A stretch of DNA of 55,727 nucleotides, counting the filler, from Diploschistes diacapsis (lineage: Eukaryota): assembly GCA_023645945.1 (NCBI GenBank). It is 5 parts of 5 records of this genome, joined end to end, with 100 filler letters (N's around TTAATTAATTAA, not from the genome) between each part and the next. Parts side by side here need not be neighbours in the genome. Positions count along the whole stretch, not along the records: positions 33,564 to 44,599 come from JALAIB010000863.1; 4 more parts are not named here. One strand, 5' to 3'. Shown piece after piece: positions 1 to 55,727 of this stretch. The notes under the pieces were generated by a model. It worked only from the letters and a program-made list of their open reading frames with translations. It was not told the origin of the DNA and did not search any database. Numbering within the stretch: the stretch's first letter is position 1; each line of letters starts with the position of its first letter. The translations under genes were made by a program, and so were the position numbers.

Positions 1-41
1 GAAAGGAGGGATGTAGGGGGAGGATGGGAGGACGGGCGAAC

Positions 42-254
42 CATGCCGGTCTCGTCGGCGTCGATGCCATCGAGCAGGATGTGTCGCTTCAGTTCTGTCA
101 GTTGCGAGGTTACGTCTTGCCCGCTAGCAGAATCGTGCATCAAGCGCTCGATGACCGAGGCTGGGTTGCTCGTTCGTTTGCTTGTCGCATGGCGGCTCAA
201 TTGGGTTGGGTTAAGATCAGGAGTGGCCGGAAACCGATGAGAGGTCGACACCAT
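42..254 (-). CDS. BUB2: Probable first coding exon of the mitotic checkpoint TBC-domain GAP Bub2/Cdc16 (partial; runs off the contig end)
   Basis: Not in the ORF track. Frame from ATG 254 reads MVSTSHRF...SVIERLMHDSASGQDVTSQLTELKRHILLDGIDADETGM, then a GTTCGC donor at 41. Resembles, from memory, the segment just before the TBC domain of filamentous-fungal Bub2. Start codon uncertain. Confidence 0.6.
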
Positions 255-1171
255 GTTGGCGATACCATGCGGGCCTATGCCAACTTCGCTAAAGACAAGT
301 TGTTCAAGGCCTATGTGTCCTCGGTTCTGCCTCTATGCGACGGAGCCGACTACACCTTCTCTCCTTGCTATGAGCCGTGAGCATGCTCAATTGTCAGTTT
401 GTTCAGTCCACGATCCCCCATTGGCGTTGTATGAATCTAAGCCGGGAAGCCGAAACTTCGTAGACTCACGCGCTAACCATTGAACGTAGTATAAACTAGC
501 CGTCACTCAATCTGCCAAGCTCGCCAAACAAAACCTCCATAGTTCACCCATAGTTTGTATATTTCTCCCTCCATTCCACTCACTCTCTAAGCGGTCTCGA
601 GAGCCAGTAGCCACTTGGCCCGAATACTGCGGGATCAGGCACAATCTCAGTACACGTGGTCCCAGTCCCGACTCCAGACGAAAAGCCATTGTGCCTAGCG
701 TACTACTGCAAAAGGGTTAGAGCGAAATGTGTGCGCTCCTCATAAACCAGAAATCGATCACCATGGTACGTACGCGCTTCAATTGACCACATGCTACCTG
801 GCCATGTGGGGATGGAATCACCATATTTGGTGTGGGTCTACGGAGCTCTGCATGCTAGTACGGTCCATACAATCAATTCGACCCTCTAAACAAGCAAGGA
901 GGCAGTGCTCTCTTCTAGTATACAAAACGAACTGGGTATCTTCATAAATGATTTTCAATCCGTCCGCGCCTGTAGTACGTATTCCCTTTAGGACGCCGTC
1001 GGCAAAGATCTACCCATCCCCCTATAATCCAATAACATATCCTTGGCGCAGCGATCGCGTCCTGTCCGTATTTTCCTATTCCAACTCGCCCAAAGTAACC
1101 CACACTTCTCCCACACGGAATGCTGACGCTGCGCCATCTGCTCCACGCTCCAGGGACCCCAACCACTTCCG

Positions 1172-4100
1172 CTAGTGCAATAGATTCCTCAGGCTCGGGC
1201 TCGCGCTTGCTCCATTCATCGGAAGCGGCTCCGCCCTCTCCCTCTCACGCGGAGTATCAACACTCGTGCTGGGTCGACTGCTCGTCGTGCCCGGCGTTTG
1301 TGGCCTAGGGTTTCCGATCCTCAGCCGTGGACTCTCTAGAGGAGGACCTAGGTACTGCTGACGGGGTGATTGGTTCAGCGAGTGGAAGGGATTGTCAGCG
1401 GCCTGCGGAGGCCCAGATGGACCCTGTGCGGGTGTGCGATAACGGGGACTTGGCGGCGAGGCTGCCCCATTGACCATCGAATGGGCAAATGGGGGGCTGC
1501 CCTGATAGGATGCCGGTGGCGGCACATGAGCGTGTGGATGAGGTCCAGGAGGAAGAGGCTCCGAAGGACGACGGGGCATATATGGAGCTGGAGGAGCGGC
1601 GTGTACCAGCGGGTATACGTGAGTCACGCTGCTTGGCGGTGGAGGTTCTCGATGATCATAACCGTTCACATAATAATGAGGAGTGGGTGGTCCGTACAGC
1701 GGATGAGATTGTGGCGCCAAAGCAGCTGTTGGAAGTGGTGGTGGCGGCGGCGGCGGCGGCGGCGGTGGCGGTGTATGAACTACTCCATTCATGATCGGAT
1801 GGGAAACACCTACCGGAGGTCCATGGGGAGAGTGCCCTTGAATGGGTTGCGGAGGAACCCCGTATACTGGTGCTGCAGAAGGCCACGGTGGGGTGTGCTG
1901 CGGCGGAGGTGCTGAAGAGTTTGTTTCGCAAGGCTGTGGGTGAACATGATCCTCGGGCGAGAGACTATGGGTCGAGGTTCTTCTCCGTTCCATCTCACAT
2001 CGATGACAAAAGTATTCCGTACTGTGCCCGTTTGAGAGATGGCCGTTCACTTGCTCTTGCCCAACCTGCTTGTACCACTTCGGACTAGCAGTGCCACGGC
2101 AAGATGCGCAACTTTTAGGGGAACTTTCATTAACCTGAGCACTTTCGATGTGTACCACACGATCGCCGTCCCCGTCAATCTCCTCAGACTTGACGGTAAT
2201 TGCGACCGGAGATGCTCTTGAACTTCGTGTACCAGCCGACGGATTAGCTCCGGAGCCGGCAAGGCCATTTGAGATGGAACCTCGATGACCATGAGCAGCC
2301 CTCTCGGGCTGGTTTGCAGGACGGGTTGCATTGATCATCGCCGCTTTCCTCACGGTCCCCGTTAGGGATGAGTCTGCTTGCTTGAAATTTCGAACAAAGC
2401 ACTGCAGGGCGGTGAGACCGTTCTCGCTTACTATCTCGTTGATTCCGTGAATGCTGGACTTGGCATCGTGGTGAGGACAGTAAATGACGGCTTCGACGTG
2501 CCCAGTTTCGTTGCCAAACGTAACCGAATTGATTACATCCTTGCGTGAACCTTTGACCGGGGTAACATAGAATCCCATTGGGTATCCATTTTGCAGAGCA
2601 CAGGTGACATGGAAGAATGTGGACGATGTCGAAGGGCATTTGGGACACTGAAGGCAAACACCATGCTTCATATCGCAGAGCTTGCACACTTCTTCGTACT
2701 TGTATGGCGGTATGCTCAGGATGCCTTCGGGCTGTTGCAAAGAAGTTGCATCCCTGAACTTTATCCAAGGAATCCAGATTGCGCACACGGCATGCATCCA
2801 GTGGTTGTTCGCGGTAGGCTTCAGCGCCTCTCTCGGGAAAAGAGGACGGCCCAGCTCGTCTTGCGTCCTCGTGTAGTTGGCGACAGCTTCCCAGTACAGC
2901 TCTTTTTCCAAGCGTTCCTTTTCTCTCTCACGATCCGTCTTCTTCTTGTGCGAGGTTTTCGGGTGCTCGTACAGGTCAACCTCGTTGTACTCCATCGGAC
3001 ACAGAATGCAGCTATAGGTCGTCGAGTACTGGTTGGACGAGTCGTTTGAGCATGCCTCGCAAGTCCACTTGGTGGCTGACCGGCCTTCGGCAATACCGAA
3101 ACAGTTCCGATGCACCGTCAATTTGCAGCTCCGACATACGTAGCATTCGTCGCCAGCGGGCTCGATTTGCTGGCAAATGGCACAAGGCAGCTTCCTCAGT
3201 TTTGGCTGCTCAGGTATCAGCGGTGGCGGCTCGGGTGGTTTCTCTGGCTTCTTCTTGGGTGGCTCAACCGGAGCAGGCGGCGGCGGCGGTGGCGGCGGCG
3301 GCGGCGGCGGCGGCGTGACCTTCTTCTCTTGCGCAGGTCCAGTCTTCTGCTTTTTACGAGCCGACTCCTGCTCCGCATTGATTGCGAGTGCAACAGACAC
3401 GTCCATACCCAGCGCTTGCGCAGCAGAGATGGCCGTCGCGCTTACGCTCACCCGACTCTCCTCGTTGGCGATCACGAGCTCTCTGAGCAAATCTTCTTCC
3501 ATCTTTCGCTTAACGATCCGGCCACCAGTCTGGGTGATTTTTTTTGCCACTTCATCCATATTTTCCCATCTGATAGCATATTTCCGCCAGAGCTTTGCGC
3601 ACCTTTGGCAAAGCGCTAGCGTCAAATGGTTTCCTCTGTCTTTGCTGCGGTGGTTTCCGTCCGCGGGTACAGTGCTGCCAGCAGCGGTTGCGGGAGCGCG
3701 TCGCCAAAACCTTGACTCTCTTGATGAGCAAAACTTGCAAATGAACCCACGCTTCTTCTTGCTGGCCTTTTCATTGTCGAACGCCGAATCATCGTAATCA
3801 TCCGCAACGTCGTCCAGCAATGGCCCGTCGACATTCTTAGCAGCCTTCTTACCCTTTCGACCCTCGTAACTGCTCCATATTGCTCTTCCCTTCTCCGTCT
3901 TCTTCCATGTGTAGTAGAAGCGAACAATATCACCATGCTTTTGGGATTGCACATGCCTAGAAACATCGCCAAGGTTGCTTCCATACCTCGCAACGGCATC
4001 TTCGAACTTCTTCAGCTCCTCCTTGCTGAGCTTGGGCTCCTTGAGGTCCTTGCGCATATCGACATCCTGAAGTCGTTTGAGTGCTTTGTTCATGACAAAA

Positions 4101-6383
4101 TCGCTCGAATGCAAGAATTCGACGGCCTTGTCAAGGAAGTTGGTGTGGTACTCCGGCAGGCCAAGCGAGACTGCGACTCTCTTGGCTTTGGGTATGTACT
4201 CGCTCAGGATCCGTTCTCGATCTGCTGCCCTGGGGAGATCTGTTTCATCGCCTCCACGATTCGACTTTTCCCCCACGGCTGGAAGCTTGAATAACAGGCT
4301 CGATGTTTTTGCTGAGCCTTCGGGCGGTAAATCCTCACCCCGATGCTCGTAACCAACGGGCTCATCCACTTCCCATTTCGCTCGCTGTTCCCTTGCACGC
4401 TTGTCTGCCTCCAAAGCCGCTATGGTCTCTTTCGATAATTTGGCATCCTTCTTGTTGGTGGCGCCTTTGCTGTACTTTTTCTTGATCTCGATAGGCTTCA
4501 TGTACACAAAAGGTCGGCCCGGCCATTCTGGAATGCTCGCTTGGTGCCGCGGCCCCAATCGCGAGCTCGCCCTTGGATATATCCGGTCATCATAGTCCAA
4601 CGCATCGGACGGCTTGCAGTGAATGCCCAGATACCGGTATGGCCACATCTTGGCCTGCGCAATCTGGTCCTTCGTTGCTGCACGGATCTCACTGGCAGCC
4701 TCCGCAGCTGGACTGTTGCCGCCTGTCGGCGCCACGTCCTCATCCTCGTCGAAGACTTCTTCCTCCTCGCCCTCCCCGGCTCTCTCGCCCATCAGCGGCG
4801 TGTTTCTCGCTTCCAGCTTTCGTTCCTGCTTCCTGCTGCACGGACCGCAAGACCAAGCGAATCCACGTGCGGGTTTCTTCTGCAACGGTGGCTGCACACA
4901 ATTCATGTGATATGTGTTCTTGCACATTGCGCAATCCACAGAATCGTCACTGCAACGATTAGCAGGCGTGAAGGAAATGCTGGACTTTCAATATCTTACT
5001 TTGCACAGTAGCCGCTGCAGCGCTTGCACGATTTCACCGCGCTCGTGAACTCCTTGCCTCGACCTATTTCCACGATGATGAATTGCCATCGCTCGTCGAG
5101 CACCTTCTTGACGTTCTCAGGAACATTGATTACCTTACTCGTGGCGATCACATCATAATAACGGTGTATGTAACGGTCGTACATCTGCGTGTAGTAGAAG
5201 GAGTCCTTCTCCTTGCGATATTGCTCCAGGTCCGGAATCTGAGACGCATGCTTGATGATGCTCTTACCGCGAAGCGACGTAAGGGGGCAGGTATCGGAAT
5301 GCATGGATGCGAAGACGAGGCGCGTGTCTGATTGCTTCCTTCCAATGTCTCTGGGCCGATACATCCAGTTGATGCGGAGGGCGTCGATGGGTGCATTGCT
5401 GTTGTGACCAGCATGCAGAAATTCCATAATACGGGCAAGGTAGTAAGGCTCACCCGGGGGTTCGCAAACCAGATACACGGAGTCTGTGCTAATGTCAGTT
5501 TGCCCCGTAACACGAATCCTGGAAGCTGTAGAGATGCGTAGTCAGATCAGATGCACTCACCATTAACTTTGTACTTTGTCTTGTCATCAGCGGTCAAACA
5601 TCCGTGAGATAAATATGCTCCGCTACTCTCGAACGTCACCATATTATTTTCTCTCGATGCGCTTGAAGTTGCCGCCGAATGTTGTGCAGCCTTTCGTGAG
5701 GTTGAAGAGTGTGGTGCTTGTGAAGCTGCAGAGGTGTGGGCAACGGTCGCGCCGCTACCGGGCGCCTTGCGCTTTTTTGACTGCGAATCGTTGACGGAGA
5801 AGGAGGAGGTGCCGGGTATGGGTTCCCTGGGTGCAGTTGCAGCGGAGGGAGGGGTGGCGTGGACTTTGTGGTTGACATTGGTGGTGGTGCTCTTCCGCCC
5901 GTGGCTTCCGCTCGATGTCTTCCTCTGCATTGGCTGCGAGGTGGTAGGGGCCGAGGCGTGAGAAGCTCTGCTAGTTGTGTACTCAAAGTCCATCTCCGAA
6001 TCTTTATCCTCTGCGTAATTCGGTCGAGCATTCGTCGCGCGATTTCTTGACCTCGTGCCGTAAGGCGAAGCACCGGCTGTGGCACTGGCACTGGCACTGG
6101 CACTGGCCAATTGACCTGCAGTTGGCTGCGGCGATGCGTTTGCCGAGTTCGAGTTGGAGCTCGTAGATGCGTGCATTCTGTCGGCGGGCTTAGACTCTGG
6201 AGGATTTGCTCGTTGGGTTGAAGAGGTTCGTGCCGAGGGCATCACCCGCTCAAGCGATTGAGTGCGTGGCGTTGAATGCAGCGAGCGATCGTCCATACCC
6301 AAGTCAGACCCTTCGAATCGCGAGGATCTAGACTTGCGAGTGCTTGGCCTACCCTCGCTATCCTTTACCGATGCTTCTGCCAT
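1172..6383 (-). CDS. SNT2: Snt2-like chromatin protein / E3 ligase (BAH, PHD, ELM2, SANT, PHD and extended PHD fingers)
   Basis: Exons 6383-5561, 5483-5000, 4949-1172 with GT-AG introns in phase. BAH (VYLVCEPPGEPYYLARIMEF), PHD (CKRC..CAMC..H..C..WSCGPC), ELM2 (SSRLGPRHQA), SANT (FEDAVARYG..IVRFYYTWK), further PHD/ePHD fingers and poly-Pro tracts. Confidence 0.92.
6081..6107. repeat. (GGCACT)n hexamer repeat encoding an Ala-Ser run in SNT2
   Basis: ggcactggcactggcactggcactggc; the minus strand translates as ASASASASA. Confidence 0.85.
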
Positions 6384-7450
6384 GATCAAGCTGAGGCGTC
6401 AACCCCCACGGCCAAGTATCTCTCCTACCGAGCTGTGACCCGCGAGTGTCATGCTATGTAAGGTGGAACTCGTGGACGTCAGACAAGCAAATCCACCAGA
6501 ATGTTCTTAGCACAAAAATCGTGGCTGACTACACAGAGGGGAAGGCAAAGACGTGAGGTCCGACACAAATCAAGGAGGGAGGTTAGAAAAGCAGCACGGT
6601 GCGGGTAACTGCGTACAAGTATAGGTTGGCGGAAGAGATGATGTCGGTAGTGGGATAGCAAGATGGTAGCGCCTTTAGCGGGTGCGGAATGGAAGTATCA
6701 GATTGATGGAAGGGGAGGAAGGAAGGGCAAGGGGAAGGGGAAGGTTTGGTGTGAAGGAAGTGGAGAAAGTATGGGAAGAGTGAAGTGTGAAGTGCGAAGG
6801 CAAGGGAAGGGAAGGGAAGGGAAGGAAAGGAAAGGGAAGGGAAGGCGACGGTTGGGTGTTAAAAAGAGGAAGAGATGGCAGGCAGGCAGCGGGCAGTATA
6901 TTATGATCCACCCTCGCGGTCGGTAAGGTAGGTGGGTAAGTAAGTAGTCAGGCAGTAGTCAGTCAGTCAGTCAGTAGGGATACTTAGTTTAGTATAGTAC
7001 CGACTGCCCTATCATTTCCCACGTCCTTTATCCAGCTGTCATGCTTTTTCCCCTGCGGGAAGTACTGTAAATGCTGCACTAAACCAATCAAGCAGCGACT
7101 CGCACGAAGCGAAGCTTGCAGAACAACGTTGGGTGGTTGTCCCCGCCTTAACCATCGCACCCCCTGTCGGAACCTACAGGCTACATGTCTGTCTATGCAA
7201 AGTTCATATCTGGAATTTTGCTAGCTAGATAGATAGATAGATATAGTGAGGTCGAAGTAGTCCGACACACTGAACTGAACGAACGAGGCATTGCTCCGAG
7301 GGGCCGGGCCGGGGGCCGTGACCGGTGACGGAGCCCAACAAAGAGCAACAACAACATATGTATCTGACATGGCCCGTTCTCTGTTCTATGCAAAGCCCAC
7401 GGGCATCCTCCTGTTGCTTGTCGCAAGCACCACATTGCGGACCACGGAAA

Positions 7451-7489
7451 AGGGATTAGGGATTAGGATTAGGATTAGGGATTAGGGAT
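7451..7489. repeat. Telomere-like TTAGGGA/TTAGGA tandem repeat in the SNT2-HELQ divergent intergenic region
   Basis: agggatt-agggatt-aggatt-aggatt-agggatt-agggat. Confidence 0.8.
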
Positions 7490-7721
7490 GGGAGTTTCTG
7501 AGTTTTGTGTAAAAAAGCAAAAAAAGGTTTAGCGTCATAAGCCCTGATTAGTAAGCAGATGCCTATAACTTAAGTTAGTAGTGCTTAGCCGGCAAATCTT
7601 ATTTCCGAACAAGGTTTTCCACCTCTCCTCCAACGACCTGCCATCTGTCTCCCCTTCTTCCCCTTCTCGCTCCACCCCCAGGCTTATCATTGCAAATTAC
7701 GGCATGAGATATGCTTGCTAA

Positions 7722-10700
7722 ATGGCTTTTGCAATTCAGTCTGTAAAAGGAAGAGCGACGTCTTGGGATGCCGGAAAGCGGCATTTGGATGGCCTGGGCC
7801 GTCTGGGTGATGCCAACAACAGGCCGTCGCGAGAAGGCGATGGAGGCAACAAAGGCGCAGCGCCGCCAGCGGCTAAAAATAATAACACAAATTTCTCTAC
7901 CCCGACAGCCACGAAAGCTGTCTCGGGTTCGAATCGTCTTGTTGCTAGCAAGATAAGAGACTTTACAGCCGACTCTTCGACTGAGCCGGGTCTTTATACG
8001 CAGCGGAAAGCGCTTGCATCCACGCCCAGTGCTACGCAGGACCCCAGATTACTCTTGTCGCACCCTGAGTATGGTCTGCCAAAGAGACTAGTATCCAACC
8101 TGAAGTCCATGGGCATAAACTTGATATATCCCTGGCAAGCTAATTGTTTGCTTCGACACCGCGGTGTACTGTCCGGAGCAAAGAATCTTGTGTACTCTGC
8201 TTCAACGGGCGCCGGCAAATCTTTGGTGGCTGACATCTTGATGCTTAAGCGAGTTCTAGATGCTAATGAGAAAGCTATACTGGTTCTTCCATACGTGGCT
8301 TTAGTACAGGAAAAGCTCCGCTGGCTTCGTAGAGCAGTGGACGGGATCGAGAGAAATGTCGAATTGGCCGTGCCAGGAGCTTTTCGAGGCTTCAATGAAC
8401 ATCGCACAGTTCGCATTGTTCCCTTTTTTGGGAACAGCAAGATTCGAGCCACTCTGAGCGATGCGGATATTGCTGTCTGTACGATTGAGAAGGTAAACCG
8501 AGTTTTCGTTCCCGCAGAGCTCGTGACTCAAATCATGCTAGGCGAATTCTCTGATCAACTCTGCCATCGAAGATGGCGGAATCGATGATCTAGGCATCGC
8601 AGTTCTGGACGAGATCCACATGGTGGATGATGAGTATCGTGGCTATCTCATGGAGCTGCTTGCTACGAAACTCCTAACTCTGCAGCAAGATATTCAGATA
8701 GTCGGAATGAGCGCTACGTTGTCTGTAAGTCAAATGAGAATGTACCGTAATGATAAACCAAGATTTACTGCCACCTTACTGCATTTCTGCAACTTGTGCC
8801 ACGTAATTTGCGCTCTGCAGGGAGCAGCTTTAGCTTGCCTTGCGTTCCGCTAACATGTTGTCAGAATACCGAGGACCTGGCACGGTGGCTCGATGCTAAA
8901 TACTATGTTTCAAACTATAAGCCAGTGCCAGTGCAGGAGTTTTTGGTCTGCGAGAACAGGATATACCCTACAGCAGGGTCTGAAACCACCGACGTGCATC
9001 TCGTGTCAAGTGGCGCTCTAGAGCCCCGGCAGGCTTCACGTGCTTCGACGAAGCCAGTACGCGTCATTGAGCCATCGAAGCACCCAGAGCTAAAGAGGCA
9101 TTTTATGAATACCGTGGTCTCGCTCACTCTTGAGACTGTCACTGCCGGCTTTGGAGTTTTGGTGTTTTGTGGCAGCCGAGCTGGCTGTCAGAGCACGGCG
9201 GCATTGGTCGCGAAAGCAATGCCGGACGACATCAGTAAAGAGCTCGTTGAACGGCGCCGAGAGGTCCTGGATAGTTTGAAGTGCCTCATGCTTCCTGTCG
9301 ATAGCGTTCTTGAAGTTACGATCATGTGTGGGGTGGCCTTTCACCGTGAGTACTTGAAGTGCTCTTCACCCCTTTTAGTGCAGACTCTTGCTCACGCGGT
9401 GCAGATGCTGGCTTGACGACAGAGGAGAGGGATATCGTTGCAGATGCTTTCGACCGTGGAGTTCTCAAGGTGATTGTGGCTACATGCAGTCTTGCAGCCG
9501 GTATCAACCTTCCCGCTCGTCGTGTCATTCTGCAGGAGGCACGCATGGGGCGCGAGATGGTCGGGCCTGCGATGCTGTAAGCTTCTGCTTTGAGCTCAGA
9601 GACGGGCGCTAAATCAACCAGACGACAGATGAGAGGTCGTGCAGGTCGAAAGGGAAAAGACGAGATTGGTGAAAGTTACGTCTGCTGTCAGAAGGATGAC
9701 GCGAAAGAAGTAGAGCAGCTCCTAGAGACAAATATTCCTCCCATCTCGAGCTGTCTAACGCCCGGGAAGCGAGGCATCAAAAGGTGAGCCCCCCTGCGCT
9801 ACGAATTCGGCCGGTCTAAGAGGGGAGAAGAGCCCTGCTGGAAGTTATTGCAGTTCGCCTTGCAACCCACGAAGACGCTATCAACGACTACATCCAAAAA
9901 ACACTGCTCTATCATAACATCAACCAAGAAACACTTGATCGAATGGCCTCCGACTCTATAAGTCAACTCATTGCCGAGGACCTCATCACTCAGTCGCCAT
10001 CCAACTGCTACGACCCAACTCCCCTGGGCAGTGCCACCGTGGCCGCCGGCCTCAACCCCGAAGACAGCCTCTTCCTCCACGACGAAATGCGCCAAGCCCT
10101 CCAGCACTTCGTCATGGACAGCGACCTGCATGTCTTCTACCTCTTCACACCCATCAGCATCCCGCCCCACGATATCGACTGGCGCATTTTCCTGGACGAG
10201 ATCAACGAACTAGATGAGAGCGGGCAGCGTGTCATGTCCTTCTGCCGAATCAACCCGGCGTTTATAAACCGCATGGCCAACAGCCCCGGCACCCTGCCGA
10301 CCAACACGCCAGAAGAGGTACAAATGGCGCGAGTATACCGCCGCTTCTACGCCGCACTGCAGCTTCGAGCGATCTGCAACGAAGAACCCCTGCACAAAGT
10401 CGCCGCTCGCTTCTGCACGACGCGGGGCTTCGTGCAGAGCCTCTCGACAACGTGCCACTCCTTCGCCGCGGGCATCATCAAGTTCTGCGAGCGACTCGGA
10501 TGGGGCATGCTGGTCGCCGTGCTGGAGCACATGGCGGACAGGCTCAGGGCCGGTGCCAGGGCGGACCTGCTGGAGCTGGCGCGCATACCGTTCGTCAAGA
10601 GCAGGACGGCGAGGGCGCTATGGGAGAACGGGTATCGCAATCTGAGGGCTGTCGCGGAGGCGGATGCGGAGGCGATAGCGCAGGTGATGCTGCTGGCGCA

Positions 10701-10839
10701 GCCGAAGAGGAGCAAAGTTAGTGGGGAGATGGAGGGGGGGTATCTGTTGAAGCTGAAAGAGAAGGCGGAGGTCGTGGTCAGGCAGGCGGGGAGACTGTGG
10801 GAGAGGGAAGGGGCTGTTGATATCGAAGGGGAGATGTAG
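7722..10839 (+). CDS. Ski2-like SF2 DNA helicase of the HELQ/Hel308/Pol-theta helicase family, without a polymerase domain
   Basis: Exons 7722-8492, 8542-8724, 8865-9345, 9405-9576, 9622-9783, 9831-10839. Q-motif IYPWQ, Walker [43 protein letters not shown] and a C-terminal HhH-like [13 protein letters not shown]. Confidence 0.9.
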
Positions 10840-11113
10840 GTCGAGCAGGACGATGCGCGGATAGTTTGGGGCATTTAGACGAAGCAATTTAATGTTTGTA
10901 CATCTTTACCCGTATAAGTTTATGCATGCTCACATTCTGCACAAAGTTGGGGCTGTATACAACAAAGTACCTCTTCTCTTCACCTTCCCCCTTTTTCTCC
11001 CTTTCGTCCCTTTCCTCCTCTTCCTGCACTCTCCCCCCTCCCTCCACTTCTCGTCCTTGCTCATTCCACTGTTCTTACCCAAACCACCCACCCTCCTCCT
11101 ATTACACCACTAC

Positions 11114-11213
11114 NNNNNNNNNNNNNNNNNNNNNNNNNNNNNNNNNNNNNNNNNNNNTTAATTAATTAANNNNNNNNNNNNNNNNNNNNNNNNNNNNNNN
11201 NNNNNNNNNNNNN
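11114..11213. other. Artificial contig-joining spacer (N44-TTAATTAATTAA-N44)
   Basis: 100 bp of N around a 12-mer with stops in all six frames; the same spacer occurs four times. Confidence 0.98.
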
Positions 11214-12227
11214 CTTGGAGGGTGGTTTGGAGACGCGGGGTGGGGCTTCAGCTGGTAGCTGTATATACTGTATTATCAAAAAATACCAGGCGCACATAAA
11301 CCTTGGAGCACCTTCGATACGCACGGACTCGTGCTGCTAGCTTTTTGCCCTGTCAATTCCTGTTGTCGCTGCCTCCGCCCTCGGCCGCGCTGGTTGAATA
11401 TCCCGTCAACATTCTTCCATTACTCGCCAGGCCCAGACTCCTCTTTCAGTCTTAGTAAGATAGTACGAGCATTCCATCCCACCTCGACTTCCAACTCCCA
11501 AAGACCATTTCGTTGCCCGACCTCAAACCACCAGGTCCTTGGACTGGTCGAAGCACTCCCGAGCGAGCCACGGGCACCTTGGGAATATGGGAGCTCGGAC
11601 AAGCCGTCGTGCCTTTCCACGTATTGAATCGTGCATTGCCGCCCCTGCTCTATGGGCGTACTGCTCTGTATAAAGGAGGTAAGTTCCCACTGTATCCAGT
11701 TCTTCCATTCCATCCCGTCGCATCTTCGAAACCGTATCGAATTAGTCAGTAGCTAACGTATATACCATATTGACAGCCGATGTTCCTTGAAGAAGTGTTT
11801 GTGGGACGGTAGAGGCTTTTTGGTAGCCATTCAGTAACGTTCGAGGTCCTGGAGGCACTCAGTCCACGTATCCCAACTGAGTTGCGGCTCGGTGACGCGA
11901 CATGATCATTTGGCAAGCGGGACGAATGATGGCATTTAGCTCCAAGCGTGGGCTATAGTCTCGATATCCATTCGAGGGGGTGAACGGCCCTCGGATTATG
12001 AGGTTCCCAGAAAAGACCGACGTGTATTCAGGGTCGCAAGCTTTTAGCAAGCGCTCGGCTGGGCAGATGATGGAGCCGGTTAGTCGTGTCACTTAGCTGG
12101 CTCGTCGCAGCCTATGCCTTCACTCCATCCGAGTGTTCCTAAAACAGTGATGTGACGAAGCTGTAGAAGAGTCTCCTCACCCTAGAAGCCGGCGCTTGTC
12201 TCTTTCGAGCGCCATCGGAGTGCGCAT

Positions 12228-12558
12228 TCATTCTTTCGCATGTGAATCGGCATCTGTATCCACGGACTCGGAAGCAGAGGCGGCTGATGGGCCGGACGGG
12301 TCAATTGCGTCGGGTTGTGCCTGCCGCCATACTTCTAGCCGGCGCTCTCGGCGCAAACGCAACTCGTCGAGAGCAGCGAGCTGCCGTCTCTTATCCTCGA
12401 TATCAGCGTCGCCTGCCAAGATCCTGTTAGCACAATGCCGACTATCGGGGGAAGCAGACATTACCCCTCTCTACTACTTCGCTTTTCTTGAAGAAGCGCA
12501 CCCTGCGCAGCCAGATGCGAGCTCTTTGCTCGATCCTACCCTCGGAAGTGAAGGTCAT
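12228..12558 (-). CDS. Small orphan protein (92 aa, two exons)
   Basis: Exon 12558-12465, 52-nt intron GTAATG..CTAAC..CAG (12464-12413), exon 12412-12228. Phases match and give MTFTSEGRIEQRARIWLRRVRFFKKSEVVERGDADIEDKRRQLAALDELRLRRERRLEVWRQAQ...HAKE*. Confidence 0.55.
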
Positions 12559-12645
12559 GATGGGCAGTCACCAAACAAGGTATATGGGCGAAACTGTTAG
12601 GTGAAAGAGTCGAAATTATACTAGAAATTCGAAATGCCGAGGGGC

Positions 12646-12718
12646 ACAACACCCGAGTGAGAATGTAAGACAACCACCCGAGTGAGAATGTAAGACAACA
12701 CCCGAGTGAGAATGTAAG
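12646..12718. repeat. Three-copy 24/25-bp minisatellite ACAAC(C)ACCCGAGTGAGAATGTAAG
   Basis: Units 12646-12669, 12670-12694 (one extra C) and 12695-12718. Confidence 0.95.
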
Positions 12719-13114
12719 ATCAGCGTATGGAGCCAAGGACTACTACTCGATGCTCAGAGTAATCAGCAGATGTTATGGCGTATTGGGCTCCAGCTTGGCG
12801 CCCCCGTCAACTGGATTTGCTAACGGGGCTGTGCGCCTTCACAATCAAGGATGCTTTAGCCCGCGGGAAGGCAACAGGATCGCGTCTTGCACTCATCTAT
12901 TGGGCCATCTCTACTCAGGTGAGCTGCAATAAGGTGCGTGCTTGCAGTCATGGATGGCCTTTCCGTCTTCCGAGTTATCTAAAATTCGAATGCCCGTTCA
13001 TTTGGGGATTTGATTTGACACTAACCCCATAGTACTACCGGCCTGCCATACAAGTAGCGGGAAGCGACATTGTAAAGTTACACAGCTGTAAAAATCTAGG
13101 GTCGAAAATGGAAA

Positions 13115-14391
13115 ATGGCTGACTCGATTGCTCCTCGAGACGACTTCATATATCGAGTCCCTACAACGCTTCAGAACCCACGCTCCAACGAAGACGACAC
13201 CTTTGATTGGAAGAGGCCGTGGACGCAGTATGTCATGGGCTATCCTCGATATGCTGCCTTCATAGCAAACGACGAAGACCGCTCCACGACCATCTATCGA
13301 CGGTTCGAAAGACTGTCGGCCCGGAACCTGTTGTACTTGGAAACCGAATTGGCGGAGCTGGAGGCCTCTCAAGACCGGCTGGATTCGAGCTGCAGAGTAG
13401 ATCAGGATCTCGCGTCCAGCATGCAGAGCTTGGAGGAGCTCAACATGCTTGGCAAGTGGGGTTCCGAAGCTGCCACAAATGGACCGTTAAAGACAGACCA
13501 AAACCAACGGCTCCGGAGCAACCATGCACGAGTGCAGGACAACCGCGACTGGTTCCTCAGTGAAGCAGCCCAGGCACGTTTGCAGGTTGCCGCGAGGGTC
13601 CGCGTGGTGCTGAGAGAGTACTGTAAGTGCATGCACTTCTTTACCAGAGCCGTATTGAGCAATTTCAGATGAGTTTCTGAAGCTCGAGAGCGACATACTA
13701 GCTCTGAGCAATCCGGACAAGAGGACGCTGAAGGGAGTCCGCAAAGTTTTCAAAAATGAGCTCGACGGCGAGGAGCATGCACCATGATCGCCGGTGAGTC
13801 TGCTTATCGCAAGCATCATCTTCGCATCAACAAGCCACTGTGCTGACGACGTGTCCTTACCCATACAGGCAGGATGGAAACACATCTCGACGAGGAAAAG
13901 GATCTTTGCGTCCTTGCACCGCCAGTCGTAAGAGATCGACTCACGAGGCTTCTTGAGGGGCGTTTAGCTTTTCTTTTCCGGGTAAGATTTTGTCAACCCT
14001 TTGGATGCAAGCAGATATTTACTATCACAGACGAGGACACCTGAGGGCGTCACCGAAATTGTATCCTACAAAAAGGTTGCCACAGCTGTGTCAATTATCA
14101 GCACTCTCGCAGCTATTGCCTTCTTGCTAGGGGCCGTCTTGGGCCTGTATTTCATAACTGAGCCGACGATTCAGTTGGTCATGCTCAGCTGTTTGACCGT
14201 GGCTTTTGCATTAACCTTGGGCCTCCTGACAAACTCTCGACGGCAAGATATTTTCGCGGCAACTGCAGCGTGAGTAGTCCCATTTGCCGCTGTCCTCGCC
14301 AGTACTGAACGCCAGCAGATACGCAGCAGTGCTTGTGGTCTTCGTAAGCGGAAACTTAGGCAACAATAGCTGCAACTGTCCTACTACCTGA
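13115..14391 (+). pseudogene. DUF6594-like membrane protein gene with an apparent 1-nt frameshift (pseudogene or assembly error)
   Basis: Motifs GYPRYAAFIA..IYRRFERLSARNLLYLETELAELE, DLCVL..DRLTRLL and C-terminal TM helices ending IFAATAAYAAVLVVFVSG. Exons 13115-13622, 13669-13793, 13869-13981, 14031-14269, 14319-14391. In-frame TGA at 13785-13787, just before the GTGAGT donor at 13794. Confidence 0.7.
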
Positions 14392-14595
14392 AACGCCATG
14401 CCACCAGAACAATGATCTTGAGATTAGATCTCCTTAGCGAACCCCACGATGTTTAATGAGGCCAAGCAAGGAGAGTCGCTTTGCAAGGCTCATTAGCTAC
14501 TAAAAGGAACCGCAGGGGCTCCAATTTTAGTAGGCTCAAGGAATAGTACCGTGTATGTACTAGTCGAACGCGGACGAGCGGTCCTAGAGGCGCAT

Positions 14596-15289
14596 CTATT
14601 GCCTTTTCTTTAATTCTCCCGTCCAGCCTTTTACGGACTTCGAACTATCGTGGGCAGCGCGGAACACTTGTAGCGAATCAGCATCAAGATAGCGGAAGGA
14701 TGAAATGGACACGCACACTGTCTTTCCGTTTCATCCAGTCCGCGCAAGAAGTCGCCTCCTTCGCCAAGGGCGCTTTGAGTGTTGTGGGCATGGTCTGCTA
14801 TCTCTGCTGCTCGAGTTTTGAATGTCTGCAAAAGTGAGCCGGACATGTCAAGCTCGCACCAACGGCTGAGCTAACCTCGGTCAGCACATCGACGATCTCA
14901 TCCTCGTCAAAGAGATCCAGCGCCCTTGCAGCGAGCTCGTAGAAGTGAGGAGCAAGTGATCTAAGATCAACAGTGCGAGGATTTGCCTTGAGAGCGTTCA
15001 ATACTCTTGGCGCTAGAGAGGCCGGGAGGTCAATGGAGAGAACGGGGTCTCCGAATCTTTGCACGGCGATGTAGCCTCCAAGCCATAGCGGTAGATTCAC
15101 GTTAGAGCCTTTCTTGATCTGGGATAGAAGCATGGTCAACAATGAGATCAACAATCAGCAACGTTATCTACCCACATCTGTTCCAGCGTGTCCATCGATG
15201 AAGCCAAGACCAGGAACATCGATTTCAAAAGTACACGGTACCTTTTGCGCATCGGTAAGGATGGCATCGACATCATAGTAAGAACCCAT
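14596..15289 (-). CDS. PSF3: GINS complex subunit Psf3
   Basis: Exons 15289-15176, 15118-14876, 14825-14717, 14666-14596. MGSYYDVDAILTDAQKVPCTF.., LPLWL, VLNALKANPRTVDLR..PHFY, FLRGLDETERQLFRAAHDS. Confidence 0.93.
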
Positions 15290-15975
15290 TGTTTCCATCT
15301 ATTCAATGTCCGGTGAGCTTCTTTCTTTGTTTGTCCATGGTCAAAGTCATTACGAGAGTTTTGAAATTCCAGTCGCGTATTTACTTGCCAAGACATCTGG
15401 TGCCTGCAAACGGCATGGTGATTTGATTTGCTGAGGCTGATGCATTTAGATACCTCCTACACGCACAACACTGGAATCGTGACGGTGATGAAAACAAACC
15501 CAGGAGAGCATTTGTTTTCTTCACAAACTATGATCACCAGATTTAGTCCAGGACTTGCCGACATTCTGGCGTGATCGTGATCGCATAGCAATATATTCTG
15601 TCATCAACTTCTCACATTACCTTCGCGGTATGGATATATTCTCCTAGGCCGACACCTAAAAGTGCGTCTGGTATGCATCCACTCCTAGTCTGAAGCTGCC
15701 GAGTCACGTCTTTTGGTAAGTTCACTTCAAGCTCCTTTGGCCAAATGCGGCGATGACATTGCATTTGCTTTCATCTTGACCAAGTTATCTGGTAGAGCAG
15801 GTTGTTTCTCCGCATGCGGATGTTGTTAGCATGTTCTATCTTCATCGTCTCCGTTAAACTTCGATTGTTATCATTGTCCCTTCTTTTTCAACTGTTTTCC
15901 TAGTTCTTCTTCATTATGGAATAACACGTTTGATGGTGATATGCGCTCTTCATACTTTTCTGGTGTCAATGTACG

Positions 15976-17411
15976 ATGCTCTACTTAGCAGTAGCCCTTT
16001 CAAGCCTTTTGCTTGCCTCTACAACAGCGCAATTTGCGGGTATAAATATTAGCAGCGTGCCTCCTTGTGCAGTAAGTTCCATTCAGAGTTCGAGACCCAA
16101 ATTTCTGAGAATATCCAGCAAAATTGTCTAGCGAATAACACGGGTGCAGCAACAGGATGTTCCATCACGGATGTGAAGTGCCTGTGCGAGAGCACACCGT
16201 TCATCAACGCGATATCATGTTGTTTGCAAGAGAGTTGCAGTACAGCCGACCAACAGTGTACGCATATTTGCCTGAAAAGCAAAGTAGATGGTTACTGACC
16301 ACTCTCAGCCGCGATAGCCTTCGAGCTGCAGCTCTGCGACAACTACAATGTCAGCATTCCCGACTTCATCGGCTGCTCCCCTCTCAGCTCGACCTTGGCG
16401 TATCATGTAGGCTCTACTGGGGGAGGTGGTCCTGGAATCATCATGTCAACGACTTCTATAGTCACACTTGTTGCCTCCGCTTTCACGACCACGAGCAACG
16501 GCCCGGTGGCGGACTTCACTGGTAATGCAATAATGACAGACTCCTGCACTTCACCGTACATTGCCTCATTTGCCATGCCCTCTGGAGGGCCCTTGGAATA
16601 CCCTTGGGTAGGCTGTTCCGACCAAAGTCCAGACTGCTGTCCCTTTGACCTGGGCGCCGAAGGTCCACTTACGGTTTGTCCGCACGACTATGTAACCATC
16701 AGCGGCGCCTGTTGTCCCAACGGATGGGGAGTATACACAAGGTCCATAGCTGGTCAATTACCATGCTTCACAACACCAGCCATACCCCTCGCTCCCCCTG
16801 GCACAAGCGGAAGCGGTCCAGCTCCTACCGTGATCAGTTCCCAACTTTTCACGCTTCGATATACTCTCGAACCGACGCAGTCGACGCTGTCTCCGGGAGC
16901 ACAGGCGGGCATCGGCGTTGGTGCTGCAGCCGGTGCCCTCTCTATCGCATCAGTCGCGCTGCTCATGATTCGCAGGCGACGCCAAGCTTACGCTAGACGA
17001 GCAGCCACCATACCGCGTTCGCCTTACGAAGCTCCTCAAGACTTTTCGCCCAAGACACCAGCAAGCGGGACTACGTTTGGTCATCCCTTTGCACCAGCAA
17101 CACCCCAAACGCCGATACGGTCCGAGCTACCAAGCCCTCCGCCGCAACACAGTCCTTCACGCTCTGTGTTCCGACCGGCTCCAATCAGCGCCTCAGTCAC
17201 AGAGCTTCCTGGGAGTACTTTCTTGCACGAACATCATCCGGTATATACCCGACCAGCAACACCAACAGCTGGTGCAGGCGAAACATCGCAAGGCCGCGAC
17301 GCGGGTGTAGGCGTAGCAGTCACATCAACAGATGAGACATACAGGCCTCCGTTTGCAAGTGTAGAGGAAAATAGTGAACTCGCAAGAGCGATTTTGCAGC
17401 TAAGACATTGA
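15976..17411 (+). CDS. Single-pass membrane CFEM-domain protein
   Basis: Exons 15976-16071, 16119-16257, 16309-17411. Signal peptide MLYLAVALSSLLLASTTA, CFEM (VPPCAQNCL..GCSITDVKCLC..CCLQESC..LQLC), a second Cys-rich module, TM GAQAGIGVGAAAGALSIASVALLMI followed by RRRR, and a Pro/Ser-rich tail. Confidence 0.85.
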
Positions 17412-18878
17412 TTTACCATAATTGAGCATGTGGGAGTACCAACTGGTATACAGGAGCACAGCATAGGCAAAGCTTGTCAGCAATTTTGGATCCACTCTTT
17501 TCTATTTGAAATCAAGGGGAACGGGTTTAAACGTGTATTGATCGCGGCTAAATGCAATACTTGTGGCGCCATGCGTCGAACCTAATTGATTAACACGGTT
17601 GCCTCTAAACAGAAACAGAATTGACTAAACTGTCGACCTGATCTCCAGGCGATGCTTGAAACCCGTATTGTAGGCTTTCATATGCTTGGAACCTAAAGGA
17701 GTTATCCTCGAAGCTCTCAAACATAGCCGCACCGGAGGATGAACCATTCATCGTAGGAGACTGAGACTGATGAACGGGAACGGAAGCACGGTCACTCCCA
17801 AGCAAGCACCATGGCGCCTGTTATGACCTGTATCATTCATACCGGCCCTTTCTACCACCATCACCTTCGCCTTTGAACACCATAGTGTCCCGTTAACACA
17901 ATTATAGGACTCGCTGTCTCTCGCCGCAGGCAGGCCATAGCCTTCTAGCTCATACCGGGATGTTCTGACAGGACTGTGAGCGGGGAAAATGAAGAGTAAG
18001 TTACCTTTGAAGTCAATTCTACCGGCAAGTTCAGCTAAACGGCCAAAACAGCAAGAAGCTACCTGATAACTGAGTAAGTACACTGGGCACTCCCGACGCC
18101 ATCAAGGCTTGCTCATAAAAAAAGCAGAGAGCAAAAGACTTTGTCTCCATCGACAAGCAGCTCGAAGCAGCTTCCGGATCACTCCAATCTCTCCGTAGCC
18201 AATATACCGACCAGGAGGACCAACTGGCTGTGTCTGTCTTCCGTCAGCTTCATTGCCTCGTAAGTGCCAGCAGCCTTTGCCGGCCGAGCGCAAGTCCATC
18301 TATCTGCTGAGTCTGCAGCTTACTTCTACCTAAATCTGGCAAAGCAGTGGATGCTCTGGAAGCTACTGCGCTGCACCAGGCGGCCATGAAAACAACGTCG
18401 AGCATGTGTCGAGCATTGCTTCGAGTTATCTAAGACAGGACATCATGTGCGCGGCGGACACAACGCTAGAGCCCTGTAAGAGGAATATCGTGGCGGTGTT
18501 GATGAATTCGGCAGTCAACACATGTTGTAGGGATAGGCGGAGGGATATGCGGTTCTTGGGACTTTAGTTACAGTAAAACGTACGTTTTAGAGATGTTTGA
18601 TGCGCCTTTGACGGGTTCTTCGCTGCCAAGACTGGTACTGGGTCGCCAGCCAATCAAATATGCCAACCGCATCTAACAGATGACAACCTTCAACTTTGAG
18701 TTGCTTCATCATGGATAGATTCATCACGATCTTTCGATAATACCTCCATAAATCTCTTTGCCAGGGCCTTAGAAGGACGTTTTTATTACTTTCACTACTT
18801 CTACCATCGTATCATTGATCAGGATATCCCCTTTGTTTGCGGAGCTTTCGAGGGCAACGCCGCCCACTGTTGCCCAGG

Positions 18879-21829
18879 ATGGCTCCTCAGCGAGACACCC
18901 TCTTCCGGTCGGTGGAGATGTCGCTGACGCAGCTGTACATCTCCAACGAAATCGGGAGGGAGGTCGTCAGTGCTCTCGGGGAAATCGGAGAAGTCCAGTT
19001 TCGAGATGTAAGTCTGTCTTGCCACTCATCTATCTGCGCAGAGAATGGGTGCCTGGTTCTTTTGGCTAGCCACTGTTTACCGTCCATGGTCTGTCTCTTC
19101 CGGACTTACAGTGCTGACTCGACGGTATTAGTTAAACTCAGAGACAACGGCTTTCCAGAGGACTTTCACAAAAGAGATTAGGAGACTGGACAACGTTGAG
19201 AGACAGCTCCGTGGGTAATATTGCAAGCATTTAAGGGGCTAGTCTGACGATATCAGGGTATTTTGAGGCTCAGATCGAGAAACAGGGCATCCCTATGCGC
19301 CCTCGTCATGAGTTCGACAACATTCTAGCCGCCCCCTCCGCTGCCGAAATCGACGAACTTGCAGAACGCAGTGAAAGTTTAGAGCAAAGAATATCTTCCT
19401 TGAATGATAGCTACGAGACCTTGAAGAAGAGGGAGACCGAGCTTACAGAGTGGCGATGGGTGCTACGCGAAGCAGGTGGCTTTTTCGATAGGGTAGGAGC
19501 ATGTTTCTATTTGTCTATCATGATCCTGACACATGCTGATAGGCTTTCAAGGCGCATGGGAATGTTGAAGATATCCCACAACAAGACGACAACGACGAAG
19601 CGCCTTTACTGCAAGACGTTGAGCAGCAGCCGCGTGGCCAGAACGGAAGCGCCCAAGGCCAGCAACCGTTTGCCGTTATGAATATCGGCTTCGTTGCTGG
19701 TGTGATCCCCAGAGAAAGAATCGCGTCGTTTGAGCGGATACTGTGGCGAACACTACGCGGCAACCTCTACATGAACCAGTCTGAGATACCAGAGCCTATC
19801 ATCGATCCGTCGAACAACTCGGAAGTGCAGAAAAATGTGTTCGTCATCTTCGCTCATGGCAAGGACCTCATTGCAAAGATTCGAAAGATCTCTGAATCAC
19901 TTGGCGCGGACTTGTACAGCGTGGATGAAAACAGTGACTTGAGGCGGGATCAAATTCACGAGGTCAACACCCGCTTAAGCGATCTAACGAATGTGCTTCG
20001 CAATACGCTTCAGACTCTGAACGCCGAACTGACCATGATCGCGAGAAGCTTGGCGGCTTGGTTGGTGATTGTAAAGAAGGAAAAGGGTGTCTATCACACA
20101 CTCAATCGCTGCTCGTACGACCAAGCCAGGAAGACGCTGATCGCTGAGGCATGGTGTCCGACCAACTCCCTCGGTCTTATCAAGTCCACCCTCCAAGATG
20201 TCAATGACCGCGCGGGCCTCACGGTACCAACCATTGTCAACCAAATCAGAACTTCCAAGACGCCCCCCACTTACAATAGGACAAACAAGTTTACCGAGTG
20301 CTTCCAGATGATCATTGACGCTTACGGAACCGCCAAATACACCGAGGTTAATCCAGGACTGCCAACGATCGTCACATTCCCTTTTCTTTTCGCCGTGATG
20401 TTCGGGGATTTTGGCCATGGAGTGCTCATGACTTGCGCCGCAATCGCTATGATTTATTTCGAAAAGGCACTGATGCGTGGCAAGCTTGATGAGCTCTTCT
20501 CGATGGCGTTCACTGGTCGGTACATCATGTTAATGATGGGCATCTTTTCCATGTACACTGGTTTGATATACAATGACGCATTCTCAAAGCCGTTGGACCT
20601 CTTCCCCAGTATGTGGGACTGGCCAAGCGACTTCAAAGCGGGAGAGTCTCTTGTCGCCACTCGGAAAGCAGGACAGACGTATCCATTCGGCCTAGACTGG
20701 GGCTGGCACGATGCTGAGAACGAGCTACTGTTCAGCAACAGCTACAAAATGAAGCTAAGTATCTTGATGGGTTGGGCACATGTGGGTATCCCACCGAATT
20801 TTCGCTTTCGCTAGCTAATTCCTGTAGATGACCTTTTCGCTATGCTTTCAATTCGTCAATGCGCGTCACTTCAAATCACCTGTGGACATCTGGGGTAACT
20901 TCGTCCCTGGAATGATCTTTTTCCAGTCCATCTTCGGGTACTTGGCCATCTGCATGCTCTACAAGTGGTCTGTGGACTGGCCAGCGGCTGGAGAGCAGCC
21001 GCCAAGTTTGCTTAATATGCTGATCTACATGTTCCTCCAGCCTGGGACAGTTGTCGACAGGCTCTATTCCGGCCAAGGTCCCATTCAGGTCCTACTACTA
21101 TTGATCGCCGTGGCCCAAATACCAGTCCTGCTACTCCTCAAGCCACTCTACCTGCGCTACGAGCATAACAAGGCTCGTCGCTTGGGGTACAGAGGTATCG
21201 GAGAGGTGTCCCATGTCAGTGCGCTCGACAACGACGATGACGCCACCCTGATAGGAAACGGTAACAATCGTGAGAGCGTTAATTCTGATCGCGAAGCCAC
21301 GGCCATGGTAGCTCAAGACATCGGCGACGGGGAGCACGAGGAGTTTGAGTTCTCCGAAGAGATGATCCATCAAACTATCCATACAATTGGTAGCGCGCCC
21401 ACCATACCAGTCTACAAGTCATAGCTAACCACAACTCAGAATTCTGTCTAAACTGTGTCTCTCACACAGCCTCCTACCTCCGTTTATGGGCTCTTTCGCT
21501 CGCGCATCAGCAGCTCTCGAAGGTGCTGTGGAGCATGACGCTCGCCAACGCTCTCAAGATGACTGGCGTGCTCGGGGTCATCATGATGGTCGTCGTTTTC
21601 GCCTTCTGGTTCTTCCTGACCATTGCCATTCTGTGCGTGATGGAGGGGACTAGCGCTATGCTTCACAGTTTGCGGTTACACTGGGTAGGCTTTTCTCGCT
21701 TCCGTAGACTGGAGCTTGGACGCTTGCTAACAGCTTGTCTAGGTCGAGGCGATGTCAAAGCACTTCCAGGGCGATGGCATTCCCTTCCAGCCCTTTAGCT
21801 TCAAACTGTTGCTCGAAGAAGAGGAATAG
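18879..21829 (+). CDS. VPH1: V-type H+-ATPase V0 subunit a
   Basis: Exons 18879-19007, 19132-19210, 19257-19492, 19552-20781, 20828-21389, 21440-21684, 21743-21829. [72 protein letters not shown]. Confidence 0.97.
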
Positions 21830-22304
21830 AAAGCGGGCTTTCTGTTGCATCCTTTTTTTCATCCATGCATTAGATTCAGAGTTTCATGGTAAGTAGCATT
21901 GTAGTGCGGTCGCTGCGCAAATTGTTTGAAGGTCGCTCATGCACAGAGATTCGCGAACAGAGAAAGGACGTCGGGGCATAGAGTTGGAGCAAAGGCCCTT
22001 GTATTCTGTAGCATAGCTCCTGTATCAAAAGACTTTTCACACAAACTGTGCAGACAGAAGCTTGCAATGCGAGAATGTTAACCGAGTCCCTTTTGCTGGT
22101 AAAGGTTCGACACTGTAGATACGGCAGCCTTCAGATAGCCCTCGGGCCATGCTATTGAGCTGGATAGCCGTCTGGATGCACTCGGGCCGTCCTCCGAGAT
22201 ATGCCACGCGGATTGGCTCCCCCAAAACCCCCCCAAAAATGTACACGTCTCCATCATAGATCCTACCGGTATCGCTTCGCTCTCGGGGACCCGAAGCTCG
22301 CTTT

Positions 22305-22404
22305 NNNNNNNNNNNNNNNNNNNNNNNNNNNNNNNNNNNNNNNNNNNNTTAATTAATTAANNNNNNNNNNNNNNNNNNNNNNNNNNNNNNNNNNNNNNNN
22401 NNNN
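22305..22404. other. Artificial contig-joining spacer
   Basis: N-TTAATTAATTAA-N, 100 bp. Confidence 0.98.
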
Positions 22405-23901
22405 GGATGGGCTAGGGGGGGGGCGGCAGAAGGCAGAAGGTTTTGGCGCTTGATGGCGGGGTGTGCTGAGTAGCGTAGCGTGTGCGCGCCCGACAAGCCT
22501 TTGTGGAATAGGAGCGATGGATGATGATTTTGCTTGGGGGCTCGATTTTTTTTTTTGGGTTGCGGTAGGGGGAGGCGGTGGTGGTTCGGACCGGTCTTGC
22601 GCTGTAGAAGGAACGTCGAGGAGATGGGAGGGGATAGGAGATTGGGAAGAAAGACAAGATGAAGTGACTTCATTGACTGACCAGAAAAGATGCAAGGCCA
22701 TTTTATTTCTATTTGCTCGGAAGCCGGACCGACATCCTGGCACGCTTATTTGTTTGGCAAGGAGGGATTGCAACTAGAAAGCTGCAACGCCAAGTGCCCT
22801 CGCTGCAGGTTAAAGGTTGAACTTCCCGCTTTTAGGGTGCCAAAACTGTTGAGGAAAGATCTCTTAAGGTCTCAAGGTACGTTACGTATACAGCATATTA
22901 TACAGAATGAACATCTGCTCTGCAGCCTGACTACATACTGTCTTCGAGCTACCAACGCTTTCTTTTTTTTTTCTTTTTTTCTTTTTTTCTTTTTTTTGGG
23001 GTGGGTGTCGTCAGGGGTGGTGTGGTCTCATAGGTTAACGCACGTTCATCTGTGGGCATATGCGTGTACGTGTTTGTGTTTGTGCTTAATTTCAACGTAG
23101 AACCAGCGTAACAATTATTGTAAGGAATAGATTTCAATAGCGTGATTACCAAGGCAAAGATCTCCATCCCTGGAACGGGGAGTCGGAAATGGAGCGCTGA
23201 AATAATATATTTTAAAATTACATGGAAAACGGCTTTAACTATTGGAAAATACTCGACTCCCTCCAAATAAACAAATCTCATGGTTTTTTTTCTGCCGATG
23301 ACTGACTCACCGACCTAACGGCCACTTTTCTGCCAAGGACTCCTTGTCCCCCGGTACCAGTACCCAAAACCCTCTCGTTGTTTCAACTGCAACATCCATC
23401 CCATCGTTCTTCCTCCGTTTCTTCACCATCCATTCCAAAACCCACTGACCGTCGTCACTTTCTTTTCTACTACTTTCCCATACTCAATCGAGATCCCATC
23501 ACCCATCGCAGCGGGCTGTCACTCATTTGTTGTCACTTCGACCAAGAGTTTCTCTATCCCTTGTTTTTGCCTACCATCCAGCCTCAACCAAAGCTCGCAA
23601 ATAGTTCACTCCAAAGACCACCTACTCAAGGTGCTTGGTATCGAAACTACTCCCAATTCTCACAAATTTTCTATTCTTTTCCACACTCGGCACATTATCC
23701 AACACCGGCTGCCTATATTTCATGGTAGCCCGCTGCACATTCCTTCGACTTGCCTCGTGATATCAACAAGGGAGACAGACCATCGGACGAAGTGCCGTAT
23801 TCCATGAATCAATCGCCGAGCCCATCTTTCGCGTCAGAAGAGCACTAGCTGGATCCTCTCAGCAACGTCGCCAAAAACAGTCATTCTACACTTCTGGAAG
23901 G

Positions 23902-26900
23902 ATGAATCCCTTTCGCTCAAGGAAAAAGTCCATCAGCGAGGCTGACTCGGGCCGGCCTTCGATGGAAGAGGCGCCTCCTGTTCCTCTCGGCTTCCGGGGC
24001 AGAACGTTTAGGAGGAAGAAGCCACAGCCGGAAGCGAAGAAGGTGGTGGACATCAAAGCAGCGCTTCCTGCATCCGACGATTTCCGTACCAGCTTGCTCA
24101 TGCCCAACCTCTCCGCTCGCTTCAGCATGCTGCGCGAACAGGACGATCCAAATACCAAGATCGGCAAGGCCAACGATGACAGCGTGCTGTTTCCGAAGAG
24201 GGCCTCGAGGCTCAATCTATTCAACGACAATGATCTGTCCAACATAGCCGAAGTAGCATCAATTTCGGATTCCATCCGTCCCCCGTTCGCCAGCGAGAGA
24301 TCCAATTCGTATGCTTCCGCCGATGGCTATGGGACCGACGATGACTCGAAAAGCATCATGAGCAGGTCTCGGCAGGTGAAGGGTAACAAGTTCTTCGCAA
24401 ACAGGCAGAAGATTTACATGATACCCACCCAAGGAGCTGCGTCCACGAAGGAGCTCCTCCACCAGGCCGGCAAGGGCGCCGACAAACCCGTGCGCTCCGC
24501 ACCAAGAGCCGTCTACGACGCCGATGTGAGCCTGAAGGCTTTTCAGGCGACCGTTGCCGATCAAGGCTCACGTCGGGCCAGCGACGATAGGGAAGACGGC
24601 AAGGAAAGCTCCGACGACGACGAAGACCATGAACGTCGAGCATCTCTCCAGCACTCCGAACACAACAGCAAGAGGGAGACGTCCTCTTCGACAAATTCCG
24701 GTCCCCTGGACAGTCGGGCGTCGACCGCCGCTACGTCCATCGCATCTCAAACCGCGTCGCCAATGCACGGCCCGACACCCAACGGAACCGGCTTTCCGTC
24801 CACCAAGCAATCCTTCGGCGCTGCCGGTCAGGATCGCATGGGCAAGGGCAAAAGGCTGTACGGACAGGGCATCGACCAGCAGATCCACGAGCAGCAGTCG
24901 TCTGCCCTGCACAGGCTCAACTCCATTCAGCGCCCCTTTGGCGTGGCTCAGTCGCGAAGCGCGAGCAGCCTCGGCGATCGCTTCCAAAAACCCGGTCAGC
25001 TTTACTACTCCACGAACGATTTTCGTGCGGTGAGCCCCGTGCCAGCTTCGTCCAGCGCTCTGGCTGGATTCGAGTTTGGAACCGAAGACGGCAGATCGGG
25101 GCCCAACAGCAGAGAGGCGGGTCACCAAAACAACGCATCTCCCACTCCCATGAGCCCGCCCGTGGGTCCGGTGGATCCTACTCTGGTGGCTGCACTTGAA
25201 CCCAACGACGTTGGCAAGGCCACAGCGTCCGGTACCTTCAACAAGCCGAAGACATCCTACAGCGACGAGCAGTTCGCTCAGCGCCAGGTGCAGCTTCAGA
25301 AGGGCCGCGAAACCCCTCCACCATCGTCTTTCTCCAGGCCCGGAGCCTACAACAACCCAGCGAACCGGGACCGCAATGGCTCCTCGGCAAGCCAGTTCTC
25401 TATGTTGAGCACGGCTTCCCAGACGAAGTCCCAGCTTCCCACGCAAAATCCATCCGCTTCCTCGAGCCTTCGCAAGGCAGAGACGGCAGCTCCCAGCAAT
25501 CGACCGCTCAACGGTGCCTACCTTGCGAGTCGGAGCGAAAGCGAGAACGGCAGCGAGCCCAATAGCCCCTTGGACCCTGCCAGCTTGAACAGCATTGCGC
25601 CATCCATGGCCAACGTCATGGACCCTGCTTCAAGACACCGAAGGTACGAGCACGACGATCAGCATCCTGCCTTCGGCAACCACCTCGACCTATCGGAAGG
25701 GGGCCGCCGCTCGGTGGTCGATCGGGAGGTTCTGCCGCTGCAGCTCGCGAATGGGATTGCCAACACGGTAAATGCATCGGACTCGCATGCTGTCGATTCG
25801 CCGACCTTGCCCACCGTGGACGAAGCTTTGGCCTCCGGCGGTGGGCTGAATGACCTGATTCGCGGCCACTTAAGGAATGTCAGCAACACGTCTTCGATAT
25901 GTCCCAATTCGCCACCCCGACTGTCCCACGACTTCTTCCTCGATGGACAGGATGCCGCTCCGCTCGTGAACCCCTCGCGACCGTCCAACGCGGCTGGCGA
26001 GCCGTACCTTGGGGATGGCGAGAAAATCGCGATGGATCCGCTCTCGATGAGGGCCCGACGCATACTCGAGCAAGCTAGCCAACTCAAGAATGCCTCGAAC
26101 AAGCCTTACGAAGTACTTGGTGGGGTCGGTGCCGACAAAGTACGGCAAGTGCTTGGGAGCGAAGCACCGGGCAGAAGCAACGAAACCCCTCGGCCTTCCG
26201 TATGGCAAGGGTCGAAAGGCCATGCAAGGGGCGCCAGCACCGAAACGCAGAAGGAAAGAGAGGATTTCGCGAACGAGCTGGCCGACAGACGGAAACAGGT
26301 ACAGGAGAATCTGAAGAACTTTGCCGAAGAGAGTGGATCGTCGAGTCCCATTGGTTTCAGAAACACCGAGGGCAGCCCAGCCAGAGCCGGCCCATTGGGT
26401 CTACTAAAGAAAGCTAGCCGAGGCTCGCTTGCGGGAAAGAACGAGAGCACTTCTAAGGCGATGAAGATGCTCGGGGTCGCGCCTCACACAGCATTGCCGC
26501 CGAGCAGCACGGCAGTCCCGCAGCCTGCGGTCGTTTCGCCCGACGGATTCGCAGGAACTCGACCCGTGCTCAACTCAGACATCCGTCAACGCGCTCCTAG
26601 GCCTGCAGGGCAGCAGCAGCAGCAGCAGCACCTCAAAGTCGGGCCCGGCAGCGGCCCGAGCTTTCGGGATCGCTCGGCAGGCGCGGAGAGGAACGCCGGG
26701 TTTCTTCGTGGGCCGTCGCCGCCGTCACCGAACCTCGGACCGGAGAGAGCGACATCTGCCAAGACTCCATCCCCAAACCCCAATGGATATGGCTTCGCAA
26801 GATCGCATACCGACAACGTCGGCAACCAGCAGAATCCCGATCAAGCCGCGGCTCGTTCGCGCAAGTACTCCCCGCCTGGAGCACCACCTCGAAGGGATGG

Positions 26901-27675
26901 ACCGTTTGGACACGTGCCCCAAGGAGCGCGTTCCGCTTCGGCACACGGTCACTACTCTCCGGCCAACCAGAACCAATACAATTCTGCTGGCTCATACTTT
27001 CCCACCCAACCACCCCGCTCTCCAAATCCACAAAACGGCCATTTCGCTGCGCCGTTTGCGGAATCGCCTCGAGCTTCCCCCATCACCGGCACGTTCCCGA
27101 CCCGTGGTACTCCACCGGGAGACCAACCACTGCATCTGAAGAATGGCACATCTTCCCAGAACCCTCGTGCTCAGCAGCCTCGAAAGCGTTCAATCAACAA
27201 GGAAAAAATTTCCAATCCGACCTTCGTGTCAGGCACATCTAGCCTCATCACCGTGGATCTGCCTCCAGGAGCTTCGCTTACCGACGGGGTTGATCAAGTT
27301 CGAGCCGATGCTCCTCCCGTTCCGCCAATCAACCCTCGTCGCCGCAAAGGAGCGCCTGCTCAAAACTTCTTTACGAGCTTCGTTAACAGGTCTTCCAACA
27401 ACTTGAGTGTTCTCTCGACACCCTCGTCTGCCGCGACCAGCCCGCATTCTGGGACGCCTTTCCTACAAGAACCGCCTCATGAGTCGCAGTCTACTTTCTC
27501 GTCAGACGAAAGCGAATCGAGGCAAACGTCCCGCCCGGCCCGGCTTAGGAAGGTCAGCTCTGATGGTGGCAACATGGCCGCGAGGGCAAGGAATCACGCA
27601 TTGAAGGAAATGGACAGGATGCCCGTGAGCCCGATGTACGCCGTTGGGGACAACAGCTCTCGAGGCATGTTCTAG
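23902..27675 (+). CDS. Hypothetical protein, 1257 aa, largely Ser/Pro-rich and probably disordered
   Basis: Single long ORF with conserved-looking islands (DDFRTSLLMPNLSARFSMLREQDDP..IGKANDDSVL; ALEPNDVGKATASGTFNKP; HARGASTETQKEREDFANELADRR; ISNPTFVSGTSS). No catalytic motif recognised. Confidence 0.85.
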   Translation: MNPFRSRKKSISEADSGRPSMEEAPPVPLGFRGRTFRRKKPQPEAKKVVDIKAALPASDDFRTSLLMPNLSARFSMLREQDDPNTKIGKANDDSVLFPKRASRLNLFNDNDLSNIAEVASISDSIRPPFASERSNSYASADGYGTDDDSKSIMSRSRQVKGNKFFANRQKIYMIPTQGAASTKELLHQAGKGADKPVRSAPRAVYDADVSLKAFQATVADQGSRRASDDREDGKESSDDDEDHERRASLQHSEHNSKRETSSSTNSGPLDSRASTAATSIASQTASPMHGPTPNGTGFPSTKQSFGAAGQDRMGKGKRLYGQGIDQQIHEQQSSALHRLNSIQRPFGVAQSRSASSLGDRFQKPGQLYYSTNDFRAVSPVPASSSALAGFEFGTEDGRSGPNSREAGHQNNASPTPMSPPVGPVDPTLVAALEPNDVGKATASGTFNKPKTSYSDEQFAQRQVQLQKGRETPPPSSFSRPGAYNNPANRDRNGSSASQFSMLSTASQTKSQLPTQNPSASSSLRKAETAAPSNRPLNGAYLASRSESENGSEPNSPLDPASLNSIAPSMANVMDPASRHRRYEHDDQHPAFGNHLDLSEGGRRSVVDREVLPLQLANGIANTVNASDSHAVDSPTLPTVDEALASGGGLNDLIRGHLRNVSNTSSICPNSPPRLSHDFFLDGQDAAPLVNPSRPSNAAGEPYLGDGEKIAMDPLSMRARRILEQASQLKNASNKPYEVLGGVGADKVRQVLGSEAPGRSNETPRPSVWQGSKGHARGASTETQKEREDFANELADRRKQVQENLKNFAEESGSSSPIGFRNTEGSPARAGPLGLLKKASRGSLAGKNESTSKAMKMLGVAPHTALPPSSTAVPQPAVVSPDGFAGTRPVLNSDIRQRAPRPAGQQQQQQHLKVGPGSGPSFRDRSAGAERNAGFLRGPSPPSPNLGPERATSAKTPSPNPNGYGFARSHTDNVGNQQNPDQAAARSRKYSPPGAPPRRDGPFGHVPQGARSASAHGHYSPANQNQYNSAGSYFPTQPPRSPNPQNGHFAAPFAESPRASPITGTFPTRGTPPGDQPLHLKNGTSSQNPRAQQPRKRSINKEKISNPTFVSGTSSLITVDLPPGASLTDGVDQVRADAPPVPPINPRRRKGAPAQNFFTSFVNRSSNNLSVLSTPSSAATSPHSGTPFLQEPPHESQSTFSSDESESRQTSRPARLRKVSSDGGNMAARARNHALKEMDRMPVSPMYAVGDNSSRGMF

Positions 27676-29835
27676 GGGCTTGCATCCTACCACAATAGGA
27701 AAGACTTTCGCCGTCTACCTCTCGTTCTACCCACCACCTTGGGTTCCCTCCAGTTTAGCAATTTCCAGCGGCCGCAATCTGCTCCACGTAATTTTATTTC
27801 ACTTCTCAAAATGAAGCGCTTGATGCTTGTTTGACGGCTACCTCCAATTTTAACTTTTATTTCGCCACATGTATAACGCTTCGATTCTTTTGCGCAGCGA
27901 AAACGAGAATCACGATCCTGTATCACATGCATTGGCTTCTTGGAGCAGGTCTTCGTCAAGGCATCGAACTACTGGCATGCAGGAGGCGGCCCAGGCTTCT
28001 CATCAAAGCCGCGGGTAAAAAAGCAGTTGCTCTAGGGAGGGAGCGAGGAAACCAATTAGGCCAGCAACAAGGGTGTCTGGGTATCTCTTTATGGGGAAGG
28101 ACACGCGGGAGGCTATCTGTTTCGGGCACAGGCAAGATGGGTCGAGGTTAGGGCAGGTACACGCCTCGAGGCATGTAACGCTTGGTCGATATCAGACTGC
28201 AATACCTACTTTGTATCCACCTAATCTCTGTTTCCCCTACCAGGCCTCGGTAATAGATAGCTACTCGGAGAGCTCTTTTAGTCTAGGTAATCAAGTATAT
28301 GAAGAAGCATGAGGTGTACCACGATTCTTGTTCGTGACGCAAAGTTGAAGGAGCCGATGACGTCGATTTGCAGCGCCCCAGAATATGCACACCTACTTCA
28401 GGTAAACGCTACTGTGATATTACTACCGCTAGCCCCACATAGCCAAAAGACTAACAATACTACTGGATCGTGCCAGCATTGAACTAATAAAACCGATATA
28501 TATATGCAAGACTACACTACGAACATGATGAGAAAAAAAGAACAAAAAACATAAAAACACCACGGGGGCCAATGGTGTATACTACTACTGCGTTGTCGTC
28601 GTCGTCGTCGTTGTTTGTTGTTCGTTTATTGCCGTTTCTACTCAAGCAAAAAGTTCCCCCCTTGAGAACCGGGCCGGAGGGGGGGGGGGACGCTTGATGC
28701 GGGCATGCGGAGGCGCGCGGGGTTGTGGCTGCATGCCCCATTACGACGGGGCGCAGGCGGGAGGAACTGTCTTGTTCTTCTTTCTGTGCCGGCCACGAAG
28801 GGGAGCATCGCGGGACGGGACGGGGCAGTTACTGGCTGGGACGGTGTCTGGGGCGGTACTAGGTGCCGGCCGCAGGGGGATGAGCGAGCTTTAAGGATGC
28901 TGCGAGGGTGCTGGGCGGCGCCGAGGACCACCAGCGGGGACGTGGCCCGCGCGTCGTAGGTGGCGGAGGGCTGAGATGGAGGCTGGGCAACGGCGCAGAG
29001 GGGCGCGGTTTGCTGGTGCTTGTAGCGGACGGTGTGGATAACGACGTGGGTTGTTGTGGTTTTGCGGCCGGAGTGGAGTGGGTGAAAGACGGAGGAGGGA
29101 TAGAGAGCGATGGGTGGTGGATTCTGAGCTTCGAGCAAGTGCGGGAAAAGGGGTGCAGCCGCAGGAGTTTAGTTAGTGGCTTGCAAAACAAAGCATAGAA
29201 GCTTCGTGGTGATTGCTCCGCATTGGATTGTTGCGTAGGAAGAAGATGGAAATGTCCGAGAGCTTCCTTTGAAACCATTTTGGGATCTATGTCCCCGGAG
29301 TTCTTCATGTTTTGGCTGGAATTCTAGGCATGTGGAAGTGTCATGATTGAAACAATCTAGCGGCTAATACTTGTTGAAAAGCTACCATCCCATCCGATTG
29401 CCCCCTTTTGAGAAGCATGTACTTTATTGGTGGTGATTGTCACAAAAAGCACGAGCAGCCTCTTTGCTCCCATATTCCATGCCTGTAACAAACTCACGAA
29501 CGTTCTGCACATGGGATTTGCTCTGTCAGACAGTTCCCACCGCGACCATCTCGCGTTTCAACTCGGCTCTTTCCTCCCTCAGTTGCTCATTCCTTCCCCT
29601 TTACGGCAATTGCTGCCATAGAGTACTCGCCTACTCCTAGCACCCCCATACCGGAACATCCCACCCCCGGACATGAACTCTTGTCTGCGTCCATGCTGCG
29701 TCCATGTGCATCTGTAGTATACTCCTTATTCCCCCCACTATGTAGTTCAGTAGCCTTCGCGTCGTATCCTTATCCCTATCATCATTACCTTTATCACATT
29801 TTCCGATCATCGGGACAAGCCTACCGTTTCGCACA

Positions 29836-32604
29836 ATGGCGCTTCAGGCAAAGGGCAAAATGCCTATACGTCCCGGAAGCCCGGCCTCGTTGCCTCGTAA
29901 TGCTTTCTTCAGACATTCGACGGCTCCGGCGGGAGTGGTTCGCTCTCCGTCAAGAGTCCCTCTCTTGCTGTCGCCGCCTGTCTCTGAGCCGGCAGATGAA
30001 GAGCCGCCCCCCTTCAAGCCGAGCCCGGACGATACTGTGAGCTTGGATCAGTACGGTGGGCATAAGCGTCATGAGGAGGAGCGTGCCGAACCGTCGAGCG
30101 CGGCGGAGAACTTGAATTTTCCAAAGTCAACTGGAGGCTTCGTGCAAGGTGGTAGAGGAGACGATGTTTTCGGCGAGCCTTTGGTCGTCAAAGTAAGCAA
30201 TGTCGTAGCGACGAAGCCGAATATTCAGGAGCCTTGCTAAGATTCCTTCCAGACACTAATGAAGCAAGCTGGGCCGACGTCGTCAATGTTCCCCCAAGAC
30301 TGGAACTTTGGTGCCAGGAGAATCCAAACAGCCGCTCCGGGAGATGCTGTCCCTCTATTCGGGTCTCATCAGCAGACAGACAAGTCCGAGAACAACTCTC
30401 GAAGGCCTAGCTTAGCTTTCCTGTCAGGTGAAGGCTGCCGTGAGGATCTCATCAGCTCTGAATGTTCACCGTTGGTGACCATGACTCAAGTGTTCGGCTC
30501 ACTCATATTATCAGACAACAAGCTCCGAAAGTCGGCGACGGGAAAAATCGTGTCCGATCGTGCCGTGTCGGCATTTGAGCAGAAGCGAGAAAGGAGAAGG
30601 AGCAGGGACTTTTGGGAGAGTGACAGACGCAGATACAGCATCAATCCTCGCAGAGGCAAGAAGGAGACTCCGGCCATGATAGTTCTGAGGAAGGCGAGCA
30701 AGCAGTACAACTGCATAGGCTTCGAAACGGCTGCAATATCTGGTCAAGCAACGGCTACGGCGGGAAGATCCAGGTTTGTCCCGCAAGCAGAAGCACCAGA
30801 AACACCCAGGACGCCGGATTCTGGATCCGGTAGAGCCACACGCAGCTCTGTCTGCCATCCTTTAATAGAGGCCTCCAACGCAGGTTGCCGCGCAGAATCA
30901 ATCGAGCCAGCGATGACCGTGAGCGACGCGTATGCCGCATGGTCAGAGCTGAACATGACTCCCGGAAACACGCGGAAGTCCTCCTTAGCCGTCGAAGAAG
31001 CGCAGAGGAAGAGCAACATCAGCCGCCACTCCACCCATGGCAGCTCGCAGGAAATAATCTGGAAGAAGGACGGGTCACCCTCGGCTTGGTCCTACAACCA
31101 TTCCAACGTGGGCTCAGCAAGCGCCAGCATCCATAACAGTGATGACGGCCAGGCTCACAACACTGAAGGGTTTCCCGCAGATGTCTCTGCAATGCTGCCG
31201 ACTTTAGCTGAAGAACATGCTCTCGTCCCTGGCGTCGGCCCTTCGAGTCAAAGGCTCGCTGTACCAGAGGATCCGTCCGGGGGCTGGCCTTGGACCTTGG
31301 AGGCCTCGCCGACTCGCTCGGGATTCGATGCTCAGGAGACAAGTCGTGAGTATGTGAGAGGAACACCCAGTCCACCGCACAGCGCAACCCAACCGATTCT
31401 CATCCCGAAGACAAGGAATACAGCCCTGAAGGGTAAGGGGAAGGATAGGAGCGAAGAATATGAGCATTCTACGTCGTCCGATCAGAGATCTCCATCTTTA
31501 CTGTCTGCGTCTTCCGAGACCACCTCGAGTGACGAGTTGTCGGCAGATGCTGCGGATGGACCAAGCAAGATAGCTGAGACGCAGAGCAAGCACCCTTCGA
31601 TGGATTGTCGCTCGCCCAATGATGGTAGTAGTAATGATGAGTCCGAGAAGCAAGTAAATACACCTGAAAACGAGGCAGCTAACCGACGAGAATCTCCGGG
31701 AAGTATTGCTGTAGATCCTCCGATTGAACAAAAGCCAGGCGTCGCCGCAGAGGAACACTGCACGCCATCTCCAATCCAGGAGCCAAGCCACCCAAGTCCT
31801 TCAGTTCTGGTAGGCACCAAAGCGCCACTCCGAGAGTCCACCCCAACCACGACTCCCACGTCTTTCAAAGCCAGTGGATCCGGGAACTTAAGGGATAGTG
31901 AAGGCGACGGTGCAGGCGATAGTACAGACAAACAAGCCACAGAAGACATCGACGGTGACAGCGCGTACTGGAACCCGGGCAAAAATTCGCCAACAAGCCG
32001 CCTGTCACGCAAGCTAAGCACACCAGGCTTAATCAAACAACCGCCATGCTCTGCATCCTCAGGAAATGCAAAACCTGCCAACCTCATCCCCGAGCCACAG
32101 AGGCGCCACTCTTCTACCTCCCTGAAAAATTTATTGCTCAACAGGCCCAGCATGGAGTATGACGGCGCGAACGAGGCCGGAGAGGACTATTTGCATGACA
32201 TTCGAAGCCGCTTCTGGGCGGATGGAGGAAGACTCCAGAATATCTTTGGTAGAGGTAGTGTTTCGCCATCTGGTTTTCGCAGAACGCCCGTTCCACCTGC
32301 CCCTGCCCGCCAATTATGGCCCAGAGCCCTCGGCAGGTTCGCCTCGTCGTCGCTCGTCCATGGAGCGAGAGGGAAATATGCGATCAGGTCACCGTCAAAG
32401 GCCGTGGACGGAGGCAGCAAAGCGGCAGCATCGCCGTTGCTGACGCCGAGAAAGAGCTGCTTGAGGCGGAGCATTAGCGAAGCGGCTGTGGCCAGAACCG
32501 GGAGTGGGAGCGGTAGGAGAGGGAGTAGCCAGGAGAGTGGAAGCACGTGCGTGAGCGGGAGCGCGAAGGGGAGGGTTAGGTTCCAGCTGATGACTGACGA
32601 ATAG
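29836..32604 (+). CDS. Hypothetical low-complexity Ser/Pro-rich protein (two exons)
   Basis: Exon 29836-30192, intron GTAAGC..GCTAA..CAG (30193-30252), exon 30253-32604 joining the two ORFs in frame. Confidence 0.7.
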
Positions 32605-33463
32605 GACGGATGAGGTGTCGGAGACGGTCGGTGCTTCGACCATGGTTGCTGTGCGTGGTGTTGGAAAATGTTCTTTGGGGATGCGGCATTGACCTTGTTT
32701 GCACGGTTGAAGACCTCGCGGACCTGCTGCCTAGAGGGAGTGAGGGCATGGGATCTCTCTACGGACAGATGCGTTGCGTGTTCAACTTTTCCAGCGTCGA
32801 CCATGCGACAGTGGTATTCGGCGCAGTAATAAGATATGAGCTTGTCCGATTGTTGACTGTCCAACTGAAACTGTTTAAGCGATTAGGTTGAAGCATGGGC
32901 GCTTCTCTGTCGACATTGACCATTGAACATTAGGTCCCAACGCACCATGAACGATGGGTTCCGTCTGGTCTTTAAGTTGTCCAGCATTTCGGGCTAAATC
33001 ACTCGGCAGGGCATGGGATAGGCATTGATTTCCCGATATTGGGTATGGGAAAATAATTCTTAAACCACGGATGGAATATGAGATTGGCCTAATCATCCGG
33101 TATCCAGCGTTTGCCAACGAGTCATTCAACGGATCAGGGGGTGGCTGTTTCTCTCCTCTGGCGGCACGGGGCAATGACGGCAAAGAAGGTAGTTTGGACC
33201 TAAACAGCACACCTGTGAGTTGAAGCGGTAGCGTCAATGCCAATGCATCTTTATACGAAATTATTTCAGCAATCATGCTTATGCGGTGCTTCTTCTATGC
33301 TTCTATAGGAAAAAGCCACTCACAGTAATACGCTTTCCCCCTTCCACAGCCCCATACCCATCCAATCCCATCCCATCATAACCCTTACCCTAATCTCCCC
33401 TATCCTACCCCTTCTCCTCCGCCTTCTCCTCACTATGACTCTCCCCCTTCCTCTCCCCAGCAT

Positions 33464-33563
33464 NNNNNNNNNNNNNNNNNNNNNNNNNNNNNNNNNNNNN
33501 NNNNNNNTTAATTAATTAANNNNNNNNNNNNNNNNNNNNNNNNNNNNNNNNNNNNNNNNNNNN
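33464..33563. other. Artificial contig-joining spacer
   Basis: N-TTAATTAATTAA-N, 100 bp. Confidence 0.98.
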
Positions 33564-34117
33564 GGGGAGGGGGAGGAAGACGGGGCAGTGGAGGAAAGGG
33601 CAGATGGACAAGGCGGCTGACCAGGGAGCTTTGTAGTAGGTTCTAGTGTCGAGGACTGATTAGCGTGGTTGATGCGCCGCATGGTATAAAAAGAGGAAGC
33701 TATAGTTATACGTTCAGCTACTGCGATTTCCTACGTCAAAATTGCTGTTTCCCATTTGACGCTATCTTTTTATAGAAGCCATATCCCCATGGTGACGTGG
33801 GTTCGCATCCTTGAGTTTAATCGTGTGAACAGCGCACAAGTCCGTTGAACCGTGCACGAGCCTGGCTGCTGTGGTGATCACATTGTACGCCTAATGAACT
33901 AGCTTTCGGACTCTGGCCTTTCCCAACACTATCTCGTGCCCGTTCATCTCACGCTTCTTTTCACATAAAGGTAGTCGCCAAACCGCACCACACAACCATC
34001 CACCCCCCCCCGCACTTTTCTACTGCTCGGAGTGACCCACAAACCCAGCCGACCGCCCCTCTCTTTTCCTCCACACTTATTCACACACCCTGCCCTTCGG
34101 AATTGGGATTCTCTCCA

Positions 34118-34986
34118 CTACTCAACCTTGCTATCAAACGTCTCCCCCGGAACCAGGTCAGGGATGTCGTCATCGTCGTCGTCCTCCTTCTTCTCGCCCC
34201 CCTCGCCGCCCTCCTTCTTCTGCATCGCCTGGTAGCTCTCGGCGAGCTTGCGCAGCTGGTTCAGCGAGTCCGGGCCCAGCTGGTTGAGGATGCCGGGGAC
34301 CAGCTCGGTGAGCTCCTTGTCCTCGCCGTTGCCGTAGATGGCGAAGGTATTGGAGGGGACGGAGGCGTGGACTGTGGGGTGTAGGGAAGAGCGCGTCAGC
34401 GGGGTATAGTGAGAAGAGTGCGGGATGGGAAACGAGAAGGCTGGAAGGAAGGCGTGAAGGGGCTACTGAGTCAAGGGCAGAAGACGAGGCGCAAGGGCGA
34501 TGGGGTTGTTTAAGGGTGCAGGTTTTGCCAATTGGAATACGTACCTTTTGGAGCAGCGAAATGAATGACGTTCCCGTCCTCCTTGAACATGTTCACCTCC
34601 TCAATGGCCTGGATGGGCTGCACATTGAGTTTCTTGAGCGAGGTCTGGAGCTTCTTGTCGTCGGTGCCGGAGCTCTTGTGGACCTTCTTGACCTTTCGTC
34701 GCGGCGTACCCTTGCCACTTCACAGTCGACATGTCAGCTTGCTCGAGATTAGAGGCTTTGTGGCTCGGCGGTTTCTTTGGCGTAGCGTGTCTGGGGTACA
34801 TTGGGGAGCTTGGCTTACCCTGGGCACCACGATGGTTAGTTGTATATCCCAATGCAAGCAATCGGACAATTACGGGCCAGTGAGTAAGTAATGTAAAAGC
34901 AGCGAAGCCATGTAAGGTCTACAGGAGTGGATTGACTCACCAATTCGCACCGACTGCTGCAGCTTAGCTAGCTTTGCTTGATCCAT
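34118..34986 (-). CDS. EGD1: Nascent polypeptide-associated complex subunit beta (BTF3), with a predicted 1-nt exon
   Basis: Exons 34986-34941, 34819, 34717-34545, 34371-34118 give [101 protein letters not shown]. Confidence 0.95.
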
Positions 34987-35832
34987 GATTGCGGTCGAAG
35001 TTGTTCGTTACGCAACGGACGCTCAACGGAGAAGGATGGCTTACGAGTGCTGCGAGAAGACTGCAGGAGCTTGGTCTTGAATTTGGTGGTGAAGCAGACC
35101 GGAGATTTTATCGGTCCGCTCGCGGACCTAAGCGAGGGGTCTACACCACAATTATAAAAGACTTGAAGAGCAGCTGGTGATTGCTACCAATTAATAGCCT
35201 CCCTATGCTGCTAGGATTTGATATTCGCGAACTTGGGGGAGAAACGTGGTGGCATGCTTCAGAGCTTTGCGAAAAGGGGGTCCTTGTAATGAGTTTTGGC
35301 TCCAAGTTGCTACCTCTGTAGCTTTCTCGTCTTGTCTTGACAATGTCGCGGTACTACAGTGGCAACTACAACAAGCGTCTTTCCAATAAACAAAGTTAAA
35401 ACACGAGGGAGTCCTCAACTATCTTAGGTCTATTTTAATAGTTGGCTTGAAACATCATTCGAGACTTTATAGAGGGTGTAAAGCGGTAGAAGGAGTCCTT
35501 ATGTGCCAACTATCAGTCCAATCGATTTGGCTGGTTGTCACAGTTGGCTCCGTGTCTGGTCATGGAGTATATTATGATCGATCGTTTTGATTGATTGACT
35601 GATCATATTGGCAAAACTCTCTCTTAGCTGCCTGTGCTGGGGATGCTACTAATTATCCTGGATACTGAGACCACCTTTGGGGACGACCAAAACCAAGGAT
35701 TCTCCTGGATGCTATGCGGTATGAACTCCCGGGGCTTTCCTTGTGCGCTCCTGTATATTCAACGGCCCCAACTTCAATGCATCATTGCCCTAAGATTTTC
35801 GGCTCAAATAAGGCGACAGAGGATGGTATTAT

Positions 35833-37043
35833 TCAAGATGCATACATCTCCTGGCAAAGCTGATACGCAGACTTACAGCCTTTGCGTCGATACGCTGAAA
35901 AAATCTCTTCCCGGTCATCGTTGGGCGCATCTTTCATGCCTTCTGCTATGACCTTGGCGGTTCTGGCCCCAGCTCGACCGATCTCCCCGCCTGCCCTTTT
36001 TACCATTTCCAAGCCCTTCTCAAAGGCCACTCGGTACTTCCTAAAAGATTGTTGGCGAGCCTCGACATCACCGTAGATTTCGCTCTCCTCGTCTCTGGGG
36101 GCACCAAAAAGATTTAGGTGGCGGTAAGCATGCGATTTCGTTGGAATCATGTGACACCAGACTTGGCGCAAGGGAAACCACTTTCGCGCCAAATCCGCTT
36201 CTTCCCGCGCCACCTGCTCTGTCGTGATTTCATCGACGAATCCAAGCTCCAAAAACGCTGCGAGAGTGCCAAGGGTCTTTGCTGTTATCCTGTCATTGTT
36301 GGACAATGACCACTCGCTCGACCATCTAGAATTAGCATCAATTGAAGTCCAGCCGAGCATTGCTAAGAAATTCTTGATCATCTTAACCCAACCCCCCGGG
36401 CATTCCACCAATTCCTTTCCGCACACCTCAATTGCCCAATCGAGGACATCCAAAGAACACCGCCGAATGTCTACGGCCAAATGGGTCATGCCCGCTCTGG
36501 TGTAAAGCAGAATCTGCTCCGAGTAAAAGTCAATTCCGTCACGAGGAAGAGCCTGTAGCAGTTTGACCAGCTGCGTCCGCACGCCATTGCTGCCGTCCGA
36601 TATCAATGGCAGGAGCTTTGGCAGCAGGTAACCCGGTGTCACTGGGAATGGCTGATCCACAGGCTGCGACGAAATTATTGTAGTCATAAAACTCAAGGAT
36701 TCTTTCCTCTGGCTGTCCGATCGTGAAGAAAGCAGAGACACGTGATGTTCGAACTTGTTTTGGAGTGATGGAGCATCTGGCTTCAACGATTGATCCGCCA
36801 CAGCAATGGCTAAAGAGGTGAGATAGGCTTCGGTAGTACATATACGACACCGTACCTTTGGTCTTGAAGCTGGTGTCTGTGTGGTTGGTTGCTTTGGGTC
36901 TGGCTTTGCCAACCTTTAGTTTTGATTTCTAGGCACAACTTAAATAATGATTCGTACTTAAAAAGGTCAGATGGGGGTGGGGTGAAAGTAACTACCTGAA
37001 AATCCTTTTTCTTTTCCTTTTTCTTCTTTGCGCTGGAGGTCAT
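35833..37043 (-). CDS. IPI1: Pre-rRNA processing protein Ipi1 (Rix1 complex)
   Basis: Exons 37043-36996, 36928-36856, 36809-35833. MTSSAKKKKEKKKDFQKSKLKVGK..TNHTDTSFK, PLISDGSNGVRTQL, AGMTHLAVDIR. The 3' end is uncertain because of a possible donor near 35875. Confidence 0.9.
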
Positions 37044-38527
37044 GGTTGGGGATTTTGCCTCTTTCTCTTGCGATGAACTTGGAGTCTGTATGGGAAGGTA
37101 CGCTGTGGGGATTGCTCAATGAATTGGAGCTGATTCATAGTACTTCCTGATGCAGTGAAAGTGTTATGGACATCAACTGCGAAGAGTGGGTACCAGTAGA
37201 GGTCTCTCGCTTGCCATGATCTTGAAGTCAGTATATCTTGTGGCTGTCATGCCGTGAGAGCTTTTTATTAGGACCAAGCACTGGGTAGGCGGGGATTGCC
37301 GGGGGCTCTGCCTGGGGCTTTGCGCCTAATGAGGTCCATAAGCCCTGGTTCAATCACGTGCTAATTGATTGTTTGTCAAGGTCTTGTGAAGTACTATCAA
37401 GCGGCGAAGCAAGACTGGGCTTGATGGACCAGATTCGTTTGGCTTTGGTTAAGACATCTAGTAGATAAGTCAACCTCTTTAGTTTAGAACGATAGAATAA
37501 CCGTCCCGATCGCCAGCCAGGGCCTTAAGATGTGAAATAGCCAGCAGTCAAAGCCCATAAAACAGGCAGCCTGTGGCTTTCAAAGAGCTATTGAATGAAT
37601 CGATGACACTAGAATCAGAGCCAGATGTACCCACAGCAAATCATGCCCCATCCAGCATCCCAATTTGGAAAATATCGGCTACCATCTGTTGGGAACCCGC
37701 AGAGAAACCGAATTTGCTAATGCTCTTTCTCCAAGGTTGAACTTTCCAAAGCGGCCCCTGAAGTATTCGATCGGACGTAGGTGGTCCAGGGGCACGCCTA
37801 GCTTAAAATTAATCAATGGCTTCAATCATTCAAAGCTGGTAGATTGCCATTGTAGTCCGGGAAGAAAGAGCGAAGCGGAGTTTTCTGCAGTTTCTCCTGC
37901 AGCATATCCAGCTTCGTGAAGTTGAGGCAAGCATCGCTCTTTCCAAATCAAGGGCAGCCGTATACTGTTTCGAGCAGCTCTATAATTTGGGGCAGGCTTG
38001 TGGAGTCCGTATCCTCGCAGGATGTCTGATCCTGCGCTGACAAGTCCACGAAGAAGAACCCCATCTGAACGGGCTGACATGGGTTTCAGACACGCTGACG
38101 GTAGACAAATCAAAGGTTTATGCCGAAATCAGATGTCTGGAGATGCTTTAGAGCGGTATAGTCGGGGCATATCATCCTGATTGCGGCAAACATTGCACGC
38201 AGGCCCAAAAATGGAGCATAAAATCCACAAACATTGAGTACAAAATTTGTGAAGGTTAGCTTGAATTACTGGGGCACAATCTTGGGGAAAGATCATAGTG
38301 GTTCGTTGAGGAAAAGAGACCTCAAAAGTAATACCAAGATGTTGCGGCCTGCATTGCGATATTTCAGTGACTGTACAATCCCTGTAATCTTGGCAGTCGT
38401 TGTCCGCGTACAATATTTTCCTTCGAGTGTTGACTTTGAGTAAAGTGGTAGCTAGCCGAGAGTAATGTGTTGAAACTCGAACACTTTACTTTGTTTAATT
38501 ACTCTAATTTAATACCTCTGTCCAAAA

Positions 38528-39935
38528 ATGGCTGCTACCAGAGAACGTGCCGGTCGGCCAACACAAGTTCATGGAGTCACCGCGGATGAGCGTGCATACG
38601 ATGCTGCAGGACAGCGTTTACCATGGGGGTACAAATGGCCAGAGTGCGTACAGTGACCGGCAAGCACACCGTGACCTGACTGACTCTCTCGAAAGCGATC
38701 ACCCTAATGCACGCCTTCAAAAATCACAGCCTGAAGAGAAGGGAGCGTTTGGGAAGTCCAGCAGGCGATTCGGCTCTTCACGCGCCACACGAACACAAAC
38801 GCCAGCAAAGAAGGAGAACCCGACGATTGACGGTTTTGAGGCCGCTCTGAAGTTTGATGCTACAAGGAAAGGAGACGAAGATCCGTCGTCGCGCCCGCAG
38901 CAGGCCTCGGATACAACACAGCAGCCCCCCGCCTCAGCCTCAAAGGAGCCTCTGCAAGTCATGCTTTTCGGCTTCTCCCCAGAAACCCAATGGGCGGCCA
39001 TCGACTTCTACGAGCGCGTTTCCGGAGGCATAATCTGCGAAGACTACTCGCGCGACCCACCAGCCGAGCGGCGGCGATACCAGGGCTACTCGTCCAACGG
39101 CAGCATCCCGCGGCGCGCCCTTGCGAGCGCCGAGCTCGCCCTGTCCAGCCAATACCACGGCGGCGCCTGCTGGATCGCGGTGACCTTCGACTCGCACGAG
39201 TCCGGCGAACGCGCCGTCAACAGCTCTCCACACCTTCTGCAGGGGCACTGGGTGTACGCCGAGCCCTACCGCGGCGCCGGGCCGACCGATGACGCGCCCA
39301 TCCCCGGCCGCGAGGAGGACCGGCAAGCTAACCAGCTTGGACCTCCGTGCCCGCCCCAGAAATCCGCCACCCTGGGAACGCACTCCGGCCTGCGCCGTGA
39401 CGAATCGCCAGTAACACGCGCGAGCACTCTGCCCCGCAACTACGCCTCGCCCGCCGCGCAAACCCTGCAGGGCCACGCCGACAGCAGCGGCTCGCAGACC
39501 TCGACAACCGCTTCGTCCGCCACCGCCCTCGCATTCTCCTCCGCTTCTCCCTCCACCTCCACCACCACCTCCTCCTCGACCCTCCGGCAGCGCAACGCCA
39601 ACCCCCGAGACCCATCGTCCTCCTCGCAAGAACCCTCCAAGGCCGTCGCGCCGCGAACCAACTTCATGCACTTCCCCAACGTGCCGCGCTCGACGATCAA
39701 GCCCGCGGCCGAGGCGCTGCTGCCGCAGCCGAGCTGGTGGGAGGGGTTCGTCAAGGGCCTGACGGCGCGGGGCTGGATTCCGGGGGACATGATCGGGTCG
39801 AGCGTGCCGCGGCGGGAGGACGGCGGGTTCGATTGGGAGAGGGCGAGCGTTTACTGGAGGGTGGCGGCTTGGCTGGACGGGGTGCTGGGGACGGATCTCT
39901 GCGGTTTGCGGGAGGAGGTGGTGGTTACGGGGTGA
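38528..39935 (+). CDS. Nucleoporin Nup53/Nup35-like protein (RRM-type domain)
   Basis: Exon 38528-38643, intron GTGCGT..CTGAC..AAG, exon 38696-39935. EPLQVMLFGFS..QWAAIDFYERVSGGIICEDY..GGACWIAVTFDS..A.RAV..SPHLLQGHWVYAEPY, with an amphipathic-looking C-terminus (SVYWRVAAWLD). Confidence 0.75.
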
Positions 39936-40385
39936 AAGCGCAGGATGTGAGGAGATGGGGGGTGATGGTGTGATGGGATGAGAGAAGAGCGAGGGTGAAA
40001 AAATTGGGGGAAAGTGGGTTTGAGATACCTTGTGTTGTGGCAGGGACTGGTAAAAGACTACTGGCGAGAGTTGTGCATTGCCTTGGGCTTCTTGATTTTG
40101 GGACTGGGGTCGCTATGGGAAAGCTGCCGGTGCGAAGCTGGGCGGGAGTGGCGAGGGAGGGAGGGTGTGCGAAGATTGAGGTACGTATATGCGAGTTTGT
40201 GCAGAGAGCATTATAATGAAAATCTCCAAACATCCCATATACTTTGCCATGCTTATCACCATGTCCCTCGTAAACTTCGTAATCCGCTAATGCCCATGCC
40301 CCAAACTTCTAGCCTGAAGAGAGAATCAAAAGCACGCCGGCAGAGCACGCCATGCAACCAAAGACCCAAAGCAAAGCCAGACCAT

Positions 40386-41058
40386 CTAATGCTCGTCCGC
40401 ATGCGCGTACCGGCCCACCAATATCTCGCCCACGAAGATCCCCGCGAGCACGGAGAGGAAGTACCCGACGTTCAGCGTCATCACGGCCAGCATGCTGCAA
40501 CACACAGTCAGCCTCGGTCGATCTCCCAACTCCACTCCCTCGTTCCCAGCTACTCAAGTCAGACAGAAGATGAAAGAAGCAAACTCACAGCAGATATCCC
40601 ACTCCACTCGACACCGTCCGTAGCACCGCTCTTGGCCCATCAACACTGAGCCTCCACGGCATAACCGCCCTCTTCTCCCTCTTCACAACCTTCACGCGCT
40701 CCTCCACACCTCTCTCGCTGACCAGCACCATCCTCTTCGCACTCTCGTCGCTGTCAACCTCCTCTGCAGCCGACGGACGGCCACTCTGGACGACGACGTA
40801 CCGTCTCTGCCGCTCACGGTCGGCCCATCGCTTTTCTGTTACGTACGCGAACGCACCGAGGGCGCGGTGAGAGATGGCGAGGAGTATCAAAAGGATACAG
40901 GTTCCTGCATAGGCGCCGGTCGAGGTGGGAGTCCACGTTGAGGAATAGAGGGGAGTAGAGGTGGAAGAGTAGAAGATCATGTTCATGCCGGTAGAGGACA
41001 TGGGCATGGACCTCGAGGTGGGCATGGACATGCTGGCGGTCGAGGAAGCGGAGGACAT
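40386..41058 (-). CDS. Ctr-family copper transporter
   Basis: Exons 41058-40589 and 40494-40386. Met-rich N-terminus (MSMP..MPM..MNMIF), TPLYS..WTP..YAGTCI, GYLLMLAVMT (MxxxM), then a GxxxG motif. Confidence 0.92.
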
Positions 41059-41883
41059 ATCAATCTTGGATACTGGTATCAATGCTCGATAGAGATATCA
41101 AGAAGCGAATTGTTGCGAGGACCAAGATGTGCTGCTTCGATGGACCACCTGGCAAAACTTGAAACTGGTGAGCCTCGGTGGAGAAGCGGTAACGGCCTGA
41201 CCCAGAGGTTGTTTGATAGAAGATGTTCTGTCTTAGGGTCGCGGCAACGGTCGGGGTTTATGTGAGTCGGCGGCTCTCAAGCACGGGTTATCACTGCAAC
41301 TTGTCCAAGCAGCAGAGTTGAGCTTGTTTGCGCTGCTTCAAGGCGGGACCTGTCAGACGAGGAGCTTCAATCTCCAATCTCGGCTGTACCAGTCACACAA
41401 TGCTTCCCGGACGGATCAGAGCTAGACAACGAGTGGCAAGAACAGAATCAGAGCCTTGGGCCGTATAAAGAGCGCATGGCAATAAAGTCATACAAAGCGC
41501 TTTAGGAATTGTGAAGGTTGTCAACAGTGTCAAACCCCTCTAACTTGCTCAATGTCGCGCAGTGCACCGGAATAAGGTTGTCCCGGAAGTTCCTTGGTCC
41601 TTCCCGCTTTGTTCTTTTTTTACTGCAAAGAAAGGTACATCCTGAGCCTGGAACGCTGAGCTTAAGACCGGATAATACCATAGGAAAAACGTTGGAAACG
41701 TCTCAGTAGACTTGCGATTCCATTCCCATGCAACGGCACTTGATGCAAAGTTCTGTTGCTAATAGCGTCGAAGAAGACCATTTTGGTAGTGCAGAAGTTC
41801 ATCAACGTTGGAGGATGGCTTCTTAGGCTACTTCCTCCGATCCAAGGCCGGCGGTGCGATAGAGGCTAGCTGCTACCTTATCC

Positions 41884-42372
41884 TCATTTTGGCGCATCAT
41901 GGATGACGATCAGGAGGTATTTCGCGTCTGTAGACCAGCCTCAGCAATCGCGTGCCTCCAGCACTGCATCGAGCTATACTTACCAGGCACAATAACAAGC
42001 TCATTCTTTTTCGTCCTTAGTCGCAGGAGCTGTACATCATCACCCTCCTCCAAGCCACTGGCCAGAGCGCCAGCTGCATTGACAAAAGAAAACGCCATCT
42101 TCGCAACCTCTTCCGCTGTCTTTTGCTTCTTGTCATGCTCGTCTCTGTAACTGTCTGCGCTCGGATCTGCAGAGCTCTTCTGCGACTCGAGGATTAGGCC
42201 AGTGCTGCGGATGATAACCCCGTCGGTCTTGGAGAGAATGAGCGTAGATCTGACGCCGGGTTTGGTAGACAGGCGATTGAGTGTCTCATCCAAGGCAGAG
42301 CTCTAGGGAATTATTAGGCGATCATGAGGTGATATCTTAAGCACGGTGACCACCTACCGCATTGTGGGCCAT
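41884..42372 (-). CDS. Dynein light chain, roadblock/LC7 type
   Basis: Exons 42372-42358, 42302-41984, 41927-41884. LDETLNRLSTKPGVRSTLIL..G.IIRSTG, DDVQLLRLRTKKNELVIVPDAKYLLIVIHD. Confidence 0.88.
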
Positions 42373-42948
42373 ATCTACGCCTAATTTAGATTAGTAATTA
42401 TGTGACTTTGTCTTTCCGTGTACATTTCAAGCTTTGGCAAGCCGACAGCATCTTTCTGGATATGCAAAGAATACCTGGGAGTATCTCTCTCTGTGGAGTT
42501 ACTAAGTTACTCTAGGCTAGCCAGTTTTGTTTTCAGTAAGCAAAATGCCAAGCCTGCCAAGATCTTATGCTCAACCCTACGTTCCAGGGAATATTCAATT
42601 GCAAATCCCCCTGTTCAGATACATAGATAGAACTTCAATTAGACCATTCTCCTATTACCAATATGTAAGATTGTGAAATCTGCGCTCAAATGCGGTTTAC
42701 AGGGTACACCAGTTCCAACCAAATTCCAGGTAAGGCCGAGCTTGAGTACTATTCGCCGCAAGCGTAGAGCATAGACAAACGTCTGCTTCTGAAGCTTCCA
42801 AAAATGGTCCTTCACACCCGTCCATACCTTCTTTGGCTCTTGCCGCCTAGCTCTGTGCCCCGTGCCACCGTCCTCTCAGTCAGGCCCACCTCACTCTTCT
42901 ATCCATATCCTATCTATCGCGGATCCTTCTTTCCCAACCATCTGCTGC

Positions 42949-43761
42949 TTAATGCGCCGCCGACTTTACCTTTGCTGCCCCATCCTTGACCGTATCGCTA
43001 GCCGCCTTTGCTAAGTTTGCCCCCTCCTGTTTCATAGCTTCCGCCGTGCTCTCACCCGTCAAGCTCTGGTTATACATGGTGATCCGCGACACTTGCACGA
43101 GGCCGACACAGCCGAGGAAGAAATTGACCGTTGCTAAGCTGTTACCCCTTGACTTTAGTGTTCGCTTCCTCAGTAGAAAAGAGGGTGATAGATGTAGGAA
43201 TGGTTATGGAAAAGGTCCGAAATGGAGATGGGAAGGGAAAATAGTCTGTTTTTGGAACGGAAAAGGAAACGTACAGAATATTCCTAGGTTTGATAATCAA
43301 GCACCACCTCGTCCAAATCGCGCCCGTCGCCATCAGGGCCACATTTTGAGTGAGGGAGAGTTTTTCCGCTGGGCGCGCAAAGTCGGAAATGCCCGCTAGC
43401 ACGAGACCCCACTGTCGACACCGTCCATTAGCACCTCTGTCCCTATATCCCCGTAGGCAACAGAAACCAAGGGAGAATGCACCTTCATAACAGGCGCCCT
43501 AGATCTTGTATTAGTCTGTATCATCTCAGGTCACAATAAAACTGAGAGAGGACGGGAAGCCGAGGGAGCTTACCAAAAGTGCACAGTCTTCGGCCCGACC
43601 GGGCTATTCCAGAACCTCGCGAATGCACCCTCTGAGGCCGTCGCGGTAGCGGAGTCTGTGCTCTGCCATCGCCGACCTGCTTGCCGCCGGATCTGTTGTT
43701 GCTGTGGACGGAAAGCGAGGCGGGAAGTGTGAAGGAAGCGGAGGCCGGCGCGGGAGGACAT
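42949..43761 (-). CDS. MPC2: Mitochondrial pyruvate carrier subunit 2-like
   Basis: Exons 43761-43574, 43498-43483 (16-nt microexon), 43411-43275, 43138-42949. FWNSPVGPKTVHFWAPVMKWGLVLAGISDFARPAEKLS..ATGAIWTRWCLIIKPRNILLATVNFF. Confidence 0.92.
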
Positions 43762-44154
43762 TATGGTTGCGATTGCGGTTTCAAGGAGGGATTGCGTTGG
43801 TGCGAGGGGAGAATTAAGCAAAGATAGCGATGACGAGGCTGCGGTCAAGCTGAAGATGAGGTGGAGAGGGTAGGTAGGGTGAGGATCGTTGAAGCTGAAG
43901 GTTGAGGCTCTCCCGATGTCGCTCGGGTAGATTGACCCAGACCGCACGAGCGGATTTATCGGATATAAGGCCGAGAGGCACAACTTGTTTATACAGGGTT
44001 ATGCTCTCAACATCGAGCTTTAGCCCACCTGACATTCCTCCCCTCGAACCTCACTTGCCAGCTCCCAGAACCACTCCTACGCAAACAAGACCCCCCCAAA
44101 AGCGCAGTCCCTCACTCCTCCGCTCCTCACCACCACCCATCTCCCACAAAAGCG

Positions 44155-44160
<6 letters not shown>

Positions 44161-44198
<38 letters not shown>
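44161..44198. repeat. (CT)n microsatellite upstream of NDUFA2
   Basis: Perfect CT run of about 19 units. Confidence 0.95.
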
Positions 44199-44203
<5 letters not shown>

Positions 44204-44248
44204 CATCCTCCCCCCCCCTTCCCCAAACAAAGGGCACACACCACCACC

Positions 44249-44359
44249 ATGGCCTCCAAATACGGCTTCACCAAATCCCTCCGCGAAGTGCGCTTCCTCT
44301 TCTGCCAGACCTCGGACCACAGCGCCGCTACACGGTATGCCTCTCCCCCTTCCTCCTCC

Positions 44360-44407
<48 letters not shown>

Positions 44408-44599
44408 CTAATCACCTCCCAAACAGCGCCTTCCTGAACCGCGCCTACCCGACGCTAAAAAAACACAACCCGCATATCCCCATCATGATCCGCGAGGCGG
44501 CGGGCACGGAGCCGCGCGTGTACGCGCGGTACGAGGCCGGGCGGGAGAAGGCGGAGGACTTGAAGGGGCTGGACGAGAAAGGGGTGGAGGGGGTGGTGG
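44249..44599 (+). CDS. NDUFA2: Complex I accessory subunit NDUFA2/B8 (10.5 kDa), 3' partial
   Basis: Exons 44249-44334 and 44427-44599 (cut by the contig end). MASKYGFTKSLREVRFLFCQTSDHSAATRAFLNRAYPTLKKHNPHIPIMIREAAGTEPRVYARYE. Confidence 0.9.
44363..44402. repeat. (TC)n microsatellite inside the NDUFA2 intron
   Basis: Perfect TC run of about 20 units in intron 44335-44426. Confidence 0.95.
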
Positions 44600-44699
44600 N
44601 NNNNNNNNNNNNNNNNNNNNNNNNNNNNNNNNNNNNNNNNNNNTTAATTAATTAANNNNNNNNNNNNNNNNNNNNNNNNNNNNNNNNNNNNNNNNNNNN
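44600..44699. other. Artificial contig-joining spacer
   Basis: N-TTAATTAATTAA-N, 100 bp. Confidence 0.98.
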
Positions 44700-45460
44700 T
44701 CACCACCCCCTTCGTAAAGCAACTATTAACCACCACCCTGTCCGCCCCCGACATACTCCACCCCTCCAACCAATCAAATGGCACCCGCCAGCACCTCCTC
44801 CACCACCTCGCCCTGCCCTGCACAAGCATCAGGTCCGGAAAATGACAGTAGAACAATATCCGCACGTCGGGAAAGAGGTGGCGCATCAGCGGCACGCCGG
44901 CGGACAGCTGGTCGACGAAAAAGGCATCGGGCTGGAGGGATTGCAGTTCGCGGGAGAACTTGGCGATGGCCAGGAGGAGATAGAGGTGGCGCAGGATGGT
45001 GAGGAGGATTTTGAAGCGCGAGAAGAGGGTAGGGGGGAGGAGCGGGGAGCAGCGGACGCGGACGTCGAGGGTTCCTGTAAGCGAGAGAGAGAGAGAGAGG
45101 AAGCCGTTAGCTCGAGACTGATTGTTTGATTGCTTGCTTGCTTGTTTGTTTGTCCGGTACATAGCCCGCTGGAGAGAGGTGAGGAGTGGGGGAGGGAAGA
45201 GGAGGGGGAAAGTATGTGAGCGCAGCTCCAAACACCCAGGACGGCAAAACGCAGATCCACATACCATCCCTCGCCTCATCAAAGCAATGCCCAACATCCC
45301 TGTGCGACGTATAGATAGTAACCGTGTGCCCCAGCTTCTGCAGCGCGACGGCCGCGTCGACGACCAGGCGCTCGGCGCCGCCGATGCCGAGGTCTGGGTG
45401 AAAGAAGATGATGTTCTTCTTTTTCTTCCTTTGGTTGTGTTTTGGGGATTGGGCCGACAT
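44700..45460 (-). CDS. ALG2: Alpha-1,3/1,6-mannosyltransferase Alg2, 3' partial
   Basis: Exons 45460-45265 and 45074-44700 (truncated). [55 protein letters not shown]. Confidence 0.93.
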
Positions 45461-46090
45461 TACTCGTGTAGTGTAGTGTGACAGCTTACATGTCTGGTAG
45501 ATAGGGGTGAGTAACTCGCAGCGTTGAATAGAAGGAAGGTGCCTTCTTCGACTTGTGGAGTTCAACGGCCTGTAAGGCCCGAGAACTATCCCATCCTGTG
45601 TGTGTGTGTTGTATTACGGGAGGATTAAGAATTGACAACCTCCTCTAGAGTCTTAGGGCCCCCCGAGAAACTATCTCATATGTTCATTTGGTTTAATTAT
45701 GCTATGTACCACGATGCACACCGCATCAGCCTGTCTATCTGCCATCTCCGGGATACCAATATGTAAGTGGTCCCCGTCTTCTGGGAAGGAGAGAGAAAGC
45801 ATGTGCCATCTTCTCATCTGGGGCTCATCAACTCGTGTTTCCCGCGTCATATCTACCCTGTAAATAGATCTAGCTCTTTCACGACTCGTAGCAATCCCAC
45901 TTCCGAAGCGCTCGCCTGTTGGCCGATTTCACCTAAGCACGGAAAAATTGCCAGAAGCGCCAGTATGATTTCAAAAATCTCGCCCAGAAGCAAATGCTCC
46001 AAAGGGTATCGTGTTTTGTTTAACAAAGCCATGCAGACAAGGCAGGCCAACGCTGGTAAGCACCAATGACTCCGTAGGCCATGACATTCA

Positions 46091-49000
46091 TCAGAAACAG
46101 TTCAACGCATTCTTCCTCTTTTTCTTGCTCAGTGCCGCCATCCTCTCTTCCAGATGCGCCCTTGCAGCTTCTGCCTCCCGCTGCTTGATTTTCGCTTCTT
46201 CAACAGCCTGCAGGGACTGTCTATTAACTTGGCGCTCTTTGCGAAGCTTGGTGAGTTCATCCTCATGGTCCCATGCCTTTTGCTTCCAGACATCTGCCTC
46301 CTTCTTGCTACTGTTGACCTGGGTCTCAAGATCCGAGAGCGCGTCCTCCAGGGTCTGGGTAAGCTGCTTTTCAGCCTTGAGGTGCTTCTCCATCTGCTTA
46401 ATCTTGACATCTCGCTCTTCTAAAAGCTGAGCCTGTACCGAGTTTCTTTGGGTACCGCTGCCGGGAGAGGTCCTTCCCTCCCTGGAGCTCGTGGGAATGG
46501 GTGGCAAGGGCATGTTGGGCGGAGGAGAAGGCAAAGCTGTAACATGGCTGGGTTTTCGGAAGGAATTCATGGAACTTGTGCGCTCGCCATTCAAAAGCAT
46601 CGGGCTTGCCCGCCCCTGAGATCCCTGGAGGGTGTCAGGTTCTGGATTGTGGAAGCGGCCCGGTTGGCTTACCTCAAGTTGCTCGATGCGATTACGGAGC
46701 GCCGAAGCTTCCTCTTGAGCCTTTGTCGTTGCTGCACGGGCTTCGGCGAGTTCCTGATCGCGAACGCTCTGCAGCTGTGACATCCGGTTGGTGTGAGTAC
46801 GGCCTTCATCAAACTGGCTGTTGAGCTGATCTTCGAGCTGTTCCCGGATGCGGCTGGCGCGCTGTTCCTTCTCGCGAACTTCTGCAAGCTCGTTGCTAAG
46901 CTCCGACTTGGCCCACTGCAACTCTTCGACACGCGACTGGACAGCGGCAAGATTTTGTTCGGCACGCGTCTGAGCGTCTTCAGCAAGCTCAAGTCTGGCC
47001 TTTGCCTCTTTCAAATCATTAGTGGCCGCACTTGCCGACCGGCTGTGGTTTTTGCTCTGTTCTTCCAAGGTACTGATAGCAGCGGCTCGTTCCTCATACT
47101 TCCGGACGTGGTCCTCAAGCATCGACTGACGATCTCGTAACTGCTTCTCGAGGTCTTTGATGTTCTTCTGGAGCCTACTGGTCTCCTCTCTGTGGCGAGC
47201 GGCGAGGTCGGCAACAAGCATTTCCTGCTCGGTTAGAGTATGCTTGCGAACAGACTCACGCCTCGCTTCAACGTCGGCAGCATGTGCATCGTGGAGGCGG
47301 ATCAAGCCGTGTTTGTGGAACTCTACGGAAGCTTGGTGTTCTGCAAGTTCCTTTTGCAAGACCACAATCTGATCGCGATGGTCATCCAACGCCCTCATTG
47401 TGGTCTCTTTGAACTGATTGCCTGCCACGATGTCTTCCCGAGCGCGAGCGTGTGCCTTTTCTAGCTCAGCGAGCTTAGTCGCTTGTGTACCAATGATCTG
47501 CTTCCGCTTCTCGAGTTCTTTGTTCAAGGAGCGCATGGCCTCACCATGCTTCTCTCGCTCAAGCTCAAATGCAGCGGCTGCCGCGGACGTACTGTTGGCA
47601 AGGCTCTCGTACTCAGCACTCTTCGTCTGCCGTAGAGCATCTACGCTTGTCAAAGTTTCTTCGAGCTCTGATATCGTTGCGAGGAGGCGCCTTTCGGTCG
47701 ACTGCATGGACTCTGCGAGGATCTGATGCTTGTCTTCCCAGTGCGCAATCTGGGCTTGCAGTTCCGTCACTTGAGTGTCCTGTGCTTCGGAGCCTGGTCC
47801 CAAGAATCTATCGATACCATTTTCGGCAGGGGTCTCTGGTAGAGCCCCGGGCATCGAAGCGACCATCGCATCTGTGTCTGGACCAGGTGCGGAAACTGTC
47901 TCCTTGAGCGAGGCAATTTCTCTGAGCAGCTCCCGTTCTCGGGCTGCAGAACTATCACGCAGCGATTTCAGTTCATGCTCCGTCTGAAGCATTTGATCGC
48001 GCATAGAAGACATCATTGACATCTCTACGGGCGAAGACGCCGTCAAACTTGACCGTTCGCGTGTCAAGCCGGCGATGATTGACATCTTCGTCTCCATCTC
48101 CTTCCTTGCAGCAGCGACTTCGGACTCTAGCGCTTGGATCTTTTCATTACGTTGATGAAGCTCGCGCATCAGATTGCTCAAATTGATCTCAAAGTTGTCC
48201 TTGACGTCCGGGTTGTCTGAGAAGTTTTCTGCAGCAATGTTTTCCAAGGAAGCGAAAGATCGATTGGTTCGGTCGTCATATATCAGATGTTGGCTGGATT
48301 TCCTCCTAATCAAATTTGGGGAAGGGGCCCCGGAGAGTCTCGACTTTTGAACCTCTGCCTTGAGCTCTTCGACGAGGTCCAAGGTATCTTGGTGTTCTTC
48401 GTGAAGGTCTTCGTATCTTCGTTGCAGCGATTCATAATCTTGGTCAACAAGCAGGTGTCGAATCTCCAATCCTCCCTCGGCTCGTTCCTCGGCAGCATTG
48501 CCCATGTCTTTAATACGAACAGCTTTGGGGTGATCAAGAGATATTTCTCGAGGGGTCGATGGAGTTCCGTCCAAAGAAGTCCCAGAGCCCCTCGAGCCCA
48601 TTGAATCTTGCGTATGCCCAGCCGATGAGAGCTCCGAGGACAGCGAACGTGACAAAGCATGTTTGCCATCTGGATGCCGGGTTTCGTTGGCCTCGGATTC
48701 CGGTAAAAAAGAGATCGGCGAGGGAGGAGCGCGGCGGGATTCTTCGACGGCATCTTGCAATGCCGCAAGGGTACGAAGAGCTTCCTCGTATTTGGCTGAT
48801 AGCAGATCGTAACCCCCCAACACCGAGTCGTGCTCAGCAGGAAGGTCAAGAAGCTCTTGATTAACAACTTCCAGCTTTTCCTGAAGGAAATTTGACTGGG
48901 CCAAGCCATGCGAAACGGTATTGGAGATCTGCTCGGACGTTGATCGACCGTCGACTTCCTGCTCCTCGATACATTCCTCGTCCAAGGTTGGTAGGGGAGT

Positions 49001-51464
49001 GTCCACAGCTTCCGCAAGTATATCGTCCGCCGGTTTCTTGAGATTAACCTTGGCTGCATCTTTTGCATTGATGGCGAAACCGTTTTTCTGAGATCGAGCG
49101 CCAGGTTCAACCTGGCGAGCCACTTGGGATGACCCGTGGTCAAGCTCGTGGAGGAGGCTGTCAAGTCTTCCGACACTTCGCTGCCGGTCAACAACGGTCT
49201 CGAGGCGAGCAATCTCTCTTTGCATCATCTCCGTCCTCGTGTCGGCGTCGGCAAGCTTTTCTTCTAGAGAAGTGATGTAATCTTCTTGGGTATTGCCCGA
49301 GTCCCGGAGCCTTGAGATTTCTTTCCGTAGATCTGCCATTACGGCAGAATCCCGCTCCAGGCCAGCCATACTTCCGCCCATCTTTTCTTCCAAGTCGTGC
49401 AGATAGCGCTCTGTATTCGATTCTCGGTCGATCAGCTTCTGGATGCGGTTCTGCAATTGCTGGTTGATCGTCTCGACATGGGTGCATTTTGTTTCCCTTT
49501 CCAGGAGGTTACTCTCCGTAGAAGCCAAAGACGATCGGGTTTTGGACAGAGACGACTCCAACGACTGTATCGTCTTCTCGTATTCGAGAACGACCTGCTC
49601 TACTGCATCGGCAAACGATGTGGATCGTTTGATTCTTTCAATAGTGCTTCCACCAGCCGTACCGTTCGGCAGACCCATGTCCTGCGCTTCTTGCTCCCTA
49701 CCTCTCGTCATTTCCGAGATCAACATCGCATGCCGCTGGCTGAGAGCAGAGTAATTTTCTTCAATGTCAAGGAGTCGGTTTTGCAGATCCGCTTCCCTTT
49801 CGTTGTGTCTCTCGGCACGCTCTTGAGAATTTACACCATCTCGGCCTTGATCTTCCGAACGGCGTATCTGGTCACGCAAGAATTGAACCTCCGCTCTTAA
49901 CCTATCAATCAACGACTGTTTGTCCTGTTCATCAGGTACCGCTTGGATTTGGGGCTTTGCCTGGATTGCACGAGCCCGTTCCGCATATTGGATGGTGTTC
50001 AAAGTCTCGCTAAGATGGAACTCTGCTGGAGTAACACAGGCAATCATGTACGTGATAGCGCTACCGCCCAGTGAATCTTGTAGTAGGCGCGTGAGCTTTG
50101 AGTCTCGGTAAGAAATATGTGCCCCTGGCGATCGGGAAGAGAGTTGGGAGATGACCTTTCCCAAACTAGCAAGGCCGGCGTTTATCGATATGCCCTCCTT
50201 GGCCCGCTCGCCAGAGGCCCCGGTGTTCTTGAGGCGCTCGCTTCCAGCTAGATCGACAAAATGGAGCTTGCTGTCTACCGTGATCAATGCTTCAGCGCCG
50301 GATGCGGATTCCAGAGGCATCGACATTCGCTTTTCTTTAGCGGGAGCTTCTCGCGACTTCGATTTGCGTCGCACGAGGTTCACGCTAAAGACTGCGTGTG
50401 ACCGGGAAGATTTGGCATTAATAGCCGTGGAGTCTGTCTGTCGGATCGCGGACCCAAAGTTCAAAGCCTGTAGTAAGTCCTCCACAGAGTTGATGTCCAC
50501 TTGATGCAAACCGGTGAGAAGTATCCGTCCCTTGGTGTCTTCGCGAATTGTGACCGTCTGTCGTTCCAAAGGAGGGATAGAATCCGGTATCAGCAAGTCT
50601 CGTAGCTGTTCGTTGTATATCTATCCATAGTTAGTGGCCCACGCGGTTAGCTTCGCAACAGATTTCGGCATACCTCCACGTATGTCGCCTTCATTTGCCA
50701 TGTCTTTTCCGACCCTAGGGGGGGTTTGCCGGCGCCATGGTTCGGGACCGAGCTCATGGAATAGCGCAACGGATTGCGAAGGCTTGAGCCTTGCGTGCTT
50801 GCGCTTGATGAGTTCAGATTAGCAAAAAGAGCTGCAGCTGCCCTCGGCACGATCCCTATTGAACAGGTCAGACATGAAATCAGATATTTTGCTTTTTGAC
50901 CATTCTACGTACCCATCAAGCGTTGGCTCTCCTGCTCAGAGGGCCCAGAAGTTCCCATCGTAAACGACTTTCCGGCTCCAGACTGCCCGTAAGCCATAAC
51001 AGAGACATTGTAGCCCTGAAGGAATGAGTCCACACTATCGGCAATGTACTCCCATACGCCATCTTGCTGAACATCTTCCCCGAAGACCCGATCAAAAACG
51101 AAGGGTTTGCGGCCTTGCGGAACATCAACTGCCAGGTTGGTTGGGGAAATCGTATGGACCATCGACTTCTGAAAGCGTTGAGGGATCAGGTCGTATCCCG
51201 GATCGGAAGGCTTCAAGGGCGGCCGAACTCTTACAGCTGATGGCTTCTATCAGCATTTCGGTGCAAATGGATTTTGGTTTTCAGCCCGCTCCATAGCCTT
51301 CACTTACCAACTTGCACGGACGTCTTCGCATCTTCGTCAGATGCGCGGCTGCCGCCCTGTTTGCTACTTGTACTGAGTCGACTATTGCTCCTCGGCGGTC
51401 TCATCAGCGCGCTTCGCGGCCGTGGACGTTGGTCCGGCGAAGTCGGCGGAGAGGCGGCCATCAT
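46091..51464 (-). CDS. Kinesin motor with a long coiled-coil tail (kinesin-4/KIF21-KIF27-like)
   Basis: Exons 51464-51308, 51236-50913, 50855-50674, 50620-46673, 46624-46091. VAVRVRP, FVFDRVF, P-loop GQSGAGKS, SSRSH, DLAGSE, HISYRDSKLTRLLQDSLGG. Subfamily assignment is an inference. Confidence 0.92.
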
Positions 51465-52810
51465 CTTCACGCTCCGGTAATCTCCCCAGCCGTCACTCTA
51501 AATTGCGCGCATGCACAATGAGTGGAGGAAGAACGAGTATCAAGATCGTGAAGAGTGCGCAGACGGCTCAGAGACGTGCGACCTCGAGGCGAACATGAAG
51601 GGAGGGTAGCTCGGGCTTTTGACGTGATGCGGGATATGAGGCTCGGTGATGGGATCAGGAGTCACTATATCGGGAGAGGCAATTGAGGATGCGAGCGTGG
51701 AGGTAGTGATGCTCTCGTTCTCAAAGGTTGCGAAAGAGGTAAAATAGGAGTTGGAGAGTAATAAGGGAGGTTTTGAGGATATTCTGCTGGAGTCGAAGAT
51801 ACGAGAGTGAGGACGTGCCGCAGTCAGTCGAAGAAGTAAATTTTAATACTGAGCTAATCAATTAAGTGATAATGTAACTACCGCACCATTCAACTCTACG
51901 CTCTCACCAACCTTCTATCAGCAAATCCTTCCATCTTCCATCTTCCATTGGGTCTGATTCCCTCAAAAGGATCAAGATTTGCCTTTGCCCATTCTGAACC
52001 GGAGCCTTCTAAGGTGGCCATAGCACTTCTCCCCGGAGTCCTCATGGCAGACCTGCATACCACACAATGGAATGGGGATTTGCTCGCGTGGCAGGGAACC
52101 GACCGCTGTTCACTTTCCACCCCATTTTTTTCCCTTCATTACCGTTACCGTGGCTCTTACAGTCTGCCAGTCCAGTGTTCAGTGTTCCCTTGCAAGGTGT
52201 TTTCAACGTCTCGGAATTAACTTACGGAGAAGGTTGGCTCATACCAAAAATCAGGCTGAATGAAGAATTCCTCCTACCTTGCTCGTGATCTTTTCTTGGC
52301 ACACACACTAATATTTCTGCTGCTTCTGCTGACAAAGCAGTACGGAGATCTAAGTTAGTTACTGGGGGAAAATTAGATAAAAGTTGGATTGCGTAGCTTT
52401 AGCTTATCAGAAAATAATATAATCAACGAAAGATAATTAAATGATTAGATAATTACGACCTTTCTTGCGCCAGCGTATTACTTGTAATTTATATATAATA
52501 TATAACAAAATTTATGTATTGTCGATTCAGACTACTGATGAATGCGCGATCGTACCTGTAAGAACGCTTATGCAGAGTCAGGGGTACGTACTGCAGGATA
52601 TCGACAGTGCTGGAACCTGCATCTCCAAAACCATCCCAACACTTCTACCATGTCGCTTGTTGTACGATGGAGGGCAGTTTGAAGCCCTCAAAGGAGGTTT
52701 ATGCCTCGGAATCTGAATTGGTTTAACCGCCATAGAAGAACAACCGAGTACAAAAAGTCATAGAAGGGGAAACCGAAAGAGTGAAAGTCTGACCCCGGGG
52801 TTCTTACATA

Positions 52811-52910
52811 CAGTACTAGGCCAAAAGTAGTTAGGTACACCATAAGCGGCAGTAAAGAGTTGACTGTCCCTTTACTGCCGCTTATCCTAACTACTTTTGG
52901 CACCTGACTG
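52811..52910. mobile_element. 100-bp Tc1/mariner-type MITE (foldback element)
   Basis: TA|CAGT...ACTG|TA. 25-bp TIRs at 52811-52835 and 52886-52910 (20/25 match, including a perfect 16-bp block GCCAAAAGTAGTTAGG), plus an inner perfect 16-bp inverted repeat at 52842-52857/52870-52885. Confidence 0.8.
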
Positions 52911-53105
52911 TAGATAGGCTAAGAGCAATAAGGCTACTAATTAACCCCTTCTCGGCGAGCCGAGGTACAGTGCCCAATTGGGTAACGACGGGACCTCTAA
53001 TGCTCTCCGCAGCGCTGCTACATCGTGCTCAACTTAAGCAAAGCACTTACTTATTGAAGAATTAATTGCCCTTATCTCAAAAAGCTTCGTCTGCGTTGTT
53101 AACAA

Positions 53106-54409
53106 ATGAACGAAGGAAAGTCTTCCACCGGCATGCCACGCCGCCGTCTGGAGGCCATTGTGCAGCAGCTTGCTCCCCATGCAGGAAACTTTGAAAACAT
53201 CCCGCGCATTCGGAAAGTAGCTGCAGAGTCAACCGGCCCGTGAGCTCTACCCAGGCTCGATATCCGCTTTGTCTCAGCATGGAAGATGCTGAAAGCCATC
53301 TAGGAGGTGTAAAGACAAAGTCGTCATCATAACTGGTGCGTTTCCCGACGGTCAATATATTTGCCGTCGGTGGTTGGGGAAGCCCTCATGAGCTTGTTGC
53401 TACGCTTCGGCACGCCGTTCTGTCTATACTACCATTTACATTGCCCGTCTAAACGAGAACTTGAACGTAGGCTGCAACTCCCCCCTCGGCATCGGCCGCG
53501 CCTCCGCCCACCTCTTCGCCGCCAACGGCGCCCGCGCCGTCTTCATCTGCGACTTCAACGAAGAGCACCTGGCCACCCACATACGCGAGCTCAACTCTCT
53601 CTATCCCTCGGTCGAAGCGCACGCACGGCGCCTGGATGCCTCGGACGAGACGGCCGTCAAAGGCGTCATCGACGAGGCCGTCGCCAAGTACGGCCAGCTG
53701 GACGTGTTCTTTGCGAACGCCGGCATCGTCGGCACGCCCAAACTCTTCGAGGACGTTGAGAAGGGCGAGTTCGAGAGCACGCTGCGGACGAATGTAATCA
53801 GGTGAATGGAACCCCCCATCTCCTTCTTACTCTCCCTCACCCGCTTTTTCCCATTACCCGCACTCTCGATCCTGCCTGCCGCCCCCCTTTTCCCTTGCCC
53901 CTACACTCCCTCCCGCCCGAAGCACGCCGCAGCCAACAAGCCTCCCACCCAGCGTCTTCCTTGCCCTCAAGCACGCCGCCCCCGCCATGCGCCTCACCTC
54001 CCCCAGCAAGCCGTCGCCCCGGGGCTCCATCATCGCCACCGCCTCCGTCGCCGGCCTGCGCAGCAACGCCGGGCCCACCGACTACTCGGCCTCCAAAGCG
54101 GCCGTTGTCTCGCTCGTGCAGACGGCCGCCTACCAGCTCCCGCGCCAGAACATCCGCTGCAACGCCCTGTGCCCGGGCCTCATCGAGACGGGCATGACCA
54201 AGGCGACGTACGACGCCGCGAGGGAGAGGGGCACGGATGGGAAGATCGGCCAGATCAATCCGCTGGGCAGAGGCGGCGTGGCGGACGAGGTGGCGCGGGT
54301 GGCGCTGTTCTTGGGCAGCGATGAGGCGAGCTATGTCAATGGGCAGGCGGTTGCGGTGGATGGGGGGCTGTCGGCGGGGTTGCCGTATGTTTTGGGGAAG
54401 TTGGCGTAG
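53106..54409 (+). CDS. Classical short-chain dehydrogenase/reductase with an N-terminal PTS2-like signal
   Basis: Exons 53106-53239, 53304-53335, 53471-53801, 53953-54409. TGCNSPLGIG, FFANAG, catalytic S (ATAS) and YSASK, IRCNALCPG, YVNGQAVAVDGG. N-terminal RLEAIVQQL fits RL-x5-QL. Confidence 0.92.
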
Positions 54410-54945
54410 AGGGGATGGTGGTGGTGGAGGGAGGTGGTGGGTTCTGTGGACGGAGGGTGGGCTGTGTGATTGATCAATCGCACGGTTTAACGTATTCTGT
54501 TATGTATCGCTAAACATCGTTCTGTGGATGACTTGATAGCTCCCACTGTTGCCCTTCTCCGATCTGCTATCTTTGAGCCGGTGCAACCTGCTCTAGTCCC
54601 TTTGCAGGCACCAGCGCGGGCGTGTCGGCGATATGTCCTTTTCTCTGCCTTCTGGGGTGTCCATGCTCAGCTAAGTCTGCCAGTCGTTGGTCTCAACCTT
54701 GTATCTTAAGCCCCCTGCATTATGCATTCAAACAACCCAAGTGCTCACTGTGCCAAGGTCAGTAGCAGTTTACAGCCTTAGATGCACCCTTCACAATAAC
54801 CGCCTCATGCCGGCGTATCCGAATGCGTGCGACCATCTTGATGCCCTGGTGCTCTCCCAGTGCTCTTCGCAGTGATCGGCTAGCACAGGGTCTGATCATC
54901 TCCCATGCCACATTGGTTGAATAAAGTCGGGCTGCAACTCTCGAT

Positions 54946-55727
54946 TCATCCTTCAGCCTGCTTCGTAACCGCAGGGGCTCTTTCCGTATCCCATTCTTCC
55001 AGGTGCTCCCCTTTCCGCTTCCCTGGCACCGACAGCTCGCTGATGATTTCGGTTCCCCCAGACAGGCGTTCGATTCTCAACGGCTCGAGGACGTCGTATT
55101 TCTGGGGCTCCAGCTCATCCAGCCCAGGTACAGCAACCACAATGGTGGGGAACTCGCGTAGTATCTGACCGCGCAGGACCTGCTGTAACGTGCTGTCAGG
55201 GCTGATGGGCAAGATTGTTTGTGTGTGAGAGGTGGAACGCTCCGGCAGATGGAGATAGAATTTTCTCTTGTTTTCAGGCCTAGCCAACGTCAGTCTAGTC
55301 AACAGTCGAGGGCTAGGATACGTGCTGCAGCCTTTCCCTAAGCTCCTTCAAAAGCGTCTTCCGCCCCGCTATTGCCTCCGGCACCTGGACCCCTGCCGCA
55401 GCCACATAGTCCTGAATCGCCACTGGCCACGCCGCAGGTCCCTCCGGATCAAGCTGGCTCAGCACAGACACGTCATGCGCTTCCCTAACACTCATCGTCT
55501 CCAGCACAAGCGACGTGTGCCGGAAAGCATACTGCCACTCCACCGTCCACTGGATACACGCGCGCCTAAACGCAGATCAGCACTCCCAAACCACACACTC
55601 GCAATCGACACCCCACTCACTTCCTATTCCACCCCGTCCCATTCTCCACCGCCCTCCTCATCCCCGCCGGCGCCCTCCTAACCACCACGCCCCTCGCCAC
55701 CATCTTCCTCTCCAACCTCTCCTTCTC
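54946..55727 (-). CDS. BCD1: Box C/D snoRNP assembly factor Bcd1, 5' partial
   Basis: Exons 55727-55621, 55565-55322 and about 55266-54946 (last acceptor uncertain). RGVVVRRAPAGMRR..N..WNRKRACIQWTVEW, FYLHLP..ILPISPDSTLQQVLRGQILREFPTI. Confidence 0.78.

Follow-up and report, generated by a model that had tools for sequence, protein, structure and literature searches.

The window, by which we mean the whole 55,727-nt (55.7-kb) stretch of Diploschistes diacapsis DNA that was analysed, carries on its minus strand the NAC-beta (EGD1/BTF3) gene, a housekeeping gene for a ribosome-associated chaperone subunit. In exon 2, the NAC domain of Pfam (PF01849) is recognised with an E value of 3.5e-15 and 56.1 bits (cut-off 21.3), and the exon shares 95-100% identity with the best 120 database proteins; 60 of these have been named by NCBI, mostly as NAC-beta, and the named NAC-beta matches come from lichen-forming and other ascomycetes. 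When exons 2 and 3 are taken together, the best named matches are those of Lecanoromycetes (92.4%), and the organism was treated in the analysis simply as an ascomycete that forms lichens or is associated with them. The NAC domain and the orthology to named NAC-beta proteins, taken together, identify the predicted product as NAC-beta. The parts of the gene are collected in Table 1.

Table 1. Parts of the NAC-beta gene, in window positions
Feature	Positions	Strand	Basis
Start codon ATG of NAC-beta (EGD1/BTF3)	34986-34984	-	window read and scripted exon joining
Exon 1, coding part, from ATG to ATT G, ending in phase 1	34941..34986	-	peptide M-D-x-x-K-L...V-R-I conserved in relatives
Intron A (upstream), 121 nt, GTGAGT ... 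CTAAC-N12-CAG	34820..34940	-	homologous intron in 76/76 genomic loci
Intron A donor GTGAGT	34940-34935	-	
Putative branch motif CTAAC of intron A; branch A at 34836, 16 nt from the intron 3' end	34835..34839	-	
Intron A acceptor CAG, 12 nt after CTAAC	34822-34820	-	
Predicted one-nucleotide exon G, middle base of GGT, the first Gly of I-G-G-K-G	34819..34819	-	frame restoration and invariant YAG/G/GT core
Intron B (downstream), 101 nt, GTAAGC ... CTGAC-N12-AAG	34718..34818	-	
Intron B donor GTAAGC	34818-34813	-	
Putative branch motif CTGAC of intron B; branch A at 34734, 16 nt from the intron 3' end	34733..34737	-	
Intron B acceptor AAG, 12 nt after CTGAC	34720-34718	-	
Exon 2, T GGC AAG GGT ..., coding for GKGTPRRK and the beginning of the NAC domain	34545..34717	-	Pfam match and relatives
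Intron C, 173 nt, GT-AG	34372..34544	-	borders matched by a spliced contig of another species
Exon 3, coding part, to the stop codon TAG at 34120-34118	34118..34371	-	

A preliminary description of this DNA had proposed that a single G, flanked by two introns with a CTRAC motif each, bridges exons 1 and 2. Its coordinates, its motifs and its intron lengths (121 and 101 nt) are exact on the minus strand. Both introns that flank the G combine a GTRAGY donor and a YAG or AAG acceptor with a CTRAC of their own, CTAAC in one and CTGAC in the other, with its A at a distance of 16 nt from the 3' end. The interval between exons 1 and 2 contains exactly one AGGGT. The effect on the reading frame was also as had been described. 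When 34941 is joined straight to 34717, the frame shifts and meets a stop after 56 codons, which, as derived from the exon joining, places the stop of a G-skipped transcript 48 nt ahead of the next exon junction. With G34819 in place, the junction becomes ATT GGT GGC AAG and the exons, joined by script, give an open NAC-beta frame of 157 codons that is intact to the conserved C-terminus. The locus and its relatives (see below) present what is expected of a one-base exon, namely neighbouring exons that are one base out of phase, a directly adjoining AG and GT in consensus context, complete introns of plausible length on both sides and conservation amid drift.

If the G is ignored, the apparent frameshift might be ascribed to a decaying copy of the gene, to translational frameshifting or to a downstream start. 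Nothing beyond that frameshift speaks for these possibilities, and it is difficult to see how they would accommodate an exon 1 peptide and an I-G-G-K-G junction that are conserved across relatives, or a frame that runs intact to the C-terminus once the G is counted. A downstream start would also need a methionine, and the first in the 57 residues of exon 2 comes no earlier than residue 43. We give this group of explanations almost no weight.

Elsewhere in the window, four pairs of 44-base N blocks (11114-11213, 22305-22404, 33464-33563 and 44600-44699), spaced about 11.15 kb apart, look like masking rather than like assembly gaps.

The exon junction in relatives and in public gene models

Relatives of the gene were sought by scanning metagenome contigs with an alignment of exon 2 and 29 relatives, and the best 80 of 375 confirmed matches were kept. 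These 80 loci comprise 76 genomic loci and four spliced, cDNA-like contigs (L016, L017, L037 and L041). No cDNA and genomic pair from the same species is present among the 80 loci, in which the best identity is 92.5%. The preliminary description had suggested that relatives be aligned in search of a conserved internal YAG-G-GT, and that element recurs in every genomic locus: with slashes for exon borders, the layout ATH G/GT...YAG/G/GT...YAG/N GGN AAR is present in 76 of 76 (75 recognised by pattern and one, L064, by eye).

These loci bear directly on the possibility that the assembly simply lacks a base at one of the exon ends, in which case the real gene would have one ordinary intron of 223 nt. 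Such an error would be a problem of a single base only, and the window does come from a metagenome-type assembly. However, the same out-of-phase exon ends are found in all 76 genomic loci, which belong to many separate assemblies, and a 1,355-nt DNA contig of a close relative, obtained in another run (X2) and covering 34357-35066 in one piece, has no listed indel at 34935-34945 or at 34715-34720. A missing base, which the preliminary description had named as a possible source of error, is thus not indicated, and we consider its probability negligible.

Within the interval, the X2 contig is listed as differing by a substitution (34741), an insertion (behind 34738) and a deletion (34757); no change is listed at the exon ends, at the internal site or in CTGAC, in a table from which two of the 11 counted substitutions are absent. 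In the 5' flank or leader (window 35083), 14 bases are inserted in the X2 relative, and the contig match ends at 35066. In the DNA of a more distant relative (run X4), 269 letters lie between the part that matches exon 2 and the part that matches exon 1.

What do the transcripts of relatives look like at this junction? All four spliced contigs from the metagenome scan, which come from other species, read ATH GGN GGN AAR (I-G-G-K) without interruption. Runs X5 and X8 contain further spliced contigs, again from other species, that give R-I-G-G-K-G across the junction, and the letters upstream of 34716, read by hand in five groups of contigs from these runs, encode ...V-R-I-G followed by G-K-G. 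These contigs show that the mRNAs of relatives carry the GGN codon, and for the organism of the window they provide evidence by homology. One spliced contig of another species from run X5 also joins 34371 to 34545 exactly, with CT..AC ends on the plus strand, and so confirms by homology the predicted borders of intron C.

The public gene models tell a different story. The best 120 database proteins were sorted by their reading of the junction, with 60 NCBI-named models and 60 unnamed proteins counted separately (Table 2).

Table 2. Reading of the exon 1-exon 2 junction in the best 120 database proteins
Reading	NCBI-named	Unnamed
RIGGKG	4	21
One residue added	10	0
One residue missing	6	0
3-10 residues inserted	12	0
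>10 residues inserted	19	4
Exon-1 peptide lacking	9	35

The expectation that gene finders would miss the one-base exon is borne out by the small number of named models, only 4 of the 60, that read RIGGKG; the other 56 are wrong at the junction. Contigs of roughly 1-1.6 kb are the source of several of the 21 unnamed RIGGKG proteins. The result is a concrete and recurrent annotation error, affecting 56 of 60 named public models at one codon, and some of these models carry a translated intron in a protein that is used for phylogenomics. The aberrant named models span Lecanoromycetes, Eurotiomycetes, Dothideomycetes, Orbiliomycetes and Pezizomycetes (class was checked for five species). This spread suggests that the one-base-exon layout may be shared across the subphylum, the named species being represented here by their protein models.

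Taken at face value, these models could point to some other small exon, or to alternative splice sites, that would add or drop a residue and give RIG-x-GKG, RI-GKG or long inserts. Ten of the 60 named models have one extra residue, six have one fewer and 31 have inserts of at least three residues. Nevertheless, which residue is added (E, T, H, N, D, K or I) depends on the species, as would be expected of ad hoc fixes by gene predictors, and RIGGKG without an extra residue is read in 4/4 spliced contigs, in 21/60 unnamed proteins and in the X5 and X8 contigs. We judge real products of this kind to be highly improbable.

Internal splice signals across diverged lineages

The spliced sequence leaves one further explanation to be weighed. 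The interval could be a single, non-canonical intron of 222 nt that is cut one base off, with the internal AG-G-GT unused. The cut would be shifted either at the donor (+1), giving ATT GG/TGAGT...AAG/T, or at the acceptor (-1), giving ATT G/GT...GAA/GT GGC. Because the G/GT at the end of exon 1 and the AG/N at the end of the last intron are present in every locus, a slip of one base at either end would give an identical mRNA in every species, and the spliced contigs of relatives are compatible with both readings. Reads across the junction with ATT GGT GGC AAG, which had been put forward as a check on the one-base exon, would by themselves not separate it from an intron cut one base off. The readings are separated instead by the conservation of an internal acceptor, donor and branch motif, which would be useless to a single intron shifted by one base.

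Conservation was assessed in the 60 distinct intervals contributed by the window and the 75 loci found by pattern. Grouping at 70% interval identity gave 35 groups, each represented by one interval (the window included), and the median interval identity between groups is 0.57. Despite this drift, the Y at -3, the A and G of the internal acceptor, the retained G, and the G and T of the internal donor are invariant in 35/35 representatives. Donor position +3 is A in 34 of them and position +5 is G in 30. The third base of the Gly codon varies (A in 15 representatives, T in 10, C in 9 and G in 1). In 34/35 representatives a YTRAY precedes the internal AG by 8-30 nt, and one precedes the final AG in 34/35 as well. 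Where an interval contains two AGGGT, only one of them has a branch motif before it and a consensus donor after it.

Three control figures can be set beside these counts: YTRAY occurs at 6.6% of control positions in the same intervals, AGGGT is present in about 15% of mononucleotide-shuffled intervals, and AGGGT is found in 0/48 different sequences of intron C, the neighbouring intron (5,441 nt together), but the 35 lineages are of common ancestry and neither the shuffle figure nor the other control figures should be read as probabilities. The upstream intron measures 63-487 nt (median 100) and the downstream intron 82-190 nt (median 131) in the 35 representatives, and the neighbouring intron C has a median of 97 nt.

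With a single shifted intron, a highly conserved housekeeping gene would have to be spliced at TG-AG or GT-AA ends. Such an intron would leave unexplained why the internal YAG/G/GT is invariant in all of the diverged representatives, why a branch motif precedes it so much more often than at the control positions, and why the pentamer is absent from the neighbouring introns; each half of the interval, moreover, has the size of an ordinary neighbouring intron. We therefore regard the shifted single intron as very unlikely. There is strong comparative evidence that a second acceptor-donor pair has kept its splice signals amid the drift of the sequence around it. Together with the anatomy of the locus, this evidence supports the central claim of the preliminary description, that a one-nucleotide exon lies between two complete introns: G34819 is, with high probability, a constitutive exon of NAC-beta.

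Several other features of the relatives deserve mention. In intron C, the count of AGGGT is zero against about five expected (1 per 1,024), which may reflect avoidance of cryptic acceptor-donor pairs. In locus L064 (positions 250-590), exon 1 is itself split by an extra GT-AG intron after ...AAG TTG GCT C, and the one-base exon is kept downstream, as CTAAC-N8-CAG/G/GTAAGC. In L001, L002 and L004, the upstream intron has expanded to 475-487 nt (the median being 100) next to a downstream intron of 82 nt, with the one-base exon intact. An origin of the two introns by tandem duplication found no support: introns A and B are dissimilar in their interiors, with a median z of 0.05 and a maximum of 2.6 across the 35 representatives. 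When the lineages were compared with named proteins by blastx, the hits were mixed, the protein being too conserved for calls at the level of class.

Proposed splicing mechanism and relation to known one-base exons

How might a single base be retained between two introns? Intron definition is established for short fungal introns. The best explanation is that the G is flanked by two U2-type GT-AG introns (A and B in Table 1), each of which would be recognised as a unit through its own donor, branch motif and acceptor. With both introns gone, the retained G would stand at the centre of the codon for the first Gly in I-G-G-K-G (ATT G + G + T GGC). Because the acceptor of intron A and the donor of intron B lie within a few bases of each other, they cannot be occupied by splicing factors at the same time, which makes sequential removal of the two introns, as supposed in the preliminary description, the most likely course. 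Perhaps the upstream intron leaves first, co-transcriptionally; we lean modestly towards this order over the reverse. Upstream-first removal would be akin to recursive splicing, apart from the one base that stays in the message. The reverse order would be equally feasible chemically, and the mRNA would be identical either way. If the first donor were instead joined to the last acceptor, the G would be skipped and the product would presumably be useless or degraded, perhaps through the sensitivity to NMD that the preliminary description had suggested.

A close parallel comes from Fusarium, where Nelson and Syed (2026, PMC12940212) describe a one-nucleotide exon in CYP621A that is shared by 20 orthologues and has the core AG/G/GT. 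Like the NAC-beta G, it is a fungal exon that provides the middle base of a Gly codon within a motif (PKG in that case, IGGKG here), its flanking exons are one base out of phase, and the public models are wrong. Both cases rest on aligned orthologues together with spliced sequence, although the Fusarium reads are SRA data from the same species, whereas the NAC-beta contigs come from other species. The genes themselves are very different: CYP621A is a rarely expressed P450 restricted to Fusarium, while NAC-beta encodes a housekeeping chaperone subunit and the exon is found in 35 diverged lineages. Nelson and Syed also propose how such exons arise, with a cryptic intronic AGGGT rescuing the loss of one base at an exon border (PMC12940212). 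An origin of this kind would fit the NAC-beta G.

A long-read annotation of Coprinopsis cinerea counts 13 one-nucleotide exons, each in a different gene (PMC12230235). That annotation predates the claim of a first fungal case made in the Fusarium paper (PMC12230235, PMC12940212). As in the NAC-beta case the organism is a fungus, and the long-read support for its 1-nt exons indicates that fungal spliceosomes can handle them. Unlike the organisms considered here, however, C. cinerea is a basidiomycete, and its 13 genes are not named in the text of PMC12230235. NAC is not mentioned in the five supplementary files that were searched.

Outside the fungi, Guo and Liu (2015, PMC4674806) described an exon of a single nucleotide in APC11 of Arabidopsis. 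When its base was altered (A>T, A>G or A>TT), the alteration was recovered in the cDNA, and removing the base shifted the frame. Like the NAC-beta G, this exon is constitutive, lies between two GT-AG introns, is essential for the frame and was mis-annotated in GenBank. It differs in being from a plant, in consisting of an A, and in having been proven by mutation, whereas the case for the NAC-beta G is built on sequence. Deep conservation of the APC11 exon is not shown, as the paralogues in rice have no introns. The view of one-base exons as very rare, expressed in the preliminary description, holds to the extent that they form a very small class, but APC11, the one example given there, is no longer the sole described case (PMC12940212, PMC12230235).

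Two other kinds of unusual fungal introns invite comparison. Recursive splicing at a zero-nucleotide exon has been demonstrated in BOT1 of C. neoformans (bioRxiv 10.1101/224170, which cites cases from Drosophila and mammals). BOT1 resembles the NAC-beta interval in having an acceptor set against a donor (YAG, then GTAAG). In both, what looks like one long intron is removed, or in NAC-beta would be removed, by two reactions in succession. The difference is that BOT1 retains nothing, while NAC-beta keeps one essential base within a short interval (223 nt). The NAC-beta site is accordingly distinct from a zero-nucleotide recursive splice site, with one G required in the mRNA between the AG and the GT, though the two may work alike.

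The stwintrons, or spliceosomal twin introns, of Pezizomycotina are nested or adjacent U2 introns that are removed consecutively (PMC5587772, PMC5639578). They share with NAC-beta the pairing of U2 introns, and in their [D1,2]/[A2,3] type, too, one base is decisive. In a stwintron, however, the internal intron interrupts the donor, branch or acceptor signal of the external intron and the whole element is excised, whereas in NAC-beta the signals are uninterrupted and a base is kept. The sequence that follows the internal CAG is GGTAAGC, rather than the T... of a [D1,2] donor, and this too sets the NAC-beta interval apart from stwintrons. The passages searched in PMC5587772 and PMC5639578 make no mention of NAC or micro-exons. 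More generally, we found no paper on a one-base exon in NAC-beta in a search that left aside subscription journals, curation notes and the Fusarium supplements.

One-base exons have so far been treated as curiosities, in few reports. For NAC-beta, the sequence observation is confirmed and the reading of the G as a real, conserved one-base exon of a housekeeping gene is supported. The exon would join this known and very small class, and it has been kept while the surrounding introns diverged beyond alignment. It would offer a natural and widely shared substrate with which to ask how the spliceosome recognises an acceptor and a donor without an exon between them, and any relative with this layout that can be grown in culture should be open to such work. 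A much bolder set of propositions is that the exon predates the split of the Pezizomycotina classes, and possibly that of the ascomycete subphyla; that it is the most widely and longest conserved one-nucleotide exon known, and not a frozen accident; that removal follows a fixed, recursive-like order; and that the rate of G skipping tunes the output of NAC-beta. Taken as a whole, we think this set is unlikely to be correct.

The features of the locus also provide a search pattern for more cases, in which exon ends that are out of phase are combined with an internal YAG-N-GT that has its own branch motif. The extended core YAGGGTAAGY has a single occurrence on both strands of the window, at the one-base exon.
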